Shown here: piece after piece, positions 1 to 44,679 of the stretch
How positions within the stretch are numbered: position 1 is the stretch's first letter
Layout of the letters: each line of letters opens with the position of its first letter
Source of the DNA: Escherichia phage vB_EcoS_UALMA_PCEc3
Length of the DNA: 44,679 nucleotides
Sequence record: PQ314493
Strand: one strand, 5' to 3'
Program-made: the position numbers and the translations under genes
The notes under the pieces: model-generated
Databases searched by the model: none
What the model was told of the DNA's origin: nothing
The model's input: the letters and a program-made list of their open reading frames with translations, nothing else

Positions 1-261
1 ATGAGCAAGTACGACCGCGAGATTATTGGTATTGATGGCACAGTAACAACAGTAGATGTTTATCGCGTTCTTGATGCGTTCAGCGTATCTTACCCAGCCA
101 CTCAGCATGCGGTAAAGAAGATGCTTTGTATGGGGTTGCGTGGACACAAGGATTACATAACCGACCTTAACGACTCAATCGAGTCATTACAGAAAGCCAA
201 GGAGCTTTACGGGCAAAAGATGATTCATCAATCAGATAAATCAAATCTGCGTGGTAAATAG
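1..261 (+). CDS. hypothetical early protein (86 aa)
   Basis: ORF from track; TAG stop (259-261) lies inside box copy 1. Confidence 0.45.
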   Translation: MSKYDREIIGIDGTVTTVDVYRVLDAFSVSYPATQHAVKKMLCMGLRGHKDYITDLNDSIESLQKAKELYGQKMIHQSDKSNLRGK

Positions 262-276
262 CACGAATTGCTAAAC
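256..276 (+). promoter_or_regulatory. palindromic box copy (aaaTAGCACGAATTGCTAAAc); -10 TATAGT at 296-301
   Basis: TAGCA-N5-TGCTA inverted repeat; 22-nt spacer to -10. Confidence 0.6.
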
Positions 277-330
277 CATCTCCGCAGGGTTTTGTTATAG
301 TTAGTTCACACCAAACGAGAGGAAAAAAAG

Positions 331-561
331 ATGATTACAATTAACCTGTCAGAGAAAGATGCGTCAACACTCAAGCAGCTTCTTTCAGGAAATCCGGTGC
401 ACACTAATGTTTATAACTTTGGTGAAGTAGAAAGGGAGGTTATCGCACAAATAAACAACCAGCAATTCGACGTAAGTGACTTCGAAAGTTCTAGACAATA
501 CGAGGCGATGAGCGTCAATGCTGCATACCTGACCAACTGGGATAAGGCGACTAATAAATGA
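331..561 (+). CDS. hypothetical protein (76 aa)
   Basis: ORF preceded by box/-10/leader cassette and RBS gagagg; stop overlaps next start (ATGA). Confidence 0.5.
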   Translation: MITINLSEKDASTLKQLLSGNPVHTNVYNFGEVEREVIAQINNQQFDVSDFESSRQYEAMSVNAAYLTNWDKATNK

Positions 562-884
562 TTTACATCCACACATATGGCGTAGGCAAGTTCGGAAAAG
601 AGATTCATCGCACTGTTCACGATACGAAGGAATCAGCCGAAGCAGCACAAAAAGTTCTAGGCGGTGAGTTCAAGGCTTACCGCGAATCCGATGACTCAGT
701 TGATTGCTGGCGTGTAGAGCACATGCGAAACGTGCTTGAAAGTGAAGTATCCGAGCTTATAGACAACATGACATGTCACGGCCCAGGCGGTCCATGGGAG
801 GAGCCAGGATCACCGGAATGGGATTGCGAAAAAGTTGAAACTATGAACAAGATTAGCGATATAATTGATGGTGTTTATCAGTGA
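558..884 (+). CDS. hypothetical protein (108 aa)
   Basis: ORF translationally coupled to upstream gene (ATGA overlap at 558-561). Confidence 0.5.
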   Translation: MIYIHTYGVGKFGKEIHRTVHDTKESAEAAQKVLGGEFKAYRESDDSVDCWRVEHMRNVLESEVSELIDNMTCHGPGGPWEEPGSPEWDCEKVETMNKISDIIDGVYQ

Positions 885-975
885 TTTTTTGATAAAATGA
901 TGCATCCTTAACGCCTCTTGGCAGCAGAAGGTGCTCGGTGGCACAATCAAGGTTTGCGAGATAATTAAAGAATAC

Positions 976-996
976 AAATAGCACTAATTGCTAAAC
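976..996 (+). promoter_or_regulatory. palindromic box copy; -10 TATAGT ~1016-1021
   Basis: aaatagcactaattgctaaac. Confidence 0.55.
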
Positions 997-1051
997 CATC
1001 ATTGGGGTAATTTGTTATAGTTACCACACCCAAACTAACGAGGTTATAAGA

Positions 1052-1156
1052 ATGAGTGAATTAATTAAAACTATCGCGGACTATCCATTTGCTTCGCTTT
1101 TTCTTGCTCTTGCAATATATGAAATTGTAAAGATTATTGTAAAATGTATTAAATAG
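1052..1156 (+). CDS. small hydrophobic peptide (34 aa, MSELIKTIADYPFASLFLALAIYEIVKIIVKCIK)
   Basis: ATG after RBS gagg; downstream of box copy 2 cassette; TAG stop inside box copy 3; below track size cutoff. Confidence 0.3.
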   Translation: MSELIKTIADYPFASLFLALAIYEIVKIIVKCIK

Positions 1157-1171
1157 CACGAATTTCTAAAA
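1151..1171 (+). promoter_or_regulatory. palindromic box copy; -10 TATAGT ~1191-1196
   Basis: aaatagcacgaatttctaaaa. Confidence 0.55.
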
Positions 1172-1226
1172 CATTATCGGGGTATCTTGCTATAGTTACC
1201 CCATCAAAACGAAACAGGAAGCAGAA

Positions 1227-1406
1227 ATGAAATTTCAACAAGGCGAGCCAAAGCTACAAGCCAACCACTTCGACGGCTACGCAACATTCATCATTGCTCA
1301 GGCTTTCGGAATGCGTGAAGACCCACAGGTTCACACCATTCACATGACTGAAGAGCAGGCCCGAGAGTTGGCATACGAAATTCTAGAGCAATTGAATAAG
1401 ATTTAA
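1227..1406 (+). CDS. small protein (59 aa)
   Basis: ATG after RBS aggaag following box copy 3 cassette. Confidence 0.35.
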   Translation: MKFQQGEPKLQANHFDGYATFIIAQAFGMREDPQVHTIHMTEEQARELAYEILEQLNKI

Positions 1407-1457
1407 CGCGCACAAAACGCATTCTTACGAACAATAATTTAAGTAAGGTGATTAATC

Positions 1458-1583
1458 ATGGAAGTGCAAGAGAGCGCCGTAGAGTGGTGCAAGAGAATGC
1501 AGGACGAAGCTAAGACGGGTGAAGAGGCGATGGCTTACTACGAGATGGCGCAAATGTGGATGGAGCGGGAGAAGAAAGAATGA
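1458..1583 (+). CDS. small protein (41 aa)
   Basis: ATG after RBS aaggtg; stop overlaps next start. Confidence 0.3.
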   Translation: MEVQESAVEWCKRMQDEAKTGEEAMAYYEMAQMWMEREKKE

Positions 1584-1723
1584 GTTTCACTGAATACGTG
1601 ATCGCATGCGAGCGACTGGTCTTTGATATGAAAACCTTCCACTGGTTCATCATTAAGGATTTAATCAAGCCTTATAAGCAGGGCGTTACGCCGGGGCGGT
1701 TTGTTAAGTCATTTTATAAATAG
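1580..1723 (+). CDS. small protein (47 aa)
   Basis: ATGA overlap with upstream ORF; TAG stop inside box copy 4. Confidence 0.3.
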   Translation: MSFTEYVIACERLVFDMKTFHWFIIKDLIKPYKQGVTPGRFVKSFYK

Positions 1724-1738
1724 CACGAATTGCTCAAC
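1718..1738 (+). promoter_or_regulatory. palindromic box copy; -10 TATAAT ~1758-1763
   Basis: aaatagcacgaattgctcaac. Confidence 0.55.
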
Positions 1739-1793
1739 GCAGTCGACACGGATGGCATATAATCACCTTACCAACACAACGAGAGATTGAGAC

Positions 1794-1934
1794 ATGAAGA
1801 ACACATATAAATTTTATTATGAAGAAGAGTTTGTGGATGATTTAATTTACTTCAATGAGAAATATGGCGACGAGTTCGTCTGCAATGGGGATGAAATGGA
1901 AGTGACTGCAAGCTTCAGCAGGGGGTTGAATTAA
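1794..1934 (+). CDS. small protein (46 aa)
   Basis: ATG after box copy 4 cassette and RBS gagag; stop overlaps start of next ORF. Confidence 0.3.
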   Translation: MKNTYKFYYEEEFVDDLIYFNEKYGDEFVCNGDEMEVTASFSRGLN

Positions 1935-2173
1935 TGTTCGGATTATCAGAAGCGCACTTTAACGCAGTTAAACGTCAGGCTGCAAAGTTGAACGAAGAGT
2001 ACAGCAAGTTATCGCCAAAGCAGCGCAATGATGATAAGCAGGTTGCAGCATTGATTTCGAAGATGTGGGAGCCAGTTTTTACAATCATTAGTCGGGACCG
2101 TTTTGTTTGGACTAGCGGATATCTTAAGGGACGTGTTGGTCATGACGAGAATGGGAATAGCCTTTATGAGTAA
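1934..2173 (+). CDS. hypothetical protein (79 aa)
   Basis: ORF from track, coupled to upstream small ORF. Confidence 0.45.
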   Translation: MFGLSEAHFNAVKRQAAKLNEEYSKLSPKQRNDDKQVAALISKMWEPVFTIISRDRFVWTSGYLKGRVGHDENGNSLYE

Positions 2174-2273
2174 GTTCATCGATTGCGTTATTTACACGCT
2201 ATGCGTAGCGCTGGCTTCGGCTTCGGTTATGTTAATCATTGCGGCGATTATGATGATGTTGGGGTATGTATGA
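2166..2273 (+). CDS. small membrane peptide (35 aa, hydrophobic core CVALASASVMLIIAAIMMMLG)
   Basis: short ORF overlapping stop of 1934..2173; single hydrophobic segment. Confidence 0.3.
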   Translation: MSKFIDCVIYTLCVALASASVMLIIAAIMMMLGYV

Positions 2274-2334
2274 GTGAGTTAACAATCTGGTTTATCGCGG
2301 GGTTGATTACTTGGGCTTATTTTATGGTGGTTGC

Positions 2335-2643
2335 ATGAGAACATTGAGACAGATTTTGCACTGTTGCAAGAAGCATCATTATGTTTACTTTCGTGATATT
2401 AAATGGTTCGAGGAGGCTCATTGCAAGTATGGTTTTAAAACAAAGTTAAAATGTACAAAATGTATGCACGTTGCTAACAGCAAGATTGACATGATGATTT
2501 GCCGCAGCACACTTTACGAAATCGCATATTGGAAACTCGAGTCACTGAAATCAGAGAGGCGGGAACCAAAGGATCTGTTCGGATACCAGCCTAAAGAATA
2601 TCCGCACATTTGGGTGATTGGAAAACCACCAGTTAAACCGTAA
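2335..2643 (+). CDS. Cys/His-rich small protein (possible zinc-binding)
   Basis: track ORF 2311..2643; likely ATG at 2335 (MRTLRQILHCCKKHH...); multiple Cys/His. Confidence 0.4.
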   Translation: MRTLRQILHCCKKHHYVYFRDIKWFEEAHCKYGFKTKLKCTKCMHVANSKIDMMICRSTLYEIAYWKLESLKSERREPKDLFGYQPKEYPHIWVIGKPPVKP

Positions 2644-2657
2644 TTGTTAAAAAGAGC

Positions 2658-2686
2658 TTGCATCACTGACTGGAATTATCTAATAT
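2658..2686 (+). promoter_or_regulatory. sigma70-like promoter for tRNA locus (TTGCAT-17 nt-TAATAT)
   Basis: -35 TTGCAT 2658-2663, 17-nt spacer, -10 TAATAT 2681-2686. Confidence 0.5.
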
Positions 2687-2852
2687 TAACCAAGTAGACA
2701 AACGAGGCCACTAAGTGGCAACGGCGCACGGAGCGCAACTACTAAGTCCGTTGCTCATTAAGTAGCGTATGCGGCATTAAGACCTAGCGCAAATAGGCAG
2801 ATTAATCGGCTGTATCAGGCAGCCCCGGAGCCGTAACCGGGAATCATTAAAA

Positions 2853-2929
2853 GCTCTGCTAGCTCAACAGGACAGCAGCAACGACCTTCTAAGTCGTAGG
2901 TTACTGGTTCGAATCCAGTGCGGAGCGCC
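2853..2929 (+). tRNA. tRNA-Arg (anticodon TCT)
   Basis: 7-bp acceptor stem GCTCTGC/GCGGAGC, U8, D-loop with GG, anticodon stem acgac/gtcgt with loop cTTCTaa, T-arm actgg-TTCGAAT-ccagt, discriminator G and encoded CCA. Confidence 0.8.
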
Positions 2930-2936
2930 AAATTAA

Positions 2937-3038
2937 CGTCGCGTTGCTAATGTTGGCCAAAGGGTGGAGCTTATACCTCCATAAAGCAATCTCCAGATAA
3001 GAGATGTAACGCAGGTTCGATTCCTGCCGCGACGACCA
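2937..3038 (+). tRNA. atypical tRNA-like RNA (~99 nt + CCA; anticodon unresolved, candidates GAT or TAT)
   Basis: perfect 7-bp acceptor pairing cgtcgcg/cgcgacg, canonical T-arm gcagg-TTCGATT-cctgc, encoded CCA; ~25 extra nt relative to a standard tRNA. Confidence 0.35.
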
Positions 3039-3053
3039 ATAAAGGAGTTCATT

Positions 3054-3236
3054 ATGTGGGATGTGAAGTTGTCCATTCGCTTAATGGGCCGCTCGTGCAA
3101 GAATTGCACTCAAGATTATATCGCGTCAGTTGCCGCAATCAGCGCTGAGGATGCGGTAGCGAAAGTAAAGGATATGTCAGGCGCTGACCCTGACACCCAC
3201 AAATTCCTGGTAGCTTACGTTCGTGAGCAAAAGTAA
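3054..3236 (+). CDS. hypothetical protein (60 aa)
   Basis: ORF immediately after tRNA locus with RBS aaaggag. Confidence 0.45.
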   Translation: MWDVKLSIRLMGRSCKNCTQDYIASVAAISAEDAVAKVKDMSGADPDTHKFLVAYVREQK

Positions 3237-3280
3237 AAAGTGTTATACCCTCGTTAAGTTTCGTTTCTCTCGTTGTTTTT

Positions 3281-3305
3281 AGCCCTCGCTTGAGGGCTTT
3301 TTTTC
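3281..3305 (+). terminator. rho-independent terminator
   Basis: hairpin agccctcgcttgagggct followed by T-run. Confidence 0.6.
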
Positions 3306-3315
3306 GTCTGCAATA

Positions 3316-3324
3316 TGGTATAAT
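3316..3324 (+). promoter_or_regulatory. extended -10 promoter (TGgTATAAT) upstream of terminase genes
   Basis: TG at 3316-3317, TATAAT 3319-3324, RBS aaggagg then ATG 3348. Confidence 0.45.
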
Positions 3325-3347
3325 CTGACCTCAACAAAGGAGGATTT

Positions 3348-3854
3348 ATGAGCAAAGCAGCATTAAAGATGGGCGAGGGAAATTTCAAGGCGCTCTACAA
3401 CAAGAAGTATGGCGATATTGCTATGGTGGCAATCAACCGCAAGTACACACCTGAGGAAGTTTTCGATTTCGCAGTGAGATACTTCTCCTGGGCTGAGAGT
3501 GAGGCAATAAAAGCTATTGAGACGGCGGCATATCATGGCGTGGTTAGCGAGAACTTAGTGTACAAGCCGAGAGTGTTCACCCTAACGGGTTTGGCGCTCT
3601 TCATGGGTGTTAACATCAATAGATTCGCTCGCTGGCGTACTGAGGCTGGATACTCTGATGTGATGGAATTTATTGATAACGTAATCTACGAGCAAAAATA
3701 TCAACTTGGCGTTGCAGGTATCATCAACTCTACTATCGTTGGTAAAGAGCTTGGCATTGATAAGCCGCAGGAGATTAAGATTAGCAACAACTCTACAGCT
3801 AACGACGTTGATAGTATGAAGGAAGCGCTGGAGTCAGTGATTAGTAAGCTATAA
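3348..3854 (+). CDS. putative terminase small subunit
   Basis: 168-aa ORF immediately upstream of large terminase; position/size only. Confidence 0.45.
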   Translation: MSKAALKMGEGNFKALYNKKYGDIAMVAINRKYTPEEVFDFAVRYFSWAESEAIKAIETAAYHGVVSENLVYKPRVFTLTGLALFMGVNINRFARWRTEAGYSDVMEFIDNVIYEQKYQLGVAGIINSTIVGKELGIDKPQEIKISNNSTANDVDSMKEALESVISKL

Positions 3855-3963
3855 CAATAAGAGGGTATAACATGATTATTTGCACATTTCTTGGTTGGTG
3901 GATGATAACCAGGAATCTTAACGCAGGACTGCTATATATAGCTATTAATCTGGGGGTTTCTCA

Positions 3964-5529
3964 ATGTCTTTAGTATGGGAAGAAATGACCATTCAGGAAA
4001 AGATGGCTGTCAAGGCGATATCAGAACACAGCTTCGAGGGTTTCCTTCGCTGCTGGTTCCAGATCACGCAAGGCGAGCGATACATCCCCAACTGGCATCA
4101 CAAGTACTTGTGCAGAATTATCGACGAGATTATCGCAGGGGAGCGCAAAGACACCATCATTAACATAGCGCCAGGTAGCGGGAAGACGGAAATCACATCA
4201 ATCCACTTCCCCGTCTACTCGATGCTAAAGCTAAAGAAGGTTCGCAACCTTAATATCTCGTTTTCCGACTCAAACGTGAAACGCAATTCAAAGCGAGTCC
4301 GGGACCTGATATCGTCAAAGGAGTTCCAGGAGCTATGGCCTTGCAAGTTCGGAACAAATAAGGATGACGAAATTCAGATCGTCGACGACGGCGGAAAGGT
4401 TAGATTCGAGTCCATATCAGCATCAAAAGGAGGTAGAATTACCGGTACGCGTGGTGGATACATCACCGACACATACAGTGGGGCGGTAATGCTGGATGAC
4501 TTCGATAAGCCCGACGAGATGTTTTCATCTGTATACAGAGCTAAGAGTCACACGTTACTTGGGAACACAATTCGCTCACGTCGCGCAAGTTCGGTAAAAG
4601 GGAAGGCAACTCCAATTATCCAGATTCAACAGCGACTTCACGTCAATGACTCAACATGGTTCATGCTTAGCGGCGGTATGGGGATTGATTTTGATTTGGT
4701 GAAAATACCCGCACTGGTTACTGAGGATTACGTTGACACACTACCTGACTGGATTAAGCAGCAATTCATTGATGATGTGTTATCAAGCGAATACGTTGAG
4801 CGTGACGGAGTGAAGTATTACAGCTACTTTCCTGGGAAGGAGTCTGTACATGACTTAATCGCCATGTGGGATGCTGACCAATACACGTTCCTTAGTCAGT
4901 ACCAGCAGGAACCTGTAGCTCTGGGCGGTAATCTTATTAATGTGGATTGGTTCCAGCGCCTTAGTGATACATTTAGGCCCCCAGCTAAGTACGATTATAG
5001 ATTCATAACTTGCGATACTGCGATGACCACTAAAAGTTACAGCGACTTCTCAGTTCTGCAGCTATGGGGCTATAAGGATGCTAAGATTTACCTTATAGAC
5101 CAGCGCAGAGGTAAATGGGAGGCACCAGAGTTGGAAGCTGAACTACTGGACTTCGAGAGGAAATCAAGGGCAACCAGTCAGTCAGATGGCATCCTCCGTA
5201 AAATCATCATCGAGAAAAAGGCATCTGGTATCGGCCTAATTCAATCGGCAGGTAGAGTGATGCGAACACCGATAGAGCCATACGTTCCGGATAACGACAA
5301 GCTTACTCGCGTAATGAGCTCATTGCCTCAGATTAAGGCTGGCAATGTAGTTCTTCCAGAGTCATCGCCGTGGCTAAACGGATTGCTCACTGAGGTTGCG
5401 GCTTTTACGGCAGATGACTCGCATAAGCACGACGACCAAATTGACTGTCTAACAATGGCGGTAAACCTTGTACTTAACATCGCTGATGATCCTAAGGCGA
5501 GACTGATGCGCATAGCGGGAATGAAATAG
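3964..5529 (+). CDS. terminase large subunit
   Basis: 521 aa; P-loop-like NIAPGSGKTEIT near N-terminus; position before portal; TAG stop inside box copy 5. Confidence 0.8.
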   Translation: MSLVWEEMTIQEKMAVKAISEHSFEGFLRCWFQITQGERYIPNWHHKYLCRIIDEIIAGERKDTIINIAPGSGKTEITSIHFPVYSMLKLKKVRNLNISFSDSNVKRNSKRVRDLISSKEFQELWPCKFGTNKDDEIQIVDDGGKVRFESISASKGGRITGTRGGYITDTYSGAVMLDDFDKPDEMFSSVYRAKSHTLLGNTIRSRRASSVKGKATPIIQIQQRLHVNDSTWFMLSGGMGIDFDLVKIPALVTEDYVDTLPDWIKQQFIDDVLSSEYVERDGVKYYSYFPGKESVHDLIAMWDADQYTFLSQYQQEPVALGGNLINVDWFQRLSDTFRPPAKYDYRFITCDTAMTTKSYSDFSVLQLWGYKDAKIYLIDQRRGKWEAPELEAELLDFERKSRATSQSDGILRKIIIEKKASGIGLIQSAGRVMRTPIEPYVPDNDKLTRVMSSLPQIKAGNVVLPESSPWLNGLLTEVAAFTADDSHKHDDQIDCLTMAVNLVLNIADDPKARLMRIAGMK

Positions 5530-5544
5530 CACAAATTGCTAAAC
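5524..5544 (+). promoter_or_regulatory. palindromic box copy; -10 TATAGT 5564-5569
   Basis: aaatagcacaaattgctaaac; contains TAG stop of terminase large subunit. Confidence 0.6.
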
Positions 5545-5598
5545 ACTAAAGCCACGGATGGCGTATAGTTACCTCACACAAACGAGAGGAGAAGAAAG

Positions 5599-5931
5599 AT
5601 GAAGGCAGTATTTAAAGGTTATAAAAAAGCTGGTTATTTGGAATTTACTATTGGTAAGATTTATGAGTTATCAGAAACACGCGGAGTGGGTGGATATATG
5701 GGGGTGACTGATGATAGTGGCTTTCAGGCGCTATTGATCCCAGGCAACATCTATGATTTCGAGGTGTTGATCCCAGATAATTTTATCGGTAAAGAAAAGC
5801 AATTCAAATACTATATCAATGGCGAAGCTGTTTCTAAAGTCAAGTTCGATGATACGCTGTTATGCGTCAAGGAATTTAAATCTGATGGCATTGACACATC
5901 ATCAATCAAGTTCGAAGTAAAATTCGAGTAA
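5599..5931 (+). CDS. hypothetical protein (110 aa) in a moron-like unit
   Basis: own box/-10/leader cassette upstream and strong terminator downstream, inserted between terminase and portal. Confidence 0.5.
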   Translation: MKAVFKGYKKAGYLEFTIGKIYELSETRGVGGYMGVTDDSGFQALLIPGNIYDFEVLIPDNFIGKEKQFKYYINGEAVSKVKFDDTLLCVKEFKSDGIDTSSIKFEVKFE

Positions 5932-5952
5932 CCACAAAAGCTATGATAAACT

Positions 5953-5977
5953 AGCCCCCTACATGGGGCTTTTTTTA
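5953..5977 (+). terminator. rho-independent terminator
   Basis: hairpin agccccctacatggggct + T7 run. Confidence 0.65.
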
Positions 5978-5989
5978 TTGGAGAAAAAC

Positions 5990-7258
5990 ATGGTCAAGAC
6001 AGACAGCTACGCCAATATCTTTCTAGGCGGTGGTGATGGTAGTGAGATTTACGGAAGCTTACATAATCAGGCGCCTACAGTTCTGGCTTCTCTTTATGCG
6101 GATAACGCGCTGGTGCGTAGAATTATCGACACAATCCCGGAGACGGCATTGGCGGCAGGGTTCCACATTGATGGTATTGATGATGAGCCAGCATTTTGGT
6201 CGCGCTGGGACTACTTAGAGCTAACAAAACACATCAATGAAGCCTGGTCGTGGGCTAGATTGTTCGGAGGCTCTGCAATTGTTGCTATCGTTAAGGATAA
6301 TAGAGCATTAACAAGTCCGGTCAGAGAAGGTGCAGAACTTGAAACTGTTCGCGTATACGATCGTACACAAGTAAAAGTGGAGACTAGAGAAGAGAATCCA
6401 CGTAACGCACGTTTTGGTAAGCCACTGACCTATCGCATTACCACTAACGAAAGCGATATGTTCTACGACGTGCACTACAGCCGCATTCACATTATTGATG
6501 GCGAGCGAGTTCCTAACGCAATGCGTCGGCAGAATGATGGCTGGGGTCGCAGCGTTCTCTCCAGTGACATTCTTTACTCAATCAAGGATTACACCAACTG
6601 CGAAAGGCTGGCGACTCAACTGCTCAAGCGTAAACAGCAAGCGGTCTGGAAAGTCAAGGACCTGGCATTGCTTTGTGATGATAGTGAAGGAGTTGGCGCG
6701 GCTCGTTTACGTCTCGCTCAAGTTGATAACAACAGCGGAGTTGGTCAGGCAATTGGCATTGATGCGGAATCGGAAGAATACAGCATTCTGAACTCTGATA
6801 TTGGTGGGATTGATGCGTTCCTGGATAAGAAGTTCGACAGAATCGTTGCTCTGAGCGGCATCCATGAAATAATCCTGAAGAACAAGAACGTCGGCGGCTT
6901 ATCATCAAGCCAGAATACAGCGCTTGAGACATTCCATAAGCTAGTCGATCGCAAGCGTAACGCTGAGCTACTGCCGATTCTAGGGTTCCTGATTCCGTTC
7001 ATTTCAGACGAGCAAGAATGGTCAGTTGAGTTTAATCCCTTAGCTCATGAGTCAGGCAAGGATAAAGCTGAGATTCTGGAGAAGAACGTAAGCAGCATTG
7101 CGACGCTAATTGCATCTGGCGCCATGGATAAGAACGAAGCACGTGATACACTACGCACTATCGCACCAGAGATTAAGATTGGTGATAATGATATTCAGGC
7201 CGAGGAATCGGAGTTAATTACAGAGACAGAGGTTGTTAATGAAGAAATTGCGATATGA
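5990..7258 (+). CDS. portal protein (putative)
   Basis: ~420 aa ORF after terminase; track start 5963 is an ATG inside the terminator hairpin, likely true start ATG 5990 after RBS ggagaaa. Confidence 0.6.
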   Translation: MVKTDSYANIFLGGGDGSEIYGSLHNQAPTVLASLYADNALVRRIIDTIPETALAAGFHIDGIDDEPAFWSRWDYLELTKHINEAWSWARLFGGSAIVAIVKDNRALTSPVREGAELETVRVYDRTQVKVETREENPRNARFGKPLTYRITTNESDMFYDVHYSRIHIIDGERVPNAMRRQNDGWGRSVLSSDILYSIKDYTNCERLATQLLKRKQQAVWKVKDLALLCDDSEGVGAARLRLAQVDNNSGVGQAIGIDAESEEYSILNSDIGGIDAFLDKKFDRIVALSGIHEIILKNKNVGGLSSSQNTALETFHKLVDRKRNAELLPILGFLIPFISDEQEWSVEFNPLAHESGKDKAEILEKNVSSIATLIASGAMDKNEARDTLRTIAPEIKIGDNDIQAEESELITETEVVNEEIAI

Positions 7259-8327
7259 CAGTGCGAAGGTGAAAGCCAGATTTGATGAAAACGGCTTTCT
7301 GGTTGATACCCCTATCGTTGCGCGTATCGGGGTGCAAACCTATTACCTTCCAGACGGCACGGAACGGAGAGAATTTAGACCAGCCTCAGAGGTCTTTAAG
7401 CCTGATTCTCTGGCTAGTTATCAGGGTAAGCCAATTACATTAGGTCATGTGTTTGTTAACTCAGATAATGCTAAAGAGGTCGTTGTAGGCGCGGTATCTG
7501 GATCAGCGATGCGCGAAGATTCAAATGTGATTGTTCCACTAACTGTTTACGACAAGGAATCAATCGAGAAGGCCAAAAATGGAATTGCTGGTGAGCTGTC
7601 TGTTGGGTACTCAACTGTTGACGTTGAGTCTAAAGGATGGGGCAGTAACGAAACTGGTGAGTATAAGCTAGATGGCGAGTATCAATCACAGGATGAAATT
7701 CCTTCTGACTGGGTTAGATTCGATGCGTTGCAAACTGAAATTAAAGTAAACCATGTCGCGCTGGTATACAAAGGGAGAGCCCAAGTAGCAAAGTTAAATT
7801 TTGACGCTCAACAGGAAAACCCGTATACTACTGACGTTGATATCAATAAAGAGGATAAACAGGAAATGATTAAGATTAAACTCGACGGCGCGAAGGAATT
7901 TGAAGTCGCCCCGGAAGTCGCTTCTCACATCGAAGCGCTGAACGCAAAGGCTGACACCGCAATCGCAGAGCGCGATTCTCTGAAAGCTAAAGTAGATGCA
8001 ATGCCAGCTGAAATCGAAGCTGCCGTTGCTAAAGCGAAAGCTGATGCTGATGCCCTAGCCGCTCTGGTTGCTGTTGCTGCTGAGGCTGGTGTTAAGGCTG
8101 ACGGTCTGGATGCTAAAGGCATTAAAGTTTCTTACGTTAAAGAAGTCTCCGGTCTTGATGTTAGTGAGAAGTCTGACGCATACATCGACGCGGCATTCGA
8201 CATTGCCAAAGAATCTGATAAAATGGCTGAAGTGCGTAAAGCGACTACCGCTTCCGACAAATCTGACAGCGCCGATGAGCCTAAGAAATTAGACCCGCGT
8301 GCTCGTTTAGCTAAAATTAAGAAATAA
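7239..8327 (+). CDS. head maturation protease/scaffold-like protein (putative)
   Basis: follows portal; C-terminal Ala/Lys/Asp/Glu-rich coiled-coil-like region typical of scaffolds; ATG 7239 (track start is TTG 7233). Confidence 0.45.
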   Translation: MKKLRYDSAKVKARFDENGFLVDTPIVARIGVQTYYLPDGTERREFRPASEVFKPDSLASYQGKPITLGHVFVNSDNAKEVVVGAVSGSAMREDSNVIVPLTVYDKESIEKAKNGIAGELSVGYSTVDVESKGWGSNETGEYKLDGEYQSQDEIPSDWVRFDALQTEIKVNHVALVYKGRAQVAKLNFDAQQENPYTTDVDINKEDKQEMIKIKLDGAKEFEVAPEVASHIEALNAKADTAIAERDSLKAKVDAMPAEIEAAVAKAKADADALAALVAVAAEAGVKADGLDAKGIKVSYVKEVSGLDVSEKSDAYIDAAFDIAKESDKMAEVRKATTASDKSDSADEPKKLDPRARLAKIKK

Positions 8328-8339
8328 GGAGTTATAAAC

Positions 8340-8849
8340 ATGGCAATTCGTTCCGTAGCACTGGCTGGTATGGTTTCTGATACTTCTCTGTATAACATCG
8401 ACGGCGCTTGTGTAGTTGGTGGTGCAACAGCAATTCCGGCTGGCACTGTTGTTGGTGTAACGGCTGCTCAGCCTGTAGATGGACACAAAGTTGTTGGCCT
8501 CCCTGCTGTAACTGGTACACCAGTTAAACCTTATGGTGTTGTTGTTAAATCTCATTACGAGACTCCAGATGGCACAGCTCGCGTAAATGAAGCAGTTAAC
8601 GTAATGACTCATGGTCGCATCTGGGTACGCACCACTCTAGCAGCTGCTCCAGTTTTTGGTAGCAAGGTTTTCGTAAACGCAAGTGGCGTCGTTGTTGCTG
8701 AGGCGGCTACTACTACTTGGGAAACTGGTTTTACATTTGCTGGCGGTTACATCGCAAACACTGGCACAGACCCACAAAACCTGAGCGTTGATGGTGCCCT
8801 AGTTGAGGTTCAGCTTATCCAATCCGCGGACTCAACCGTTGCAGCATAA
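8340..8849 (+). CDS. head structural/decoration-like protein (putative)
   Basis: 169 aa, Gly/Val/Ala-rich, between scaffold-like gene and major capsid gene, followed by terminator. Confidence 0.4.
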   Translation: MAIRSVALAGMVSDTSLYNIDGACVVGGATAIPAGTVVGVTAAQPVDGHKVVGLPAVTGTPVKPYGVVVKSHYETPDGTARVNEAVNVMTHGRIWVRTTLAAAPVFGSKVFVNASGVVVAEAATTTWETGFTFAGGYIANTGTDPQNLSVDGALVEVQLIQSADSTVAA

Positions 8850-8865
8850 TAGTTAAGACTAAACT

Positions 8866-8888
8866 AACCCGCTTCGGCGGGTTTTTTA
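8866..8888 (+). terminator. rho-independent terminator
   Basis: hairpin cccgcttcggcggg (UUCG-type loop) + T-run. Confidence 0.65.
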
Positions 8889-8906
8889 TTGCCTATCATC
8901 TCATCA

Positions 8907-8934
8907 TTGCGTGGTCTAAAAACTCGTGTATAAT
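8907..8934 (+). promoter_or_regulatory. sigma70-like promoter (TTGCGT-16 nt-TATAAT) upstream of major capsid gene
   Basis: -35 TTGCGT 8907-8912, -10 TATAAT 8929-8934 preceded by TG. Confidence 0.5.
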
Positions 8935-8972
8935 GAACCCGTAGACACCTAACTGAAAAGGAACAATAAAGA

Positions 8973-9917
8973 ATGGCCATTAAATTTGATGCAGAACAAG
9001 CAAAAATCACCGCTCACCTCGAGCAAATGGGCGTAGAGAAAGCTGATGCCGCTGGCATCTGGACCGTTAAGCAGCTTACCGCAACTCTGAATCGTGCTTA
9101 CGAAAAAGAGTATGCAGACAATTCTGTTGTTAATATCTTCCCTGTAACCAATGAAATTCCTGGTCACGCGAAGTATTTCGAATACCCAGAGTTTGATGGT
9201 GTTGGTATCGCGCAGATTATCGCTGATTACTCTGATGACCTGCCGCTGGTTGATGCTTTCATGACTGAGAAGCAAGGTAAAGTGTTCCGTTTCGGTAACG
9301 CATTCCTAATTTCTACTGATGAAATTAAAGCGGGCGCCGCAACTGGTCAGTCTCTGTCAACTCGCAAACAGGCTCTGGCTTTCGAAGCGCACGACAACCT
9401 GCTGGATAAACTGGTTTGGTCTGGTTCCACTCCTCACGGTATCGTAAGCGTATTCGATCAGCCTAACATCAACAACGTTGTTGCAACGCCAGACTGGAGC
9501 GAGCCTCTTAACGCAATCAATGACGTAACCGCGATGATTGATGCAGTTGAGACTTCAACTCAGGGTATCCATCATGTGACTGATATTCTGCTTCCGGCAT
9601 CCGCTCGTCGAGTAATGCAGCGCCTGGTTCCGAACACAACCCTGAGCTATGGTGAGTTGTTCACTCGTAACAACCCTGGCCTGACTATTCGTTTCCTGCA
9701 GTTCCTGGATAACTACGATGGCGCAGGTGGTAAAGCCGCTCTGGCGTTTGAGAAAAACCCGCTGAACATGTCTATCGAGATTCCAGAAGCTACAAATGTA
9801 CTTCCTGGTCAACCGAAAGATTTGCACTTTAAGTACCCGGTAACTTCTAAAGCGACAGGTTTGATTGTTTATCGTCCTCTGACGATGGCTGTAATCAAAG
9901 GAATCACCTTCGCGTAA
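8973..9917 (+). CDS. major capsid protein (putative)
   Basis: 314 aa; own promoter and strong terminator; position in head module. Confidence 0.6.
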   Translation: MAIKFDAEQAKITAHLEQMGVEKADAAGIWTVKQLTATLNRAYEKEYADNSVVNIFPVTNEIPGHAKYFEYPEFDGVGIAQIIADYSDDLPLVDAFMTEKQGKVFRFGNAFLISTDEIKAGAATGQSLSTRKQALAFEAHDNLLDKLVWSGSTPHGIVSVFDQPNINNVVATPDWSEPLNAINDVTAMIDAVETSTQGIHHVTDILLPASARRVMQRLVPNTTLSYGELFTRNNPGLTIRFLQFLDNYDGAGGKAALAFEKNPLNMSIEIPEATNVLPGQPKDLHFKYPVTSKATGLIVYRPLTMAVIKGITFA

Positions 9918-9923
9918 TAAATC

Positions 9924-9946
9924 GCCCTCTTCGGAGGGCTTTTTTA
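9924..9946 (+). terminator. rho-independent terminator
   Basis: hairpin gccctcttcggagggc + T-run. Confidence 0.65.
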
Positions 9947-10009
9947 CGTCTGTACCAAATGGATTTGTTCGGTTATAATCACTCAATCAGATAAACAAAG
10001 GAGACAAAA

Positions 10010-10255
10010 ATGATTCGTTTAGAACACACTGGTGCTTGCCTTATCGTTTACAAAGGTGAGAAATATTTACCTGGTGACGCTTTCGAGGTTGATGTAATTT
10101 GCGACGGACTAAAGCGCTTAATCGCAGAGGGCAAACTCACGATTGAGGGTGACGCCACAGCAACCAAACAGATCGCGCAAGAAATTGTTAGCAAGAAAAA
10201 GCGCAAAGAACCTAAAACCATCTCCGAAGCTGAGATTGGCAACGAGTACAAATAG
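10010..10255 (+). CDS. hypothetical protein (81 aa)
   Basis: ORF with RBS aaaggag. Confidence 0.45.
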   Translation: MIRLEHTGACLIVYKGEKYLPGDAFEVDVICDGLKRLIAEGKLTIEGDATATKQIAQEIVSKKKRKEPKTISEAEIGNEYK

Positions 10256-10281
10256 CAAACAGGGCGCTTCGGCGTCCTTTA

Positions 10282-10698
10282 TTGTATGGAGCTAATATGA
10301 ATGATGCAATTTTGGCGTTTATGCGCTCGCTTGTTCCTGCTCTCAAATCGGTGGATGACGAATCAATTAATGTATGGATTGATTTGGCACGTCTATACGT
10401 ATGCGAAAGCAAGTTTGGCGCAGACAAAGATAAGGCAGTGGGACTTTACGCATTACACTTGATGCTTGCTGATGGCGCGTTTAAGGGTGAGAGTGAAGGC
10501 CTGGAAACATACAGCCGTAGAATGGCAAGTTATGCACTGAGCGGTGAATTCTCTATAACTTATGATAACCAATCAGCAATCAAGGGTGAATTATCATCCT
10601 CCTCATGGGGTCGCATGTACAAGGCGCTTCTCCGCAAGAAAGGTGGCGGCTTTGGATTGATTACTTCCGCTGGTGGCGGTGGGTGCGGCTGCCTATGA
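10282..10698 (+). CDS. head-tail connector/adaptor (putative)
   Basis: position between capsid and tail genes; coupled (ATGA) to next gene. Confidence 0.4.
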   Translation: MYGANMNDAILAFMRSLVPALKSVDDESINVWIDLARLYVCESKFGADKDKAVGLYALHLMLADGAFKGESEGLETYSRRMASYALSGEFSITYDNQSAIKGELSSSSWGRMYKALLRKKGGGFGLITSAGGGGCGCL

Positions 10699-11066
10699 AC
10701 TACAGCGAAATAGAATCAATCACTCGCGCTGGAATTAACTTCTTTAGTGATGCTAATGGCGTTTACGAGATGAGTACTGGCGCTGGATATGTTGAAATAG
10801 TCAACGGCGTTGAAGTTGAAGTGCCAGCGCAAATATTCCAGCTAAAAGGCTTGGTGCGAGAAATCAAGACGCGCGATATTGATGGTGAGTTCATCCAGTT
10901 TGGCGATAAGCGCGGAATCTTCACGGCACAGGTGGAAATCAAACAGGGTTATCAGATTAAAGTCGATGGCGAGACTTTTGTTGTTGTTGACCCGAGCCCA
11001 GTTAAACCAACCGGCACAGTCGTTGGTTATAGGCCGATTCTTCGTAGGGTGGCTACTTATGGCTAG
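10695..11066 (+). CDS. head-tail joining protein (putative)
   Basis: in-frame ATG 10695 overlapping upstream stop (track ORF 10605..11066). Confidence 0.4.
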   Translation: MNYSEIESITRAGINFFSDANGVYEMSTGAGYVEIVNGVEVEVPAQIFQLKGLVREIKTRDIDGEFIQFGDKRGIFTAQVEIKQGYQIKVDGETFVVVDPSPVKPTGTVVGYRPILRRVATYG

Positions 11067-11496
11067 AAATATTGGAAGCGTGGCTACTTTTGAGAAATCT
11101 ATTGCCGACTGGATTAACAGAGCAGATAAGGGATTTGAAATTGTAGTCTCCAACACGGTTACCAAGACAGCCAACGCAATTGTGGACTTATCCCCGGTCG
11201 ATACTGGTAGGTTCAAGGCTAACTGGCAAATCACCGCAAACTCACCAGCTCAGCAATCACTGAATGAGTACGATCAGACTGGTGGGCAGACAAAAACATA
11301 TCTCGCCAGACAGGCTAGAGCTGTCGCTAACTCAAAAGCTACGAGTGTTATTTATATAACCAACCGACTTGATTACGCAGCAGATCTTGAGTACGGAGCT
11401 TCAAATCAGGCTCCAGCTGGCGTTTTGGGAGTGGTGCAAGCAAGGTTGGGCAGGTATTTCCAGGAAGCGGTAGAGGAGGCTCGTCGTGCAATATGA
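11059..11496 (+). CDS. HK97 gp10-like tail completion/neck protein
   Basis: motif SPVDTGRFKANW resembles HK97 gp10-family signature; ATG 11059 overlaps upstream stop (track ORF 10879..11496). Confidence 0.5.
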   Translation: MARNIGSVATFEKSIADWINRADKGFEIVVSNTVTKTANAIVDLSPVDTGRFKANWQITANSPAQQSLNEYDQTGGQTKTYLARQARAVANSKATSVIYITNRLDYAADLEYGASNQAPAGVLGVVQARLGRYFQEAVEEARRAI

Positions 11497-11887
11497 ATTA
11501 TCATTAGCAGCAAGGAAATTCGTCGACGATTTGTTGGTAAATGAATTTCCGGTCAGGTATCCAGTTGCGTGGGAGAATTGTAAGTTTACCCCCCCTGCCG
11601 ATGGCTCAATATGGCTTAAGTACGACTACACGGAAGTTGACACCGTAACTTACGGATTAAGCAGGAAGTGCAAATACTACGTAGGCATGGTGCAGGTTTC
11701 TGTTTTCTTCAGTCCTGGAACTGGAATTGACAGGCCCAGACAGATCGCTAATCAATTGGCAGAATCTATCGTTGATGGTACAATGCTTGACAGCGGGACC
11801 ATTTATGAGTCTGGAATTGTTAACCCCGTTATCAAATCCAAGTCTGGGTGGTTTATCCCGGTTCGTTTTTATGTTCGTCTAGACTAA
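11486..11887 (+). CDS. tail terminator-like protein (putative)
   Basis: 133 aa between gp10-like and major tail protein. Confidence 0.4.
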   Translation: MQYELSLAARKFVDDLLVNEFPVRYPVAWENCKFTPPADGSIWLKYDYTEVDTVTYGLSRKCKYYVGMVQVSVFFSPGTGIDRPRQIANQLAESIVDGTMLDSGTIYESGIVNPVIKSKSGWFIPVRFYVRLD

Positions 11888-11902
11888 CAAAAGGAAAAAT
11901 AC

Positions 11903-12559
11903 ATGGCTCATTTATCAAACGGCACCCAGGTGTTTGTAGAAGGCTCTCGCGGAACTGCAATTGACGTAACTGCAATTTCCAACGCAGCTACCCCTGTTTT
12001 AACTGTATCTGACGCATCCGGCGTGGCTGAGGGTGATTACCTGCTTTTCACCTCCTCAGCCTCTACGCTTCTGGCTGACAAGCAAGTTCGCGTAACCGCA
12101 GTCTCTGGCACCTCGGTAACTGTTGAGGGTATTGATACCTCAAGCACTACCAAATTCCCTGCTGGTTTAACTGGTGAGGTTGTCAAGATTACTTCATGGT
12201 TCGAAGTTCCGTGCGTTCAGGACGTATCTACTGACGGCGGCGAGCAGCAGTTCGTTAACTTCCAGTGTCTTTCTGATGACCGTGAACAGCAGATTCCGAC
12301 TTATAAATCTGCCGTAACAAACACCTTTACCTTTGCTCACGAGTACACCAACCCGGTTTATCCGGTTCTGCGTAACTACGATGAGTCTGGCCAGGTTGTT
12401 GCGATTCGCCTGTTCGTACCTCGCGCTCAGGAAATGCGCTTGCAGTCAGGCACTATCGCTTTCAACGACACTCCTACCATTGGTGTTAACGAAATCGAAA
12501 CGGTATCCATCGCAGTATCCATTCGTGGTCGACTGTCCTCTGTGGCAGCTGAAGTTTAA
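11903..12559 (+). CDS. major tail protein (putative)
   Basis: 218 aa, RBS aaaggaaaaa, strong terminator downstream; position before chaperones and tape measure. Confidence 0.55.
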   Translation: MAHLSNGTQVFVEGSRGTAIDVTAISNAATPVLTVSDASGVAEGDYLLFTSSASTLLADKQVRVTAVSGTSVTVEGIDTSSTTKFPAGLTGEVVKITSWFEVPCVQDVSTDGGEQQFVNFQCLSDDREQQIPTYKSAVTNTFTFAHEYTNPVYPVLRNYDESGQVVAIRLFVPRAQEMRLQSGTIAFNDTPTIGVNEIETVSIAVSIRGRLSSVAAEV

Positions 12560-12565
12560 AATACA

Positions 12566-12588
12566 AACCCTCTTCGGAGGGTTTTTTA
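12566..12588 (+). terminator. rho-independent terminator
   Basis: hairpin ccctcttcggaggg + T-run. Confidence 0.65.
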
Positions 12589-12590
12589 TT

Positions 12591-12613
12591 GCATAGCATT
12601 TTTTGCTAAAGAT
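12591..12613 (+). promoter_or_regulatory. degenerate box copy; -10 TATAGT ~12631-12636
   Basis: gcatagcattttttgctaaag. Confidence 0.45.
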
Positions 12614-12669
12614 ATTATTAAACTTTGCTGTATAGTTATCTCATCGAAACGAAATGAGAGACTAAAGAA

Positions 12670-12918
12670 ATGAATAACGCTAAAAACATCATCAAGCTTG
12701 CTGCGGTTCTGGTTGCTTTTTATGCAGTAGTTCAGATTGTCAACCCAACTGGTGAGGCTGATGCCAATAGCAAGGCAAACAAATATACTGTTGAATTTGC
12801 TAAGGCTGAGCGAGAATGTCAGGAGCTTGTAGGTGGCAAAGTTGACCAAATCATGAAATACGGCAAAGAGGTTTGTAAGGACTCGGCTGCTAAGATTGCA
12901 AAAGAAAACACTAAGTAA
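12670..12918 (+). CDS. small secreted Cys-containing protein (moron-like)
   Basis: N-terminal signal-peptide-like segment (MNNAKNIIKLAAVLVAFYAVVQIV, then ADA); own degenerate box cassette; inserted in tail module. Confidence 0.45.
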   Translation: MNNAKNIIKLAAVLVAFYAVVQIVNPTGEADANSKANKYTVEFAKAERECQELVGGKVDQIMKYGKEVCKDSAAKIAKENTK

Positions 12919-12956
12919 TAGAATACATACTCACAAACAATAAGAGGATTAACAAA

Positions 12957-13271
12957 ATGGCAAAGTTCAAACTTTCACTGGCAGCACTCCCAGACTTTAA
13001 GCTACCAGTAAAATTTAAGCTGGCTAACGACCAGGATGTAGAGGTTATCTTTACAGTCAAGCATAAGAAAACATCTGAGTTGCAGGAGCTGCTTAGCAAG
13101 GAAGACTTGAGCACAAAAGAGCTTATTATGGCAATTGCTTCTGATTGGGATCTGGAAGAAGAATACAACGAAGATAACGTTAATGAGTTCTCAGACCTTT
13201 TCCCGGCCTCAACTGTTGCACTGACAACTGCTTACATGCAAGCGCTTGCTGGTCAGCGAGTAAAAAACTAA
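12957..13271 (+). CDS. tail assembly chaperone (gpG-like)
   Basis: 104 aa between major tail protein and tape measure; ends with slippery A_AAA_AAC. Confidence 0.6.
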   Translation: MAKFKLSLAALPDFKLPVKFKLANDQDVEVIFTVKHKKTSELQELLSKEDLSTKELIMAIASDWDLEEEYNEDNVNEFSDLFPASTVALTTAYMQALAGQRVKN

Positions 13272-13591
13272 AACGAGCGGTGTATCTACAGTACCAGTCA
13301 GAGCCAACTGATGCAGAACTGGAAGCTATTGGGATGCGCCGCTCTGATTACGAAGATGAAGAGCCTGAGGTTTTACACTTCGACGACAACATGATGAAAG
13401 CGTGGGACATTTATTGTTCAATGGCTACGCAGTGGAGAGTCGGAGCTAATGGAGCAACAGGACTTGATTACAACGTGCTAAATTTCCTCTTTAGAGTGTA
13501 TAATGTTTCTGAAGAAGAATTGGTGCTCAGCGATTTACGCATCCTTGAAGCTAAGGCTCTAGAGATGATGGATAACCTGAGAAAAAAATAA
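12957..13591 (+). CDS. tail assembly chaperone G-T fusion via -1 programmed frameshift (predicted)
   Basis: slippery heptamer AAAAAAC at 13262-13268; -1 frame is open from slip site through track ORF 13280..13591. Confidence 0.5.
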
Positions 13592-13626
13592 CCCGCTTCG
13601 GCGGGTTTTCTATTATGGAGGCTTAG

Positions 13627-16605
13627 ATGGCAACAAATGAATTAGCCGGAATCACACTAGCCGTAGACGTATCTCAGGTAGACAGGGGTACGCAATCCCT
13701 ACAGAAGTTCAGACAGGCCAACCAGCAAGCCGCTTCCGGTATTAGTGAGTTCGTCAATGCTGAGCAGGTTGCGAAAAACCAGGCTAGAGATACCGCTCAC
13801 GCACTTGCTGAGCAACAAGCATCTTTAGCTAAATTGCAAACTGCTATTGATCCAACTGCGGCAAAGTTCCGTAAGCTGCAAGAGGCGGCTGTAGGACTTG
13901 ATAAGGCATTTGCTGCTGGCGTAGTTCCTGATGAGGAGTTTTTCCGCTTAGGCGAGGCTCTTGAAACGCAGAATGCAAAGCTCGCCCGTTCACGTGCGGC
14001 GCTAACTGAAGAGGGTAGGGCGGCAGCTCAATCCGCAAAGGATAAGGCAAAGGCAAAGGCTGAATCTGATAGATTCATTGCTTCACTTGAGCGACAGGCT
14101 CAAGCGGCAACATTGACGCGTGAGGAGTACTTAAAGTTACAGGCTGCTCAGCTTGGTGTAAGCTCTCAGGCAGCACCTATTATTGACAGAATCGCAGAGG
14201 CTTCAGAGAGGGCTAATGTTCAATTAGCAAACCAAAGTAAGGCGTTTCTGAGATCAGGATTAAGTGCCGGTCAATACAGGAATGCTATCAGGATGCTTCC
14301 GGCACAGATAACTGATATTACCACGTCATTAGCTAGCGGCATGCCTGTTTGGCTTATTGCAATCCAGCAGGGTGGGCAGATTAAGGATAGCTTTGGCGGT
14401 ATTGGCAACACATTTAGATTCGCGCTTGCAGCCTTAAATCCATTCAATGTTGCTGTTGGTGTTTTGGGTGGGGCGCTTGTAGCTCTTGGTGTTGGTGCGG
14501 CTCAGGCTGAAAGTGAATTCAGGGCGTTAAACTCCGCAATTGCGTTCTCCAACAACTCTACAATAGCATCAATCTCGCAGGTTAGAGAGTTGGTTAGTTC
14601 TGTTTCTGATGCAACAGGAGCCACCAGGGGACTTGTGACTAGCATCGCAACGAGCCTTGTTGAGCAAGGAAACCTTACGCTGACGCAGATTGACAAGATT
14701 ACTAAATCGACCGCAAGATGGGCACAGCTGACAGGTAAGGATGCGAAGGAGATTACTGGTTACTATAACCAGATTGCAAGCGACCCAATACAGGGATTGG
14801 TTGATTTGGATAAGCGCTTTAACTTCCTCACGCAGGGGCAGTTGACGACAATCGAAAACCTGAGAAAGACAAAGGGAGAGGTTGAGGCCGTAACTGCTGC
14901 TATTGATATATTTAGCAAATCACAGGAAGCGAACCTTAACGATATTGCGGCCCAACTTACTCCTCTTGAATTGGCGTGGAATGACTTCAGGAAGTACATA
15001 TCTGATGTATGGGATGCAATTAGTCGCAGAACGGTTGGGGCGCTAAACCTGTTTGTTGATGTAATAGCTGGAACAATTGAACAGATTAAGGTCTTCATTA
15101 ATCAAGGTGACGTGCTGATCGGTGAGTTTGTAATTAGTGCGACACAAGCGCTGCAAAACATCCCTGGCCTTGGTGATACTGGGAATAATGTAATCTCTGA
15201 GCAGCAGAAGATTATCGATGCAGCCAAGAAGCAAAACCTTGAGTTAGAAAAGTCTATCAGAGAGCGAGATGCCAGAATCAGAGAAGGAGAGCTTGGTTAC
15301 GTTACTCGCAGGGAAAATCAGAATACGAATGAGCAATCGGGTACTGATGAGGAATTTGCGAAAAGGAGGAAGGCACTTAAGGACGAGCTTGACGCGATCA
15401 AGAAGAACAGGAAAGAGGAGAATGGGAGGGTTAAGGAGCAAAGGGATTTAACAATAGGTTATGAATCTGGCGTTTTAGCACTTCAGGCTCAACTCAAAGT
15501 TCTTCAGGAAAATAGGGATATTGGCGCAGTAATAAGCAACGAGCGAAAGCAGTACCTTCAGGAGGAAGCCAAATTCAGGATTCTTGAGCAGAGGCAACTT
15601 GATGGATCAATAACCAAAGAGCAGGCAAGGCTTCTAATTGAAAAGGATAAAGTTCTTGAGTTGGCAAGGCAGAAGGCTGAGCTAGGTGATCAGATTGTCT
15701 TGCAGGAGCGCGCCAATAAGTTAGCTGAAGATAACCGTAAGAAGATTCTTCAGATTAACAATGAGGCAAGCAATATTAATTTGGGTGCTGGCCTGTCTTC
15801 TCGGGAACAGCAGAGAGCCAAAGAGATTCAGGCTCTTCAGTCCAATCAGGTTAATGCTGGTGGTTCTGTTGATGATGTTGATTTCCAGCAATTACTGGAA
15901 GCAAGAAAGGAATATTACAAGCAGGAGGATAATCTTAGATCAGACTGGCAATCCGGTGTAACATCCACTCTCGCCGACTTGACAGAGAAGTACACTGACT
16001 ACAACCAGATTGCTAAGGACTTAACCGTTGCGGCATTCGATGGAATTACAGAACAGATTACAAACCTTGTAACCACTGGTGAGACTAATTTCAGAGATTT
16101 CACAGCAAGCATCCTCAAAATGATTGCGAAGATTGCAACTCAGTTACTTTTGGTTAAGGCTATAGAATCAACATTAACTAGTTTTGGCGGTGGGGGAGGT
16201 AATGCGTTTGGCTCTTTTGCATCTGCTATAGGCTTTGCTGGTGGCGGCTATACTGGTGATGGTGGGAAGTATCAGCCAGCAGGAACGGTGCACCGCGGTG
16301 AGTTTGTATTCACAAAAGAAGCGACAAGCAGAATTGGCGTGAAAAACCTTTACGCGCTGATGAAGGGTTATGCGAATGGCGGCGCTGTTGGTGGTCCTTC
16401 CGGTTATGCGAATGGTGGTTTGGTTTCTGGTGGAACTGATGTTAATGTTAGCGGCATCACTGTTAACGTAAACTCAGGTGTAGGTAGCGACCCAGAGCAA
16501 GCTAAGGCATTGCAGAACGGCGTTAAAGCTATCGTAGCGGAAGAGATTGCTCAATCATTCCAGCAAGGCGGAAAAGCTTACCAGTACCTGCGAGGATTCA
16601 ACTAA
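13627..16605 (+). CDS. tape measure protein
   Basis: 992 aa, coiled-coil-rich with Gly-rich C-terminal region; position after chaperones. Confidence 0.8.
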   Translation: MATNELAGITLAVDVSQVDRGTQSLQKFRQANQQAASGISEFVNAEQVAKNQARDTAHALAEQQASLAKLQTAIDPTAAKFRKLQEAAVGLDKAFAAGVVPDEEFFRLGEALETQNAKLARSRAALTEEGRAAAQSAKDKAKAKAESDRFIASLERQAQAATLTREEYLKLQAAQLGVSSQAAPIIDRIAEASERANVQLANQSKAFLRSGLSAGQYRNAIRMLPAQITDITTSLASGMPVWLIAIQQGGQIKDSFGGIGNTFRFALAALNPFNVAVGVLGGALVALGVGAAQAESEFRALNSAIAFSNNSTIASISQVRELVSSVSDATGATRGLVTSIATSLVEQGNLTLTQIDKITKSTARWAQLTGKDAKEITGYYNQIASDPIQGLVDLDKRFNFLTQGQLTTIENLRKTKGEVEAVTAAIDIFSKSQEANLNDIAAQLTPLELAWNDFRKYISDVWDAISRRTVGALNLFVDVIAGTIEQIKVFINQGDVLIGEFVISATQALQNIPGLGDTGNNVISEQQKIIDAAKKQNLELEKSIRERDARIREGELGYVTRRENQNTNEQSGTDEEFAKRRKALKDELDAIKKNRKEENGRVKEQRDLTIGYESGVLALQAQLKVLQENRDIGAVISNERKQYLQEEAKFRILEQRQLDGSITKEQARLLIEKDKVLELARQKAELGDQIVLQERANKLAEDNRKKILQINNEASNINLGAGLSSREQQRAKEIQALQSNQVNAGGSVDDVDFQQLLEARKEYYKQEDNLRSDWQSGVTSTLADLTEKYTDYNQIAKDLTVAAFDGITEQITNLVTTGETNFRDFTASILKMIAKIATQLLLVKAIESTLTSFGGGGGNAFGSFASAIGFAGGGYTGDGGKYQPAGTVHRGEFVFTKEATSRIGVKNLYALMKGYANGGAVGGPSGYANGGLVSGGTDVNVSGITVNVNSGVGSDPEQAKALQNGVKAIVAEEIAQSFQQGGKAYQYLRGFN

Positions 16606-16635
16606 TTAACAGGGCTTCGGCCCCTAAGGATTTTT

Positions 16636-16986
16636 ATGGCTATTGATACATTTAATTACTGCACTCAAGTCCAAAATGGAGGCGGCTCTTTCTCTAACAC
16701 GAACAACGTGCGAATTGTTAGCTTCGGAAATGGTTACACCCAAAGGGGTACTGGTGGGTACAGGAGCAACACCAGAAGCTACCAGATGACCTACACTAAC
16801 AAGGACTGGCGCGAGGTTATGGAGTTTTGTTTCAACCACATCATTACCCCCTTCTTCTGGACTACGCCGCAGGGTGACACATCAATGTTTGTGATTCAGC
16901 AAGATAGCATTAGCGTCACACCGCTCAGTAAGGAGATTCAGACTGTAAACATGCAATTCGTAGAAGTATTTAGCTCAATGCGTTAA
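16636..16986 (+). CDS. minor tail protein (lambda gpM-like)
   Basis: 116 aa directly after tape measure. Confidence 0.5.
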   Translation: MAIDTFNYCTQVQNGGGSFSNTNNVRIVSFGNGYTQRGTGGYRSNTRSYQMTYTNKDWREVMEFCFNHIITPFFWTTPQGDTSMFVIQQDSISVTPLSKEIQTVNMQFVEVFSSMR

Positions 16987-16990
16987 ACTA

Positions 16991-17014
16991 AGCCCCTATA
17001 TGGGGCTTTTTTTG
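16991..17014 (+). terminator. rho-independent terminator
   Basis: hairpin agcccctatatggggct + T-run. Confidence 0.6.
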
Positions 17015-17026
17015 TTGGAGAAATAT

Positions 17027-17782
17027 ATGTTAAGTCCAAAGTTTGAAAATCAGTTGCAAAGCCTTTTCCCTGGCGAGATTGTGACACTTATCCAGGTTGA
17101 CGGGACCTCCTTCGGAAGTCTCGTTTACAATTTCCATAATGAGAACATTTCATACACGCCAGAAGAGATTATGCTGGCCCAAATGAATGGCGAGCCACTA
17201 CCAGAGAAGACCATCACATTCCGTGGTGAAGAGTACGGCCCAAGACCTTTTGGTATCTCGGGCATCAATATGACCTCTGACGGAAAGGCCAATAAGGTTA
17301 CACTAACAGTATCAAACGTAGACCAGCGCATTAGCTCCTTGATTAGAACATACAACGGACTTGTTAAAGCTAAGGTTACCATCTGGATTACTACGAGAGA
17401 CAACATCAATGGGGACGGAAGCATTGCTGATGGTGACTATCGCAGATTCGTTTACTTCATTGAGCGACCAAAGCAAGTTGATTACAAGACGGCATCATTT
17501 GAGCTTAACTCACCGATGGATATGGATGGCATTTACATCCCAGCGAGACTTGTTCAGTCTGTTTGCTACTTCGCTTCTCGCGGATGGTATCGAAGTGGTA
17601 ATGGTTGTGCTTATGCTGGTAATAGATATTTCAACAAGGATGATGAGCCAGTGTCAGACCCTTCATTGGATTTCTGCGCCGGAACGGTAAATAGTTGCAA
17701 GATTAGGTTTGGTGAGAATAATCAGTTGGACTTTGGTGGTTGCGCGGCAGCAAGCCTTCAGGCTAAAGCGAATCAGAGTTAA
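17027..17782 (+). CDS. minor tail protein (lambda gpL-like)
   Basis: Cys cluster near C-terminus; track start 17000 is an ATG within terminator hairpin, likely start ATG 17027. Confidence 0.55.
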   Translation: MLSPKFENQLQSLFPGEIVTLIQVDGTSFGSLVYNFHNENISYTPEEIMLAQMNGEPLPEKTITFRGEEYGPRPFGISGINMTSDGKANKVTLTVSNVDQRISSLIRTYNGLVKAKVTIWITTRDNINGDGSIADGDYRRFVYFIERPKQVDYKTASFELNSPMDMDGIYIPARLVQSVCYFASRGWYRSGNGCAYAGNRYFNKDDEPVSDPSLDFCAGTVNSCKIRFGENNQLDFGGCAAASLQAKANQS

Positions 17783-17792
17783 GGAGAGATAA

Positions 17793-18551
17793 ATGTTAAC
17801 ACCAAAAGTTAAACTGGAAATCTTCCAGCACGCAAAGGAAGTTTACCCTCATGAGTGCTGTGGGGTTGTTACCCAGAAGGGGCGGGCGCAGAAGTATCAC
17901 AGAATCAAAAATGCAAGCAAAGATCCTGAGAAAGAGTTCATCCTTGATTCAAATGAGTATGCAGATGTTCTCTTTGAGTTGGCTCACAATGAGTCAATTG
18001 TTTATGTAGTTCACTCTCATACAGGTGATGGAGCCACAACCAGGCCCAGCCCTGCGGATATTTGCAGCTGCAACGAGTGCGAGATTCCGTATGTTATCGT
18101 AAGCATACCAGAGGGAGATATGAGAATCATTGAACCATCAACCATGCCGCTGATTGGTCGCCCGTGGGGCCTTGGTAGCTTTGACTGCTGGGAGATAGTT
18201 ATGTCATTCCACAAGAAATATGGCGTCAAGCTGAATGACTACCGCGTTAATTACCCGTGGTGGGAGAAACGGTACAATGAAAATATCTATGACGACAATT
18301 GGATTAGGGAAGGATTTGTGATGGTAAAAACTTCAGATATCCCAATTGGCTCAATGATTATGATGCAAGTGCAAAGCGAGGTGACAAACCACGCCGGAAT
18401 CTATATTGGCAATAACAGATTCATCCACCATCTATATGGTAAAATGAGTTCCGTTGATATCTACTCCGATTACTGGCGCGAGCGCACGGTGCGAATAGTT
18501 CGCCACAAAGATTTACCAGAGGATGTAATTTATGACCCAGAAACTGATTGA
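17793..18551 (+). CDS. tail assembly protein (lambda gpK-like, MPN/JAMM + NlpC/P60)
   Basis: HSHTGDG...SPAD JAMM-like segment and DCWE...H Cys/His peptidase-like segment. Confidence 0.7.
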   Translation: MLTPKVKLEIFQHAKEVYPHECCGVVTQKGRAQKYHRIKNASKDPEKEFILDSNEYADVLFELAHNESIVYVVHSHTGDGATTRPSPADICSCNECEIPYVIVSIPEGDMRIIEPSTMPLIGRPWGLGSFDCWEIVMSFHKKYGVKLNDYRVNYPWWEKRYNENIYDDNWIREGFVMVKTSDIPIGSMIMMQVQSEVTNHAGIYIGNNRFIHHLYGKMSSVDIYSDYWRERTVRIVRHKDLPEDVIYDPETD

Positions 18552-19104
18552 TATTAAGTTAGGATTATCGCTAGGCCGCAAGTTTGGCAAGATTCACCAA
18601 ATGGCAGTGAGTAGCGTGCCCGAGGCAATGCGAGCGCTTTGCTCTCAGATTCCTGCATTCAAGGAGTTCATGAATAGCCACGTTGGGCAAAATACAAAGT
18701 ACGCGGTCTTTGTGGATGGTAAAAATGTGAACGAGCATCGAATCTCTGATTTTAGTGCCGTTCAGGAGATACGAATCTTACCAATTCCCCAGGGGCGTAA
18801 GTCTGGCGGTTTGTTTCAGACAATTCTAGGTGCCGCGCTTATCACGGTTGGTATCTTCACCGGGCAGATTTATCTTGTTGGCGCTGGTGTGTCTTTAGCG
18901 GCGGGTGGTATTGCTCAGCTACTATCGCCGCAAGCAACAGGACTGAAGACTCAGAACAACCAAACAAGCAATCGCGCATCATATGCATTCGGTTCCGCTG
19001 TAAACACGGTAGCTGCTGGTTATCCAGTCTGCCTACCATATGGCTACAGAACGGTTGGTGGCTCGGTATTTAGTGCCGGCAGCTACGCCGAAGACAATGC
19101 TTAA
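18532..19104 (+). CDS. tail assembly protein (lambda gpI-like)
   Basis: 190 aa, overlaps gpK-like end, hydrophobic C-terminal half. Confidence 0.5.
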   Translation: MTQKLIDIKLGLSLGRKFGKIHQMAVSSVPEAMRALCSQIPAFKEFMNSHVGQNTKYAVFVDGKNVNEHRISDFSAVQEIRILPIPQGRKSGGLFQTILGAALITVGIFTGQIYLVGAGVSLAAGGIAQLLSPQATGLKTQNNQTSNRASYAFGSAVNTVAAGYPVCLPYGYRTVGGSVFSAGSYAEDNA

Positions 19105-19111
19105 ATATCAT

Positions 19112-19135
19112 ACCCGCCTAGTGCGGGTTTTTTAT
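19112..19135 (+). terminator. rho-independent terminator
   Basis: hairpin cccgcctagtgcggg + T-run. Confidence 0.6.
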
Positions 19136-19145
19136 TTAGTGTAGA

Positions 19146-22100
19146 ATGGCACAAATGATCAAAACAAACATGGGGCTTTTTGATATGGCTGAAGAGATTA
19201 AGATTTATGGTGCTAAGGGTGGTAGCCAGAAGCAGCACCAACCAGTGGAACAAGAAGACAACCTGATTTCATTAAACAAGGTTAAGGTATTACTTGCTGT
19301 CGCTGACGGAGAGGTGGATTCAAACTTCTCAATGAAGGATTTATACCTTGCTGACGTTCCCGTGCAAAATCAGGATGGTAGCTACAACTATGAAGGTGTT
19401 CGCGCTGAGTTTCGAGCTGGTACTCAGTATCAGGACTATATCGCTGGCCTTGATGGTGCAAATTCAGAGATTCAGGCATCCAGAGAGATCACGAACGATA
19501 CCCCGTATATCATCGCGGTTAACAATACCCAGCTATCAGCAATTCGAGTTAAGCTATTTTGGCCTCGACTTGTTAAGCAAGAAAGCAACGGCGACCTGAA
19601 CGGAACAACCTGCGAGTATGCGATTGACCTTTCTGTTAATGGCGGTGCTTACCAGGAATACACTCGCGGAGTTGCTAACGGGAAGACAACCACAGGTTAC
19701 GACCGCAGCATTCGTGTAAACCTCCCTGCTGAATTTGATAGCGCATTGGTTCGCATCCGCAAGATTACACCCGATTCAACAATCAGTACGCTGGTAAATG
19801 GTATGCAGATTACAACCTATCAGGAAGTAATCGACGCCAAATTCCGCTACCCGCTTACAGCGCTTGTTTATGTTGAGTTCGGCTCCGACTTGTTCCCCAA
19901 CGGAATCCCAACAATCTCAATCAAGAAGCGATGGAAGTTAATTCAGGTCCCAACGAACTATGATCCTGAGACTAGAACCTACAGCGGCACGTGGAATGGC
20001 CTGTTCAAGATTGCATGGTCAAACAACCCGGCGTGGGTTCTCTATGACTTAGTGACAAACCGCCGATATGGTCTTGATCAGCGAGAGCTTGGTGTAGAGA
20101 TTGATAAATGGGGACTGTATGAAGCTGCGCAATTCTGCGACCAGATGGTGCCGGATGGTAAGGGTGGAATGGAACCTCGATATCTATGCGACATGGTTGT
20201 ACAGAACAAGGTTGAGGCCTACACACTAATTCGTGACATTTGCTCAATCTTTCGTGGACTGACTTTCTATGATGGAGAAAAGATTGGTATCGTGGTTGAT
20301 AAACCTCGCAATCCATCTTACATCTTCACTAATGATAACGTTGTAAACGGATTATTCAGCCGCACTTTTGCCAGCGATAAAAGCCTTTACACTACGGCAA
20401 ACGTTCAGTTTGATGATGTGGAGAACAACTATCAGCAGGATGTTGAGCCAGTATTTGAGCTCGAGGCTACTCGCCGATTTGGTTTTAACCCGGTCGACCT
20501 AACGGCAATTGGATGTACGCGAAGAAGTGAAGCAAACAGACGCGGAAGATGGCTACTGAAAACCAACCTGAGAAGCGAAACTATCAGCTTCACTACCGGG
20601 TTGGAAGGCATGATTCCGATGATTGGTGAGGTTATTGCGGTTAATGACGCTGCATGGTCGAGCAACTACCAGTTAAACCTTTCCGGTCGTATTGAATCAG
20701 TTCAGGGATTGCAGGTTTTCACCCCGTTCAAAGTTGACGCGGCACCGGGTGACAGAATTCTTCTGAACAAGCCTGACGGAAGCCCGGAAGCAAGAACTAT
20801 CGCCAGCGTTTCGGAAGATGGTAGAACTATCAACCTGAATACTGCTTTTAGTTTTGTAGCTCAGCCTGACACTGTATTCGCAATCGATAAGGATAATCTG
20901 GCGCTTCAGCAGTATGTTGTGACAGGGATTCAAAAAGCAGATTCTGATGGTTCGGATTCATTCCAGTATACGATTACCGCGGTGGAGTATGACCCGAACA
21001 AGTATGACGAGATTGACTACGGCGTTAACATTGTTGACCGTCCAACTTCAATTGTGGAACCTGACAGATTATCGCCACCAGAAAACCTGACCGTGTCAAG
21101 TTATAGTAAGGTTGTTCAGGGCTTGTCGGTTGAGACGATGGTTATCGGATGGGATAAGGCTCCATACGCTAAAACCTACAATGTTCAATGGAGGAAAGAA
21201 AATGGTAACTGGATTAACGTACCCAGAACAGCAAGTACAGAGGTTGATATCGAAGGTATTTACGCAGGAATCTATGACGTTAGGGTTCGCAGCGTATCAG
21301 ATACTGAAAACGTGTCTGCCTGGTCTGACATTGTAACTGTATCACTAACTGGCAAGATTGGTCGTCCCTCTGCACCTACGGTTATCACGGCATCAAATGA
21401 TGAAGTATTTGGTATCCGTGTTAAGTGGGGTTTCCCTTATGGCTCTGGCGATACTGCTTATACTGAACTTCAGCAGGTTCCTGATAATGGTGACGGTACT
21501 TACAATCCTGACAATGCAAGTTTGCTTACATTACTTCCGTATCCAGCTTATGAATACTGGCACACGCCAATTCAGCCAGGTAAGGTTATCTGGTATCGGG
21601 CGAGACTGATTGACAGAATCGGAAATACGTCTGATTGGTCTAATTTCTCAAGAGGCATGAGTACTGACGACGCCAACATTATCAATGATTACATCAAGGT
21701 TGATATTGAGGGTTCTGAAGGATTCAAATACCTCGAGCAGAATGCGATTCAAAAGAATCAGGACATTCAGAATCAGGCAGAGTCAATTCTTGAGAACGCA
21801 TTAGCTAATGATACTGATGTTCGCCGCATGACTAAGGAGAATGGCAAACGTAAGGCTGAATATGTTCAGGCGGTGAATCTCATAGCTGATGAAACTCAGG
21901 CGCGTGTAGAAGCTCTAACGCAGCTTAAGGCGCAAATTGATGATGAGGTCGTTGCATCAATTACTGAAGTTCAGACAGCGTTAGCAACCGAGACGGAGGC
22001 AAGAACTACCTCCGACACTCAGCTATCAGCAAGAATTGGTGATAACGAGGCAGCGTTAAACCAGAAGCTGGACGCTTTTGCTAACGCCACATCGACTGGC

Positions 22101-22571
22101 GTACAGTACGGGATTAGCCTTGGCCTGAAATACAATGGGCAGACTTATTCATCCGGGATGAGCATGGAGCTTGTTGGCACCGGTGGGAATGTTCGCAGCC
22201 AGTTCATTTTTGACGCAAACAGATTCGCGATCAGTAACGGCATTGGCTCTGGTTCCGGTCAGTGGCAGCTCCCCTTCGTTGTCGAGAACGGAAACGTAAT
22301 CATCCAGAGCGCAGTTATCGGTGATGGTTCAATCAGCAACGCGAAGATTGGTAACTTTATTCAGTCGAATAACTATGTGGCAGGAACTACGGGTTGGAGG
22401 ATTGATAAATCAGGAAGTGCAGAGTTAAGCAACGCCACTGTAAGAGGTAATCTTTACGCTAACAATGGCAACTTCGCATTTAACGGAACCAATAACACGG
22501 TTCAGATTAACAATAACGGAATCACTGTAAACTTACCGAACGGAGGAAGAGTGGTAGTTGGAGTGTGGTAA
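19146..22571 (+). CDS. central tail fiber / host specificity protein (lambda gpJ-like)
   Basis: 1141 aa, position after K/I-like genes. Confidence 0.75.
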   Translation: MAQMIKTNMGLFDMAEEIKIYGAKGGSQKQHQPVEQEDNLISLNKVKVLLAVADGEVDSNFSMKDLYLADVPVQNQDGSYNYEGVRAEFRAGTQYQDYIAGLDGANSEIQASREITNDTPYIIAVNNTQLSAIRVKLFWPRLVKQESNGDLNGTTCEYAIDLSVNGGAYQEYTRGVANGKTTTGYDRSIRVNLPAEFDSALVRIRKITPDSTISTLVNGMQITTYQEVIDAKFRYPLTALVYVEFGSDLFPNGIPTISIKKRWKLIQVPTNYDPETRTYSGTWNGLFKIAWSNNPAWVLYDLVTNRRYGLDQRELGVEIDKWGLYEAAQFCDQMVPDGKGGMEPRYLCDMVVQNKVEAYTLIRDICSIFRGLTFYDGEKIGIVVDKPRNPSYIFTNDNVVNGLFSRTFASDKSLYTTANVQFDDVENNYQQDVEPVFELEATRRFGFNPVDLTAIGCTRRSEANRRGRWLLKTNLRSETISFTTGLEGMIPMIGEVIAVNDAAWSSNYQLNLSGRIESVQGLQVFTPFKVDAAPGDRILLNKPDGSPEARTIASVSEDGRTINLNTAFSFVAQPDTVFAIDKDNLALQQYVVTGIQKADSDGSDSFQYTITAVEYDPNKYDEIDYGVNIVDRPTSIVEPDRLSPPENLTVSSYSKVVQGLSVETMVIGWDKAPYAKTYNVQWRKENGNWINVPRTASTEVDIEGIYAGIYDVRVRSVSDTENVSAWSDIVTVSLTGKIGRPSAPTVITASNDEVFGIRVKWGFPYGSGDTAYTELQQVPDNGDGTYNPDNASLLTLLPYPAYEYWHTPIQPGKVIWYRARLIDRIGNTSDWSNFSRGMSTDDANIINDYIKVDIEGSEGFKYLEQNAIQKNQDIQNQAESILENALANDTDVRRMTKENGKRKAEYVQAVNLIADETQARVEALTQLKAQIDDEVVASITEVQTALATETEARTTSDTQLSARIGDNEAALNQKLDAFANATSTGVQYGISLGLKYNGQTYSSGMSMELVGTGGNVRSQFIFDANRFAISNGIGSGSGQWQLPFVVENGNVIIQSAVIGDGSISNAKIGNFIQSNNYVAGTTGWRIDKSGSAELSNATVRGNLYANNGNFAFNGTNNTVQINNNGITVNLPNGGRVVVGVW

Positions 22572-22577
22572 TAAATA

Positions 22578-22605
22578 AAGCCCCTTAATTGGGGCTTTTC
22601 TTTTA
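22578..22605. terminator. bidirectional terminator between gpJ-like (+) and minus-strand operon
   Basis: hairpin agccccttaattggggct flanked by A-run and T-run. Confidence 0.55.
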
Positions 22606-23565
22606 GTAGAAGTTTGGGATAAATGGAAGTGCCATTGATATGTTCGTGTCGAAAGGAAACTGAGCGCCAGTCTGAGTTGAGTAGTTACCTATTACAGAAC
22701 CAGGAACAGCCCTAACAGAGCCTCCAGACATGCAAACCCCCTTGTACCTTAAGTTGTTATAACCTCCAGTAACTCTAGTAGTGGCGCCGCATCTAAGAAG
22801 CGGGAAGAATCCACCATTTATTGACTGGTATCCATTATTGATCTGAATGAATCCACCAAGAACAAATGGGCGGCGAACACTTGAAAAAACAATCTGACCA
22901 GAGCTATTTGACATTGTGAGTCCAGGCCCGGCCGGTGGGGGTTCATTCCTGAATATCACCAGCTGAACATAAGTGCTTGCCGCAACATCATCTGTACCTC
23001 CGTAGGTTATATCCCTACACCATATTGTTGATCCATCTGATTCAAGTGATACGTTTGGATTATCCCACTTGCCGAATGGTATGCCGCTAACTGGTAGTGA
23101 TGCTGATCCGTTAACCTGAATACCACCAACCCATGCCGCAGACATTAGTCTTGAGTTGCTTGATATTGCCAGAAAGTCAGTTGAATTCTCAACAAGTATT
23201 CCAGGACTTGATGAAGATGAAGCTGGTAGTATCTCAAAGCAGTTCCCAGTAAAGTCAATTATTCGACCCTTGGCTCCGTTGAAGTTACTAAGTGTTATCC
23301 TGCCAGTTCCGTCATTAACCTTTTGGAATCCGTTCATATAATAAACTTCAGGTACAACATCGTAAGCATCAACGTGGACTGCCTTCGTTGGTAGGCAGAA
23401 AGCCGTAGAGCCAGGTGACATTATCAATCCAAAATCCCACGAACTTGCCGGAGTTGAAAGCCCATTGGTGTTTATTGAACCGGTCACTGCTGGTGCCCTT
23501 AATCCCGCAGTAATCTCCATTGCCGGCCTTCCATCATTCAAGTCTATCAGAATACCCTGAGGCAT
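22603..23565 (-). CDS. Gly/Ser/Thr-rich protein, possible receptor-binding/tail-associated protein
   Basis: ATG at 23565 after RBS aaggag, TAATG overlap with upstream lipoprotein gene; function is inference from context. Confidence 0.35.
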   Translation of the reverse strand: MPQGILIDLNDGRPAMEITAGLRAPAVTGSINTNGLSTPASSWDFGLIMSPGSTAFCLPTKAVHVDAYDVVPEVYYMNGFQKVNDGTGRITLSNFNGAKGRIIDFTGNCFEILPASSSSSPGILVENSTDFLAISSNSRLMSAAWVGGIQVNGSASLPVSGIPFGKWDNPNVSLESDGSTIWCRDITYGGTDDVAASTYVQLVIFRNEPPPAGPGLTMSNSSGQIVFSSVRRPFVLGGFIQINNGYQSINGGFFPLLRCGATTRVTGGYNNLRYKGVCMSGGSVRAVPGSVIGNYSTQTGAQFPFDTNISMALPFIPNFY

Positions 23566-23810
23566 TATTTCCACTCCTTACTTCCGTGATCTGCAACTGA
23601 GCCACCGTAACCTCCTCCAGCCTTGCTTTCAATTCCGGCGTAACGAATATCTACATCACCAGCAGGAACTACTGCGCCACCCTTCCATTTAGCAACGCAC
23701 ACGCCGTTTGCTTGCGTTGCGCACCAACCATCAGGGCGAGGACCAGAGGAACAACCTACCATCATGATTGCTGTCGCCGCGATGATTGAAAGTTTGATTA
23801 AGTTAGTCAT
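23565..23810 (-). CDS. Cor/Llp-like lipoprotein (putative superinfection exclusion)
   Basis: signal peptide with lipobox-like MVGC followed by SS; 81 aa; location next to tail fiber genes as for cor/llp. Confidence 0.5.
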
Positions 23811-23874
23811 TTTGAATTCCTCATTAAGTTGTTTCGTTTCGATGGAGTAATAGTACCGTATCCTTGCGATCAGT

Positions 23875-23895
23875 GTTTAGCAATTAGTGCTATTC
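23875..23895 (-). promoter_or_regulatory. palindromic box copy (minus orientation) upstream of Cor-like gene
   Basis: minus-sense gaatagcactaattgctaaac; -10-like TACTAT and leader ccatcgaaacgaaac follow. Confidence 0.55.
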
Positions 23896-24137
23896 AACCA
23901 TCTGTTATATTTATCCCTCTCATTGATTGCCTTTTCAAGTGACTTGAATCTTAAAAGTAGATGCATGCAGTCAACACCCATAGTTAAGGATTCGTCACAG
24001 CTACTAGCACCTGTCAGCCAAAGTGAGAAGTATTGTTGATCAAGGCCGTAGTTCCTGTCTTTATTAACTCTAACGCTAACAACTTTAAATTCTAAACCAG
24101 CCAGCTTAACCTTATCTATAAATTCTGACTTATTCAT
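23877..24137 (-). CDS. hypothetical protein (C-terminus NSTNC encoded by box)
   Basis: track ORF 23877..24182; likely start at ATG 24137 after RBS aaaagggga; TAA stop inside box copy. Confidence 0.4.
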   Translation of the reverse strand: MNKSEFIDKVKLAGLEFKVVSVRVNKDRNYGLDQQYFSLWLTGASSCDESLTMGVDCMHLLLRFKSLEKAINERDKYNRWLNSTNC

Positions 24138-24190
24138 CTTGTTTCCCCTTTTGAGTTTACCTGGAAATAGTACATCACCCATGAGCTTTT

Positions 24191-24213
24191 TCTTTAGCTA
24201 TTTGTGCTATTGC
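24191..24213 (-). promoter_or_regulatory. box variant (minus orientation)
   Basis: minus-sense aatagcacaaatagctaaag. Confidence 0.45.
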
Positions 24214-24299
24214 ATACACGTAACCGATGTAACTCTATGTATACAATCTCATCCGCGGAAAATGATATACGCGCTGTTACGCCAATTTACGCATTGGTT

Positions 24300-24530
24300 A
24301 CATTAAAATATCTATATATATCAACCTTTTACTCTTATTATTATTATTATATATATTATTATGTATATCGTGTAACTACTTCTATAGAGTGTTCCGGTTA
24401 TAATTTTAATATCATGTGGATTTATACAGTATATAGCAACCAACATAGCAACGCACCATCCGCAATAAATGATATACACGATATACACGATGGTTACATT
24501 GAGCTATAGCTGGGCTTGGATGCCAAGAAG
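24300..24530. repeat. AT-rich intergenic repeat region A (TTA-repeat tract, GTTACGC-type iterons, AGCTATAGCT palindrome)
   Basis: shares ~40-nt and ~30-nt blocks with region 42660-42885. Confidence 0.5.
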
Positions 24531-24671
24531 CGTAACAGGTGCTAATGTCCACACGTAATTACAATGATTCACGCGTAAGTTGAATCAACGATTGGTAAAA
24601 CCAATTGGACTTGTTACGGTGTCGAATATATAGTTAACCCATAGAAAGCAAGCAACCAGAGAGATATAGAA

Positions 24672-24866
24672 ATGACCTACTACATTATCAAAGAGAAAAA
24701 CAATGCACTGTTCGGCGACTGCTACTTTGGCGGGCCTGCTGGATACACCACAGATAAGAATGAGGCAGACCGATTCGATACCAAAGAAGAAGCCCGAGAT
24801 GTTCTGACCGGGTACTTCACTGAGGAAGATTTGAAGTCTGTTAAAGTGGTTAAGGTCAAGGGGTAA
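24672..24866 (+). CDS. hypothetical protein (64 aa)
   Basis: ORF from track, first gene of plus-strand recombination operon. Confidence 0.45.
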   Translation: MTYYIIKEKNNALFGDCYFGGPAGYTTDKNEADRFDTKEEARDVLTGYFTEEDLKSVKVVKVKG

Positions 24867-24869
24867 GTT

Positions 24870-25835
24870 ATGAGCTTTACTGTTTACACACGAGAAGAAC
24901 TATCAAACTCTGAGTACCACTCTGAGACTGATCACATCTCCGGTAGCTCGCTTGTCGAGATTATCCATGGTTCGCCAGCTAAGTGGAAATTCAAACAGCG
25001 CAATAATGATAGTAAGGCTCTTAAATTTGGCACGCTGTCACATACTTACATCCTAGAAGGTGACATGTTTGATAAAGAATTCCTTCGAGCCACAGACCTT
25101 GACGCGATTGAAGGCTTAATTACAAGCCAGACCGGATTATCGGCAGCGCTGAAAAAAGTTGGCGTTGCTGGCACGTCTGGGAAGGGCTATAGCGAACTTG
25201 TAGAGATGATGTATCGCTCCGGTGAGGATTGGCCTGTTAAGTGGCTAATTGAACAGCAGGAGAGTGCTCAGGCGCTTGTGGAGGGTAGGGAGCTAGTTAG
25301 CGCGGCAGACTATGACAAAGTGGTGGCGATGCGTGAGGTTCTTTGTAATATTCCAGCATATAATGCAATAGTGAACAGCGAGACAGCGCAGAAAGAGCTA
25401 TCAATCTTTGGTGAGATTCTCGGCGTCGGCGTGAAGATTCGAATTGACCACGTTGATGTTGTTGATGGTGTGGTGTGTATTACCGATCTGAAAACGACAG
25501 CCAGCGCATCACCTCAGGAGTTTGGGAGACTTGCATTCAAGCATGGGTATCTTGCAAAAATGGCTCTACAGCACGATGTTTTTGTTATGGCTTTTAATGA
25601 AAAAAGAAAAACAAAAGTAAGGCTACTTGCAATCGAGAAAGAGGAGCCTTACCTACCAATGCTTTACAGCATTACAGAAGAGCAACTGAAGGTTGGTCGC
25701 AGAATGTATTTAGAGGCGCTTGCCACTTACAAAAAGTGCAAAGAGAATGATGTGTGGCCCGGTTATGCAATGGGCGCAACAGAGATCGACCTAGATGTTC
25801 CTGAGTGGGATATGAGGAAGTATAAAGAAATTTAA
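24870..25835 (+). CDS. PD-(D/E)XK recombination exonuclease (RecE/YqaJ-like, putative)
   Basis: nuclease-like D...ITDLKT motif; adjacent to Erf-like and SSB genes. Confidence 0.55.
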   Translation: MSFTVYTREELSNSEYHSETDHISGSSLVEIIHGSPAKWKFKQRNNDSKALKFGTLSHTYILEGDMFDKEFLRATDLDAIEGLITSQTGLSAALKKVGVAGTSGKGYSELVEMMYRSGEDWPVKWLIEQQESAQALVEGRELVSAADYDKVVAMREVLCNIPAYNAIVNSETAQKELSIFGEILGVGVKIRIDHVDVVDGVVCITDLKTTASASPQEFGRLAFKHGYLAKMALQHDVFVMAFNEKRKTKVRLLAIEKEEPYLPMLYSITEEQLKVGRRMYLEALATYKKCKENDVWPGYAMGATEIDLDVPEWDMRKYKEI

Positions 25836-25854
25836 ATAGCACGAATCGCTAAAG
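25834..25854 (+). promoter_or_regulatory. palindromic box copy; -10 TATGAT ~25874-25879
   Basis: aaatagcacgaatcgctaaag. Confidence 0.55.
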
Positions 25855-25908
25855 ACAAAATTAAAAGGTGGGGTATGATTACCCCATCAACAACGAACGA
25901 GGTTAAAG

Positions 25909-26559
25909 ATGCAAATTTCAGAATCATGCAAATCAATTTTAAACGCGCTACACACTGCCAAGTCGCTATTTGCGAAGGCTGAAAAGTCGAAGCAGAACTC
26001 GCACCTTAAGAATAAATACGCCACCCTAGAGGATGTTTTGGCTGCCGTTGAGCCTGGACTGGATGAGTGCGGGCTGGTGATGTTCCAGAGTGTGCTTGAT
26101 GACGAACAAACAAACCGCATGAAGGTTGAGACAAAGCTGTTCCATGCGGAGTCGGGCGAATGGGTTAGCTTCTTAATGATTGTCCCAATCAGCAAGAATG
26201 ATGCTCAGGGTTACGGCTCAGCTTTAACATACGCTCGACGTTATGGAATCACGGCGGCATTAGGACTTAGCCAGGCAGATGATGATGGCAATCTGGCAGC
26301 TAAGGGTGTTAAAGACTTCAAGCGAGAACTTGAGAAGTGCAATACGCTCGATGAGCTTCGCAATGTCTGGAAAGAAGCTAAGCAGTCACTCGACGCGGCA
26401 GGGTGGAAGGTCTTTGAGCCTCACATTATCGAGCGCAAGGCGGAGATTGAAGCAAATGCGATGACTGGCTTCAACCCGGCAACACCAAAGAAAGTTGCAG
26501 AAAAAAGTAGTCCTGAAGAAAAGATTGAAGTAGAATCACAACAAATCGACACATTCTAA
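25909..26559 (+). CDS. Erf-like single-strand annealing protein (putative)
   Basis: N-terminal segment KNKYATLEDVLAAV resembles ERF family; context between exonuclease and SSB. Confidence 0.5.
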   Translation: MQISESCKSILNALHTAKSLFAKAEKSKQNSHLKNKYATLEDVLAAVEPGLDECGLVMFQSVLDDEQTNRMKVETKLFHAESGEWVSFLMIVPISKNDAQGYGSALTYARRYGITAALGLSQADDDGNLAAKGVKDFKRELEKCNTLDELRNVWKEAKQSLDAAGWKVFEPHIIERKAEIEANAMTGFNPATPKKVAEKSSPEEKIEVESQQIDTF

Positions 26560-26601
26560 TTTAAGAGGGGCATCGGCCCCAACAAAAAAGAGAGATAAAA
26601 T

Positions 26602-27030
26602 ATGCACGTAATTACTGGTCAGATTCGCCGCGCTCCGTTCACTAAAGAAGGCGCAAACGCCAATGGTACATGGAAAATGTTTGCGGTTGACTTAAGTGAA
26701 CGATACAAGGATAAAGATGGGCAAAATCAGTACACCAACTATCGTGCCGTTTTTTTCGCTAAAGAGTCAATGCTAGATTGGTACAATGAGGCATTTCAAG
26801 AAGGTAAAGTTGTTAGCGTTAGTGCTGAAAGCATTGCTGTAGATGTTCGAGATAAAGATGGCAAGACTTATGTGACTATCAACATGAATAACCCTAGGCT
26901 TGAATTTAGTCAGCGTGGTGATGCGGCACCACAACAGAAGCAAAGACAACAACAGCAAGCCCAGCAACAGCAGCGTCAACAACAGCAACCTCAGCAGCAA
27001 CAGAACTTCGAGGACGACATTCCCTTCTAA
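26602..27030 (+). CDS. ssb: single-stranded DNA-binding protein
   Basis: OB-fold-sized N-terminal domain, Gln-rich linker, acidic C-terminal tail ending DDIPF. Confidence 0.8.
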   Translation: MHVITGQIRRAPFTKEGANANGTWKMFAVDLSERYKDKDGQNQYTNYRAVFFAKESMLDWYNEAFQEGKVVSVSAESIAVDVRDKDGKTYVTINMNNPRLEFSQRGDAAPQQKQRQQQQAQQQQRQQQQPQQQQNFEDDIPF

Positions 27031-27060
27031 AGAAAAGGCCCCTTTCGGGGCCTTTTTTAT
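27031..27060. terminator. bidirectional rho-independent terminator
   Basis: hairpin aggcccctttcggggcct flanked by A-run and T-run; convergent genes on both sides. Confidence 0.7.
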
Positions 27061-29867
27061 GAAGCTGTATTTACCTGAAGATATGCACCATTAGTTGCAC
27101 CAAACCATGCGTAAGCAGATCCGTAAGTTGTTGGGTTATCATTTAAGATGAAGTCACCCGCTCTAATTACGCACTTTTCTCCATATTTATCAGTTGGCCT
27201 TGCACTAAAACCATAATCAACATATCTAAAACCAACCTTCGTTACGTTATCGTTAAGAGGAAAAATATCCGAGAAGCTAGAAGCCCTAAAGTCATTGTTC
27301 CTGAAAATTCCTCCTGTAAAGTTATCCATATCAAACATTGTGGTTAAACTTGAAGCAACAGTATTCATGAACTTGTTGCCTTCATATGTCGGAGCTACTA
27401 CTTCATAGCCAACTCTTAGCTGAACAAATCCCCCATCAATAATATTGTCCTTGACTATTGGATATTGCCCGCCGATTGCTAAGCCACCAAACCCAGGTGT
27501 AAATTTGCAACTATTATTACTAAATATAGTGCCAACCCACGCCTGATTTGTAAGGTATGGTGCCTTAGTATCTGTCATGGTGTTCCCGGTGATAATCAAT
27601 CCATTCTTGGCCTGAATTCCCTCCTGGTAGCCCTGAATCGCTACGCCGCCACCAATCATAATGTTGCTGGATATAATAATGTTGCTCAACCCCTCATTAA
27701 CACCCCAATCACTTTCTGCATCATTTGTTATCAGTAAGTAGTGAGAAGAAGCCCTGCCAGTAGCGTCTGTAGTTATGATGCTTGTATTCCCTTTGCATAT
27801 AACATTGTTTGCCGCAAAAACCTCAACAAATATACCAGAGCCTTCGTAGTAGTTATCAGTAACCGTTACGTTATTGCCAGCCGGGGTTATCCTTGACTGG
27901 ATAGATATTGGATAATAGAACTTGTTGGCGTGAGCGTAAGACCTTCGGCTTCTCTCGGATATTGCATAATCCTCCGCGAAAGTATGCCATGCCCTTCCTG
28001 ACTGTTTTGTTGTGTTTCCTATAAACTCTGAGTAGTCACAGTTTCTTGTGATTAAGCAGTAGTTAGCGTTGTATCTGAAGCTTGAATTTCTAAGAGATAC
28101 GAATGCATTAGGTAAGCCATTAAGAGCATCGGCATTAACAAAGGCCCTCGAGGCATTAACCTCCATACCCTCGATCACAACTGATGCGCATCCTTCAACC
28201 ATAAAACCAAACCAGTCTTCTCTTGGTTTATGCTCTGTATCCGTTGGTTGGATTGAGTAATCTGAAAAGTCAGTATTCCAGTTGAGTCCGCTAGCTTTAA
28301 ATGTGCAACCTTTAAGCCCGAAAACAACCCTCTCTGGTGATGTGCTTCCAGAGATATCAATATCAACATCATTATTGGCAAAAATGTCAACAGTAAGTCC
28401 ATTGAGGAAGAATGCCGTTTGCCTTAACACTCTGTACTTATCATTGTACTGAACACCATCGGAGAATGAGACTTTCAGTCTTCCAGCGCTAATTCTTACC
28501 TTCCTGTTTGTATTGTGACCAAGGTTTATACATGCCATAACCGAGGCGTTTGATTCATTAACTCCAGACACATCATGACCAGCCCATTCGGTATGGATAT
28601 CATCAACACCTCCCGTAAACCTAACCCAGCAACCATTTTCACCTGGTGATGTCTCACCCGCTCCGCTAAGGAAGTCTGAAAGAGTGGAATATGTACCATC
28701 AAATGGAACCGTTGGGCTAAAAACAGTAATCCCGTTATGTTCGCTCTTACTTACTAATGGACTCCAGTAGAACAGACCGCCACCAGAGTTTGATCCAGAA
28801 ATGTAAGACCTTACATTTGCTAAATTTTTATTCTCATTTGTTTGTTTGATTAGTTCGTAAATTGAATCAACTGAAGATAGTCCTAAATTACTCCTGGCAA
28901 GGCTTTTATCCGCAACATCAGAGAAATTCAATGATTTTTGAAAAGTCTCATTTTTTGAGTAAACATCAAGTAAACCTCTTACTCGCTGGGCGTTAGCGCC
29001 TCCAGCTTCATTTCCGCCAGGCAAGTAGATTGACTCTCTAACATAGTATTTCCTAACACCACCGGAAGTATTGTAACTGATGTGATAACGTCTAAAGCTG
29101 CCATCGATACCGGTGTAGGTTGACACTTGAATATTTCTTGATCCAGTCCCAGTTGCTCCGCCCTCTACAGATATAACAAGCGTAGCATTGCTTGGTACTT
29201 TTAATGCTTCTGGTGCATTTGTGCAAGCAGAGAAAGCAACCCTATAATGACCGCCAACAACAAAATTAAAAGTTTGGAAATCAAGTTCACTTAAAATATT
29301 GCTACCATTACCGATACCCCAACCAGAAAGTGTAACTAGTGTTCCAGCATCACCAGCACTATTAATTGCCTCAATAGTAGCATCTCTCGCTGATGTGGTT
29401 GTATCTCTTGCACTAACGGCAGTAGCTGCGCTCTCTGCGGCAGCAATCTGGCTAGCTAAAGCATCCGCTGCACCTTGCACTGACTGGCTTGCCAATTGCT
29501 CAAAGCGAGGCCAATCAAAAGAATCCTGACCAATGAAATCAATCAGGCTCTGAATGCTAGTTTCCCTACTCTGATAATAACGAAGTGTCTCCGCTACATT
29601 TTGAGCCAAACCCTGAACGCTAATCCCATCATGAGCAAGAATGGCATATCCAGTACCAGCAGGAACAGTTTCGCCATTTGGGTTATATACAGACAATGAA
29701 GTGTCGCTGGTGATTTCAGAGATAGTGTAAATCTGTACTGGCTCTGTTTTGAATACAATTGTAGCACCAACGCGAATAAGTGTTAGTGGCATGGTCCATT
29801 GAGTGCCAACTCCAGTAACCTGACCGTTCGCTGCTAAACTGGCAGTGCCAGTATCATAAATTGCCAT
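27057..29867 (-). CDS. tail fiber / tailspike-like protein with beta-helix-like repeats
   Basis: track ORF 27057..29897; probable ATG 29867 after RBS ggag; Asn/Gly-rich repeats suggest parallel beta-helix (inference). Confidence 0.6.
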   Translation of the reverse strand: MAIYDTGTASLAANGQVTGVGTQWTMPLTLIRVGATIVFKTEPVQIYTISEITSDTSLSVYNPNGETVPAGTGYAILAHDGISVQGLAQNVAETLRYYQSRETSIQSLIDFIGQDSFDWPRFEQLASQSVQGAADALASQIAAAESAATAVSARDTTTSARDATIEAINSAGDAGTLVTLSGWGIGNGSNILSELDFQTFNFVVGGHYRVAFSACTNAPEALKVPSNATLVISVEGGATGTGSRNIQVSTYTGIDGSFRRYHISYNTSGGVRKYYVRESIYLPGGNEAGGANAQRVRGLLDVYSKNETFQKSLNFSDVADKSLARSNLGLSSVDSIYELIKQTNENKNLANVRSYISGSNSGGGLFYWSPLVSKSEHNGITVFSPTVPFDGTYSTLSDFLSGAGETSPGENGCWVRFTGGVDDIHTEWAGHDVSGVNESNASVMACINLGHNTNRKVRISAGRLKVSFSDGVQYNDKYRVLRQTAFFLNGLTVDIFANNDVDIDISGSTSPERVVFGLKGCTFKASGLNWNTDFSDYSIQPTDTEHKPREDWFGFMVEGCASVVIEGMEVNASRAFVNADALNGLPNAFVSLRNSSFRYNANYCLITRNCDYSEFIGNTTKQSGRAWHTFAEDYAISERSRRSYAHANKFYYPISIQSRITPAGNNVTVTDNYYEGSGIFVEVFAANNVICKGNTSIITTDATGRASSHYLLITNDAESDWGVNEGLSNIIISSNIMIGGGVAIQGYQEGIQAKNGLIITGNTMTDTKAPYLTNQAWVGTIFSNNSCKFTPGFGGLAIGGQYPIVKDNIIDGGFVQLRVGYEVVAPTYEGNKFMNTVASSLTTMFDMDNFTGGIFRNNDFRASSFSDIFPLNDNVTKVGFRYVDYGFSARPTDKYGEKCVIRAGDFILNDNPTTYGSAYAWFGATNGAYLQVNTAS

Positions 29868-29888
29868 TGTGTAAAGTCTCCATTTGTA

Positions 29889-29909
29889 AAGTAGCACTAA
29901 TTGCTAAAG
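29889..29909. promoter_or_regulatory. palindromic box copy between primase terminator and tail fiber start
   Basis: aagtagcactaattgctaaag; only ~25 nt from tail fiber ATG in minus sense. Confidence 0.45.
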
Positions 29910-29932
29910 TGGATTGTATCATCTTTCATGTA

Positions 29933-29955
29933 TAAAAAAACCTCCCGAAGGAGGT
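29933..29955 (-). terminator. rho-independent terminator (minus strand) after primase gene
   Basis: minus-sense hairpin aacctccttcgggaggtt followed by T-run. Confidence 0.6.
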
Positions 29956-30878
29956 TAGTCTAGTAATTCGCTTGCTTTGTATATTCGCTTTCTTATGCCT
30001 GACTTGAAAAAATTATCATCATTTGGCATTACCACATCAAGATTGCGATCGTCAGCAACAGCGAGTAAATCAAAATCGTGGCGAGTACAAGCGACGCGTA
30101 ACTTGTAGTTTCTAAGCGCATAAGCAACCATTTCCATGTTGTAGCTGGAGTGGCAAACAAGCACGCAGCGGTTGCCAGTAGCAATGTGAACGCGATAGCC
30201 GTCAATGAGATTATCGACCAGATAAGCGTACTCATCATCTTTAAAGGCGCCAATAATAGAAACAGACTGGCGAGTATAATCTTTTGCAGCATAGCTAACA
30301 TCTCCATCTTCATTGATAAACATTACATTGCACATATCATCTGATATGCCGTCACTATAAGCCATAAAGCACGGTACTGCGTGTATTAGTTCGCCTGATT
30401 TAGTCCTGCCAACATCAAAACCAAATTCGCTATAGATACCCTCGTATATACTGAGCGGTGTTGATTCTACTCTTTCCGTCCTTTCCATTATCTCAAGGCA
30501 TCTTTCGTGGTCAATCTGCGCGCCCATTTTATAAAGCTTAGTTCTTGATGCTTGCTTGTTTGCCTTGTTGACAACCTCTACAGGAATGAGGTTTAACCAC
30601 TCACCTAGAGTGTCAATACATTCACTGAATGACTCCCCTCGCATCTTCTGCAGCCACAAAATTCCATCGCCTGAGCCGCACTGGTTGCAGATAATGCCAC
30701 CATCACCTTCTTCGCTAACCTTGTTGGTCCACCTGGCCCTGTCGTTACCGCCGCAATAAATGCATGGTTGATGCTTTTTGGTCTGGAAAAACCTAGGGTC
30801 TGCTCCGCAAATGTTTATAAGCGCCTTATCCCACATGCCGCGCATTCTTGGTAGAACCTCTTTCTTATCGTAGTGCAT
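29955..30878 (-). CDS. DNA primase (zinc-ribbon + TOPRIM-like, putative)
   Basis: CIYCGG...CNQCGSG zinc-binding motif; acidic DD cluster downstream. Confidence 0.55.
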   Translation of the reverse strand: MHYDKKEVLPRMRGMWDKALINICGADPRFFQTKKHQPCIYCGGNDRARWTNKVSEEGDGGIICNQCGSGDGILWLQKMRGESFSECIDTLGEWLNLIPVEVVNKANKQASRTKLYKMGAQIDHERCLEIMERTERVESTPLSIYEGIYSEFGFDVGRTKSGELIHAVPCFMAYSDGISDDMCNVMFINEDGDVSYAAKDYTRQSVSIIGAFKDDEYAYLVDNLIDGYRVHIATGNRCVLVCHSSYNMEMVAYALRNYKLRVACTRHDFDLLAVADDRNLDVVMPNDDNFFKSGIRKRIYKASELLD

Positions 30879-30936
30879 ATCAATCCATCTCTTAACAAAT
30901 AAAAAAGGATGTACCGATTATGGCACATCCAATTAT

Positions 30937-31410
30937 TTACTCTTTAGCTTTTCGTGCTGCTTCGTTAGCCGCCTTAATCTTGCGCCAGGAGCGACACTCT
31001 GGCTTGGTTGCTAGCTCCGCCTCAGTAACCACGCGCAGCATGTGACGCTTTTTGCAGCGCAGGGTTAGAGGCTTTCCGTTGCCATCGAATTGCAGATCTG
31101 GTCGGCAGAATGTAGCGCGAAAACCTTTTCCATTTCGCTTATAGTAGTTGTGCGACAACTGAGCGCCACGCGCAGAAATCATCCCACGCTTAAACCATTC
31201 TTCTACAGCCTGAGGTGTCACCTTTAACTGCTTTGCGATATTTGCCTTTGTGCCGAAGAAATCAAGAACAATCTCTAGCCGCGAGCGTAGCCCGGCTCTT
31301 ACTTCATCTTTTAAAACATAGTAGCCTGAAGGTCGTTTACGTTGCTTTTTGTCTTCGGTGCGGATGGTTCCGTTATTGCCGTTAATGGTTCGCTTGTCAA
31401 CTGCACTCAT
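30937..31410 (-). CDS. HTH DNA-binding protein (putative transcriptional regulator)
   Basis: HTH-like segment NIAKQLKVTPQAVEEWFKRG; basic; first gene of minus-strand operon. Confidence 0.5.
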   Translation of the reverse strand: MSAVDKRTINGNNGTIRTEDKKQRKRPSGYYVLKDEVRAGLRSRLEIVLDFFGTKANIAKQLKVTPQAVEEWFKRGMISARGAQLSHNYYKRNGKGFRATFCRPDLQFDGNGKPLTLRCKKRHMLRVVTEAELATKPECRSWRKIKAANEAARKAKE

Positions 31411-31421
31411 TTCATTACCTC

Positions 31422-31440
31422 AATAGCATTTTTTGTTAAA
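31422..31440 (+). promoter_or_regulatory. degenerate box variant in divergent HTH/helicase intergenic region
   Basis: aatagcattttttgttaaa. Confidence 0.35.
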
Positions 31441-31511
31441 AGTCATTATGATTTGATGGTAGTATTGTACTCAATTAAACGCTACAAGACAATTTTTATA
31501 GGAATTTAGAT

Positions 31512-33722
31512 ATGTTGCCTATCGAGAAGCTGGTTGCAAACTTCGATAAAGAAAGAATCAAGCAGATTCAGAAAGACTATCAGTTTGGTGAGATAACCCC
31601 TTACGAGTTTCAGTGCGTGACATTTGATGCAATCGGAAAGGCTATTGGGAAGTACGAAGCACCATTTATCGCAGACCTTTCCGTATCGGCTGGTAAGACA
31701 ATCATCCTGGCTATGATTGGAAAGCGTATGGAGCAGCTTGGTCTTCCTTATATGGTTCTATCTCGACAGTCAGAGATAATCAGCCAGAACTCAGAAGAGC
31801 TTCGTAATTTCGGCATCCGTAACAGCGTCTATTGCGCTGGCCTTAACGTTAAATCGGTTTACTATCCAACCATAGTTGCCAGCGAGGGTACGGCTGCTAA
31901 CGGATTGTTTAAGGGGCTTGGTGACTATGTTCCGGCTGTTATAGCTATCGATGAGTGTCATATGGTGGACCACATGGATATCGTGGAAGCCGAAGAGAAC
32001 GAAGAAACATTTGAGCAAATGAGCACAAAGAAAGGCGAGATGGTTTTCAAGGATGGTGTTAACACTGGATTAATTGGCACTGGTCGAGCTCAGTACACGC
32101 TAATTATCACTGAGATGAAACGTCGCTGCCGTGAGAAATACGGGAGGGAGCTTAGGATTTTTGGACTAACTGGTAGCCCGTATCGTAACAACGATCATAT
32201 CGTCGTTAGCAACCCAAACATCCGTGGATTCTGGCGCAAGACGGTTATTCAGGTTCCAACCAATTACCTGGTTGATTTAGGTTTCGTTGTTCCCACTGTT
32301 TACGGTGAGGTTGGCGATTTGGGTTATGACCTTGCTGAGTTCGCGCCGGATGGCAGCGATGGTGTGAAAGACTTCAGCAAAAAAGAAATGGATGCTATGC
32401 AGGAAAAAATTCATCAAAACCAGTCCATGACTCAAAAGATTATGCAGTTCGCAGCCAAGTTTATGGAAACTCGTAACGCAGCACTAGTAACTTGCTCAGG
32501 CAAGCGGCATTGCGAGGAAGCAGCCGCGGCGCTTCCTGAGGGTGTAACCTGGGCTATAGTAACTGACTCGACTGGTGAGAAAAAGCGTCGTGAGATTCTT
32601 TCTGACGCAGCTGAAGGTAAGTATACATTCATCTTTCAGATTGGTTGCCTCACAACCGGCGTGAACGTTCCGCCATGGGACACGTCAATAATTCTTCGAA
32701 AGGTTGGTAGCATCACGTTACTGATTCAGCTTTTGGGGCGAGGTATGCGAATCCTTAAGAAGAAACATAAAGAGATGGGGATGGTTAAAAATGACCACGT
32801 AGTTTTAGATTTCGCTGGCACTCTTGATGACATGGCAGAATTATACTTTGACCCAATCATAGAGAAGGTTCAGGATCAGAAATTCAAGTTATCAATGATG
32901 CTTAGTGATAAGCCAAGAGTGTGCCCAGAGTGTTCTTACGAAAATCCTCATTCTGCAGGTCGCTGTAATAATGTGATTTCCGGTAAGCGATGCGAGCACT
33001 TCTTTAAGTTTAAATTATGTGAAGATGTAGTTGACCCGAAGACAAAAGTTATCATTAAGAAGGGTTGCGGAGCGAAGAATGATGTTAAGGCAAAGAGTTG
33101 TCGATGCTGTGGAGAGATGCTTGCGGAGCCGAGAATTTGCCCAGCTTGTTCTTATGAGAACTTCCCATCCGCACGCCGTTGCAATAACTTAATTGAAGGT
33201 AAACGATGTGAGCACTTCTTTCAGTTCACAACTTGCGAAGACATTAAGGACCCGCAAACTAAATCGGTAATTAAAAAGGGATGTGGCGCTCGTAACGATA
33301 TAGCAGCAAAGGCTTGTCGGGAGTGTGGTGAGATGCTTAAAGACCCGAATGTTAACCTGACTGGCAAGATGTATCGTCGTGGTGATTACCTTCGTGTTTA
33401 TGATTTTCAAGTTGGGTTAAGTAAGAATCAGACAGGCGTTGTAGTTAAGTACAATATCATGGCTCATAACGGAGAGAGATTTAACGCTTGGGAGTTCTTT
33501 AATCCAGAATCAGACCATAGAGTTTGCAGTGTGCTGTGGAAAAACTTTTGCCTTGCTCACATTGAAAATCGCGCTGAAGCTGCACGGATTGGTAGGCTGA
33601 AAAATTCTAGGATGATTATGACTAACGTAGATAAGTTTCGCACCCCTGTTCAGGTAACGCACCGCAAGAATAGCAAAGGAAAGGACGTGATAGCTTTTAA
33701 GAACTTTGGAGAATTGTTATGA
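31512..33722 (+). CDS. SF2 DECH-box helicase with tandem C-terminal zinc-ribbon modules
   Basis: Walker A SAGKT, DECH box (AIDECHMV), two ~72-aa Cys-rich repeats. Confidence 0.75.
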   Translation: MLPIEKLVANFDKERIKQIQKDYQFGEITPYEFQCVTFDAIGKAIGKYEAPFIADLSVSAGKTIILAMIGKRMEQLGLPYMVLSRQSEIISQNSEELRNFGIRNSVYCAGLNVKSVYYPTIVASEGTAANGLFKGLGDYVPAVIAIDECHMVDHMDIVEAEENEETFEQMSTKKGEMVFKDGVNTGLIGTGRAQYTLIITEMKRRCREKYGRELRIFGLTGSPYRNNDHIVVSNPNIRGFWRKTVIQVPTNYLVDLGFVVPTVYGEVGDLGYDLAEFAPDGSDGVKDFSKKEMDAMQEKIHQNQSMTQKIMQFAAKFMETRNAALVTCSGKRHCEEAAAALPEGVTWAIVTDSTGEKKRREILSDAAEGKYTFIFQIGCLTTGVNVPPWDTSIILRKVGSITLLIQLLGRGMRILKKKHKEMGMVKNDHVVLDFAGTLDDMAELYFDPIIEKVQDQKFKLSMMLSDKPRVCPECSYENPHSAGRCNNVISGKRCEHFFKFKLCEDVVDPKTKVIIKKGCGAKNDVKAKSCRCCGEMLAEPRICPACSYENFPSARRCNNLIEGKRCEHFFQFTTCEDIKDPQTKSVIKKGCGARNDIAAKACRECGEMLKDPNVNLTGKMYRRGDYLRVYDFQVGLSKNQTGVVVKYNIMAHNGERFNAWEFFNPESDHRVCSVLWKNFCLAHIENRAEAARIGRLKNSRMIMTNVDKFRTPVQVTHRKNSKGKDVIAFKNFGELL

Positions 33723-34138
33723 ATATTAAAGATAAAGAAGATTACATTGAGTTCTACCCGGGTCCTGTTAAATCATGCCCAAAGGAGGATGACGAACAAA
33801 TCTTTTGCTCTGATTGGGTTAAGTATAACTACCCGGAGATGGTATTTTTCCACTGCGTAAATGAGGGGAAGAAAACCATTGGACAGGCAAGAAAGGACCA
33901 GGCTAAAGGGCTACTTAAAGGCGTGTCAGACTGCATGTTTCTTATTCCCGAGTCTCTGCGAGGCAAATACCCTTTCGGAGCTATAGAGCTGAAGAGGGCT
34001 GGCAAAACTCAGGCTAGCCCAGTCAGTGACGAGCAGAAGTCTTTCCTTAAAAGCGTGAGAGAATCAGGGGGTTTCGCTGGGGTTGCCTACGGTAGAGAGG
34101 GTTTTCTGGCAGCGTTTAGAGAAATGATTTCAAAATAG
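33719..34138 (+). CDS. VRR-NUC-like PD-(D/E)XK nuclease (putative)
   Basis: D...IELK...SDEQ motif arrangement; ATGA overlap with helicase stop. Confidence 0.5.
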   Translation: MNIKDKEDYIEFYPGPVKSCPKEDDEQIFCSDWVKYNYPEMVFFHCVNEGKKTIGQARKDQAKGLLKGVSDCMFLIPESLRGKYPFGAIELKRAGKTQASPVSDEQKSFLKSVRESGGFAGVAYGREGFLAAFREMISK

Positions 34139-34153
34139 CACTAATTGCTAAAC
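34133..34153 (+). promoter_or_regulatory. palindromic box copy; -10 TATAGT 34173-34178
   Basis: aaatagcactaattgctaaac; contains TAG stop of VRR-NUC gene. Confidence 0.6.
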
Positions 34154-34216
34154 ACTTATCGCAGGGATGCGATATAGTTACTCCATCGAAACGAAACGCA
34201 CAAAGAGAGAAAGAAA

Positions 34217-34417
34217 ATGGCTACTATCTTTACTGGTAAATTCTACGAATCACGCAAGACTGGTTACATTTACGAACTGCAAGTAACTGAAGATGGTTAT
34301 GTTCTGGTTGATATCGAAGACTGTACATACGCATTCGAAGTTAGCCCAACCTACAAAGACGACCTAGAAACTGTTAAAAACGCATTTGGCGAAAAATTTG
34401 ATGAGGTATCGGAATAA
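34217..34417 (+). CDS. hypothetical protein (66 aa)
   Basis: ORF after box copy cassette with RBS. Confidence 0.45.
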   Translation: MATIFTGKFYESRKTGYIYELQVTEDGYVLVDIEDCTYAFEVSPTYKDDLETVKNAFGEKFDEVSE

Positions 34418-34638
34418 TGGAAATTTTTAAGTTTGAAGAGCAGTGGGATTATTTCAAAGCTATGGCTGTACAGGAACTGCATAAGTCAGGATACAAGGGA
34501 GACAAATGGTTTTTAGCTGACTGCCTAGACATGAGTTTTGAGGAAGACTACTTAAACACCGATATCGAAACATGGCGCGACCGCATGGTTGCTGATATCG
34601 AAGAAATGAAGAAAGATTGCCCAGAGGATTTTGAATAA
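34417..34638 (+). CDS. hypothetical protein (73 aa)
   Basis: translationally coupled ORF. Confidence 0.45.
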   Translation: MEIFKFEEQWDYFKAMAVQELHKSGYKGDKWFLADCLDMSFEEDYLNTDIETWRDRMVADIEEMKKDCPEDFE

Positions 34639-34763
34639 TGAAAATCGTAGACAAAGAGATGTTCGAAATTGCACAGACTTACGCAAATGATGCTGTAAAA
34701 ACTGGCTCAGAATGGTCATGGATGTGTGCTAAAGAATACCTAAAAATGGCTTGCGGATTATGA
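34638..34763 (+). CDS. small protein (41 aa)
   Basis: ATGA-coupled short ORF, below track cutoff. Confidence 0.3.
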   Translation: MKIVDKEMFEIAQTYANDAVKTGSEWSWMCAKEYLKMACGL

Positions 34764-35008
34764 TAGTTGAAACAGGACGCGCCGCTGTTTGGGCGCATTG
34801 TGGAGAGGCTGGGCTGCAAGATGACATTAAGCAGATATCCCGATTCTTTGACATAAAAGATATCAGCGTTGTGTTCAATGGTAAACTCTCTTACATGGAT
34901 GAGCTCCCAAGAAAATACGTAAGAGTTAAGCCAGGTGTCAGGATTGATGTTAACGAGTTCCTTAAATCTGAGGGATTCAAGTTTAAGATAACGAAGCCTA
35001 AGGATTAA
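34760..35008 (+). CDS. hypothetical protein
   Basis: track ORF 34751..35008; ATG 34760 overlaps upstream stop. Confidence 0.4.
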   Translation: MIVETGRAAVWAHCGEAGLQDDIKQISRFFDIKDISVVFNGKLSYMDELPRKYVRVKPGVRIDVNEFLKSEGFKFKITKPKD

Positions 35009-35010
35009 GT

Positions 35011-35262
35011 ATGTTGGGTTTAGATTTTCAGCCAGGGCATTACGATTTAGTGCATGGGCAAAGTGGAACCAAGTTTAGAGCGATACCTATTGCTGATTGG
35101 TTCCCTCCTGATTATGTGGATGTTAATGCAAAAACTAAAGACGGGAAGTGGGTTCAGATTTACTACTCCCCAGCATGCGGAAACCTTTGCATGACTGACC
35201 TTGATCAGAAATTAGCAATTAGTGCGGAAGTTATCGACTACTGGTTGAAAGAAGTTGAATGA
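35011..35262 (+). CDS. hypothetical protein (83 aa)
   Basis: ORF from track. Confidence 0.4.
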   Translation: MLGLDFQPGHYDLVHGQSGTKFRAIPIADWFPPDYVDVNAKTKDGKWVQIYYSPACGNLCMTDLDQKLAISAEVIDYWLKEVE

Positions 35263-35345
35263 AGAGCCTGATACTAGTAGCATTAGTCCCACTGTTTAGC
35301 TTTACTATCTTATACTTTATCGTAATGAATTAAGGAACTTATATA

Positions 35346-36476
35346 ATGGCAACTGCAAAAATTACCAACGAAGAGCTGCGCGAAGAACTGGCAAATGGCA
35401 TGACCAACAAGGCAATCGCAGAGAAGTACGGAATGAACATTCGCAATGTTGAGTTGCGTCGCAGTAAATTGGCAAAATCAGGCGAGCTTCATGGAAACCC
35501 TGGTATCAAGAAGTTAGTCCCTGACGGTTATATGGTCAAAGGAACTTCAACGATGATTGACGCGGCGGGTAATGAAAAGCTTCGCTGGGTTAAAACCTCT
35601 GTAGATAATGAGCGCCTTGAGGTTTTAATGGAGCAAGCTAGAGAGGCATTTTGTTCTGAGCTGCCAAAAGCAGATGCGGTCAGCCACTCAGGCAACGAAG
35701 TTAACTCTGAATTAATGACTCTTTACCCTATTTTCGATATCCATATCGGCATGATGGCGCATCGCCATGAATCTGGTGAGAATTATGACACTAACACGGC
35801 AGAGAAATTAATGGAATCATATTTCGACCATGCAATTTCTGTATCACCTGCGTCAGAGAAAGCCGTTGTTTTAGTTGGCGGCGACTTCCTTCACTCTGAC
35901 GGACTGGAGGCAGTAACTCCAGCAAGTGGTCACTGCCTTGATCAAGATAGTAGATATGCTAAGTTAGTTTATGTTGCAATTCGCTCAATTCGTGGTGCCA
36001 TAGAGAAGATGCTTAAGAAGCATAAGAATGTCGAGATTCAGATTATAGAGGGAAATCATGACCAAAGCGGCATGATCTGGCTTCGCGCTGCAATGGCTGC
36101 ATTTTATGAAAACGAGAATCGCGTGTTTGTTGATACCAGTCCAGCAATCATGCACAAGACGCGATTTGGCTCAACGTTACTTGGTTACACACACGGTCAC
36201 ACGATGAAGAAAGCCGAGGGTCGACTTGCGGCAATGGCGACTGACTACCGTAAAGACTTTGGTGAATGTGAATTTGTTTACTGCCACTCAGGACATTTCC
36301 ATCATGCAACTGTTACAGAGTGCACACTTGGTATTGACGAGGTTCACCCAGCACTGGCCAGTAAGGACGCATATGCCGCACGTGGAGGTTGGCGCTCATA
36401 CCGTCAAGCGGCTGCGATAGTTTACCACAAGAATTTTGGCGAGGTTGGTCGCCATATTTACCGCCCAGGCATGTAA
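35346..36476 (+). CDS. HTH-containing metallophosphoesterase (calcineurin-like, putative)
   Basis: N-terminal HTH-like segment; phosphoesterase motifs GDFLHSDG and GNHDQSG with downstream His-rich segments. Confidence 0.5.
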   Translation: MATAKITNEELREELANGMTNKAIAEKYGMNIRNVELRRSKLAKSGELHGNPGIKKLVPDGYMVKGTSTMIDAAGNEKLRWVKTSVDNERLEVLMEQAREAFCSELPKADAVSHSGNEVNSELMTLYPIFDIHIGMMAHRHESGENYDTNTAEKLMESYFDHAISVSPASEKAVVLVGGDFLHSDGLEAVTPASGHCLDQDSRYAKLVYVAIRSIRGAIEKMLKKHKNVEIQIIEGNHDQSGMIWLRAAMAAFYENENRVFVDTSPAIMHKTRFGSTLLGYTHGHTMKKAEGRLAAMATDYRKDFGECEFVYCHSGHFHHATVTECTLGIDEVHPALASKDAYAARGGWRSYRQAAAIVYHKNFGEVGRHIYRPGM

Positions 36477-36496
36477 ATAGCACATTTTGTTAATAA
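36475..36496 (+). promoter_or_regulatory. degenerate box variant followed by hairpin
   Basis: aaatagcacattttgttaataa then gcctcaaaggattgaggc. Confidence 0.4.
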
Positions 36497-36550
36497 AGCC
36501 TCAAAGGATTGAGGCAAAATGAATAAACGATAACGAGATGAGGAGTTATA

Positions 36551-37024
36551 ATGATTTACGTATTTGATATTGACGGAACTATAGCTAATAATGAGCATAG
36601 AAATCACCTTTTACCATCCAGTGACCTTCACTTGACTTCAAGTTGGAAGTATTACAATAAAGCCTGTTCTGGAGACTCACCAATAATCCCAATGATAAAC
36701 ATGATGAACAAACTTGCGGAATTATGTCCTGTTTACATAATGACATCCAGAAGTGATGAAGTTGAATGGAGAACCCTTGAGTGGCTTCAGGATAATAAGG
36801 TTGAGTATGATTCGATATACATGAGAAGTCGACATGACAACCGAAAGGATTACAAAATAAAAGAGGGATGGCTTAATGAAATCAGTGGTGGCGATAAAGG
36901 AAGTGTGGTTATTTTTGAAGATAACCCACAAGTAATTAAGCACCTAAGAAGTTGCGGATACACCGTTATGGCTGTATGTGAATATGAAGAACTACCTAAA
37001 GATTGCGAATCTCACGGAGAATGA
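36551..37024 (+). CDS. HAD-superfamily phosphatase (putative)
   Basis: N-terminal DIDGT motif; box copy upstream. Confidence 0.5.
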   Translation: MIYVFDIDGTIANNEHRNHLLPSSDLHLTSSWKYYNKACSGDSPIIPMINMMNKLAELCPVYIMTSRSDEVEWRTLEWLQDNKVEYDSIYMRSRHDNRKDYKIKEGWLNEISGGDKGSVVIFEDNPQVIKHLRSCGYTVMAVCEYEELPKDCESHGE

Positions 37025-37581
37025 AAATGACTAAATTATTTATCCTTAATGGCCCCGCTGGAGTTGGCAAGGACACTATAGCGGATATCATGGTTGAGAC
37101 TGGTGTAGCCAAAGAAAAGGTATCATTCAAGTCACCAATTTTTAACGTTGCAAAAGGAATGCTATCAAGCGATGAATTTGATGGATTCATCAAGAATTAC
37201 GACAATAGAGACTATAAGGAATCACCTCATGGATTTCTTGGAGGTATGACAGTTCGTGAATTTATGATTTGGATTAGCGAGTCTGTAATGAAGCCAGTCT
37301 TTGGTGATGATATTTTCGGTAAAAGGCTAGCCCAGTCACTTGGTTATGGTTGCTACATTTGCGCTGATGGTGGATTTGCTAGCGAGATTAAGCCACTGAT
37401 CTACGCTGGTGTTGAGGTCACGTTAATCAGATTGCATAGGGCAGGGTACACATTTGATGGCGATAGTCGCTCATACATTCACGGGGTGTGCGCAAGAGAA
37501 ATTGATGTTCGTGTTGTTGATTGTGATATTGATGGAACATCAGCATTTGTAAGGCACGTAATAAATAGCACGAATTGCTAA
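37021..37581 (+). CDS. P-loop nucleotide/nucleoside kinase (putative)
   Basis: Walker A NGPAGVGKDT; ATG 37021 overlaps upstream stop (track start TTG 37003); C-terminus NSTNC encoded by box. Confidence 0.55.
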   Translation: MKMTKLFILNGPAGVGKDTIADIMVETGVAKEKVSFKSPIFNVAKGMLSSDEFDGFIKNYDNRDYKESPHGFLGGMTVREFMIWISESVMKPVFGDDIFGKRLAQSLGYGCYICADGGFASEIKPLIYAGVEVTLIRLHRAGYTFDGDSRSYIHGVCAREIDVRVVDCDIDGTSAFVRHVINSTNC

Positions 37582-37583
37582 AG
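37563..37583 (+). promoter_or_regulatory. palindromic box copy; -10 TATCAT 37603-37608
   Basis: aaatagcacgaattgctaaag; encodes C-terminal NSTNC + TAA of kinase gene. Confidence 0.6.
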
Positions 37584-37649
37584 ATAATAATAAAAACTGA
37601 GTTATCATTAACACATCGAAACGAGATGAAACAAAAGAGGAAGCACAAA

Positions 37650-37826
37650 ATGACTAAAATGATTTATTGCACCAAAAACAACTCCAAGACGCTGCCATTT
37701 ACAGTTAACCAGCCGTACAATGCAGAGTATCAAGGTGACGGATACTACAAGATTTATGGCGACGATATGACGTGGATTTTAGCGCCGATTGATGGTTCGC
37801 TGGTTGAATTTATTATCGCAGACTAG
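37650..37826 (+). CDS. hypothetical small protein
   Basis: track ORF 37575..37826; likely start ATG 37650 after cassette leader and RBS. Confidence 0.4.
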   Translation: MTKMIYCTKNNSKTLPFTVNQPYNAEYQGDGYYKIYGDDMTWILAPIDGSLVEFIIAD

Positions 37827-37851
37827 CGCATCTAAAACATAGCTTTACAAG

Positions 37852-37880
37852 TGGGGGGCCTTTTGGCTCCCCTTTTTTAT
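37852..37880 (+). terminator. rho-independent terminator
   Basis: hairpin ggggggccttttggctcccc + T-run. Confidence 0.6.
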
Positions 37881-37945
37881 GCTTCTTTTCCGAGCGGTGC
37901 TAATGTATCATTCTTTTACTAACTTAAACATTGACAAATACACAA

Positions 37946-38173
37946 ATGGAGGATCACATGAGGGAAGTAATCAACGCTGCTACGGCGTCAACTGGAGGGG
38001 CAGCGGTAACTGGAGCGGCAACTGGTCAGATGACTATAGCAATAATCAGCCTTATCGCTTTAATCATTTTTGGTGCGTGGGGTGCTTACTGGAAGTTTAA
38101 GGATAGCCAGGCGATTCGGCGCGCTCTTGAATCAGGAGACTTAAAAACAGCAATCAAGATAAGGAGTAAGTAA
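37946..38173 (+). CDS. pinholin-like holin (two TMDs, possible dual start)
   Basis: Gly/Ala-rich weakly hydrophobic TMD1 and strongly hydrophobic TMD2; two in-frame ATGs (37946, 37958) after RBS; immediately upstream of SAR endolysin. Confidence 0.55.
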   Translation: MEDHMREVINAATASTGGAAVTGAATGQMTIAIISLIALIIFGAWGAYWKFKDSQAIRRALESGDLKTAIKIRSK

Positions 38174-38659
38174 ATGAAGCAGAAGCTGCTAATTAGCGCG
38201 GCTACGGCTGCGGCAATATACATCGCAGCACCGCTTATTGAGCTCGTAGAGGGTGTGGAAAACAAGCCTTACATGGACATTGCTGGAATCCCTACTGTTT
38301 GCTCTGGCGTTACTGGCCCTGACGTAATTTGGGGTAAGACTTACAGCAACAGGGAGTGCCGTAACCTGCTGGAGAAGCACATCCAGATTCATGCTAAGTA
38401 TGTTCAGGATGCGGTCACCTACCCAATTGCACCGCAGACAAGGGCGGCGTTAATCAGCTTTAGCTATAACGTTGGTGGTAATGCTATGAGGAAATCTACT
38501 GCCGTTAAGTTAATTAACCAGGGTAAGATTGAGCGGGGTTGCAAGGCTCTCGGGATGTGGACAAAGGCTACCATTAATGGCAAAAAGGTTGTAGTTAAGG
38601 GTTTGGTTAATCGCAGGAATGAGGAGATTAAGTTATGTTTAAGCGGATTGCAGCGTTAG
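38174..38659 (+). CDS. SAR endolysin (T4/lambda-type lysozyme fold)
   Basis: N-terminal signal-anchor-release-like segment; catalytic E-x8-D-x5-T spacing (VEGVENKPYMDIAGIPT). Confidence 0.8.
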   Translation: MKQKLLISAATAAAIYIAAPLIELVEGVENKPYMDIAGIPTVCSGVTGPDVIWGKTYSNRECRNLLEKHIQIHAKYVQDAVTYPIAPQTRAALISFSYNVGGNAMRKSTAVKLINQGKIERGCKALGMWTKATINGKKVVVKGLVNRRNEEIKLCLSGLQR

Positions 38660-39024
38660 TAATGTGCGCAGCTTTATCTGGGTGCTCAGCAACCTCTGCT
38701 CTGACAGGATTAATTGGCAGTAAGCCAGAGATTAGCGCTCAAGCTGGTGCAGAAAACAATAAGGTTGGTGTTGGTTTAACGAACAGGGTTGACTCAAGTA
38801 ACTCCAGCGATGCCACAGTTAAGGATTCCAGCGTGGGCTCACTGGATAGTTCTAGCGGGAAAAAGACTGCTGATAATTCGATTAAGGCCTCTACAATCAC
38901 TGCCGAAAAGATTGAGATTACCAATAACGACTCATCAGCGCTTCCGTGGATTGGAACAGGAGCGATGGGTTTGCTGGTTATGATTCTCCTTGCCTTAATC
39001 TTAAGACGTAAAAAAGCCTCCTAA
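38635..39024 (+). CDS. unimolecular spanin (T1 gp11-like)
   Basis: lipobox LSGC near N-terminus plus C-terminal transmembrane helix followed by RRKKAS. Confidence 0.65.
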   Translation: MFKRIAALVMCAALSGCSATSALTGLIGSKPEISAQAGAENNKVGVGLTNRVDSSNSSDATVKDSSVGSLDSSSGKKTADNSIKASTITAEKIEITNNDSSALPWIGTGAMGLLVMILLALILRRKKAS

Positions 39025-39038
39025 TGGAGGCTATATTT

Positions 39039-39374
39039 TTAGCTAAATAACTCTTCGTCAGTCATTGTCCCTATGTTCATCATCTCTTTTATGTACTGGC
39101 TTTCATACCCGTTAAGCGCCTCAAAGTTGAAACCAAATGGCCTCTTCAAGCTACCCTTACTAACAAACTCACCGCACTTGCCATCAATGTATCCGGCACT
39201 CAACATCTTTGCGCAGAACTCCTTTGAAGCTGCGATGCAAAAATCTCGATGCGATAACCCCGCCGCCTTACTGAATCTCTGAGAGTCCTTATGCTTGTAG
39301 ATGAATCGCGCCAAATGCTGGCGCGTGAAGTATGAATACGACTCACAGAAGCGGTATAAATCCAAAATAAACAT
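39039..39374 (-). CDS. hypothetical protein (111 aa)
   Basis: ORF from track, last gene of minus-strand operon. Confidence 0.4.
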   Translation of the reverse strand: MFILDLYRFCESYSYFTRQHLARFIYKHKDSQRFSKAAGLSHRDFCIAASKEFCAKMLSAGYIDGKCGEFVSKGSLKRPFGFNFEALNGYESQYIKEMMNIGTMTDEELFS

Positions 39375-39462
39375 TTCAACCTCAAGGTAGCGTGATTGCT
39401 AAAATGTATGGCCCAAAAACCAAGCAGAGAGCAATAAAAACCCACAAATATTCATTCATAAA

Positions 39463-41046
39463 TCACCCCAGCAATCTCGGATTAATGTAAACTTTATCAC
39501 CAATCAGGCACGTATAGTTTTTCTCATCAAGCATTGGCAGTAGGTGATCTTTAATCTTCGTCATTACTCCAGCCTGAGCCTCGAATGGCTTAACCTTTCG
39601 CGCCGCTTCATACAATGAGCGAATGCCAACAACACCCTTACCGTTTTTACCCTGCTTGATCAGGATATCAATCAGCTTATTCATCTCGGCATTGTCGCCA
39701 GCGTGACCAGCCGCGTTGGCAGATGACAGATAAGTCTTGCTAAGTTCCTGGAACATGATTACAGCTTCCTGCATGGTGTCGAGTTCAATTTCTCTGGACT
39801 TCTGCGGGCTACCGCCGTTAGGGTTGAACCAGTTACGAACAGTATGGAGAACCGCCGCAATCCTGATTGCCTGTTTATCGAACTTACCAAGCGCGCCGCG
39901 CAACATTGTGTGTGAATACTTACCGCCGTCAGCAAGGTGCGGCTCCATTTCCTGACGCGCTCTGTTGAGGTATTTCATTGCCGAGTTACTCACTGTCAAT
40001 TTTACATCTTGCTCATTCATTATTTCGTGAACAAGACGGAAGTAGTCAGCCTTCAGGCAACCATCAATTGGCTCATACGTTGATTCGCCATTTTCATCAA
40101 CGAATACACGCTCACCCAAGAATGACTTTTCACGCACAAGCAGGAAGCGCTCCGATACACCGATACCACGTGCGCCAGCATTCATGATTGCATTGATTGT
40201 TTCATCCTGCGCAATTACCGATATGCAACCCATAGCAACGAAGCTCATGTTGTTCTCTGCGTTCGCACGCGCAATAGATACGTTACCAGCATCCCACGCT
40301 TTAAGCACAAGTTCGCTGTTCGTCTTCTTCGAGCCGTCACCGTAAGTCATTCCCAATAGTGAGTTAACACTCGTTGCCTCATCAGAGATGACCGCGAAGT
40401 TGCCCTGACGGTTGTTTATTCGTGCAAGACCTTCCGGTGTGGTATCTGATACCGGGAATACGATATCGCACAGTTTCTCGAGCTTCTCCTCTAACTCCTC
40501 TTTCTCCTCAAAAAGTGAGGCCATCTCTGATGGTGACTTTTCCTGTTTCATCTCTTTTGATAATGCAGACAGCTTTGCCATAATCTTTTTGCGCTCACGC
40601 TTCCGCACTTCATTAAGCCGCTCAGTCTCAGCGATCATTGGAGCAATTGAGAGCGAGTTAATTGCTGATTTACCTGTCGATGGCGGCTGGCTTGTTACGA
40701 CGTATAGCGAAGTCGGTTGCTGGGTTCCGTGATACTCTACTGTAAAACGTCCCAGCATGGCGGCAGAAATACACCCCATAAAGTGCATATAAGCTGAAGA
40801 CTCTGGAAATTGGACAGAACGGGCAATATTGGCTGACAGCTTACCAACAACATCAATGTCATTACCGAGTGAGATTACGGGATACTTGTCATTAGCCGCA
40901 TCAATCTCGACTGGTGCTTTCCAGAATGATTGAGACTGGCGATAGCCATTGGCATTAATGGCGACTCGCAGTGGCGGGAGGTTGTCTGCGGCAGCAATTG
41001 CCATAACCTGTTCAACAGATAGTTTATCTTCGTTGAAATCAAACAT
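39463..41046 (-). CDS. P-loop NTPase-like protein (deviant Walker A PSTGKS, Walker B VISDE); long paralogue
   Basis: 527 aa; N-terminal ~45 aa and C-terminal ~70 aa homologous to ORF 43459..43983. Confidence 0.55.
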   Translation of the reverse strand: MFDFNEDKLSVEQVMAIAAADNLPPLRVAINANGYRQSQSFWKAPVEIDAANDKYPVISLGNDIDVVGKLSANIARSVQFPESSAYMHFMGCISAAMLGRFTVEYHGTQQPTSLYVVTSQPPSTGKSAINSLSIAPMIAETERLNEVRKRERKKIMAKLSALSKEMKQEKSPSEMASLFEEKEELEEKLEKLCDIVFPVSDTTPEGLARINNRQGNFAVISDEATSVNSLLGMTYGDGSKKTNSELVLKAWDAGNVSIARANAENNMSFVAMGCISVIAQDETINAIMNAGARGIGVSERFLLVREKSFLGERVFVDENGESTYEPIDGCLKADYFRLVHEIMNEQDVKLTVSNSAMKYLNRARQEMEPHLADGGKYSHTMLRGALGKFDKQAIRIAAVLHTVRNWFNPNGGSPQKSREIELDTMQEAVIMFQELSKTYLSSANAAGHAGDNAEMNKLIDILIKQGKNGKGVVGIRSLYEAARKVKPFEAQAGVMTKIKDHLLPMLDEKNYTCLIGDKVYINPRLLG

Positions 41047-41101
41047 TACTTCTCTCCGTGTTGTTTCTGAGCGGCCATTATATCAACGACCGCTTATAAT
41101 T

Positions 41102-41122
41102 CATTATCAATTTGTGCTATTT
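41102..41122 (-). promoter_or_regulatory. box variant (minus orientation) upstream of NTPase-like gene
   Basis: minus-sense aaatagcacaaattgataa. Confidence 0.45.
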
Positions 41123-41471
41123 ACAGGTACTGGGCCTCAAAATGGTACGTCTGGCAAAGAGTGTAAAATCCAACATCCTCGCTACGGTAGAGCTGCCAGG
41201 CATTACCATCCTCATCGTAAATGTAACCAGCGGATTGACCTAGTCCAGCGTGAAGGTTAACCTGGTAACGTTTCTCTTCTTTAAAGTCTTTTTTAACTCC
41301 TGATTTATGGTTAACCTTAGTACAGTAAATAGTTTTGGTCTTAATGTATTTGCCGCGCTCTTCCAGGTTAATCCATTTGCCATCTTTCTTGATTTGTTCT
41401 ACACCATCTTTAACTCGAGCTTTGTATAATACGTTATCGTTGCTAATGAAGTTTTTAGTAATCGTTGTCAT
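41121..41471 (-). CDS. hypothetical Lys-rich protein (116 aa)
   Basis: ORF from track; stop overlaps box copy. Confidence 0.45.
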   Translation of the reverse strand: MTTITKNFISNDNVLYKARVKDGVEQIKKDGKWINLEERGKYIKTKTIYCTKVNHKSGVKKDFKEEKRYQVNLHAGLGQSAGYIYDEDGNAWQLYRSEDVGFYTLCQTYHFEAQYL

Positions 41472-41532
41472 TTTGTTTGCCTTTTTGTGTTTCGTTTCGA
41501 TGAGATGAATATACAGGAAAAGCCCCGAAGGG

Positions 41533-41553
41533 CTTTAGCAATTCGTGCTATTG
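41533..41553 (-). promoter_or_regulatory. palindromic box copy (minus orientation) followed by hairpin and conserved leader
   Basis: minus-sense aatagcacgaattgctaaag then gcccttcggggc then ctcatcgaaacgaaac. Confidence 0.5.
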
Positions 41554-41696
41554 CGGGCTTTTTCTATCGCCTTAAGCATAATTTCATGACTCTCCAGCAA
41601 GTCTTCGCGAAACCAATCACCGCAAGGCCAGCCCTTTCCGCTATAGGCACTTATGACCTCAAGATCGAAATAATTTATCTCAGATGGTAGAAGCAT
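41535..41696 (-). CDS. small protein (53 aa) ending NSTNC
   Basis: short ORF whose last codons are the box; not in track. Confidence 0.25.
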   Translation of the reverse strand: MLLPSEINYFDLEVISAYSGKGWPCGDWFREDLLESHEIMLKAIEKARNSTNC

Positions 41697-41698
41697 CA

Positions 41699-41935
41699 CT
41701 ACACCTCGTCAAAAGTTGCAATTCCAGGAATAAACATTCCAACCTTCCAGCCTGCAATGGAAATCCATCCAGAATTGTGCTTGTGCGGTCGCTCAGCGCC
41801 ATTAATCACCCACTCGTTCGGGATTGTCTTCCCGTTAATGATTAGTGGCTCAGCGTCGTATACATAGCCTTTTACGAATGGCGTTAAGACTTTCTTGTCG
41901 GTACTGGTGATGCAATTAGTGCAGCGAATTTTCAT
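41699..41935 (-). CDS. hypothetical protein (78 aa)
   Basis: ORF from track. Confidence 0.4.
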   Translation of the reverse strand: MKIRCTNCITSTDKKVLTPFVKGYVYDAEPLIINGKTIPNEWVINGAERPHKHNSGWISIAGWKVGMFIPGIATFDEV

Positions 41936-42120
41936 ATTTGAACCTCGACCTCATCCTCGAAAACTGTAGCTGGCTTACCAACTGAGTTAATAATGTCAAA
42001 TGATTTAAGTTCAGTATCCCTATCAACAACATCGTAGACCTTGCCAATGAAAAGGCCATAATCAATTTCATCTGACCCGTCCATGTCAATATCTTTAAAC
42101 TTAACTAACTTGATTTTCAT
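41932..42120 (-). CDS. hypothetical protein (62 aa)
   Basis: ORF from track, coupled to neighbours. Confidence 0.4.
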   Translation of the reverse strand: MKIKLVKFKDIDMDGSDEIDYGLFIGKVYDVVDRDTELKSFDIINSVGKPATVFEDEVEVQI

Positions 42121-42130
42121 ATCTCAATCC

Positions 42131-42310
42131 TCAAACAAATGGCAGGCATTCTGCGCAGCCAAGTCCATCGCAGCACAGGAATTCATCTTCTGACTGGAAT
42201 TGCCTGGCAATGTCAATATCAATCTTGTCGAGCAGAACAAGTGCGGTGTAAATCTCATTCAACCCAATCAGTGCGCATTCGTGGCGTAACTCGTCTTTAT
42301 CAATCTTCAT
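42131..42310 (-). CDS. small Cys-rich protein (59 aa, C-terminal CCDGLGCAEC)
   Basis: short ORF, first gene of minus-strand operon downstream of operator-like array; not in track. Confidence 0.3.
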   Translation of the reverse strand: MKIDKDELRHECALIGLNEIYTALVLLDKIDIDIARQFQSEDEFLCCDGLGCAECLPFV

Positions 42311-42399
42311 ATCTATCTCCTCGTTTTGATGAGTTAACTATATCCTCCATGACCCCCAATGTCTTTAGCAAAAAGTGCTACTCGTTAGATTTATGTATT

Positions 42400-42462
42400 G
42401 TTGCAGATATTGCAATGATTCACATGATTATTGCACATATGGCAATATTGCTTCAGATGCAA
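42400..42462. promoter_or_regulatory. array of operator-like palindromes (TTGCA/ATTGC half-sites)
   Basis: TTGCAgatatTGCAA (42400-42414), ATTGCacatatgGCAAT (42429-42445), ATTGCttcagatGCAAT (42446-42462). Confidence 0.45.
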
Positions 42463-42659
42463 TGATGTTTTTGATTGTTGCGAAAAGTGAAATGAAGTGG
42501 TGAGTGAGTGAATGAAAGATGGATGGACTACCATACAAGTTGATTTTGATTCCCGCTGAGCCATTTCTAAGCTGACACGTAACGCCTGTAGCGCGATGTA
42601 AGCCAATGCCTATCGTTACGCTAGTTACGCGAAGCTACGCCCAGACTTACACTATAAGT

Positions 42660-42885
42660 GCCTAATATATATATATATCTTCTTTCTATTATTATTATTA
42701 TTATTAATATTATTGTATGTAAGTCATGTAACAGGGGTCCTGGCGATATCTATATGTTTTTTCCTATCAGTTATAGCCGAGGCTATAATTTAGGGTATGG
42801 TGGGGGTGTTTTGGGGATGTTTGCCTCGTTACACGCACGACACGCTACTCACATTGAGCTATAGCTGGGCTGGCATGCCATTTCG
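42660..42885. repeat. AT-rich intergenic repeat region B (paralogous to 24300-24530)
   Basis: shared acattgagctatagctgggc block and (tta)n tract; multiple cgtaacg/gttacgc copies nearby. Confidence 0.5.
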
Positions 42886-42979
42886 CGTAACGACCCCCAA
42901 AAGTTACCAAGAATTACACTTGACTACACGTGTAAGTCGGGATATTATGGACTCAACTTAAACGAGAGGAGTGATAGAG

Positions 42980-43459
42980 ATGAGCGAGAAGGTAACATTA
43001 GGCCAAGTGATTCGTGAGATGGTAAAAGCAGCGCTTAAGTCTGAGGATAAGCAGATCAGCGTGACACTCAACAAGATTGAGAGCCTTATTGGTGCCGAAG
43101 ATGGTGGCCTACACAAGCTTAAGAGCTCATACATCTATAATACAACGGCTCGCATGCCTGAGTTGAGAGATGCAGGACTGAAGGCAACTCACCATTATGA
43201 TGAGGATGAGGGTGATAGTGAGTTTGGTGAAACCACTCTGGCTGGAGACAAGAAGCTGGTTATTAAGCTTATTCCCGGCACGGCAAACATTGGAATCAGA
43301 AAGAAGACCAACGACGCGGTCAAGGATGAGGCAATCACTGAGTTCAAGGCCAGGATCTGCAAGTTGATGCCAGACCTATCTGAGTATGAGGGTGAAGCGC
43401 TTGCAGCCGCTATGAAGGCCATTAAGGATTACCGTTTAATTATTGAGGAGATTAAGTAA
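42980..43459 (+). CDS. hypothetical protein
   Basis: track ORF 42971..43459; ATG 42980 after RBS gagagga. Confidence 0.45.
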   Translation: MSEKVTLGQVIREMVKAALKSEDKQISVTLNKIESLIGAEDGGLHKLKSSYIYNTTARMPELRDAGLKATHHYDEDEGDSEFGETTLAGDKKLVIKLIPGTANIGIRKKTNDAVKDEAITEFKARICKLMPDLSEYEGEALAAAMKAIKDYRLIIEEIK

Positions 43460-43983
43460 TGTTTGACTTTAACGAGGATAAACTGACAGAAGAGCAGGTA
43501 ATAGAGATAGCCAAGCAAGATGGAATGCCTCCGCTGCGAATTGCAATCAATGCTAACGGGTATCGACAGTCAACGGCGTTTTGGGGCTCGATTGATATCT
43601 CAGAGGTGTATAGTGGTGATGAGCTTGGTGTACTGATTAAAATCATCAGGAAGATAGGAGTTAACGGCAAAGTAGTTGTCGGCATCAGATCTCTATATGA
43701 AGGCGCTCGCAAGTTAAAGCCATTTGCTGGGCGCGATGGAATGATGCTAGTGATCAAGGACAAGCTAATTCCAGAGCTCGATAAGATGAATGTTACCTGT
43801 CTAATTGGAGATAAGGTTTACTTCAACCCCTCCTTGACGGATTTAAGCTGGCAACCAAACTTCAAAACTTGCGAAGGTGAGCATGTTAGTAGACTACCAT
43901 ACCACTTGCGGTACAGAGAGGAAGAGGTGGAGATGGCGATTGAGTTCCACCGGAAAGCTAAACCACTCCTGAACGGTGAATAG
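43459..43983 (+). CDS. short paralogue of the P-loop NTPase-like protein (lacks NTPase core)
   Basis: MFDFNEDKL...INANGYRQS N-terminus and VVGIRSLYE...TCLIGDKVY C-terminal block shared with 39463..41046. Confidence 0.55.
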   Translation: MFDFNEDKLTEEQVIEIAKQDGMPPLRIAINANGYRQSTAFWGSIDISEVYSGDELGVLIKIIRKIGVNGKVVVGIRSLYEGARKLKPFAGRDGMMLVIKDKLIPELDKMNVTCLIGDKVYFNPSLTDLSWQPNFKTCEGEHVSRLPYHLRYREEEVEMAIEFHRKAKPLLNGE

Positions 43984-43998
43984 CACGGATTGCTAAAC
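43978..43998 (+). promoter_or_regulatory. palindromic box copy; -10 TATAAT 44018-44023
   Basis: gaatagcacggattgctaaac; contains TAG stop of short paralogue. Confidence 0.6.
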
Positions 43999-44047
43999 AA
44001 TGGATCGGGTAGTCAGCTATAATTACCACATCGACAACAAAGAGGAA

Positions 44048-44254
44048 ATGAAGATGAAAACTATGATTATCGAAGATTTCTCAGGTGACATCACTGAGGT
44101 GTCTGCTTCAGTATATTACGACGGCATCGTGAGCATTGACATTGACACGGATAACTTAGGCGATGAAATTACTATGTCTCACTATACACCAGAGCAAGCG
44201 CGCAAACTGGCGGCGGCATTAATCATGGCGGCGGAAGAGTCAGAGAAGCAATGA
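44048..44254 (+). CDS. hypothetical protein
   Basis: track ORF 44000..44254; likely ATG 44048 after cassette leader and RBS agaggaa. Confidence 0.4.
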   Translation: MKMKTMIIEDFSGDITEVSASVYYDGIVSIDIDTDNLGDEITMSHYTPEQARKLAAALIMAAEESEKQ

Positions 44255-44267
44255 ATGAGAAATTATA

Positions 44268-44486
44268 ATGCAAGTATATACGAATAGTAATGGCGTCGAG
44301 TATTGTGTTGTTTACGGAGTGGTTCTTCGCACTGTTGGTGGCCTCGGGATCATCAACATTTCAGTGATCAAGCCTGAATTACTGGTGAAAGGAATCCAGG
44401 CCGGAATCTTCAGCTTTCACTCAACGCTGACGGCTAAGCAGTATGTTACCCTCGCCAACGCGGTTAAGTACGGTTTTATCAAATAG
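44268..44486 (+). CDS. hypothetical protein (72 aa)
   Basis: ORF from track; TAG stop inside box copy. Confidence 0.4.
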   Translation: MQVYTNSNGVEYCVVYGVVLRTVGGLGIINISVIKPELLVKGIQAGIFSFHSTLTAKQYVTLANAVKYGFIK

Positions 44487-44501
44487 CACTTTTTGTTAAA
44501 A
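44481..44501 (+). promoter_or_regulatory. degenerate box variant
   Basis: aaatagcactttttgttaaaa. Confidence 0.4.
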
Positions 44502-44679
44502 AGGGGATTCATCCTGACTGGTGTAATCCCCACATCAACCAAACAAATGGAAGTTAAGTGACCATATACGAACATAAATTCATCAGTAGGGGTATTGATA
44601 TGCTCCTGCACTATTTAGACGAAAAATACGCAAATCTAATACTTAAGACGCATGGCGGCACAATAACGAGGATTGAGAT

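What the first reader, a model, noticed from the sequence alone, without database searches (positions are those of the whole stretch)
13262..13268. Predicted -1 programmed ribosomal frameshift in the tail assembly chaperone pair
ORF 12957..13271 ends ...GQRVKN-stop. The slippery heptamer A_AAA_AAC (13262-13268) lies just before the stop, and the -1 frame is open from there through ORF 13280..13591, immediately upstream of the tape measure gene. This matches the conserved gpG/gpGT arrangement of siphophages.
Basis: partly seen in the sequence, partly recalled or inferred. Interest (0 to 1): 0.45.

Follow-up and report, generated by a model that had tools for sequence, protein, structure and literature searches.

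The report
Tail chaperone -1 frameshift site
This is the well-known ribosomal frameshift that tailed phages use to make a short and a long version of their tail-assembly chaperone; it is real and strongly conserved here, but ordinary, and simply missing from this genome's database annotation.

Summary
ORF 12957..13271 ends GTA AAA AAC TAA, so A_AAA_AAC sits at 13262-13268 directly before the stop. The -1 frame is open from 13187 to 13588, and the tape measure gene starts at 13627. A slip gives a 211-aa, 24.3-kDa G-T fusion.

The window is Pseudomonas phage PsgS01F (PP134917). It is a T1/Rtp-like siphophage, 91-97% identical to coliphages. Comparative evidence supports a real -1 frameshift:
- The heptamer plus stop is kept at the same place in lineages down to about 28% protein identity, T1 included.
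- In 14 close relatives the synonymous-substitution pattern switches from frame 0 to frame -1 between 13259 and 13273.
- The -1-frame peptide LKRAVYL... is conserved from the first codon after the slip. The first possible start codon in that frame wanders from codon 3 to codon 75.

A stable hairpin is predicted at 13275-13344, six bases after the heptamer. This likely stimulator is inferred, not shown.

The frameshift is already annotated in close relatives (OzMSK, Tls) and described for T1-like phages. Only this record's annotation lacks it. Interest is low.

The parts
12957..13271 (+). G-type tail assembly (tape measure) chaperone ORF. Zero frame, 104 aa, 11.8 kDa. This is the product of normal termination.
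   Evidence: ORF list. Pfam Phage_TAC_4, E = 6.1e-33, full length. Substitutions among relatives fall on frame-0 third positions, 44 of 57 in 12957-13186 and 20 of 24 in the overlap. Mass.
13262..13268 (+). Slippery heptamer A_AAA_AAC, covering the last two sense codons of G plus the preceding A.
   Evidence: Register checked. NNA AAA AAC plus stop is kept in PsgS01F, OzMSK, Rtp-like, Tls, T1, LHE71, slyngel, swan01, K50, slur05, Smarc2, Silvanus and VarioGold. Meanwhile the residue before it changes (V/A/E) and the Arg codon before that varies freely as CGN. In slur05 a TGA in the -1 frame lies immediately before the heptamer, so the shift can only happen on it.
13269..13271 (+). Zero-frame stop TAA directly 3' of the heptamer. 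After the shift it is read as part of CUA-AAA (Leu-Lys).
   Evidence: A stop directly abuts the last sense codon of G at this position in all 19 lineages tabulated.
13268..13591 (+). -1 frame extension (T part): 107 codons plus stop, LKRAVYLQYQSEPTDAELEAIGMRR...
   Evidence: Pfam DUF1799, E = 4.9e-16. phrog_17368 positions 113-210. The peptide is conserved from its first codon in 19 lineages, while the first NTG in this frame ranges from codon 3 to codon 75. The Arg codon at 13274-13276 is CGA or AGG among close relatives; both encode Arg in the -1 frame, and the site is upstream of any start codon.
12957..13591 (+). Predicted G-T fusion made by the -1 shift (join 12957..13268, 13268..13591): 211 aa, 24.3 kDa.
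   Evidence: The fused query matched 1144 phage records by tblastn. In 1039 of them one place covers at least 80% of the query, and it is built from two pieces in the rows listed.
13275..13344 (+). Predicted RNA stem-loop, a 23-bp irregular stem plus two apical pairs, with a 6-nt spacer after the heptamer. Candidate frameshift stimulator. It also buries both candidate internal starts (GTG 13280 and ATG 13334).
   Evidence: MFE is -32 kcal/mol, z = -4.5, with 0 of 200 dinucleotide shuffles as stable (-4.2). Only 1 of 1000 synonymous recodings of the same peptide is as stable. The fold is identical in 9 close relatives folded. Third-codon positions in the arms are variable at 1 of 15, against 32 of 82 in the rest of T (p = 0.011) and 66 of 101 in G. 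Pair list. No compensatory changes are available, so this part is inferred.
11903..12559 (+). Major tail (tube) protein gene, the upstream context.
   Evidence: Pfam Phage_tail_3, E = 1.3e-68.
13627..16605 (+). Tape measure protein gene, the downstream context.
   Evidence: Pfam TMP_2, E = 2.3e-51, and Tape_meas_lam_C, E = 7e-17.

Best explanation
The site is a programmed -1 ribosomal frameshift in the tail assembly (tape measure) chaperone gene of a T1/Rtp-like siphophage.

Most ribosomes translating 12957..13271 terminate at TAA 13269 and release the 104-aa chaperone G. A minority slip back one base on A_AAA_AAC (13262-13268). They then read CUA AAA CGA GCG ... and continue to 13588. This gives a 211-aa G-T protein with a DUF1799 domain appended to the chaperone.

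By analogy with lambda G/GT, many copies of G and a few of G-T coat the tape measure protein. The T part recruits the tail tube protein, and neither chaperone ends up in the virion. The fixed low slip rate sets the G:G-T ratio.

A stable hairpin at 13275-13344, six bases past the heptamer, probably pauses the ribosome and raises the slip rate in this clade. The abutting stop codon may contribute.

Shown from sequence: the geometry, the protein families, conservation of the site, the frame switch in the substitution pattern, and the absence of a conserved start for T. Inferred: that the fusion is actually made, its ratio to G, the role of the hairpin, and whether both tRNAs slip (junction ...VKN-LKR...) or only the P-site Lys-tRNA slips (...VKK-LKR...).
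For: - Geometry is exact.
- Families and gene order fit: tube gene, Phage_TAC_4, DUF1799, tape measure gene. One PHROG profile covers both ORFs.
- In 29 of the 30 relatives' loci scanned, the T frame is -1 relative to G and open across the G stop. The exception has a one-base shorter A run.
- NNA AAA AAC plus stop is conserved down to about 28% identity, while flanking codons and even the preceding amino acid vary.
- In slur05 the -1 frame opens exactly at the heptamer.
- Among close relatives, variable sites follow frame-0 third positions up to 13259 and -1-frame third positions from 13273 on. This includes a CGA/AGG Arg swap just after the G stop.
- The T peptide is conserved from the first post-slip codon, and no start codon is conserved.
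- The orthologous join is annotated in OzMSK, Tls, Smarc2 and Silvanus.
- The literature describes a conserved frameshift in T1-like tape measure chaperones (PMC4319613) and the lambda paradigm with a 30:1 ratio (PMC5009743).
- Hairpin support.
Against: - There is no experimental evidence for this phage. I found none for any T1-like phage in the searchable literature.
- A_AAA_AAC is reported to be much less shift-prone than A_AAA_AAG in E. coli (PMC5009743). That still fits the low rate needed.
- Rogunavirus (GCA AAG GTC TAA) and Webervirus (GCA AAA GTY TAA) relatives lack a full heptamer. A tandem two-tRNA slip therefore cannot be the universal mechanism in the family.
- The hairpin is clade-specific. 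IMM-001, AN_ECEAS and Rogunavirus show no significant structure.
- RNAalifold finds no common structure across lineages.
- Covariation for the local GGCGG/CCGCC hairpin of other lineages is weak: 66% of cells paired against 62% shuffled, with 24 of 500 shuffles reaching it.
- The T region as a whole has low synonymous variability, so the suppression test against T alone is only p = 0.011.
Confidence: 0.88

Rival explanations
1. T is a separate gene translated from its own start, as the GenBank record of this phage annotates it (ATG 13334) or as the ORF finder calls it (GTG 13280). It might be reached by reinitiation after termination at TAA 13269. On this reading the heptamer is incidental.
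For: The deposited record has two separate CDS, 12957..13271 and 13334..13591. Many relatives are annotated the same way. GTG 13280 lies 9 nt after the stop and follows GAG (GAGGG in OzMSK). The OzMSK annotators note an 'independent RBS'. GGAAG lies 8 nt before ATG 13334.
Against: GTG 13280 is GTT, GTC or GTA in other lineages. The first NTG in the T frame ranges from codon 3 to codon 75 (codon 68 in slur05, 56 in Smarc2), and annotated T starts differ from record to record. The 22 codons between the slip site and ATG 13334 are conserved as protein and evolve at -1-frame third positions. The frame relation is always -1 with no intervening stop. Both candidate starts are base-paired in the predicted hairpin. 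Independent initiation as a minor extra route in this clade is not excluded.
Confidence: 0.06
2. The fusion arises by transcriptional slippage. RNA polymerase adds an extra A in the A6 run (13262-13267), and normal translation of the edited mRNA gives ...VKK-LKRAV....
For: There is a run of six A, and inserting one A puts T in frame. Homopolymer length at this site does differ in one deposited relative, 2725-N35 with A5.
Against: To my knowledge productive bacterial transcriptional slippage needs runs of about 8-9 or more, and A6 is short. This was not tested here. Relatives keep the same G/T arrangement with runs of only A3-A4 (Rogunavirus CAAAGG, Webervirus CAAAAG), and PS-1 has G_GGA_AAC. 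What is conserved is the exact heptamer register, including the C and the frame, not the run length. A hairpin 6 nt downstream fits a ribosomal stimulator.
Confidence: 0.04
3. This is the same -1 ribosomal frameshift, but by single-tRNA (P-site) slippage of tRNA-Lys on A_AAA with the A site not yet filled, rather than tandem slippage of Lys and Asn tRNAs. The junction would read ...VKK-LKR....
For: The only element common to all lineages is a Lys codon preceded by A (A_AAA or A_AAG) one codon before the last sense codon. Rogunavirus and Webervirus have no re-pairing option for the A-site tRNA. A_AAG shiftiness of E. coli tRNA-Lys is established (PMC5009743).
Against: Most lineages keep the full heptamer including AAC, never AAT and never a non-Asn codon, across deep divergence. 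This suggests the second codon matters where it is present.
Confidence: 0.3
4. There is no recoding. The heptamer is a chance run of A, and the downstream ORF is untranslated or decaying.
For: Any X_XXY_YYZ in a 28-codon overlap has roughly a 0.12 chance expectation (hand calculation). No experiment exists.
Against: T shows purifying selection, with 30 of 37 variable sites at third positions. It has a Pfam domain hit and is conserved in over 1000 phage records. The site itself is conserved at the nucleotide level.
Confidence: 0.02

Closest known systems
Tape measure chaperone pair of T1-like phages (Drexlerviridae): T1 gp40/gp39, Tls TfmA/TfmS, OzMSK CPTvBecoSOzMSK_030/031
   Same: These are orthologous genes. 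They have the same gene order, the same A_AAA_AAC plus stop at the end of G, and the same -1 extension starting LKRAVYL. The join is annotated in Tls and OzMSK. The frameshift is described as conserved in T1-like phages (PMC4319613).
   Different: T1/Tls-type lineages have a short local hairpin, GGCGGUU...AACCGCC, starting 8 nt after the heptamer. The PsgS01F/Rtp/Veterinaerplatzvirus clade has lost that 3' arm (KPP became SEP/SDP). It is instead predicted to pair the same 5' arm with GCGCCGCUC about 55 nt downstream. The records of T1 (RefSeq) and PsgS01F do not annotate the join.
Bacteriophage lambda G / G-T (Levin, Hendrix & Casjens 1993; Xu, Hendrix & Duda 2004, 2013, 2014)
   Same: Two ORFs lie between the tube gene and the tape measure gene. 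The second is reached by a -1 slip near the end of the first, giving a short abundant product and a rare long one. Neither is in the virion (lambda facts from PMC5009743).
   Different: Lambda's slippery site is G_GGA_AAG and is not adjacent to the stop. The proteins here hit Phage_TAC_4 and DUF1799, and no other chaperone or T family was listed at E <= 0.1. The relation to lambda G and T is therefore one of arrangement and presumed function, not demonstrated sequence homology.
vB_EcoS_Rogue1 gp30/gp31 (Rogunavirus; Kropinski et al. 2012, PMC3496638)
   Same: Homologous chaperone pair (58% and 75% identity for the AHP42/C119 representatives) with the same -1 geometry. The authors proposed a G-T-type fusion and a downstream pseudoknot.
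   Different: This group has no X_XXY_YYZ heptamer (GCA AAG GTC TAA), only A_AAG. I found no significant downstream fold in the 90 nt after its stop (z about +0.5).
E. coli dnaX -1 frameshift (A_AAA_AAG, upstream Shine-Dalgarno-like element, downstream hairpin)
   Same: A bacterial -1 slip on an A-rich Lys heptamer, with a stem-loop about 6 nt downstream.
   Different: The last base is C, not G. A_AAA_AAC is reported as much less shift-prone in E. coli (PMC5009743). An upstream SD-like stimulator was not established here. In dnaX the shifted frame terminates almost at once, whereas here it adds a 107-residue domain.

Membership tests
gpG/gpGT-type frameshifted tail assembly chaperone (Xu, Hendrix & Duda 2004 arrangement) | A pair of ORFs located between the major tail (tube) gene and the tape measure gene | tested here: met
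   The order is tube 11903..12559, an 82-aa ORF, G 12957..13271, T to 13591, then tape measure 13627..16605.
gpG/gpGT-type frameshifted tail assembly chaperone (Xu, Hendrix & Duda 2004 arrangement) | The second ORF is in another frame and open back across the stop of the first, so a shift gives a fusion | tested here: met
   The -1 frame is open 13187-13588, an 85-nt overlap. 29 of 30 relatives' loci scanned show the same -1 relation; the exception has a one-base shorter A run.
gpG/gpGT-type frameshifted tail assembly chaperone (Xu, Hendrix & Duda 2004 arrangement) | A slippery sequence in the overlap, conserved among relatives | tested here: met
   A_AAA_AAC at 13262-13268 is conserved down to about 28% identity. 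PS-1 has G_GGA_AAC. Two clades have only A_AAR.
gpG/gpGT-type frameshifted tail assembly chaperone (Xu, Hendrix & Duda 2004 arrangement) | The second ORF lacks its own conserved start, and its coding constraint begins at the shift site | tested here: met
   The first NTG lies at codon 3 to 75 across lineages, and the peptide is conserved from codon 1. The substitution pattern switches frame between 13259 and 13273.
gpG/gpGT-type frameshifted tail assembly chaperone (Xu, Hendrix & Duda 2004 arrangement) | Both products are made in a fixed ratio, and the fusion protein is detectable | not testable with these tools
   This needs a western blot, mass spectrometry or a reporter assay.
gpG/gpGT-type frameshifted tail assembly chaperone (Xu, Hendrix & Duda 2004 arrangement) | The G part binds the tape measure protein, the T part binds the tube protein, and both are absent from virions | not testable with these tools
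   Inferred only by analogy with lambda (PMC5009743).
Pfam Phage_TAC_4 (PF08748) | Score above the curated gathering cut-off over the full domain | tested here: met
   114.1 bits against a cut-off of 21.1. Residues 1-104 match profile positions 1-124 of 124.
Pfam DUF1799 (PF08809) | Score above the curated gathering cut-off | tested here: met
   59.2 bits against a cut-off of 26. Residues 17-97 of the 13280 ORF match profile positions 1-80 of 80.
Lambda's own G and T sequence families (from memory: Pfam Phage_TAC_2 and Phage_tail_T) | A significant profile match | tested here: not met
   The Pfam scan at E <= 0.1 listed no other chaperone or T family for either ORF. The family names are recalled, not checked. 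No profile-profile comparison was run.
Canonical -1 PRF cassette (heptamer + spacer + 3' structure) | X_XXY_YYZ in the zero-frame register | tested here: met
   A_AAA_AAC, with the codons AAA and AAC in frame 0.
Canonical -1 PRF cassette (heptamer + spacer + 3' structure) | A stable RNA structure starting about 5-9 nt downstream and maintained by selection | tested here: inconclusive
   A hairpin is predicted at 13275-13344 with a 6-nt spacer. It is significant against shuffles and against synonymous recodings, and its arms are nearly invariant. There are no compensatory changes within the clade, there is no common structure across lineages, and covariation elsewhere is weak.
Transcriptional slippage site | A long homopolymer run that is conserved as a run | tested here: not met
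   The run here is only A6. Relatives keep the arrangement with A3-A4 runs or with G_GGA_AAC. The length threshold of about 8-9 is from my own knowledge.

The most novel reading that the evidence does not exclude
The frameshift stimulator may have been rewired in this clade. The 5' arm (GAGCGGUG..., overlapping the conserved Ala-Val codons) is kept. The local 3' partner used by T1/Tls-type phages (AACCGCC, the Pro-Pro codons) was lost, and a new long-range partner about 55 nt downstream (GCGCCGCUC, the Met-Arg-Arg-Ser codons) took over. Meanwhile the heptamer stays glued to the stop codon across very deep divergence. This would suggest that competition between termination and slippage, tuned by an exchangeable hairpin, sets the G:G-T ratio.
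Probability: 0.35. Interest if true: 0.35.

Novelty: already known. Interest (0 to 1): 0.15.

Why it matters
The main value is for annotation. The deposited record of this phage (and the T1 RefSeq record) lists two separate small CDS, names them 'tail length tape measure protein', and gives T an arbitrary internal start. The correct product is a 211-aa joined CDS. For phage biology it is one more instance of a very widespread mechanism.

The only mildly new points are these:
- Conservation of A_AAA_AAC plus stop from coliphages to Stenotrophomonas and Variovorax phages.
- Two subfamilies that manage with only A_AAR.
- A clade-specific, well-supported predicted hairpin that could serve as a natural series for studying how stimulators evolve.

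Tried and rejected
- **Wider survey.** The search for related loci with a 13-lineage fusion alignment failed because no stretch was conserved enough. The survey therefore rests on about 30 loci rather than hundreds.
- **Common structure.** RNAalifold on 12 lineages gave no common structure.
- **Covariation.** Pair counting for the local hairpin across 17 lineages was only marginally above shuffles. I do not claim a family-wide conserved structure.
- **Databases.** Rfam had nothing above threshold; the two weak hits fall on the terminator hairpin downstream of T. NCBIfam gave no hit for the fusion. No PDB chain matched by sequence.
- **Literature.** No paper mentions PsgS01F. The paper from the same group on Psg phages covers two other phages.
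- **Second heptamer.** U_UUC_CCG at 13199-13205 was considered and rejected. It is not conserved, and the overlap evolves as frame 0 only.
- **Upstream SD-like stimulator.** I looked at this by eye only. Nothing was convincing, and I did not test it.
- **My own error.** The flanking 104 and 103 residues were exact, so the hit list is unaffected.

Full report
**What the window is.** Megablast of 12600-13700 finds a 100% match to Pseudomonas phage PsgS01F (PP134917.1, 44,679 bp, reverse complement). It also finds about 80 records at 91-97% identity, nearly all Escherichia phages of Drexlerviridae/Braunvirinae: Veterinaerplatzvirus T145P1, BEK1-1, CEB_EC3a, DTL and an Rtp-sized genome. The region is a lambda/T1-like tail module:
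- tail tube protein 11903..12559 (Phage_tail_3, E = 1e-68)
- an 82-aa ORF of unknown function, 12670..12918
- ORF 12957..13271 (Phage_TAC_4, E = 6e-33)
- ORF 13280..13591 (DUF1799, E = 5e-16)
- tape measure protein 13627..16605 (TMP_2, Tape_meas_lam_C)
- a lambda-M-like minor tail protein

**Check of the observation.** The zero-frame codons at the end of the first ORF are GTA AAA AAC TAA (13260-13271). A_AAA_AAC therefore lies at 13262-13268 in the correct X_XXY_YYZ register and abuts the stop. The second ORF is in the -1 frame. That frame is open from 13187 to the TAA at 13589, an 85-nt window in which a -1 shift would be productive. A slip on the heptamer gives ...GQRVKN-LKRAVYLQYQSEPTD..., 211 aa and 24.3 kDa, against 104 aa and 11.8 kDa for G alone. 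AAAAAAC occurs three times on this strand. By my hand calculation from the composition, about 0.004 in-frame copies are expected in the overlap, and about 0.12 for any heptamer of this form. Its significance has to come from comparison with relatives.

**Comparative evidence that the shift is real.**

1. *Frame relation.* In 29 of 30 relatives' loci, spanning 28-100% protein identity, the T homologue is in the -1 frame of the G homologue and open across the G stop. These include T1, Tls, Rtp-like, Rogunavirus, Webervirus, Dhillonvirus slur05, Serratia Smarc2, Stenotrophomonas Silvanus, Variovorax VarioGold and Pseudomonas PS-1. The one exception, 2725-N35, has A5 instead of A6. This is most simply a homopolymer miscall.

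2. *The site itself.* The motif NNA AAA AAC followed directly by a stop is present in 13 of the 19 lineages tabulated, and in T1 itself. The constraint is on nucleotides, not amino acids. The residue before Lys is Val, Ala or Glu (GTA/GCA/GAA), always ending in A. The Arg codon one step further upstream uses all four CGN codons.

3. *Pinning the site.* In slur05 a TGA in the -1 frame lies immediately before the heptamer. The productive window there is only 10 nt, which pins the shift to the heptamer.

4. *Substitution pattern.* I compared 10, then 14, close relatives (10-62 differences over the 635 nt). Variable sites in G and in the overlap fall on frame-0 third positions, 44 of 57 and 20 of 24. 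Read in the -1 frame, the overlap changes would hit first positions. From 13273 onward, variable sites fall on -1-frame third positions, 5 of 6 in the stretch up to 13333 and 30 of 37 beyond it. The last frame-0-type site is 13259 and the first -1-type site is 13273, so the switch brackets the heptamer. Codon 13274-13276 is CGA in some relatives and AGG in others. Both encode Arg in the -1 frame, only two codons after the slip and upstream of any start.

5. *No conserved start for T.* The -1-frame peptide is conserved from its first codon: L-K/R/I-R/E/A-A-V/A-Y... The first ATG/GTG/TTG in that frame lies anywhere from codon 3 to codon 75. GTG 13280 is GTT, GTC or GTA in most lineages. Database annotators have accordingly placed the T start at many different positions or omitted the gene.

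6. *Fusion-type entries elsewhere.* A PHROG profile of 213 positions covers G and T as one protein. The fused query finds 1144 phage records by tblastn. In 1039 of them one place covers at least 80% of the query, built from two pieces in the rows listed.

**Mechanism.** The best-supported reading is a -1 ribosomal frameshift on A_AAA_AAC. A review reports that in E. coli A_AAA_AAC is much less shift-prone than A_AAA_AAG (PMC5009743). This suits a system that needs only a few per cent of the long product; the lambda G:GT ratio is about 30:1 in the same source.

Two subfamilies lack the full heptamer: Rogunavirus has GCA AAG GTC TAA and Webervirus has GCA AAA GTY TAA. Only the Lys-tRNA can re-pair there. 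A P-site-only slip on A_AAR may therefore be the ancestral or general mechanism. I cannot decide whether the junction here is ...VKN-L... or ...VKK-L....

Transcriptional slippage is unlikely. The run is only A6. Relatives with A3-A4 runs, or with G_GGA_AAC (PS-1), keep the arrangement. What is conserved is the exact register, not the run length.

**Downstream hairpin.** Folding 13269-13360 gives a long irregular hairpin at 13275-13344. It has 23 stem pairs plus two apical pairs, a free energy of -32 kcal/mol and a 6-nt spacer after the heptamer.
- The z-score is -4.5, and none of 200 dinucleotide shuffles fold as well (-4.2).
- Only 1 of 1000 synonymous recodings of the same peptide is as stable.
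- The same fold is predicted in all nine close relatives folded.
- Within its span, the variable sites among 14 sequences are 13276 (A-U to G-U, still paired), 13288 (the bulge), and 13303, 13309 and 13315 in the apical region. Of these, 13303 sits in a minor two-pair helix.
- Third-codon positions in the arms vary at 1 of 15. The figures elsewhere are 32 of 82 in the rest of T (Fisher p = 0.011) and 66 of 101 in G (p = 2e-5).
- Both candidate internal starts, GTG 13280 and ATG 13334, are base-paired in it.

Other lineages (T1, Tls, Tlsvirus GS166, K50, slyngel, swan01, Webervirus, slur05, Smarc2, Silvanus) instead show a short local hairpin starting 7-8 nt after the heptamer. Its 5' arm is GGCGG(U/C) and its 3' arm is CCGCC, about 20 nt later. 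Formal support for a family-wide structure is weak. RNAalifold gives none. Pair counting gives 66% of cells paired against 62% in shuffles, with 24 of 500 shuffles reaching the observed value. IMM-001, AN_ECEAS and the Rogunavirus group show no significant fold. I therefore treat the hairpin as a probable, clade-specific stimulator that is inferred and not shown.

**Comparison with what is known.** This is the arrangement described by Levin et al. 1993 and Xu, Hendrix and Duda 2004 for lambda and many tailed phages (as summarised in PMC5009743). [quoted passage not shown] It was proposed for Rogue1 (PMC3496638). The orthologous join is annotated in Tls (tfmA/tfmS), OzMSK, Smarc2 and Silvanus. 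Software exists to predict such sites (PRFect, PMC10885494).

The proteins are not in lambda's own G and T sequence families, because no such hit appeared. Membership holds for the arrangement and for Phage_TAC_4 and DUF1799, not for the lambda gene families. The fusion product matched no NCBIfam model and no solved structure by sequence. Rfam has no family for the RNA element.

**Verdict.** The feature is ordinary and already known for this phage group. The only gap is that the PsgS01F record (and the T1 RefSeq record) annotates two separate CDS instead of a joined one. No experiment backs the fusion in this phage. Interest is low (0.15). The modest extra is the clade-specific hairpin, together with the deep conservation of a heptamer that abuts the stop codon.

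Noticed in passing
L003 (MN840485.1, phage 2725-N35) 2160-2215; equivalent to window 13262-13267: This 99%-identical relative has A5 instead of A6 in the slippery run. Its annotated chaperone therefore runs on in the +1 frame to 118 aa, and T lies at +1 rather than -1. This is most likely a homopolymer sequencing error at the frameshift site.
   Followed up: partly
whole window (PP134917.1): The record names Pseudomonas syringae pv. garcae as host. Yet the tail-chaperone region checked (12600-13700) is 91-97% identical to E. coli Drexlerviridae (Veterinaerplatzvirus / Rtp-like), and the related records are about the same size. The same laboratory has reported other 'polyvalent' Psg phages that are Tequatrovirus and Phapecoctavirus coliphage relatives (PMC10815195). 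The host assignment deserves scrutiny.
   Followed up: partly
window 12957-13591 and 13627-16605 as annotated in PP134917.1: G, T and the true tape measure protein are all labelled 'tail length tape measure protein' in the record, and likewise in many RefSeq relatives. The PHROG families for G and T (phrog_569, 680, 17368) carry that name, so the mislabel propagates through automatic annotation.
   Followed up: partly
window 12565-12584 and 13590-13607: Two terminator-like GC hairpins followed by T runs lie in this region (5 such sites found against 0.8 expected in shuffles). One follows the tube gene. The other sits between the T stop and the tape measure start. The equivalent sites are annotated as rho-independent terminators in T1, AHP42 and CEB_EC3a. 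This suggests attenuation points around the chaperone genes.
   Followed up: partly
window 12670-12918: An 82-aa ORF with a hydrophobic N-terminal segment (IIKLAAVLVAFYAVVQIV) lies between the tube and chaperone genes. It matches phrog_22925 (unknown function) and has no Pfam hit. T1 has no annotated gene at this position. It is preceded by the terminator-like hairpin, so it may be a moron-type insertion.
   Followed up: no
window 13199-13205: A second in-frame heptamer, U_UUC_CCG, lies inside the G/T overlap. It is present only here, in the window's own record and in DTL (L006), and it is lost in the other close relatives. It is judged to be chance.
   Followed up: yes
L018, L033, L013-L017 (Rogunavirus group) and L024, L025 (Webervirus), at the end of the G homologue: These subfamilies keep the -1 G/T arrangement but have GCA AAG GTC TAA or GCA AAA GTY TAA. 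There is no X_XXY_YYZ heptamer, only A_AAR. This implies a single-tRNA slip, or a different and weaker site, in those phages.
   Followed up: partly
L039 (MZ501080.1, phage JeanPiccard), end of the T frame: The T reading frame ends four codons early (...EMMKT*EKK*) compared with the other 13 close relatives. This is a natural C-terminal truncation or a sequence error.
   Followed up: no
window 13582-13588: A run of seven A lies at the very end of the T frame (AGA AAA AAA TAA), immediately before the terminator-like hairpin. No role is evident.
   Followed up: no

Follow-up and report, generated by a model that had tools for sequence, protein, structure and literature searches.

The closest described systems combine a receptor-binding protein (RBP) at the tail tip with a small lipoprotein, both directed at LptD, the outer-membrane lipopolysaccharide translocon. 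The lipoprotein of phage Rtp, Rtp45, has been solved by cryo-EM on the periplasmic face of LptDE, where it excludes phage by a steric mechanism; the structure contains a Cys30-Cys38 disulfide, and its strand 30-35 pairs with residues 318 to 323 of LptD (PMC12685063; PDB 9RPS). The depositors describe Rtp45 as a lipoprotein anchored by an N-terminal lipid, and its exclusion phenotype is reported in other papers. Phages JeanPiccard and Oekolampad are experimentally LptD dependent. A laboratory contaminant that also depends on LptD, Escherichia phage vB_ecoS_OzMSK (MSK), is blocked when an LptD loop is removed by engineering (delta-Y658-Y678; PMC13035648). In the model of Maffei et al. (2021), the RBP locus lies downstream of gpJ, and Black et al. 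mapped the conserved RBP residues to a base that contains the N terminus. The biology of such a module—an RBP that binds an open state of LptDE and a lipoprotein that acts by steric exclusion—has already been published. The gene pair described here, for a predicted LptD-binding tail-tip protein and a predicted LptD-blocking lipoprotein, is of this known kind.

Organization of the locus

The window, meaning the whole 44,679-nt stretch of DNA that was analyzed, is the complete genome of an Rtp-like member of the Drexlerviridae, ~93% identical to Escherichia coli phage CEB_EC3a over 96% of its first 25 kb. The features of the locus, in window coordinates, are as follows.

19146..22571, plus strand: GpJ-like central tail fiber (tail tip protein), 1141 aa (PF24801, PF09327, PF13550, and phrog_31, "central tail fiber J")
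22577..22598, both strands: predicted bidirectional intrinsic terminator hairpin, its 8-bp stem including 5 GC pairs (terminator scan)
22603..23565, minus strand: predicted LptD-type RBP (DUF6453), 320 aa (PF20051, 9rpt_C, and identities to homologues)
23565..23810, minus strand: predicted Rtp45-type superinfection-exclusion lipoprotein, 81-aa precursor (PF24052, 9rps_D, and identity to Rtp45)
23574..23579, minus strand: Shine-Dalgarno sequence AAGGAG of the RBP gene, inside the 3' end of the lipoprotein gene and 8 nt before the ATG of TAATG (sequence reading)
23822-23819, minus strand: Shine-Dalgarno sequence GAGG upstream of the lipoprotein gene (sequence reading)
23811..23849, minus strand: conserved leader (TACTCCATCGAAACGAAAC...) that includes the GAGG (sequence reading)
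23850..23855, minus strand: -10-like hexamer TACTAT, whose distance from the upstream box is exactly 19 nt
23875..23895, minus strand: 21-nt box GAATAGCACTAATTGCTAAAC with the palindrome TAGCA-N5-TGCTA; the box forms the upstream part of a promoter-like cassette that recurs in the window

The ORF list and direct reading of the sequence both placed the 81-aa ORF at 23565-23810 on the minus strand; the RBP ORF, on the same strand, runs from its ATG at 23565-23563 to 22603. The first-pass annotation had reported two minus-strand ORFs joined by a TAATG overlap downstream of a gpJ-like gene, and both ORFs and the overlap, in which the lipoprotein stop and the RBP ATG share 1 nt, lie where it had located them. 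It had given the large protein a length of 321 aa; the correct figure is 320 aa, from an ORF of 963 nt including the stop, the same length as the GenBank CDS. Since both ORFs had very strong family matches in profile searches, they are genes and not chance ORFs. The operon is convergent with the gpJ-like gene: the gpJ-like stop at 22571 is followed by the shared terminator and then by the RBP stop at 22603, and the annotation of CEB_EC3a has a terminator in the corresponding position. The position of the RBP gene fits the model of an RBP locus downstream of gpJ, and the GpJ-like protein is presumably the site to which the RBP attaches. An Rfam search of the whole window returned only two tRNAs at 2853-3035, with no match at the lipoprotein and RBP genes, and NCBIfam returned no matches for the lipoprotein, the RBP, or the GpJ-like protein.

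A lipoprotein gene followed by an RBP gene beside a gpJ homologue is an arrangement common to Rtp, OzMSK, JeanPiccard, CEB_EC3a, and Oekolampad. The junction AAGGAGTGGAA(A/T)TAATG and its Shine-Dalgarno sequence were kept in OzMSK, Rtp, JeanPiccard, and CEB_EC3a (four of the four relatives compared). The closest allele was that of OzMSK (OzMSK_038 and OzMSK_039), with 97% identity in the RBP and 89% in the lipoprotein, and with the same box, leader, and junction. It differs in 10 of the 320 RBP residues and in what lies upstream of the box, a DNA methylase gene in OzMSK versus a 101-aa ORF here. In Rtp, rtp44 and rtp45 are likewise convergent with the gpJ homologue (rtp43), with the lipoprotein gene first and the same 1-nt TAATG overlap. 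Rtp45 is 83% identical to the lipoprotein here, matching it at 19 of 20 residues in the signal peptide and sharing the lipobox and Cys30 and Cys38, whereas identity between the RBP and Rtp44 reaches only 40%, the lipoprotein here carries a 5-residue insertion, and the box, intact here, is degenerate in Rtp. Oekolampad (bas18_0025 and bas18_0026; PDB 9RPT) belongs to a different genus, Dhillonvirus. Both protein families recur there, their genes ordered as here beside a J-like gene, but the RBP is 43% and the lipoprotein 40% identical, the genes are 2 nt apart instead of overlapping, and the upstream box is absent.

The 81-aa putative lipoprotein

Lipoprotein residues 1 to 80 matched the full PF24052 profile (Phage_lipoprotein, positions 1 to 80 of 80) with 131.5 bits against a cutoff of 27 (E = 1.1e-38). 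Matches to phrog_4281 (E = 7.9e-36) and to PDB chain 9rps_D (E = 4e-37) were similarly strong. Residues 1 to 19 form the signal peptide, within a hydrophobic segment that spans residues 4 to 22, and Cys20 is the predicted lipidated residue, leaving a mature protein of 62 aa. The Ser at +2 suggests sorting to the outer membrane. The lipobox, MVGC, had been flagged as noncanonical for its Met at -3; that residue is indeed unusual, yet the motif is accepted by a regular expression modeled on the PROSITE PS51257 rule and is identical to the lipobox of Rtp45.

Cys30 and Cys38, invariant in all five aligned homologues, are the predicted disulfide pair of the protein. The stretch that corresponds to the LptD-pairing strand of Rtp45, residues 30 to 35, reads CATQAN here versus CATQAS in Rtp45 (five of six residues kept). 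The insertion relative to Rtp45 consists of five residues (SKAGG) near the C terminus; this length variant is shared by OzMSK, with a comparable one in Oekolampad. The gene stands immediately upstream of an LptD-type RBP gene, in a locus beside a gpJ homologue. By homology, we would expect the protein to be lipidated and to confer an exclusion phenotype. The proposal in the first-pass annotation that this small lipoprotein blocks the phage receptor gains support from the PF24052 match and from the 83% identity to LptDE-bound Rtp45.

The 320-aa putative receptor-binding protein

The large protein covered the whole PF20051 profile (DUF6453, positions 1 to 291 of 291) with 462.2 bits against a cutoff of 25 (E = 9e-139). 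It also matched PDB chain 9rpt_C, the Oekolampad RBP on LptDE, over its full length (E = 7.8e-66); the match spans residues 3 to 321 of the 321-residue translation that was submitted, equivalent to positions 2 to 320 of the 320-aa protein. A published rule assigns LptD-type RBPs by >30% identity and >99% coverage to RBPs of experimentally LptD-dependent phages (bioRxiv 10.64898/2026.04.02.716166). The RBP here aligned end to end and above that identity with its counterparts in OzMSK, Oekolampad, and JeanPiccard (41% for the last). An earlier suggestion that the larger protein is a receptor-binding partner is therefore borne out at the level of family, the candidate now being placed in an LptD-specific RBP family by its identity to the OzMSK protein and to the solved Oekolampad protein.

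Conservation within the RBP is concentrated at the N terminus, where 14 of the first 25 alignment columns were invariant, compared to 6 of the next 85. We infer that the N-terminal ~24 residues, the most conserved part, form the base that docks to the tail tip, a pattern in agreement with the mapping by Black et al. No transmembrane segment was found in the RBP (highest Kyte-Doolittle 19-residue average, 1.0), and it is soluble as judged by hydropathy. Described in the first-pass annotation as Gly/Ser/Thr rich, it has 29.7% of these residues versus 20.7% over all long ORFs of the window. From its homologues, the protein is predicted to bind LptD and to dock to GpJ. Separately, Citrobacter phage HCF1 had an RBP match at the N terminus only, which turned out to be an uninformative remnant in an unverified assembly.

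A repeated promoter-like cassette

Upstream of the lipoprotein gene, the box that the first-pass annotation had noted on the minus strand proved to be real. A motif search found 10 copies in the window at ≤3 mismatches, compared to none in 100 shuffles, and all 10 cassettes had a hexamer of the TATAGT, TATAAT, or TACTAT type at the same 19-nt distance from the box. The copy at this locus also encodes the last codons and stop (NSTNC*) of the upstream 101-aa ORF. The leader motif CATCGAAACGA recurred in five cassettes of the window and in relatives, including Rtp, and OzMSK, JeanPiccard, and CEB_EC3a have kept the box itself ahead of their homologous gene. We infer that the cassette of box and -10-like hexamer functions as a promoter. 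If TTGCTA is taken as the -35 element, the spacing to the -10 hexamer is 22 nt, and the cassette is therefore not a canonical sigma-70 promoter; a generic sigma-70 promoter scan called no promoter in front of the lipoprotein gene.

Proposed function

The locus very probably serves this Rtp-like siphophage (Drexlerviridae) as its module for host recognition and self-exclusion. Family membership of the two proteins is settled, because their sequence matches to the solved chains are full length. We propose that both genes would be transcribed together from the box and -10 cassette, with transcription ending at the terminator held in common with gpJ, and that AAGGAG-N8-ATG and the TAATG overlap would couple their translation. 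The RBP would be the terminal receptor-binding protein at the tip of the GpJ-like central fiber, probably held there by its conserved N-terminal base, and its distal loops would enter the extracellular mouth of LptD and so commit the particle to DNA injection. The 81-aa protein, for its part, would be exported, acquire its lipid at Cys20, and end up in the outer membrane's inner leaflet. In that position it may bind the periplasmic side of LptDE and push a hairpin up into the lumen of the LptD barrel, displacing extracellular loop 4, such that neither an arriving phage nor a newly released one could still bind through its RBP. The expected outcome would be superinfection exclusion, with progeny also kept from adsorbing to cell debris. 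The module as a whole predicts enterobacterial LptD as the terminal receptor. With these assignments, the large protein, now "membrane protein" in GenBank, should be relabeled as a putative LptD-type receptor-binding protein, and the small one, now "hypothetical protein," as a putative superinfection-exclusion lipoprotein.

Alternative receptors and functions

The first-pass annotation had likened the locus to cor and llp, a comparison that holds as functional resemblance and fails as homology. T5 joins a monomeric tail-tip RBP for an outer-membrane protein, pb5 (oad), with a small periplasm-facing lipoprotein that disables the receptor, Llp, and the two genes are adjacent, as in the pair here. 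However, sequence similarity to the T5 proteins was not detectable by BLASTP (E = 0.11 for Llp against the lipoprotein and E = 0.61 for pb5 against the RBP), T5 uses FhuA as its receptor, and the effect of Llp is allosteric, in contrast to the steric loop displacement by the Rtp45-type lipoprotein (PMC12685063). The T5 genes are also divergent with separate promoters, whereas those here form one coupled operon. Cor of T1, phi80, and N15 is likewise a small minus-strand lipoprotein that acts in exclusion at the receptor level, again with FhuA as the associated receptor. The T1 gene is found in the syntenic position, between gpJ module and recE and likewise on the minus strand, but the RBP module of T1 (ST32 and ST31) lies on the plus strand after J, and these two FhuA-module proteins showed no similarity to the RBP here. 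A BLASTP alignment of the lipoprotein with T1 Cor had a weak pairwise score (E = 3e-4, 29% identity, 14% gaps), with most identities within the signal peptide and lipobox, and the PHROG Cor profile (phrog_1119) reached E = 0.026 over residues 6 to 34 only, in the signal peptide region. Set beside these scores, the identity to LptDE-bound Rtp45 makes it extremely unlikely that the 81-aa protein is an FhuA inactivator of the Cor/Llp family and the large protein an FhuA-directed adhesin. A Pfam scan of the lipoprotein found no Cor or Llp family and nothing else significant besides PF24052, and membership in both was rejected on the combined Pfam, PHROGs, and direct BLASTP results, the similarity being limited to the signal peptide. 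Homology points instead to LptD, not FhuA, as the probable receptor. Exceedingly small, too, is the chance that the locus is a nonstructural moron in which a membrane protein is joined by an unrelated lipoprotein, for example the outer-membrane component of a spanin. This idea draws on the GenBank name of the large protein and on phrog_1265, which bears the same "membrane protein" label and is filed under "moron, auxiliary metabolic gene and host takeover," but the large protein has no transmembrane segment, and the homologue with a solved structure is a soluble beta-sandwich protein that sits on LptD from the extracellular side. The lipoprotein, moreover, matches PF24052 and Rtp45 and not a spanin family, and the locus sits beside gpJ, in the slot described for RBPs and not in a lysis cassette.

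The preferred reading, in which enterobacterial LptD is recognized and blocked, conflicts with the declared host. The host field of the matching GenBank record, PP134917.1 ("Pseudomonas phage PsgS01F"), names strain IBSBF-158 of Pseudomonas syringae pv. garcae, a host that differs from the one declared for OzMSK. Taken at face value, the record would have the same module act on a Pseudomonas receptor, either P. syringae LptD or another outer-membrane protein, with the lipoprotein blocking that receptor. LptD does serve as a receptor for at least one Pseudomonas phage, DEV, via an unrelated tail protein (PMC12892993). Even so, the host-recognition genes of the window are all coliphage-like, and the Pseudomonas label is the one oddity. 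The RBP is only 10 of 320 residues away from that of E. coli phage OzMSK/MSK, which did not lyse P. syringae when tested (PMC8421802), and the lateral tail fiber is 95% identical to its counterpart in CEB_EC3a, the E. coli phage to which the genome itself is 93% identical over most of its first 25 kb. Among the matches listed of 424 phage records with the RBP family, this phage alone had a Pseudomonas organism name, with one Pseudomonas entry in the DNA search, and the majority of those listed were phages of Enterobacteriaceae. The GC content of the window is 44.4%, compared to roughly 58 to 59% for P. syringae, and P. syringae LptD is very different from E. coli LptD. We therefore consider a Pseudomonas receptor for this module very unlikely. 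That the phage infects P. syringae pv. garcae with this module, its RBP and Rtp45-type lipoprotein recognizing and blocking the highly divergent pseudomonad LptD, is by our estimate very improbable as well; if true, it would mean that phages use an essential, conserved translocon as their receptor across bacterial orders. The depositing laboratory works on phage biocontrol of this coffee-plant pathogen, for which the phage would be useless if it is really a coliphage. Other phages for the same host from the same laboratory fall into genera typical of coliphages and carry no stronger description than "putative polyvalent."

Operon structure

The lipoprotein gene and the adjoining receptor-binding protein (RBP) gene are a further copy of a system already known in structure and mechanism. 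Their gene structure, coupling signals, and terminator were observed directly, as were the families of both products and their high sequence identity with proteins of solved LptDE complexes. The first-pass annotation had described a minus-strand lipoprotein gene coupled to a large gene beside the gpJ-like gene; the ORF list and the sequence confirm this arrangement, and the interpretation given to it is supported by sequence comparison. The 81-aa gene is present, and the TAATG overlap is borne out in the minus-strand sequence, where the RBP ATG and the lipoprotein TAA have one base in common. The second protein, reported earlier as 321 aa, is 320 aa long (963 nt with the stop).

Features of the operon and its surroundings
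19146-22571, plus: gpJ-like gene, convergent with the lipoprotein/RBP operon
22577-22598, both strands: terminator hairpin with an 8-bp stem (terminator scan)
22603-23565, minus: RBP ORF, ATG at 23565-23563 (ORF list and minus-strand sequence)
23579-23574, minus: Shine-Dalgarno AAGGAG within the lipoprotein gene, 8 nt 5′ of the RBP ATG
23565-23810, minus: lipoprotein ORF, 81 aa (ORF list and minus-strand sequence)
23822-23819, minus: Shine-Dalgarno GAGG, 5′ of the lipoprotein gene

The lipoprotein begins with 20 residues followed by SS. The position of AAGGAG within the first gene, just 5′ of the second ATG, gives a classic translational-coupling layout, and the AAGGAG...TAATG junction is kept in four Drexlerviridae examples (Rtp, OzMSK, JeanPiccard, and CEB_EC3a). 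Gene order and orientation are identical in the annotated regions of these four phages and Oekolampad. In the second protein, described as Gly/Ser/Thr rich, G+S+T is 29.7%, versus 20.7% across all long window ORFs.

Probable exclusion lipoprotein and LptD-type RBP

The lipoprotein matched Pfam PF24052 (Phage_lipoprotein) end to end (131.5 bits; cut-off, 27) and, in the Protein Data Bank, chain 9rps_D (“Phage lipoprotein”; E = 4e-37). The RBP matched DUF6453 (PF20051; 462 bits; cut-off, 25) and, over its full length, chain 9rpt_C (“Tail fiber protein”; E = 7.8e-66). The source of both is Dunbar et al. (2025, PNAS; PMC12685063), with 9RPT showing the Oekolampad RBP on LptDE. These matches argue for the earlier proposal of an exclusion lipoprotein with a receptor-binding partner.

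In 9RPS, Rtp45, the superinfection-exclusion lipoprotein of phage Rtp, lies on the periplasmic side of LptDE between LptE and LptM, and its hairpin through the barrel lumen moves extracellular loop 4 as much as 20 Å, which makes RBP binding impossible (PMC12685063). Residues 30 and 38 of Rtp45 form a disulfide, and residues 30 to 35 pair with LptD residues 318 to 323 (PMC12685063). When aligned, the window lipoprotein shows 89% identity with OzMSK_039, 83% with Rtp45, 74% with its JeanPiccard counterpart, and 40% with that of Oekolampad, and Cys20, Cys30, and Cys38 are invariant in all five proteins. By homology, the 81-aa protein would be lipidated on Cys20, with Ser at +2 pointing to outer-membrane sorting, and would bind LptDE from the periplasm, excluding LptD-dependent phages.

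Identity of the RBP with OzMSK_038 is 97%, with 10 residues substituted, and falls to 43% for the Oekolampad homologue, 41% for that of JeanPiccard, and 40% for Rtp44. An engineered LptD loop deletion blocks OzMSK (PMC13035648). Among BASEL small siphoviruses, LptD dependence was shown via spontaneous lptD mutants, the Oekolampad receptor was identified as LptD, an RBP locus was placed downstream of gpJ, and rtp44/rtp45 were named as the LptD allele (PMC8594841). A later, large screen lists Bas02 (JeanPiccard) among LptD-targeting phages and sets its LptD RBP family threshold at >30% identity and >99% coverage (bioRxiv 10.64898/2026.04.02.716166), which the window RBP passes. Invariant columns in the five-way RBP alignment made up 14 of 25 at the N-terminus versus 6 of the next 85, in agreement with the map of Black et al., in which the base containing the N-terminus holds the conserved residues and the predicted LptD-binding loops are variable (PMC13035648). 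The 320-aa protein is predicted from its homologues to sit on the GpJ tip, with LptD as binding partner. Its GenBank product name (CDS0059), “membrane protein,” is a label from phrog_1265 (PHROGs) and is misleading, since the RBP lacks transmembrane segments and is homologous to a soluble RBP of the tail tip.

Compared with their Rtp counterparts, the lipoprotein shows much stronger conservation (83% identity) than the RBP (40%); a conserved periplasmic target versus a variable extracellular one would fit this gap. More remote relatives of the two proteins are encoded by Klebsiella phages of ~49- to 52-kb genome size (e.g., vB_KpnS_XF_ER21) and by ~76-kb phiEco32-like podophages, where the two genes stand ~10 to 45 kb apart, uncoupled; phage-database matches to both also include Escherichia phage StefiGeyer_Bas88. 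No terminal protein receptor for phiEco32-like podophages was found in the literature text searched.

Comparison with Cor and Llp

The likeness to Cor and Llp noted previously is sound as an analogy of position and function, since cor lies at the syntenic minus-strand position in T1 and llp adjoins the pb5 gene in T5, but sequence comparison does not support homology. The PHROG Cor profile aligned only with lipoprotein residues 6 to 34 (E = 0.026), and the 29% BLASTP identity to T1 Cor fell mostly within the signal peptide. BLASTP E values were 0.11 for the lipoprotein against T5 Llp and 0.61 for the RBP against pb5, and the T1 FhuA-module proteins (ST32 and ST31) are unrelated to the RBP. Mechanisms differ as well: the effect of Llp on FhuA is allosteric, that of Rtp45 in LptD a steric displacement (PMC12685063).

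Genome relatives and host

The locus had a 100% megablast match to Pseudomonas phage PsgS01F (PP134917.1), whose host field reads Pseudomonas syringae pv. garcae. A module that genuinely uses pseudomonad LptD would account for this label, but several observations favour a coliphage. Other P. syringae pv. garcae phages from the same laboratory fall in the typical coliphage genera Tequatrovirus and Phapecoctavirus and were described as “putative polyvalent.” PP134917.1 is the sole Pseudomonas organism name among the listed matches to this locus, and the 424 phage records of the RBP family are mostly Enterobacteriaceae phages. The first 25 kb of the window is 93% identical over 96% to Escherichia phage vB_EcoS_CEB_EC3a (Drexlerviridae, Braunvirinae) and 86 to 90% identical to ACG-M12, SU57, OzMSK, and DTL; window GC is 44.4%. 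The lateral tail fibre (27057-29867) is 95% identical to that of CEB_EC3a, and RBP and lateral fibre share 95 to 97% identity with coliphage proteins. Judged by these comparisons, RBP, lateral fibre, and whole genome are coliphage-like. MSK, nearly identical to OzMSK according to Black et al. (PMC13035648), did not lyse P. syringae when tested (PMC8421802). The PP134917.1 phage is most likely a coliphage whose recorded host is doubtful or secondary. Polyvalence is the alternative to a doubtful label, and it is very improbable that the module truly uses the LptD of a pseudomonad.

Box cassette

The 21-nt box GAATAGCACTAATTGCTAAAC upstream of the lipoprotein gene had 10 window matches at ≤3 mismatches and none in 100 shuffles.

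Box AAATAGCACnAATTGCTAAAC copies from the motif search of the window
256, 976, 1718, 5524, 29889, 34133, 37563, 43978: plus
23875, 41533: minus

All 10 have a TATAGT, TATAAT, or TACTAT-type hexamer exactly 19 nt downstream. A leader, a Shine-Dalgarno, and an ATG follow in nine, five of whose leaders contain CATCGAAACGA; at 29889 a terminator-like hairpin takes their place. The cassette is kept 5′ of the homologous lipoprotein gene in OzMSK, JeanPiccard, and CEB_EC3a and is degenerate in Rtp. Copy number relative to shuffles, fixed spacing, the leaders and ATGs, and conservation in relatives establish a real, repeated, promoter-like element. It may drive the lipoprotein gene, as claimed earlier; its promoter activity is putative, and a generic sigma-70 scan called no promoter at the lipoprotein-gene copy. 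Reading TTGCTA of the box as a −35 would put 22 nt between it and the −10, an excessive distance, and the cassettes lack a normal −35. Class II activators bind around −42, near which the centre of the box palindrome TAGCA-N5-TGCTA would fall, and the palindrome may be such an activator-type site.

Unrelated upstream genes end inside the box with a common box-encoded C-terminus, NSTNC* (23877-23895; 4474-4494 in OzMSK locus L002), which suggests that the box is a border between modules at which cargo genes are swapped. The gene in this slot is a 101-aa ORF (phrog_4423; 23877-24182, minus) in the window, a DNA methylase in OzMSK, and a DNA-binding or anti-repressor-like gene in CEB_EC3a. Since the phrog_4423 profile covers only residues 16 to 100, the true start of the 101-aa ORF is probably Met16 (MNKSEF...). 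Beyond it, the divergent intergenic region at 24183-24671 (490 bp) is AT rich, contains (TTA)9, two copies of TATTATTATATA, and 2.3 copies of GATATACAC, and may be a regulatory region or replication origin; small GenBank CDSs there look spurious (e.g., product ...YYYYYIYYYV...). Elsewhere, two adjacent tRNA genes lie on the plus strand (2853-2927 and 2937-3035; Rfam); the related T1-like phages AHP24, AHS24, AHP42, and AKS96 have been described with one arginyl-tRNA.

What the first reader, a model, noticed from the sequence alone, without database searches (positions are those of the whole stretch)
24183..24671. Two paralogous AT-rich intergenic regions with iteron-like repeats and perfect palindromes (candidate origin or regulatory hubs)
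Regions 24183-24671 and 42480-42970 are both long non-coding divergent-promoter regions. They share a (TTA)n/AT-rich tract followed by gtatgta..gtaac, and the block acattgagctatagctgggc(t)gg(c)atgcc with a perfect 10-bp palindrome AGCTATAGCT and a GCATGC-centred palindrome. Both also carry multiple copies of cgtaacg/gttacgc-type short repeats and direct repeats such as aaatgatatacgcg / aaatgatatacacgatatacacgat. An AT-rich unwinding tract plus iterons is the classic architecture of replication origins, so these may be origin or packaging-related sites, or binding hubs for a regulator.
Basis: seen in the sequence. Interest (0 to 1): 0.6.

Follow-up and report, generated by a model that had tools for sequence, protein, structure and literature searches.

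The report
Paired origin-like DNA modules, T1-like phage
This T1/Rtp-like phage, like every relative checked, carries two related non-coding DNA modules that hold the two easiest-to-melt stretches of the genome flanked by short repeated words; they are the best candidates yet for the unmapped replication origins of this phage family, though no experiment shows this.

Summary
Regions 24138-24671 (A) and 42311-42979 (B) are non-coding, lie between divergent promoters, and share a colinear module (blastn E 6e-13 and 3e-10). The module has YGTAAC/GTTACR words in both orientations, a (TTA)n/TATA tract, and the block ACATTGAGCTATAGCTGGGCT, which occurs only at these two places.

The window is GenBank PP134917.1, an Rtp-like Drexlerviridae genome. 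In eight genomes from five lineages (Rtp-like, phiEB49, T1, TLS, a Klebsiella phage), the two least stable 60-bp windows of the whole genome are these two AT tracts. A and B resemble each other within a genome, while the repeated word differs between lineages. That points to a phage-encoded binding protein.

A's left half is almost invariant in eight orthologues. It is not coding, shows no RNA-structure signal, has no DnaA boxes, and has no match in E. coli genomes or plasmids.

The packaging start maps to a separate ATTGCA-repeat element at about 42384-42540, left of module B.

Best reading: paired replication origins that also control the adjacent early promoters (confidence about 0.45). Main rival: transcription-control hubs only.

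The parts
24193..24210 (-). 21-nt 'DR' promoter-associated repeat (ATAGCACAAATAGCTAAA) for the leftward gene 23877-24137. It marks the left border of module A.
   Evidence: One of 19 genome copies. The family is described for TLS, T1 and Rtp in PMC11447400.
24214..24302 (.). Left repeat cluster of module A. It holds CGTAAC 24219 and TGTAAC 24228 (forward), then TCCGCGGAAAATGATATACGCG at 24252-24273, then GTTACG 24276, TTTACG 24286 and GTTACA 24297 (reverse, spaced 10-11 bp).
   Evidence: Motif map, enrichment, near-invariance in 8 orthologues.
24303..24368 (.). AT tract and candidate DNA unwinding element of module A. It contains TATATATAT, the IHF core consensus TATCAACCTTTTA (24319-24331) and (TTA)n TATATAT.
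   Evidence: Second least stable 60-bp window of the genome: dG -54.1 against a mean of -79.7 +/- 4.7. TRF. The IHF consensus is 1 of 2 in the genome and is conserved in Rtp and SU57.
24369..24427 (.). Invariant block right of the AT tract (GTGTAAC at 24370-24376, TTATAATTTTAATATCATGTGGATTTATACAGTAT).
   Evidence: Alignment of 8 orthologues. With the two parts above, it ranks 10th among all 150-nt windows of the genome for conservation.
24467..24536 (.). Right repeat cluster of A: AAATGATATACACGATATACAC (GATATACAC x2.3), GGTTACA, the shared core ACATTGAGCTATAGCTGGGCT (24496-24516), and GCGTAAC (24530-24536).
   Evidence: (D9: 62 nt, 77% to B).
24554..24618 (.). Phased iteron-like words CGTAAT 24554 and CGTAAG 24574 (about 21 bp apart, continuing from 24531). 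Also the dyad ATTGGTAAAACCAAT / CCAATTGG abutting the -35, and GTTACG 24613 inside the promoter spacer.
   Evidence: Conserved islands in 9 sequences while the spacers vary. Map.
24606..24634 (+). Sigma-70 promoter P_A (TGGACT-17-TATAGT, or TTGGAC-18-TATAGT) for the 64-aa gene and the exoVIII-Erf-SSB operon.
   Evidence: Scan. The hexamers are invariant and the spacer varies across orthologues.
42337..42381 (-). DR-type promoter for the leftward operon that includes the MCM-like helicase. It marks the left border of region B.
   Evidence: DR at 42364-42381, minus strand.
42384..42540 (+). Probable pac / packaging-initiation element, with repeated ATTGCA, TGCAAT and TTGTTGC words and AGATTTAT at 42387. 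It is not part of the A/B paralogy.
   Evidence: Motif map. The same type of repeat lies at T1 record position 1, the start of its annotated 2.8-kb terminal repeat. The MSK PhageTerm terminus 36862 (PMC8421802) maps to about 42532 through. Record starts of Rtp, SU57, EC3a, ZL19 and Rao1 fall at about 42441-42570. AGATTTAT itself is not unique: 6 genome copies.
42575..42651 (.). Left repeat cluster of module B: ACGTAACG, TGTAGCG and TGTAAGC (forward), then GTTACGC, GTTACGC, GCTACGC and CTTACAC (reverse).
   Evidence: Same order and orientation as in A.
42657..42732 (.). AT tract and candidate unwinding element of module B ((TA)n, (TTA)n), followed by TGTAAG and TGTAAC.
   Evidence: Least stable 60-bp window of the genome (start 42663, dG -52.9). 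TRF. D14: 43 nt, 84% to A.
42826..42893 (.). Right repeat cluster of B: the inverted pair TCGTTACACG / CGCGTAACGA flanking the shared core ACATTGAGCTATAGCTGGGCT (42851-42871) and GGCATGCC.
42911..42948 (+). Sigma-70 promoter P_B (TTGACT-17-TATTAT, 42920-42948). Its -35 is bracketed by the inverted pair ATTACAC / GTGTAAG, which looks like an operator.
39463..41046 (-). Candidate trans factor: the DUF3987 (SF6, MCM-like) replicative helicase with a C-terminal winged helix, encoded in the operon that starts at region B.
29955..31410 (-). Candidate trans factors: a primase with a primase-type zinc-ribbon domain (29955-30878; annotated DNA primase in relatives) and a P22-Cro-like HTH protein (30937-31410).
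   Evidence: Pfam and PHROGs. The recognition helix differs between the Rtp-like, T1 and TLS lineages.

Best explanation
The two regions are paralogous cis-acting modules where a nucleoprotein complex assembles. Most likely they are the phage's two replication origins, and they also act as operators for the adjacent early promoters.

Proposed mechanism (the module anatomy is shown; every functional step below is inferred):
1. A phage-encoded sequence-specific protein binds the short YGTAAC-type words. These sit in opposite orientations on both sides of the AT tract, one or two helical turns apart.
2. IHF bends the tract.
3. Divergent transcription from the flanking promoters adds negative supercoiling.
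4. The (TTA)n/TATA tract, the least stable DNA in the genome, melts.
5. The phage's MCM-like DUF3987 helicase is loaded there.
6. The DnaG-type primase primes, and presumably host DNA polymerase III extends.
7. Repeat words lying inside or around the -35/spacer of P_A and P_B let the same protein shut off or tune early transcription.

Module B lies 100-200 bp inside the packaging start, next to a separate pac element.
For: Shown:
- Colinear A/B paralogy.
- Enrichment of the repeat word (p 3e-8 and 6e-6), with the same orientation pattern in both copies.
- In all 8 genomes examined (window, Rtp, EC3a, SU57, phiEB49, T1, TLS, Klebsiella K50_evo34), the AT tracts of the A- and B-equivalents are among the three least stable 60-bp windows. 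They are the two least stable in seven genomes. Values are -53 to -60 kcal/mol against means of -79 to -84, about 5 SD out and clearly separated from the next window.
- A/B similarity exists within genomes even where no similarity remains between lineages (TLS 36 bits, Klebsiella phage 94 bits).
- The enriched word differs by lineage: GCGTAAC here, TGTAACA in T1 (6 of 6 genome copies lie in the two regions), GTGAACA in TLS. This is concerted evolution of the two copies, and suggests a phage-encoded rather than a host binding factor.
- A's left 210 nt are almost invariant in 8 orthologues and 97% identical to Rtp, against a genome mean of 85%.
- The region is not coding. It is not a known or structured RNA.

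From the literature: no origin has been identified in T1-like phages (PMC11447400, PMC7718038).

From general knowledge: repeats flanking an AT-rich unwinding element is the common architecture of iteron origins, archaeal ORB origins and SV40/papillomavirus origins.
Against: - There is no experimental datum on replication initiation.
- The repeats are short words, not classical 17-22-bp tandem iterons.
- There are no DnaA boxes and no GATC cluster.
- GC skew gives no origin signal.
- The binding protein is unidentified. The helicase winged helix has few basic residues in its predicted recognition helix, and in archaea the MCM winged helix is not the origin reader.
- Several repeat words overlap the early promoters, so a purely transcriptional role would explain part of the pattern.
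- Module B is poorly conserved between close relatives, which is unusual for an essential origin unless A and B are redundant.
- T1-like phages also encode RecE/Erf, so recombination-dependent replication could reduce the need for a defined origin.
Confidence: 0.45

Rival explanations
1. The modules are transcription-control hubs only. They would be arrays of operators for a phage regulator, with an IHF-bent, easily melted or curved AT tract, that switch the two canonical sigma-70 early promoters (P_A, P_B) and the divergent DR promoters on and off. Looping between the left and right repeat clusters is possible. Replication would start elsewhere or by recombination.
For: - Repeat words lie in the spacer of P_A (GTTACG 24613) and bracket the -35 of P_B as an inverted pair (42911-42938).
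- A conserved dyad abuts the -35 of P_A.
- Words upstream of P_A are phased at about 21 bp.
- An IHF consensus sits in the tract.
- Both modules sit exactly between divergent promoters.
- The phage encodes a Cro-like HTH protein whose recognition helix differs between lineages.
Against: - The most conserved part, the left cluster plus the AT tract, lies 240-390 bp upstream of P_A. That is far from where operators or UP elements act.
- Conservation of 'the two least stable DNA segments of the genome' across lineages whose sequences no longer align is not expected for operators.
- The third divergent promoter region (31411-31511), next to the HTH gene, has none of these words.
Confidence: 0.3
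2. The modules are sites for recombination or concatemer processing, for example entry or pairing sites for the RecE/Erf system or for a phage endonuclease. They would drive recombination-dependent replication or concatemer formation rather than de novo initiation.
For: - Module A lies directly upstream of the exoVIII-Erf-SSB operon.
- Module B lies within the terminal redundancy region next to pac.
- The A and B copies show signs of gene conversion: in SU57, B has a 70-nt stretch 91% identical to A.
- An easily melted tract would favour strand invasion.
Against: - No nuclease or recombinase recognition motif was identified.
- Homologous recombination systems of the RecE/Erf type are not known to need specific sites (general knowledge).
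- This reading does not explain the lineage-specific, oriented repeat words.
Confidence: 0.1
3. The modules are packaging signals: pac sites or accessory terminase-binding and bending sites.
For: - Module B starts about 10-40 bp right of the mapped or inferred packaging start.
- AT-rich bent DNA is part of some pac sites (general knowledge, SPP1).
Against: - The ATTGCA/TTGTTGC repeat element that coincides with termini is absent from A.
- PhageTerm for the relative MSK reported a single terminus (PMC8421802).
- No GenBank record in the family starts at A.
- So the shared module is not sufficient for packaging initiation.
Confidence: 0.07
4. The regions encode something: a small protein (as annotated for rtp46 and Ec3a_41) or a non-coding RNA.
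For: - Rtp and EC3a records annotate a 132-143-aa ORF running from the GATATACAC repeats into the 64-aa gene.
- PHROG 35664 contains such extended proteins.
- The shared core translates to TLSYSWA in both copies.
Against: - Variable columns fall 24/20/18 over codon positions.
- The frame carries stops in 3 of 8 orthologues, a frameshift in one, and a lost ATG in three.
- There is no Rfam match at E <= 1 apart from a sub-threshold hit outside the module.
- Alifold z = -0.05 (plus strand) and -1.8 (minus strand) for the variable half.
- There is no terminator.
Confidence: 0.03

Closest known systems
Bacillus phage SPP1 oriL / oriR, and satellite phage P4 ori / crr (two separated cis regions sharing the same initiator-binding repeats next to AT-rich DNA). 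Recalled from memory, not checked here.
   Same: - Two copies per genome, kilobases apart.
- Both share short repeats and an AT-rich tract.
- The copies co-evolve within a genome.
- The phage supplies its own helicase and primase and uses a host polymerase.
   Different: - No homologue of SPP1 G38P or of the P4 alpha origin-binding domain was found. The helicase is DUF3987/MCM-like, not DnaB-type (SPP1) or SF3 (P4).
- The repeats here are 6-8-bp words in both orientations.
- Function is untested.
Origins read by AAA+ initiator or helicase systems: archaeal oriC (inverted ORB elements flanking a DUE, MCM loaded) and the SV40/papillomavirus core origin (inverted pentamers or hexamers, an AT tract, between divergent promoters). 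General knowledge.
   Same: - Short words in inverted orientation flank the unwinding element.
- The module lies between divergent promoters.
- The helicase has an MCM-type AAA+ fold with a C-terminal winged helix.
   Different: - This is a bacterial virus.
- No Orc1/Cdc6 or E1/LTag origin-binding-domain homologue was identified.
- It is unknown which protein reads the words.
- The resemblance is architectural only.
Classical iteron origins (lambda ori, P1/F/pSC101-type plasmids, SaPI ori).
   Same: Repeats plus an adjacent AT-rich DUE, an IHF site, and overlap with promoter control (autoregulation).
   Different: - No 17-22-bp tandem iterons.
- No DnaA boxes.
- Not inside or directly next to an initiator gene.
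P22/SPP1-type pac sites of headful-packaging phages.
   Same: Region B contains the family's packaging start. T1's small terminase is annotated as P22 gp3-like.
   Different: The pac-associated repeats (42384-42540) are a separate element, absent from A. The shared module is not pac.
The 21-nt 'DR' repeat of T1-like phages (aaATAGCACnnnTTGnTAAAA; PMC11447400).
   Same: It is also an unexplained conserved non-coding repeat of this family. One copy borders each module on the left.
   Different: - 19 copies, each about 75 nt upstream of a start codon and oriented with transcription.
- It is a promoter-associated element, unrelated in sequence to the module.

Membership tests
Iteron-type replication origin | AT-rich DNA unwinding element adjacent to the repeats | tested here: met
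   In 7 of 8 genomes the AT tracts of A and B are the two least stable 60-bp windows of the genome (phiEB49 has a third, adjacent to A).
Iteron-type replication origin | Several phased copies of an initiator-binding repeat (classically 17-22-bp direct repeats) | tested here: inconclusive
   6-8-bp words are strongly enriched (p 3e-8 and 6e-6), spaced 10-11 or about 21 bp apart, in both orientations. TRF finds no long tandem iterons.
Iteron-type replication origin | DnaA boxes (for the DnaA-dependent class) | tested here: not met
   No TTWTNCACA in any A or B region of 6 genomes, and only a single one-mismatch TTATCCACA match in the B regions of T1, phiEB49 and TLS.
Iteron-type replication origin | Replication initiates there, and the region confers replication in the presence of the initiator | not testable with these tools
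   Needs marker-frequency sequencing or an origin-cloning assay.
Bipartite or dual origins (P4 ori/crr, SPP1 oriL/oriR) | Two separated cis regions sharing the same repeat set | tested here: met
Bipartite or dual origins (P4 ori/crr, SPP1 oriL/oriR) | Homologous initiator (P4 alpha with its C-terminal origin-binding domain; SPP1 G38P) | tested here: not met
   Only the primase zinc-ribbon domain is shared with P4 alpha-type primases. The helicase is DUF3987/MCM-like. Among the proteins scanned, none matched an origin-binding or initiator family.
Headful pac site | Coincides with mapped virion termini or the packaging start | tested here: not met
   Termini and record starts map to 42441-42570, left of module B. 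None map to A. This holds for the shared module; the separate element at 42384-42540 does meet the criterion indirectly.
Sigma-70 promoter/operator region | -35 and -10 hexamers at 16-18 bp, conserved while the spacer varies | tested here: met
   P_A 24606-24634 and P_B 42920-42948. This covers only the right-hand about 40 bp of each module.
Sigma-70 promoter/operator region | Regulator binding at dyads that overlap the promoter | not testable with these tools
   The dyads are present. Binding is untested.
Structured non-coding RNA | Rfam match or conserved secondary structure with covariation | tested here: not met
Protein-coding gene (rtp46 / Ec3a_41 type annotation) | Open frame and codon-position substitution pattern conserved in orthologues | tested here: not met

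The most novel reading that the evidence does not exclude
Drexlerviridae (T1-like phages) may replicate from two co-evolving origins built like archaeal or SV40-type origins. Short inverted recognition words would flank the genome's most meltable tract between divergent promoters, and an MCM-like (SF6, DUF3987) helicase with a winged-helix tail would be loaded there, possibly loading itself. One origin would sit immediately inside the packaging start. This would be the first defined origin for this large phage family and a bacterial-virus example of MCM-type origin firing.
Probability: 0.25. Interest if true: 0.75.

Novelty: new member of a known kind. Interest (0 to 1): 0.55.

Why it matters
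T1-like phages are one of the classic coliphage groups. They are a notorious laboratory and fermentation contaminant and a large family: more than 1,200 phage records encode the neighbouring exoVIII gene.

The two family papers that looked state that no origin could be found. Two precisely delimited candidate regions now exist, with a simple family-wide signature: the two least stable DNA segments, paralogous within a genome, flanked by lineage-specific words. That makes the question directly testable.

The result also:
- separates the packaging start from the shared module;
- flags annotated ORFs in reference genomes (rtp46, Ec3a_41) as probably spurious;
- points to the MCM-like helicase, the Cro-like HTH protein and a truncated helicase paralogue as candidate binding partners.

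If the regions are confirmed as origins, they would be useful for engineering T1-like phages and for anti-contamination strategies.

Tried and rejected
- **GC skew.** Cumulative GC/AT skew follows gene orientation only and gives no origin signal.
- **Rfam.** The gathering scan of the whole window found only tRNAs. E-value scans of both regions found nothing in the modules.
- **RNA structure.** RNAalifold with column shuffles gave no signal in the variable half. The invariant half cannot show covariation.
- **Coding test** of the annotated or possible ORFs: rejected.
- **Host-factor sites.** DnaA boxes and GATC clustering are absent. An IHF core consensus is present in A only in this genome.
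- **Other collections.** No match for module A in E. coli complete genomes or in plasmids, so there is no satellite or plasmid counterpart there. An exact-pattern scan of IMG/VR returned only 4 loci, from 3 contigs (two of them match known relatives). The search for related loci with exoVIII returned only close relatives.
- **Third divergent promoter region** (31411-31511): no module words.
- **Mini-helicase paralogue.** The AF2 model was unusable (pLDDT 42). A profile search against PDB sequences and a Pfam scan found nothing. The paralogue is absent from Rtp, T1, TLS and the Klebsiella phage, so it cannot be the universal binding factor.
- **P22-pac-like AGATTTAT** at 42387: 6 copies in the genome, so it is weak evidence on its own.
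- **Literature.** The Rtp genome paper is not held. Searches for replication or transcript mapping in this family returned nothing relevant.
- **P4 iteron resemblance.** The P4 type I iteron (TGTTCACC, from memory) resembles the TLS word GTGAACA, but this could not be verified in the library. It is treated as a lead only.
Full report
**Identity and context**

The window is 100% identical, reverse-complemented and rotated, to GenBank PP134917.1, 'Pseudomonas phage PsgS01F'. Its closest relatives are Rtp-like coliphages of the Drexlerviridae (Rtp, vB_EcoS_CEB_EC3a, SU57, DTL and others). Identity in the two regions of interest is 85-99%.

Gene order matches Rtp and T1.
- Region A lies between a leftward block (86-aa protein, Cor-like lipoprotein, membrane protein) and a rightward operon (64-aa protein, exonuclease VIII, Erf, SSB).
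- Region B lies between a leftward operon that includes a 527-aa helicase and the rightward block of small early genes that leads to the terminase.

**Checking the observation**

- The 21-mer ACATTGAGCTATAGCTGGGCT and the palindrome AGCTATAGCT occur only at 24496/24502 and 42851/42857.
- (TTA)9 and (TAT)9 runs lie at 24335-24362 and 42687-42714.
- AAATGATATAC occurs only at 24260 and 24467.
- A and B align colinearly: blastn E 6e-13 and 3e-10, 71% identity overall.
- YGTAAC/GTTACR occurs 8 times in A and 6 times in B, against about 0.45 expected. These are the two densest 400-bp windows in the genome.

The true non-coding spans are 24138-24671 and 42311-42979.

- The 10-bp palindrome is broken in four of eight orthologues.
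- GCATGC is present only in this B copy.

**Anatomy**

Both regions begin on the left with one copy, on the minus strand, of the 21-nt 'DR' repeat. This repeat precedes many genes of T1-like phages and is already described, with unknown function, for TLS, T1 and Rtp (PMC11447400). The window has 19 copies.

Both regions end on the right with a canonical sigma-70 promoter: P_A at 24606-24634 and P_B at 42920-42948. Their hexamers are invariant in orthologues while the spacer varies.

The shared module lies between these borders. Reading left to right it contains:
1. Two forward YGTAAC words.
2. Three or four reverse words, spaced 10-11 bp.
3. The AT tract.
4. A forward word.
5. A variable spacer.
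6. A second cluster: GATATACAC repeats in A, then the shared core, then GCGTAAC.
7. Further words, about 21 bp apart, that run into the promoter. GTTACG lies in the P_A spacer. The inverted pair ATTACAC/GTGTAAG brackets the -35 of P_B.

Region B has an extra left-hand element at about 42384-42540, made of ATTGCA/TGCAAT/TTGTTGC repeats. A lacks this element.

**The packaging start is a separate element**

- T1's reference record begins, with its annotated 2.8-kb terminal repeat, inside the equivalent repeat element (GATGTGATTGTTGC twice).
- The records of Rtp, SU57, EC3a, ZL19 and Rao1 start at positions equivalent to window 42441-42570. The SU57 start was chosen from PhageTerm output and a coverage step.
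- The PhageTerm terminus published for the relative MSK (position 36862, packaging in the forward direction; PMC8421802) maps to about 42532 through the alignment.
- No record starts in A.

**Family-wide conservation**

This is the main new result. I took whole genomes from five lineages:
- Rtp, EC3a, SU57 and the window (Braunvirinae)
- phiEB49 (Rogunavirinae)
- T1 (Tunavirinae)
- TLS (Tempevirinae)
- a Klebsiella phage, K50_evo34 (a Klebsiella-infecting relative; its record carries no family assignment)

In every one, the positional equivalents of A (upstream of the exoVIII operon) and B (next to the conventional genome start) are long non-coding regions. In seven of the eight genomes, the two least stable 60-bp windows of the entire genome by nearest-neighbour free energy are their AT tracts. 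Values are -53 to -60 kcal/mol against means of -79 to -84 with SD about 5, and the third-ranked window is clearly separated. phiEB49 has one extra such window, adjacent to A.

The A and B copies are recognisably paralogous within genomes:
- Rtp: 83% over 123 nt.
- SU57 and EC3a.
- TLS: 36 bits.
- Klebsiella phage: 94 bits with low-complexity filtering.
- T1: similarity in the AT tract and the same architecture only.

Between distant lineages, neither A nor B can be aligned.

The enriched words differ by lineage:
- window: GCGTAAC
- T1: TGTAACA, with all 6 genome copies in the two regions
- Rtp: CCGCGGA, 6 of 6
- SU57: GATATAC
- TLS: GTGAACA

This is concerted evolution of two copies. It is the pattern expected if one phage-encoded sequence-specific protein, changing its specificity over time, reads both copies. 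A host factor would give the same word in all coliphages.

Within the Rtp-like group, A's left 210 nt (24214-24427) are nearly invariant in eight orthologues. They rank tenth among all 150-nt windows of the genome for conservation, the other top windows lying in the terminase-to-capsid and tail gene regions. B is much more variable and mosaic between close relatives.

**What it is not**

- *Not protein-coding.* Some records annotate an ORF here (rtp46, Ec3a_41). But variable columns are spread 24/20/18 over codon positions, and orthologues carry stops, a frameshift and lost start codons.
- *Not a known RNA family*. It shows no conserved-structure signal where sequences vary (z = -0.05 and -1.8), and it has no terminator.
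- *Not a DnaA-type origin.* There are no DnaA boxes and no GATC cluster.
- *Not found elsewhere.* There is no counterpart in 5,426 complete E. coli genomes or 72,556 plasmids.

GC skew is uninformative.

One of only two IHF core consensus matches in the genome lies in A's AT tract. It is conserved in Rtp and SU57, and in SU57 it is also present in B.

**The replication proteins**

The phage encodes:
- a primase with a primase-type zinc-ribbon domain (annotated DNA primase in relatives);
- a Cro-like HTH protein next to the primase;
- a DEAD-box-type helicase;
- SSB, exoVIII and Erf;
- a 527-aa DUF3987 protein.

No DNA polymerase or recognised initiator is annotated in the Rtp, T1 or TLS records.

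This agrees with the literature. DUF3987 proteins are SF6 helicases distantly related to MCM, carry a C-terminal wHTH and are proposed to be replicative helicases (PMC4889955). One member is an oligomeric 5'-3' helicase in vitro (PMC11724360).

The helicase gene lies in the operon that starts at region B.

The HTH recognition helix differs between the Rtp-like, T1 and TLS lineages, as does the helicase tail. That is compatible with either protein reading the words but does not discriminate between them.

**Interpretation**

The anatomy is: oriented short words on both sides of the most meltable DNA, an IHF site, a position between divergent promoters, two co-evolving copies, and a phage that brings its own replicative helicase and primase. 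This matches replication origins better than any other known class.

Its nearest analogues are two-copy systems (SPP1 oriL/oriR, P4 ori/crr) and origins served by AAA+ helicases (archaeal ORB/DUE origins, the SV40 core origin). These comparisons come from general knowledge and concern how the module may work, not membership. No homologous initiator was found, there are no classical tandem iterons, and there are no DnaA boxes.

The words that overlap P_A and P_B show that the same binding protein very probably also controls early transcription. A purely transcriptional role is therefore the serious rival. Against it stand two points. The best conserved part lies 240-390 bp upstream of P_A. And the conserved property across lineages is duplex instability, not sequence.

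I put the origin-plus-operator reading at about 0.45, transcription-only at 0.3, recombination or concatemer roles at 0.1, packaging at 0.07, and a coding or RNA product at 0.03.

**Novelty**

The papers I could read on TLS and SU57 state that no origin or iterons were found in T1-like genomes. I found no description of these paired modules in the searchable literature. The original Rtp paper is not held and the T1 genome paper was not consulted, so prior mention there cannot be excluded.

If the modules are origins, they are a new member of a known kind (repeat-plus-DUE origins present in two copies). The less common feature would be an MCM-like helicase in a bacterial virus.

Noticed in passing
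window 43459-43983 (+): A 174-aa protein, the second gene right of region B, is an internally deleted paralogue of the MCM-like DUF3987 helicase. Its aa 1-50 match helicase aa 1-50 (53% identity) and its aa 51-126 match the helicase C-terminal winged-helix region 448-525 (62% identity, E 4e-27). The ATPase core is missing. It is present in the window, SU57 and phiEB49 but not in Rtp, T1, TLS or the Klebsiella phage. It could be a regulator or competitor of helicase loading.
   Followed up: partly
[not shown]
   Followed up: yes
19 sites, e.g. window 258, 978, 1153, 1720, 5526, 25836, 34135, 37565, 43980 (+); 23876, 24193, 41534, 42364 (-): The 21-nt repeat ATAGCACnnnTTGCTAAA, followed about 22 nt later by TATAGTTA and about 75 nt later by a start codon, precedes many genes in the direction of transcription. 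It contains the dyad TAGCA-N5-TGCTA. It is the known 'DR' element of TLS, T1 and Rtp, whose function is an open question (PMC11447400).
   Followed up: partly
window 42384-42540: A cluster of ATTGCA/TGCAAT/TTGTTGC repeats, with AGATTTAT at 42387, coincides with published or inferred packaging starts of relatives (MSK terminus at about 42532; record starts of Rtp, SU57, EC3a, ZL19, Rao1; T1 position 1). This is the probable pac site.
   Followed up: partly
whole window: The matching GenBank record is named 'Pseudomonas phage PsgS01F', with host Pseudomonas syringae pv. garcae. The genome is nevertheless an Rtp/Guelphvirus-like coliphage genome: region B is 98-99.6% identical to E. coli phage vB_EcoS_CEB_EC3a and exoVIII is 100% identical. 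The host assignment looks doubtful, or the phage may have been a contaminant.
   Followed up: no
L004 (Rtp) 28260-28658; L006 (EC3a) 26617-27048: The annotated genes rtp46 and Ec3a_41 extend the conserved 64-aa gene upstream through the right half of module A. The frame is not conserved in orthologues and shows no codon-position pattern, so the extension is probably an annotation artefact.
   Followed up: yes
window 2937-3035 (+): Rfam reports a second tRNA-like match (39.4 bits, 99 nt) directly after tRNA-Arg(TCT) at 2853-2930. ARAGORN reports only the first.
   Followed up: no
L020 (phiEB49) about 18579-18638: phiEB49 has a third extremely unstable 60-bp window (dG -53.1) in the short gap between gp30 and gp31, about 700 bp from its module A.
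   Followed up: no
window 24490-24520 and 42845-42875, minus strand: Read on the minus strand, the shared core is GCCCAGCTATAGCTCAATG. By eye this resembles the 5' acceptor/D-arm of a tRNA. ARAGORN and Rfam find no tRNA there, so it is probably coincidence.
   Followed up: partly

What the first reader, a model, noticed from the sequence alone, without database searches (positions are those of the whole stretch)
26926..27000. Gln-rich (CAA/CAG)n tract in the SSB linker
The SSB linker is encoded by a run of CAA/CAG/CGT codons (QQKQRQQQQAQQQQRQQQQPQQQQ), a short coding microsatellite that could be prone to slippage and length variation; it also generates the spurious antisense poly-Leu ORF 26773..27000.
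Basis: seen in the sequence. Interest (0 to 1): 0.2.

Follow-up and report, generated by a model that had tools for sequence, protein, structure and literature searches.

The report
Glutamine-rich flexible linker of phage SSB

Summary
Observation confirmed. ORF 26602..27030 (+, 142 aa) carries 19 Gln in 24 residues (nt 26932..27003), the strongest single-residue bias in the genome. The window is the whole published genome of Pseudomonas phage PsgS01F, an Rtp-like siphophage, where this gene is already annotated as SSB.

The length-variation prediction holds between related phages. In about 155 relatives of at least 82% identity the OB domain has a fixed length, while the linker spans 16-35 residues and stays 50-74% Gln. 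Indels are in frame, 1-13 codons long, and some lie in or beside short repeats.

It is not a true microsatellite. CAA and CAG are interleaved, the longest perfect repeat is 9 nt, and 43 near-identical isolates and four independent metagenome contigs of a relative show no length change.

The antisense poly-Leu ORF is a by-product, because its open length is not conserved. Verdict: ordinary, already-known kind of feature, low interest.

The parts
26602..27030 (+). ssb gene, 142 aa plus TAA stop. It is annotated 'single strand DNA binding protein' (WYA87440.1) in PP134917.1.
   Evidence: ORF; GenBank annotation; PHROG_44 SSB E=1.6e-30; family profile against solved SSBs E=3.3e-24.
26602..26916 (+). 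OB-fold ssDNA-binding domain, aa 1-105.
26917..27006 (+). Intrinsically disordered linker, aa 106-135 (GDAAP-Q tract-N).
Evidence: It is hypervariable in length (16-35 aa) and sequence among close relatives but always 50-74% Gln.
26932..27003 (+). Gln tract QQKQRQQQQAQQQQRQQQQPQQQQ, 19 Q in 24 residues, encoded by 10 CAA and 9 CAG. This is the finding itself.
26947..27003 (+). Imperfect 30-nt (10-codon) internal duplication, QQQQAQQQQR / QQQQPQQQQ(N).
   Evidence: TRF period 30, 1.9 copies, 85% matches. The lag-10-codon self-match of 76% gives codon-shuffle p=0.012.
27007..27027 (+). Acidic C-terminal tip FEDDIPF (SSB-Ct type protein-docking motif), followed by the TAA stop at 27028-27030.
   Evidence: Read directly from the sequence. 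F136, I140, P141 and F142 are invariant in 64 relatives. The ...DFDDDIPF ending is shared with E. coli SSB and most family representatives.
27031..27058 (.). GC-rich hairpin flanked by A and T runs, between the convergent ssb and tail-fibre genes. It is a likely bidirectional intrinsic terminator.
   Evidence: RNA fold gives -19.6 kcal/mol, z=-4.2, with 0 of 200 shuffles folding as well. Terminators are annotated at the homologous place in EC3a and SU57. The simple pattern scanner missed it.
26773..27000 (-). Antisense poly-Leu ORF (75 aa, TTG start). It is a mirror image of the CAA/CAG codons and is not a gene.
   Evidence: Listed. The open antisense frame varies from 30 to 140 codons among relatives and is cut to 36 codons in L013 despite near-identical linker DNA.
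25909..26559 (+). ERF-family single-strand annealing protein, immediately upstream. Context: the recombination module partner of the SSB.
   Evidence: Pfam PF04404 E=8e-28; annotation.
24870..25835 (+). PD-(D/E)XK exonuclease (DUF3799, annotated 'exonuclease VIII'). Context: the same module.
   Evidence: Pfam PF12684 E=3e-24; annotation.

Best explanation
The tract encodes the glutamine-rich, intrinsically disordered linker of the phage's own SSB. The protein has the canonical three-part SSB layout. An N-terminal OB-fold domain (aa 1-105) binds ssDNA. A roughly 30-residue unstructured spacer follows (aa 106-135, 63% Gln, broken about every fifth residue by K, R, A or P). A conserved acidic tip, FEDDIPF, recruits partner proteins. 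The gene closes an exonuclease-ERF-SSB recombination module. By analogy with E. coli SSB and phage HK620 SSB (inferred, not shown here), the spacer holds the tip away from the DNA-bound core so that it can reach partners. Those partners would be the phage ERF annealing protein and host replication or repair proteins that read the same tip. Through weak Gln/Pro-mediated contacts the spacer may also contribute to cooperative binding or condensation. Only disorder, Gln-rich composition and approximate length are under constraint, so the exact sequence and length drift. In-frame indels of 1-13 codons arise by slippage or unequal pairing among the short, imperfect CAA/CAG repeats and by local duplications of 18-30 nt. 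Whole linker-plus-tip blocks also appear to move between co-infecting relatives by recombination. The antisense poly-Leu ORF is an automatic by-product, because CAA and CAG read backwards as TTG and CTG.

For: Disorder: no secondary structure and low pLDDT over residues 106-142.

Tip: F136, I140, P141 and F142 are invariant.

Module context: PDDEXK exonuclease and ERF lie upstream, and synteny is conserved in relatives.

Drift under compositional constraint: the linker is 16-35 aa and 50-74% Q, with the OB domain fixed in length. 76% of protein pairs with identical OB domains differ in linker length. More distant representatives (25-58% identity) also have Q/P/G-rich linkers, several with the E. 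coli-like GGWGQPQQPQ and NEPPMDFDDDIPF motifs.

Indel mechanisms: a CAGCAG indel at 26934 against L013; a perfect 18-nt tandem duplication in vB_EcoS-12210I (p=0.001); the window's own 30-nt repeat; a 13-residue deletion in P0124 relative to P0001, which share an identical OB domain, with similar QQQ(Q)R stretches at both ends of the missing segment.

Mosaicism: against L013 the OB domain differs at about 15% of nt, but 26926-27305 differs at only 2.4%.

Literature: SSB linker length and composition are not conserved while disorder is; the linker drives condensation and the tip is conserved (PMC7584906). The E. coli linker is dominated by Q and G, and its length and composition matter for condensation (PMC12143593). 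Annealing proteins read the last 6-7 residues of SSB (10.1101/2020.04.14.041095; PMC5928155).
Against: The protein itself does not reach any Pfam SSB model, and phmmer against PDB sequences finds nothing, so homology is remote. With the tail removed and only close family representatives used, hhalign against the E. coli OB domain gives only 51% probability, E=1.5e-4. Profile A2 contains some canonical SSBs and the shared tip, which inflates. No biochemical function of the linker was tested or can be tested here. Cooperativity, condensation and partner recruitment are analogies to E. coli and HK620 SSBs. The protein database is non-redundant, so pairs with identical OB domains must differ somewhere else, which biases upward. 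Slippage and recombination as the source of individual indels cannot be separated without a phylogeny.
Confidence: 0.85

Rival explanations
1. The tract is a genuine hypermutable coding microsatellite (a contingency-type locus). Frequent slippage would generate linker-length variants within a phage population, giving rapidly selectable SSB variants.
For: Linker length differs in most pairs of relatives, even those with identical OB domains. Some differences are whole-codon changes inside pure CAG runs: a CAGCAG indel against L013, and CAG runs of 6 versus 4 in Rtp versus IME253.
Against: In this allele the same Gln codon never occurs more than twice in a row, and the longest perfect repeat is 9 nt. 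The 43 near-identical vB_EcoS isolates give identical matches of 424 nt at 83.4% identity. Four contigs from independent samples have identical linker DNA. P0002 and P0003 differ from P0001 by point substitutions, not by length. Only one candidate frameshifted product was seen among about 160 (P0162). Linkers use CAA more than the genome does (46% against 32%, Fisher p=4e-4, sequences not independent), and this interleaving breaks repeat purity.
Confidence: 0.08
2. Linker diversity is driven by positive, diversifying selection, for example to evade host defence systems that sense phage SSBs or to retune partner choice, rather than by relaxed constraint.
For: The linker is the most divergent part of the gene against the closest genome, EC3a: 17 mismatches per 50 nt against about 4-13 in the OB domain. 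Defence systems that sense phage SSBs exist, for example Retron-Eco8 (PMC13402713).
Against: In the one studied case, sensing needs the OB fold and not the C-terminal tail (PMC13402713). Composition is tightly kept (50-74% Q) while the sequence is scrambled, which is the signature of a compositionally constrained disordered region. The same pattern is general for bacterial SSB linkers (PMC7584906). No test for positive selection is possible on an unalignable low-complexity region.
Confidence: 0.05
3. The antisense poly-Leu ORF 26773..27000 is a real gene for a small hydrophobic or membrane peptide, and the Gln tract is constrained by it.
For: There is an open 75-codon frame with a strongly hydrophobic N-terminus.
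Against: It has only a TTG 'start', created by any CAA codon. The open length varies from 30 to 140 codons among relatives and stops after 36 codons in L013, whose linker DNA is nearly identical. The sense frame is under strong purifying selection, with about 85% nt but 85-92% aa identity. The only promoter-like match on the minus strand lies downstream of the ORF start and is no more than shuffles give. The ORF is not annotated in PP134917.1.
Confidence: 0.01
4. The length differences are assembly or sequencing artefacts in low-complexity DNA.
For: Many relatives come from short-read metagenome assemblies. One product looks frameshifted (P0162).
Against: Essentially all variants are in frame and keep the tip. 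Finished genomes of cultured phages (Rtp, EC3a, IME253, Sd1, vB_EcoS-12210I) differ in the same way. Identical alleles recur in independent samples. The tract of at most about 100 nt is shorter than a read.
Confidence: 0.02

Closest known systems
E. coli SSB and other bacterial homotetrameric SSBs (OB fold + intrinsically disordered linker + SSB-Ct tip ...DFDDDIPF)
   Same: Same three-part layout. The OB domain is homologous. The linker is disordered, Gln-rich and non-conserved. The last five residues, DDIPF, are identical to the end of E. coli's DFDDDIPF (alignment). The known property that linker length and composition vary while disorder and the tip are conserved (PMC7584906) is exactly what is seen here.
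   Different: The linker is about half as long: 30 aa against 56 aa in E. coli (PMC12143593). It is much richer in Gln (63%) and has no Gly-rich segments, no aromatic residue and no GGWGQPQQPQ motif. The OB domain is too diverged to pass Pfam PF00436. It is encoded by a lytic phage next to ERF and an exonuclease. The oligomeric state is unknown.
SSBs of Rtp-like / T1-like E. coli phages (Rtp, vB_EcoS_CEB_EC3a, IME253, Sd1, JulesPiccard and others; PHROG_44)
   Same: These are direct orthologues at 81-85% nt identity, in the same genomic position between ERF and the tail-fibre gene, with a Gln-rich linker and IPF tip in all.
   Different: Each has its own linker sequence and length (135-146 aa proteins). 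The window's allele is nearest to metagenomic P0001. The record names a Pseudomonas syringae host, whereas all relatives are from E. coli or Shigella.
Phage HK620 SSB working with its neighbouring annealing protein Sak4 (PMC5928155), and RecT/Red-beta recognition of the SSB C-terminal 7 residues (10.1101/2020.04.14.041095)
   Same: A phage-encoded SSB sits next to a single-strand annealing protein and has a host-like acidic C-terminal tip, which in those systems is required to stimulate annealing or recombineering.
   Different: The partner here is an ERF-family protein, not Sak4 or RecT. No interaction was tested. Those papers do not address the linker.
Poly-glutamine / CAG-repeat coding microsatellites (e.g. 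eukaryotic polyQ tracts)
   Same: Gln run encoded by CAG/CAA, with in-frame length polymorphism among relatives.
   Different: The tract is interrupted every 4-5 residues and uses mixed codons. The longest pure repeat is 3 units. There is no evidence of high-frequency instability.

Membership tests
Bacterial/phage OB-fold SSB family (PHROG_44; Pfam PF00436 clan) | N-terminal OB-fold ssDNA-binding domain homologous to SSB | tested here: met
Bacterial/phage OB-fold SSB family (PHROG_44; Pfam PF00436 clan) | Passes the curated Pfam SSB model (PF00436) on its own | tested here: not met
   There is no SSB hit even at E up to 1. Only 12 of 73 family representatives match PF00436. The protein is a diverged subfamily, linked by profile and by fold rather than by the Pfam threshold.
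Bacterial/phage OB-fold SSB family (PHROG_44; Pfam PF00436 clan) | Intrinsically disordered, compositionally biased linker after the OB domain | tested here: met
   Residues 106-135 have no secondary structure and pLDDT about 55-60, or below 50. The linker is 63% Gln, and its length and sequence are not conserved.
Bacterial/phage OB-fold SSB family (PHROG_44; Pfam PF00436 clan) | Conserved acidic C-terminal tip ending in (D/E)-D-I-P-F at the very C-terminus | tested here: met
   FEDDIPF is followed by TAA. F136, I140, P141 and F142 are invariant in 64 relatives.
Bacterial/phage OB-fold SSB family (PHROG_44; Pfam PF00436 clan) | ssDNA binding, oligomerisation (dimer or tetramer) and partner recruitment through the tip | not testable with these tools
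   This needs purified protein (EMSA, SEC-MALS, peptide pull-downs).
Coding microsatellite / contingency (phase-variable) locus | Perfect or near-perfect tandem array of a 1-6 nt unit, typically 5 or more units | tested here: not met
   The longest perfect tandem repeat is 9 nt (3 units). CAA and CAG are interleaved and the tract is broken by 5 non-Gln codons.
Coding microsatellite / contingency (phase-variable) locus | Length polymorphism among related genomes | tested here: met
   The linker is 16-35 aa in about 155 relatives, and length varies within 90%-identity clusters, where members are 129-145 aa.
Coding microsatellite / contingency (phase-variable) locus | High-frequency change among near-identical isolates or within populations | tested here: not met
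   Forty-three vB_EcoS isolates give identical matches, and four independent contigs of P0001 are identical in the linker. No sister isolates of PsgS01F itself exist in the collection, which holds only one record at 99% identity or above, so the test is indirect.
Condensate-forming (LLPS-driving) Gln/Gly/Pro-rich SSB linker, as in E. coli SSB | Low-complexity Gln/Pro-rich disordered region on an oligomeric scaffold | tested here: inconclusive
   Composition and disorder fit. The aromatic and Gly residues considered important in E. coli (PMC12143593) are absent, and the oligomeric state is unknown.
Condensate-forming (LLPS-driving) Gln/Gly/Pro-rich SSB linker, as in E. coli SSB | Demonstrated droplet formation dependent on the linker | not testable with these tools
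   This needs in vitro microscopy or turbidity assays with linker variants.

The most novel reading that the evidence does not exclude
The Gln-coding tract together with the invariant tip and terminator may serve as a shared recombination 'landing pad' at the edge of the tail-fibre (host-range) cassette of Rtp-like phages. Every relative carries CAA/CAG-rich DNA, a conserved ...GA(C/T)GA(C/T)AT(T/C)CC(N)TT(C/T) tip and a terminator directly abutting the 3' end of the convergent tail-fibre gene. Exchanges that start in the linker could therefore swap the fibre's C-terminal receptor-binding end between co-infecting phages. Linker scrambling would then be partly a scar of those exchanges. A second non-excluded reading is that the unusually Gln-dense, Gly- and aromatic-free linker gives the phage SSB condensation properties distinct from, and immiscible with, the host SSB.
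Probability: 0.12. Interest if true: 0.45.

Novelty: already known. Interest (0 to 1): 0.1.

Why it matters
It matters little beyond annotation quality. The result shows that the poly-Leu antisense ORF should not be called as a gene. It shows that the ssb call in PP134917.1 is sound even though Pfam does not hit. It also shows that Rtp-like phage SSBs follow the general SSB rule: conserved OB fold, conserved docking tip, and a disordered linker of free length and sequence but kept composition. The natural series of linkers from 16 to 35 residues on an almost invariant OB domain could serve as a ready-made allelic panel. It could be used to ask how linker length and Gln density affect SSB cooperativity, condensation and annealing-protein recruitment.

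Tried and rejected
1. A direct Pfam scan of the protein gave no SSB hit, only sub-threshold noise.
2. phmmer of the protein against PDB sequences gave only chance hits at E of 0.09 or above, some against other Gln-rich proteins.
4. The strict hhalign of close family representatives against the E. coli OB domain alone is only marginal (51%, E=1.5e-4). I therefore do not lean on sequence alone.
5. The IMG/VR scan gave only 11 loci.
6. The terminator pattern scanner found nothing at 27031-27058, because the A/T runs pair and use up the T tail. Folding shows the hairpin.
7. Retron-Eco8 sensing of phage SSB was considered as a driver of linker diversity. The paper shows dependence on the OB fold and not on the tail, and it concerns the unrelated T7 gp2.5, so I dropped it to a low-probability rival.
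8. 'The linker is a recombination junction' is seen against L013 but not against EC3a, where the junction lies at the end of ssb. I kept it only as the speculative reading.
9. Internal repeats beyond chance were found in only 2 of 11 alleles, so 'built from tandem duplications' is not general.
10. No paper mentions PsgS01F.

Full report
**What is there**

Window 26602..27030 (+) is a 142-codon ORF ending ...SQRGDAAPQQKQRQQQQAQQQQRQQQQPQQQQNFEDDIPF*. The Gln tract is aa 111-134, nt 26932..27003.

The tract has 19 Gln in 24 residues, encoded by 10 CAA and 9 CAG, interrupted by AAG, AGA, GCC, CGT and CCT. Against a genome-wide Gln frequency of 3.8% this gives P of about 3e-23 per window. It is the most extreme single-residue bias in any long open frame of the genome, apart from its own antisense poly-Leu image.

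The antisense ORF 26773..27000 (75 aa, poly-Leu) exists as described.

**Where it comes from**

The window is the complete genome, reverse-complemented, of Pseudomonas phage PsgS01F (PP134917.1, 44,679 bp). This ORF is annotated there as 'single strand DNA binding protein'. It is flanked upstream by a PD-(D/E)XK exonuclease and an ERF annealing protein. Downstream lies a convergent tail-fibre gene.

The nearest cultured relatives are Rtp-like E. coli and Shigella siphophages. EC3a is 93.4% identical over 96% of the first 25 kb. The ssb genes of relatives are 81-85% identical at the nucleotide level.

**Is it an SSB?**

The protein does not hit Pfam SSB or any PDB sequence by phmmer. It does match PHROG_44 (SSB) at E=1.6e-30.

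An exhaustive HMMER search of 1.84 billion cluster representatives found 128 family representatives. Most end in ...D(D/E)IPF, and several carry E. coli-like GGWGQPQQPQ and NEPPMDFDDDIPF motifs.

- A profile of 73 representatives hits 36 solved SSB sequences, best E=3.3e-24.
- The same profile aligns to E. coli SSB residues 7-103 at 99.3% probability.
- Twelve of the 73 pass Pfam SSB.
- A stricter profile without the tail gives only 51% probability, E=1.5e-4, over the same columns. Sequence homology of the OB domain is therefore remote.

The layout is therefore OB domain (1-105), disordered linker (106-135), acidic tip FEDDIPF (136-142).

**Does linker length vary?**

Yes, between related phages.

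- The best 120 database homologues (82-90% identity) are 135-156 aa long.
- Members of single 90%-identity clusters range from 129 to 145 aa.
- In 155 sequences parsed by the flanking motifs, the OB domain has the same length in 154. The linker ranges from 16 to 35 residues, averages 64% Gln (range 50-74%), and has longest pure-Q runs of 3-11.
- F136, I140, P141 and F142 are invariant.
- Among protein pairs with identical OB domains, 76% differ in linker length, and this fraction hardly rises with OB divergence. There is a caveat. The database is non-redundant, so such pairs must differ somewhere.
- The closest cultured genome, EC3a, has a different linker (DGGGQQRQQQRHQPQQPQQQQQQQPKQQQN; 143 aa protein). 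Against EC3a the linker is the most divergent part of the gene, at 17 mismatches per 50 nt.

**Is it a slippage-prone microsatellite?**

Only weakly.

- The longest perfect tandem repeat in the window's tract is 9 nt. The same Gln codon never occurs more than twice in a row.
- Linkers across 11 distinct alleles use CAA 46% of the time against 32% genome-wide. Fisher p=4e-4, with non-independent sequences. This interleaving lowers repeat purity.
- The 43 near-identical vB_EcoS isolates return identical matches (424 nt, 83.4%).
- Four contigs of the relative P0001 from independent samples have identical linker DNA.
- P0002 and P0003 differ from P0001 by point substitutions only.

There is thus no sign of isolate-level instability. 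No sister isolates of PsgS01F itself are available, since only one record is 99% identical or more.

On longer timescales several mechanisms are visible:

- a CAGCAG indel at 26934 against L013;
- CAG runs of 6 versus 4 in Rtp versus IME253;
- a perfect 18-nt tandem duplication in vB_EcoS-12210I (codon-shuffle p=0.001);
- the window's own 30-nt imperfect duplication at 26947-27003 (TRF 85% matches; p=0.012);
- a 13-residue deletion in P0124 relative to P0001, with similar QQQ(Q)R stretches at both ends of the missing segment.

Recombination also contributes. Against L013 the OB domain differs at about 15% of sites, but 26926-27305 (linker, tip, terminator and fibre 3' end) differs at only 2.4%. 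Against EC3a the high-identity block begins only at the end of ssb. The linker is therefore not a consistent junction.

**The antisense ORF**

CAA and CAG read backwards as TTG and CTG, so any Gln tract yields a Leu tract and TTG pseudo-starts. The open antisense frame is 30-140 codons long in relatives. It is cut to 36 codons in L013 by a single sense-strand Ser codon (TCA), although the linker DNA is nearly identical. The ORF is unannotated in the GenBank record. The only minus-strand promoter-like match lies downstream of its start and is within shuffle expectation. It is spurious.

**How it most likely works**

This part is inferred from established SSB biology. In E. coli SSB the disordered linker's length and composition are not conserved across bacteria, while disorder and the tip are. 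Linker-linker contacts promote condensation and cooperativity, and the tip docks many partner proteins (PMC7584906; PMC12143593).

Phage annealing proteins use the last 6-7 residues of SSB (PMC5928155; 10.1101/2020.04.14.041095). The latter paper also notes that E. coli and P. aeruginosa SSBs share an identical 7-residue tip. A DDIPF tip is therefore compatible with either claimed host.

Here the Gln-rich spacer would tether FEDDIPF to the DNA-bound OB core so that it can reach the adjacent module's ERF protein and host factors. It may also add weak multivalent contacts. None of this is shown for this protein.

**Comparison and novelty**

The feature is the ordinary linker of an already annotated SSB. 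Its length polymorphism is the known behaviour of SSB linkers. The particulars are a short, very Gln-dense linker free of Gly and aromatic residues, and a natural 16-35-residue allelic series on a near-invariant OB domain. These are mildly useful but not surprising. Interest is low.

Noticed in passing
L011 gene (phiEB49-like; locus positions 1501-1962); proteins P0058, P0161, P0165, P0216, P0263. Not present in the window, where the stop codon at 27028-27030 directly follows IPF.: Several relatives of this SSB carry a conserved extension of about 15 residues after the supposedly C-terminal ...DDIPF tip, for example DDIPF-APIGLQYGMSNIYVL, -ATYGLQYGKHRIYAI and -APFGLQYSSHAIHSL (motif AP.GLQ[YH]...). 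Docking of the SSB tip is understood to need the free C-terminal Phe carboxylate, so an extension should mask it or replace it with a second motif. The recurrence argues against random read-through.
   Followed up: partly
Whole window (PP134917.1): The record names Pseudomonas syringae pv. garcae (coffee leaves, Brazil) as host. The genome is nevertheless a typical Rtp-like coliphage, 93.4% identical over 96% of its first 25 kb to Escherichia phage vB_EcoS_CEB_EC3a. Nearly all of the 182 related records are from Enterobacteriaceae hosts, mostly Escherichia and Shigella. Either this is an unusual host jump or the host assignment needs checking.
   Followed up: partly
Window 26926..27305 compared with L013 (metagenome contig ERR10896003_872): This is a mosaic block. 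About 380 bp spanning the ssb linker, tip, terminator and the 3' end of the tail-fibre gene differ at 2.4% from L013, while the flanks on both sides differ at about 15%. ECH1 shares 27029..27305 at 98.6%. The 3' end of the fibre gene and the terminator seem to be exchanged among these phages.
   Followed up: partly
Window 27031..27058: A perfect 12-bp hairpin (AAAAGGCCCC-TTTC-GGGGCCTTTT, -19.6 kcal/mol, z=-4.2) lies between the convergent ssb and tail-fibre genes and is a likely bidirectional terminator. The consensus scanner missed it because the T run pairs with the A run.
   Followed up: yes
Window 27057..29897 (-): the ORF listing gives a 946-aa tail-fibre ORF from a GTG start, whereas GenBank annotates a shorter CDS (2811 nt, 936 aa) for the same gene. 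The relative L013 has 939 aa. The true start codon is uncertain.
   Followed up: no
Proteins P0162 (127 aa) and P0141 (90 aa), relatives from metagenomes: Two relatives end prematurely with out-of-frame residues. In P0162 the break is inside the linker (...QRQQQQHQVCIINE). These could be rare frameshift alleles that lose the tip, or they could be assembly errors or contig ends.
   Followed up: no
Window 24309..24410, both strands: An AT-rich stretch gives Tyr/Ile-rich open frames (YLYISTFYSYYYYYIYYYVY). It lies in the region of small hypothetical genes upstream of the exonuclease gene, and it aligns poorly with L013.
   Followed up: no

What the first reader, a model, noticed from the sequence alone, without database searches (positions are those of the whole stretch)
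27057..29909. Minus-strand tail fiber/tailspike with beta-helix-like repeats and a box copy inside its 5' leader
The ~936-aa protein is encoded on the opposite strand from the other tail genes, between the SSB and primase genes, flanked by terminators on both sides. Its C-terminal two-thirds is rich in Asn/Gly/Thr short repeats suggestive of a parallel beta-helix (depolymerase-like) fold. Unlike other copies, the box here lies only ~25 nt from the ATG, so it cannot act as the usual upstream promoter element and may act as an operator or RNA element instead.
Basis: partly seen in the sequence, partly recalled or inferred. Interest (0 to 1): 0.4.

Follow-up and report, generated by a model that had tools for sequence, protein, structure and literature searches.

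The report
Tailspike-type side fibre with operator-like box
This is the ordinary, already annotated side tail fibre gene of a T1/Rtp-like phage, ending in a sugar-binding beta-helix "tailspike"; the one fresh point is that a copy of the phage's promoter box sits upside-down on the gene's own start of transcription, where it probably works as an off-switch.

Summary
The window is the whole genome of 'Pseudomonas phage PsgS01F', an Rtp-like Drexlerviridae phage 94% identical to an E. coli phage. The 936-aa minus-strand ORF (29867..27057) is real and is the family's lateral tail fibre. It has a conserved Stf-like N-terminal anchor, a coiled coil, and an exchangeable C-terminal receptor module. 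A confident AlphaFold model (pLDDT 83) shows that module as a right-handed parallel beta-helix, and it matches only tailspikes, depolymerases and related glycosidases. Gene position, strand and flanking terminators are standard for the family, and Rtp gp50 is already annotated 'beta-helix fold'.

The box is the known T1-like 21-nt repeat aaATAGCACnnnTTGnTAAAA. Normally it lies exactly 20 nt upstream of a TAnnnT -10 element. The copy at 29888-29908 is inverted relative to the fibre gene and has no -10 element in its forward sense. It begins 4 nt after a conserved extended -10 promoter (TGaTACAAT, 29921-29913), so it covers about -2 to +19.

The extended -10 and the inverted box are the only strongly conserved blocks in this leader across Rtpvirus, Nouzillyvirus, Tunavirus and Warwickvirus. 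Four other genera keep the promoter but lack the box.

An operator is the best reading, but it is untested. An RNA element is poorly supported. Interest is low to moderate.

The parts
27057..29867 (-). Lateral (side) tail fibre / tailspike gene, 936 aa plus stop
   Evidence: Translation; GenBank 'tail fiber protein'; full-length match to phrog_24092; 95% identical to the CEB_EC3a tail fibre
29538..29867 (-). aa 1-110: conserved N-terminal virion-anchor domain (Stf-like)
   Evidence: tblastn finds it in 900 phage records, including lambdoid side tail fibres at 37-41% identity. It aligns to the N-termini of the Klebsiella phage depolymerases 7VYV, 7VZ3 and 7LZJ with E 2.5e-32. It is the only part shared by all Drexlerviridae fibres
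29313..29537 (-). aa 111-185: long alpha-helical (coiled-coil-like) stalk
   Evidence: Helices 119-181 in the full-length model, at low confidence as a monomer. This stretch still aligns to the 7VYV family
28878..29312 (-). aa 186-330: small beta-sandwich domain plus linker
   Evidence: The AF2 full-length model has strands at 207-281 with pLDDT about 70-84. This part varies between homologues
28596..28877 (-). aa 331-424: N-terminal cap / 'GGGxFYW' domain of the receptor module
   Evidence: AF2 model md78f8080df9b residues 1-95, pLDDT 73-88. phrog_32929, phrog_27346 and phrog_14824 match aa 314-470
27363..28595 (-). aa 425-835: right-handed parallel beta-helix (about 12-13 rungs), receptor-binding and probably glycan-cleaving domain
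   Evidence: AF2 mean pLDDT 83, pTM 0.83, with runs of three short strands per rung. Foldseek against PDB gives 98 hits at E<=1e-3, and all of the top 50 are beta-helix proteins. BFVD gives 240 hits
27060..27362 (-). aa 836-936: C-terminal beta domain
   Evidence: AF2 model residues 507-607, pLDDT 67-88
29878..29881 (-). Shine-Dalgarno GGAG, 10 nt before the ATG
   Evidence: Sequence; a GGAG/AGGAG lies in this position in the relatives aligned and in most loci
29888..29908 (+). Box copy AAAGTAGCACTAATTGCTAAA (palindromic core 29892-29906), inverted relative to the fibre gene; predicted to span about -2 to +19 of the fibre promoter
   Evidence: There is no TAnnnT 20 nt downstream in its forward sense, here or in Rtp or T1. 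The columns TTAGCAA and GTGCTA are invariant in 10 relatives from 5 lineages
29913..29921 (-). Predicted extended -10 sigma-70 promoter TGaTACAAT of the fibre gene; predicted start at about 29906/29905
   Evidence: Sequence. TG and TA...T are invariant columns in alignment A3. The motif is present in 24 of 25 IMG/VR fibre loci. It is kept in three of the four box-less genera; Tlsvirus Sazh has CATAAT without the TG. The start site is not mapped
29932..29956 (-). Intrinsic terminator ending the regulator-primase unit
   Evidence: -12.1 kcal/mol, z -4.4, followed by seven U
27031..27056 (.). Bidirectional intrinsic terminator shared by the SSB (+) and fibre (-) genes
   Evidence: -18.3 kcal/mol on the minus strand and -19.6 on the plus strand, with U-runs on both
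30937..31410 (-). Candidate box-binding protein: 157-aa 'transcriptional regulator' (T1 gp23 / Rtp52 family)
   Evidence: phrog_2856. Weak Cro-type helix-turn-helix at aa 48-72, below the Pfam cut-off. The Rtp52 note reads 'strong prediction of HTH'. Its distribution (824 records) coincides with box-bearing 41-53 kb genomes. Binding is not shown

Best explanation
The ORF encodes the phage's lateral (side) tail fibre, built as a tailspike. A family-conserved N-terminal domain, related to lambda Stf and to the Klebsiella phage depolymerases DpK2 and Depo32, anchors it to the tail. A helical stalk follows. The C-terminal 600 residues form a right-handed parallel beta-helix module that binds, and probably cleaves or modifies, a surface polysaccharide of an enterobacterial host. 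That module is a mobile cassette also found on tailspikes with P22-type and CBA120-type N-termini.

The gene is its own monocistronic unit. It runs from the primase terminator, through an extended -10 sigma-70 promoter (TGaTACAAT), a 39-nt leader and the gene, to a bidirectional terminator.

The box copy is not a promoter element here. It is inverted and covers the predicted start site (about -2 to +19). Elsewhere in the genome the same box is centred near -42 of promoters that have no -35 hexamer, which is the position of a class II activator site.

The most likely mechanism is therefore as follows. One box-binding factor, probably the Cro-like HTH regulator encoded two genes upstream, switches on the box promoters. 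The same factor blocks or traps RNA polymerase at the fibre promoter. This limits or times synthesis of a protein needed in only a few copies per virion.

Shown: the gene, its domains, its fold, the geometry, and the conservation of the promoter and box. Inferred: the start site, the binding protein and the sign of regulation.
For: Identity and fold:
- The protein matches phrog_24092 over its full length and is annotated as a tail fibre.
- The N-terminal 170 aa align to 7VYV, 7VZ3 and 7LZJ with E about 1e-32. They are 37-41% identical to lambdoid side tail fibres.
- The AF2 model of aa 330-936 has pLDDT 83 and pTM 0.83. Foldseek gives 98 PDB and 240 BFVD hits at E<=1e-3. All of the top 50 PDB hits, and the named hits among the top BFVD ones, are beta-helix tailspikes, depolymerases or glycosidases.
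- The C-terminal module is 61-65% identical to tailspikes that carry Head_binding or Tail_spike_N N-termini.

Transcription unit:
- Strong terminators lie on both sides.
- TGnTAnAAT is conserved directly after the terminator in all but one (Tlsvirus Sazh) of the nine Drexlerviridae lineages sampled.

Box:
- 63 of 76 boxes in four genomes have TAnnnT at 20 +/- 1 nt. The fibre copies in the window, Rtp and T1 do not.
- The fibre copy is inverted and starts 4-5 nt after the -10 hexamer (12 nt in Warwickvirus).
- In alignment A3 the only strongly conserved blocks between the terminator and the ribosome-binding site/ATG are the extended -10 and the box halves.
- Warwickvirus carries the other box subtype (TTT type), also inverted, which ties the element to the promoter-box recognition system.
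- 25 of 27 exact matches to the '-10 plus inverted box' pattern in IMG/VR precede a fibre gene.
- The regulator and the box share the same taxonomic range.
Against: - No 5' end, footprint or expression data exist for any of these phages (searches found none).
- The -35 region of the proposed promoter is poor (GTTTTT). The generic promoter scan did not list this promoter.
- Four genera (Rogunavirus, Webervirus, Hanrivervirus, Tlsvirus) do without the box, so it is dispensable.
- The regulator's HTH match is below the Pfam threshold, and nothing links it physically to the box.
- The box-binding factor could instead be a host protein or RNA polymerase itself.
- Repressing a structural gene with the same factor that activates other late genes is not obviously logical.
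- This protein has no Pfam beta-helix hit, and no catalytic residues were identified.
Confidence: 0.55

Rival explanations
1. The box acts at the RNA level. Transcribed from about +1, it forms a 5'-terminal stem-loop (UAGCA-AUUAG-UGCUA) that stabilises the fibre mRNA or modulates its translation.
For: The palindrome would sit at the very 5' end of the predicted transcript and can form a 5-bp hairpin.
Against: - The hairpin is weak: -3.7 kcal/mol, z -1.35, with 16 of 200 shuffles folding as well.
- It does not reach the ribosome-binding site.
- No Rfam family matches.
- The one natural stem variant (TATCA in the vB_EcoS-12397 group) is uncompensated.
- The loop, the flanks and both box subtypes are the same as in the DNA promoter boxes, which an independent RNA hairpin would not need.
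Confidence: 0.1
2. The box is a normal forward promoter element on the + strand. It drives a divergent or antisense transcript into the primase terminator and the 3' end of the primase gene.
For: The copy is in the + orientation with only one mismatch to the consensus. TATAAA lies 22 nt downstream, inside the A-run of the terminator.
Against: - The spacing in 63 real cases is 20 +/- 1 nt, with T at the last position of the hexamer. At 20 nt the sequence is TGTATA here, GGCATA in Rtp and TACCTG in T1, so no -10 is conserved.
- There is no + strand gene downstream.
- The conserved leader CATCGAAACGA of real box promoters is absent.
Confidence: 0.05
3. The copy has no function of its own. It is a relic of module shuffling, or a recombination joint at the highly mosaic fibre locus.
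For: The fibre locus is the most mosaic part of these genomes. The box is missing in four genera that keep the promoter.
Against: - The mosaic joint lies inside the gene, after aa 110-330, and not upstream of it.
- The box halves are invariant while the neighbouring leader bases vary across five lineages.
- The position relative to the -10 hexamer is kept.
- A second subtype sits at the equivalent place in Warwickvirus.
Confidence: 0.15
4. The bound factor acts positively from the downstream site. Alternatively it serves mainly as a roadblock ('stoperator') that stops read-through from the regulator-primase unit, and does not control the fibre promoter itself.
For: The authors of the TLS paper proposed stoperator-like or enhancer roles for the repeat family. 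The box lies just downstream of a terminator, where read-through RNA polymerase would arrive.
Against: Activation from +8 is rare among bacterial regulators (general knowledge). A roadblock placed after an already strong terminator adds little. In either case the site still overlaps the fibre promoter's own start.
Confidence: 0.12

Closest known systems
Drexlerviridae lateral tail fibre (T1 gp26 / FibA, Rtp gp50, BASEL 'lateral tail fiber')
   Same: It has the same N-terminal domain, the same locus between the recombination/SSB genes and the primase gene, the same opposite strand and a variable C-terminus. Rtp gp50 is already annotated 'putative tail fiber with beta-helix fold'.
   Different: The C-terminal receptor module is a different allele from those of Rtp and T1. 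It is shared at 80-95% identity only with CEB_EC3a, ECH1/ACG-M12 and some metagenomic phages.
Klebsiella phage depolymerases DpK2 (PDB 7LZJ) and Depo32 (7VYV/7VZ3)
   Same: The N-terminal 170 aa are homologous (E about 1e-32). The overall plan is the same: anchor, stalk, beta-helix. They are the top fold matches for the C-terminal model.
   Different: The beta-helix domains share only about 12% identity. Their substrate is K2 capsule, whereas the substrate here is unknown. No enzymatic activity has been tested.
P22 / HK620 / CBA120-type tailspikes
   Same: They share the right-handed parallel beta-helix receptor domain. The very same C-terminal module (61-65% identity) is found fused to P22 Head_binding or TSP1 N-terminal domains in Salmonella prophages and in Citrobacter phage K1M.
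   Different: Attachment is through an Stf-type N-terminus on a siphovirus tail, and not through a podovirus head-binding domain.
21-nt direct repeat of T1-like phages, aaATAGCACnnnTTGnTAAAA (TLS paper, PMC11447400)
   Same: The sequence element is the same.
   Different: The published repeats lie 'in the direction of transcription', about 76 nt upstream of start codons. This copy is inverted, lies 23 nt from the ATG, and follows a -10 element instead of preceding one. TLS itself lists no such copy, and Tlsvirus Sazh lacks it.
Dual activator/repressor sites of phage regulators: lambda cI at OR (activates PRM from -42, represses PR) and phi29 p4 (activates A3, traps RNA polymerase at A2c). Recalled from general knowledge, not tested here.
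   Same: One DNA site type is used near -42 in activated promoters and over the core or start region of a repressed one.
   Different: There is no evidence here for the protein, for cooperativity or for the sign of regulation. The regulator is not detectably related to cI or p4 beyond a Cro-like HTH.

Membership tests
Drexlerviridae lateral tail fibre (T1 gp26 / Rtp gp50 family) | Conserved N-terminal anchor domain of about 110-170 aa | tested here: met
   Eight further tail-fibre PHROG families (phrog_5481, 24159, 16641 and others) match only the N-terminal part, starting at aa 1-26 and ending between aa 164 and 370. 900 phage records carry the domain. 565 homologues were found, most of which share only the first 33-40% of the protein.
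Drexlerviridae lateral tail fibre (T1 gp26 / Rtp gp50 family) | Locus between the recombination/SSB genes and the primase gene, on the strand opposite to the tail morphogenesis genes | tested here: met
   The layout is the same in Rtp, T1 and AHP42 and in the BASEL phages.
Drexlerviridae lateral tail fibre (T1 gp26 / Rtp gp50 family) | Presence in the virion as a side fibre | not testable with these tools
   This needs proteomics or electron microscopy of this phage.
Right-handed parallel beta-helix tailspike / depolymerase | Beta-helix fold of the receptor domain | tested here: met
   AF2 pLDDT 83, pTM 0.83. Foldseek against PDB and BFVD.
Right-handed parallel beta-helix tailspike / depolymerase | Sequence match to Pfam Beta_helix (PF13229) or Pect-lyase_RHGA_epim (PF12708) | tested here: not met
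   The protein itself has no Pfam hit at E<=1. Only some alignment partners match: 2 of 29 to Beta_helix and 4 of 29 to PF12708. Homologues carry a precomputed PF27114 label that is not in the local library.
Right-handed parallel beta-helix tailspike / depolymerase | Homotrimer with polysaccharide-cleaving activity (halo, catalytic acidic residues) | not testable with these tools
   No multimer modelling or assay was available, and catalytic residues were not assigned.
Box-dependent promoter of T1-like phages (box, 20 nt, TAnnnT, CATCGAAACGA leader) | Box in the direction of the downstream gene | tested here: not met
   The copy is on the + strand and the gene is on the - strand.
Box-dependent promoter of T1-like phages (box, 20 nt, TAnnnT, CATCGAAACGA leader) | TAnnnT hexamer 20 +/- 1 nt after the box | tested here: not met
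   At that position the sequence is TGTATA here, GGCATA in Rtp and TACCTG in T1. By contrast, 63 of 76 other boxes comply.
Extended -10 sigma-70 promoter | TGn immediately upstream of a TAnnnT hexamer, conserved in relatives | tested here: met
   TGaTACAAT at 29921-29913. TG, TA and T are invariant columns. The motif is present in 24 of 25 IMG/VR loci and in three of the four box-less genera.
Extended -10 sigma-70 promoter | Mapped transcription start 6-8 nt downstream of the hexamer | not testable with these tools
   No transcript data were found.
Operator (repressor site overlapping the core promoter or start site) | Site located between about -10 and +20 of the regulated promoter | tested here: met
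   The box spans about -2 to +19 relative to the predicted start at 29906. This holds only if the predicted promoter is correct.
Operator (repressor site overlapping the core promoter or start site) | Sequence-specific protein binding and a negative effect on transcription | not testable with these tools
   The candidate regulator was identified only by annotation, a weak HTH match and co-distribution.
Sigma-54 promoter (TGGCAC-N5-TTGC) | GG and GC dinucleotides separated by 10 nt | tested here: not met
   The box reads TAGCAC-N3-TTGC, so the spacing is 2 nt too short and GG is replaced by AG (sequence).

The most novel reading that the evidence does not exclude
The inverted box on the fibre promoter is the repressing half of a family-wide circuit run by one master regulator, the T1 gp23 / Rtp52-type Cro-like protein. 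From -42, this protein activates the roughly 16 box promoters that lack a -35 hexamer. At +8 it shuts or traps RNA polymerase at the fibre promoter. Fibre synthesis is then set by the ratio of regulator to the growing number of box copies on replicating genomes, which would act as a titration timer for the host-range determinant.
Probability: 0.25. Interest if true: 0.55.

Novelty: new member of a known kind. Interest (0 to 1): 0.3.

Why it matters
The gene is the host-range cassette of a widespread phage family that is used in therapy and that contaminates laboratories. Knowing that the C-terminal beta-helix module is swapped with P22-type and CBA120-type tailspikes helps to predict its specificity, which is probably an enterobacterial O-antigen or capsule.

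How T1-like phages control transcription is still unsolved. The box repeat is published only as a repeat of unknown function, and one paper doubted that the fibre gene is transcribed at all because a terminator precedes it (PMC7718038). The conserved extended -10 promoter answers that doubt. The inverted box on its start site gives a simple, testable handle on what the box-binding factor is and what it does.

As a finding it remains incremental. The gene itself is ordinary and already annotated.

Tried and rejected
1. Full-length AF2 model. Its mean pLDDT was only 58.6, and its Foldseek hits pointed to beta-helices only weakly (E 6.5e-4, TM 0.2-0.4). It was replaced by a model of the C-terminal 607 aa built on a more diverse alignment.

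2. Pfam on the protein gave no hit. A profile search of PDB recognised only the N-terminus.

3. Forward-promoter or antisense reading of the box. Rejected on spacing and on the lack of a conserved -10.

4. Sigma-54-like reading of the box (TAGCAC..TTGC). Rejected because the spacing is 2 nt short and the GG is absent.

5. I first thought that the regulator gene's own leader had the same '-10, 6 nt, inverted box' spacing as the fibre gene. However, the CATAAT there is CAGAAT in Rtp. The conserved promoter TTGTCT-17-TACAAT puts that box at about +17 to +35, and the box also serves the divergent helicase promoter. It is therefore not independent support.

6. Apparent box copies before the central tail fibre (gpJ) gene in AHP42. 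In the window the equivalent sequence is the start of the coding sequence (ATGGCACAAATG), so this is a false positive.

7. An inverted repeat around the fibre -10, like that seen in box promoters. It is present in some Rtp-like and T1-like relatives but is not consistent.

8. RNA hairpin and Rfam. The hairpin is weak and there is no Rfam match.

9. Literature searches for the box sequence, for Drexlerviridae transcriptomes and for this phage's name found nothing on the inverted copy. The Rtp genome paper is not held.
Full report
**Origin of the window**

The window is 100% identical over the tested 5 kb to GenBank PP134917.1, 'Pseudomonas phage PsgS01F'. That record is 44,679 bp, the same length as the window. 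The window is a rotated reverse complement of it (record position = 53007 minus window position). The tested region is 94% identical to Escherichia phage vB_EcoS_CEB_EC3a and 82-92% identical, over the parts that align, to Rtp, ACG-M12 and other Rtp-like Drexlerviridae.

**The observation**

The minus-strand ORF from ATG 29867 to the stop at 27057 encodes 936 aa. It is the annotated 'tail fiber protein'. The mechanically longest ORF starts at a GTG inside the box, but every homologue starts MAIY/MALY at the ATG.

The gene lies between the SSB gene (+) and the primase gene (-), opposite to the tail genes. A strong terminator lies upstream: 29956-29932, -12.1 kcal/mol, followed by seven U. A bidirectional terminator lies downstream: 27031-27056, -18 to -20 kcal/mol.

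The C-terminal two-thirds is Asn-rich (9.1% against 5.2%) and Gly-rich, but Thr is not enriched. There are no literal repeats.

The box AAAGTAGCACTAATTGCTAAA is at 29888-29908, and its 18-mer core (29891-29908) ends 23 nt from the ATG. Its palindromic core is over-represented about 11-fold in the window. The observation therefore stands.

**The protein**

PHROGs place the whole protein in a tail fibre family, and the first 110-170 aa in many others.

The N-terminus aligns to the Klebsiella phage depolymerases 7VYV, 7VZ3 and 7LZJ with E about 1e-32. It occurs in 900 phage records, including lambdoid side tail fibres at 37-41% identity.

Of 565 homologues, most share only the first third of the protein. 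This is what the BASEL paper describes for the Drexlerviridae lateral tail fibre locus, which lies between the recombination genes and the primase/helicase genes (PMC8594841).

The C-terminal 517 aa are 61-65% identical to tailspikes whose N-termini are P22 Head_binding or TSP1-type domains. These come from Salmonella prophages and from Citrobacter phage K1M. The receptor module is therefore a cassette exchanged between siphoviruses and phages with other tail types.

A full-length AF2 model was poor, with pLDDT 58.6. A model of aa 330-936 built on a more diverse alignment was good, with pLDDT 83 and pTM 0.83. It shows about 12 rungs of three short strands.

Foldseek gave 98 PDB hits and 240 BFVD hits at E<=1e-3. 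All of the top 50 PDB hits are right-handed beta-helix proteins: DpK2, Depo32, Fri1 gp49, K2-2 TSP, Det7, CBA120 TSP2, HK620 and GH110 enzymes.

The protein itself has no Pfam hit. Rtp gp50 is already annotated 'beta-helix fold'. The tailspike reading is therefore right, and it is not new. Enzymatic activity is untested.

**The box in general**

The box is the 21-nt repeat aaATAGCACnnnTTGnTAAAA reported for TLS, T1, Rtp and Rogue1. That report describes it as lying in the direction of transcription, about 76 nt before start codons, with unknown function (PMC11447400).

In the window, Rtp, T1 and AHP42, 63 of 76 boxes are followed at exactly 20 +/- 1 nt by TAnnnT. In the window, 16 of 19 boxes comply. 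A conserved leader, CATCGAAACGA, then follows.

With a start 7 nt after the hexamer, the dyad centre of the box falls at -42, and no -35 hexamer is present. This is the position typical of class II activator sites. That is an inference from general knowledge of promoter architecture.

The box, and the 157-aa Cro-like 'transcriptional regulator' (30937-31410), are both confined to 41-53 kb Drexlerviridae-type genomes.

**The fibre copy of the box**

The fibre copy is one of the exceptions. In its forward (+) sense the hexamer position reads TGTATA. In Rtp it reads GGCATA and in T1 TACCTG.

Read in the sense of the fibre gene, the region has the following order:
- the primase terminator and its T-run;
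- about 10 nt in this phage (10-11 nt in the Rtp-like group, up to about 23 nt in Tunavirus);
- TGaTACAAT, an extended -10 element at 29921-29913;
- 4 nt;
- TTTAGCAATTAGTGCTACTTT, the inverted box;
- 6 nt;
- GGAG;
- 10 nt;
- ATG.

The same order is found in Rtpvirus and other Braunvirinae, Nouzillyvirus, Tunavirus (including T1), LF82-40 and Warwickvirus. Warwickvirus carries the other box subtype, 12 nt after the hexamer. Rogunavirus, Webervirus and Hanrivervirus keep the extended -10 but lack the box; Tlsvirus Sazh also lacks the box and has CATAAT without the TG.

In an alignment of ten relatives, the invariant columns between the terminator and the ribosome-binding site are TG, TA...T and the two box halves TTAGCAA and GTGCTA, plus a single T in the spacer upstream of the extended -10.

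An exact-pattern scan of IMG/VR found the '-10 plus inverted box' arrangement in 25 contigs. Of the 27 matches, 25 lie directly before a fibre gene.

With the start predicted at 29906/29905, the box spans about -2 to +19.

**Mechanism**

The best reading has two parts. First, the fibre gene has its own extended -10 sigma-70 promoter. This answers the doubt raised for phage SU57 that the terminator might prevent the gene's transcription (PMC7718038). Second, the box here is an operator. Any protein bound to it would collide with, or trap, RNA polymerase.

The same factor would then activate from -42 at other promoters, as lambda cI and phi29 p4 do. That analogy is recalled from general knowledge and was not tested.

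The Cro-like regulator two genes upstream is the obvious candidate, but this rests on annotation and co-distribution alone.

**Rivals**

- A 5' RNA hairpin is weak (-3.7 kcal/mol, z -1.35) and has no Rfam match.
- A forward or antisense promoter has no conserved -10.
- A functionless relic is argued against by the island of conservation in alignment A3.
- A downstream activator or a roadblock cannot be excluded.

**Verdict**

This is an ordinary, already annotated lateral tail fibre of tailspike type in the family-typical position. One modestly new regulatory detail is worth a simple experiment. Novelty: a new member of known kinds. Interest: about 0.3.

Noticed in passing
window box promoters, e.g. 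1153-1215, 25836-25900, 41120-41060(-); also Rtp (L015), T1 (L016), AHP42 (L017): In 63 box promoters, the stretch made of the spacer, the -10 hexamer and the next 10 nt folds much better than shuffled sequence (mean z -2.35; 52% have z < -2). The typical structure is a 6-9 bp stem with the -10 hexamer in the loop, or a GC hairpin with a tetraloop inside the spacer. Stem sequences differ between promoters, for example GGGGTA/TACCCC, GGCCA/TGGCC and GGGCAT/ATGCCC. The sense strand folds better than the antisense strand (-8.65 against -6.99 kcal/mol). There is no explanation yet.
   Followed up: partly
window, downstream of box promoters (e.g. 34180-34200, 23845-23825(-)): A conserved leader motif, (C/T)CATCGAAACGA(A/G)A, starts about 7 nt after the -10 hexamer in most box promoters of all four genomes examined. 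It is absent from the fibre leader.
   Followed up: no
whole window: The record names Pseudomonas syringae pv. garcae as the host. However, the genome is 94% identical to an E. coli Rtpvirus, and its tailspike module is shared with Salmonella, Citrobacter and E. coli phages and prophages, so the host attribution looks doubtful. About 20 'Campylobacter phage' records in the same searches are also T1-like.
   Followed up: partly
window 31411-31511: The divergent regulator/helicase intergenic region holds one TTT-type box (31423-31440). It serves the helicase promoter in the forward sense. It also lies at about +17 to +35 of the regulator's own TTGTCT-17-TACAAT promoter, which could allow autoregulation. 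The same layout is found in Rtp, T1 and AHP42.
   Followed up: partly
window 3283-3350: The small terminase gene, like the fibre gene, follows the order terminator, extended -10 promoter (TGgTATAAT, 3317-3325), ribosome-binding site, with no box. In T1 the equivalent TGgTAAAAT overlaps a forward box.
   Followed up: no
window 24280-24560 and 42640-42915: Two related regions of about 280 nt lie 18.36 kb apart. Each has an AT-rich block (ATATATATATC followed by TTA repeats). About 125 nt later each has a conserved CACATTGAGCTATAGCTGGGCT..ATGCCA..GCGTAAC block. Both sit near points where transcription diverges. They may be origins or regulatory regions.
   Followed up: no
window 2853-2927 and 2937-3035: Two adjacent tRNA genes are detected by Rfam. 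The second is unusually long, at 99 nt.
   Followed up: no
window 23877-24182(-) and 44000-44254(+): The annotated or longest ORF starts lie inside box promoters (the box at 24210-24193 and the box at 43980-43997). The true start codons are probably the ATGs about 55-65 nt after the boxes.
   Followed up: no
T1-like fibre leaders (L025, L028, L029, L031, L038, L039): In many Tunavirus genomes a half-box, ATAGCAC, also lies immediately upstream of the fibre extended -10 element (..ATAGCACAATGATAAAAT..). It is variable and is absent from T1 itself.
   Followed up: no
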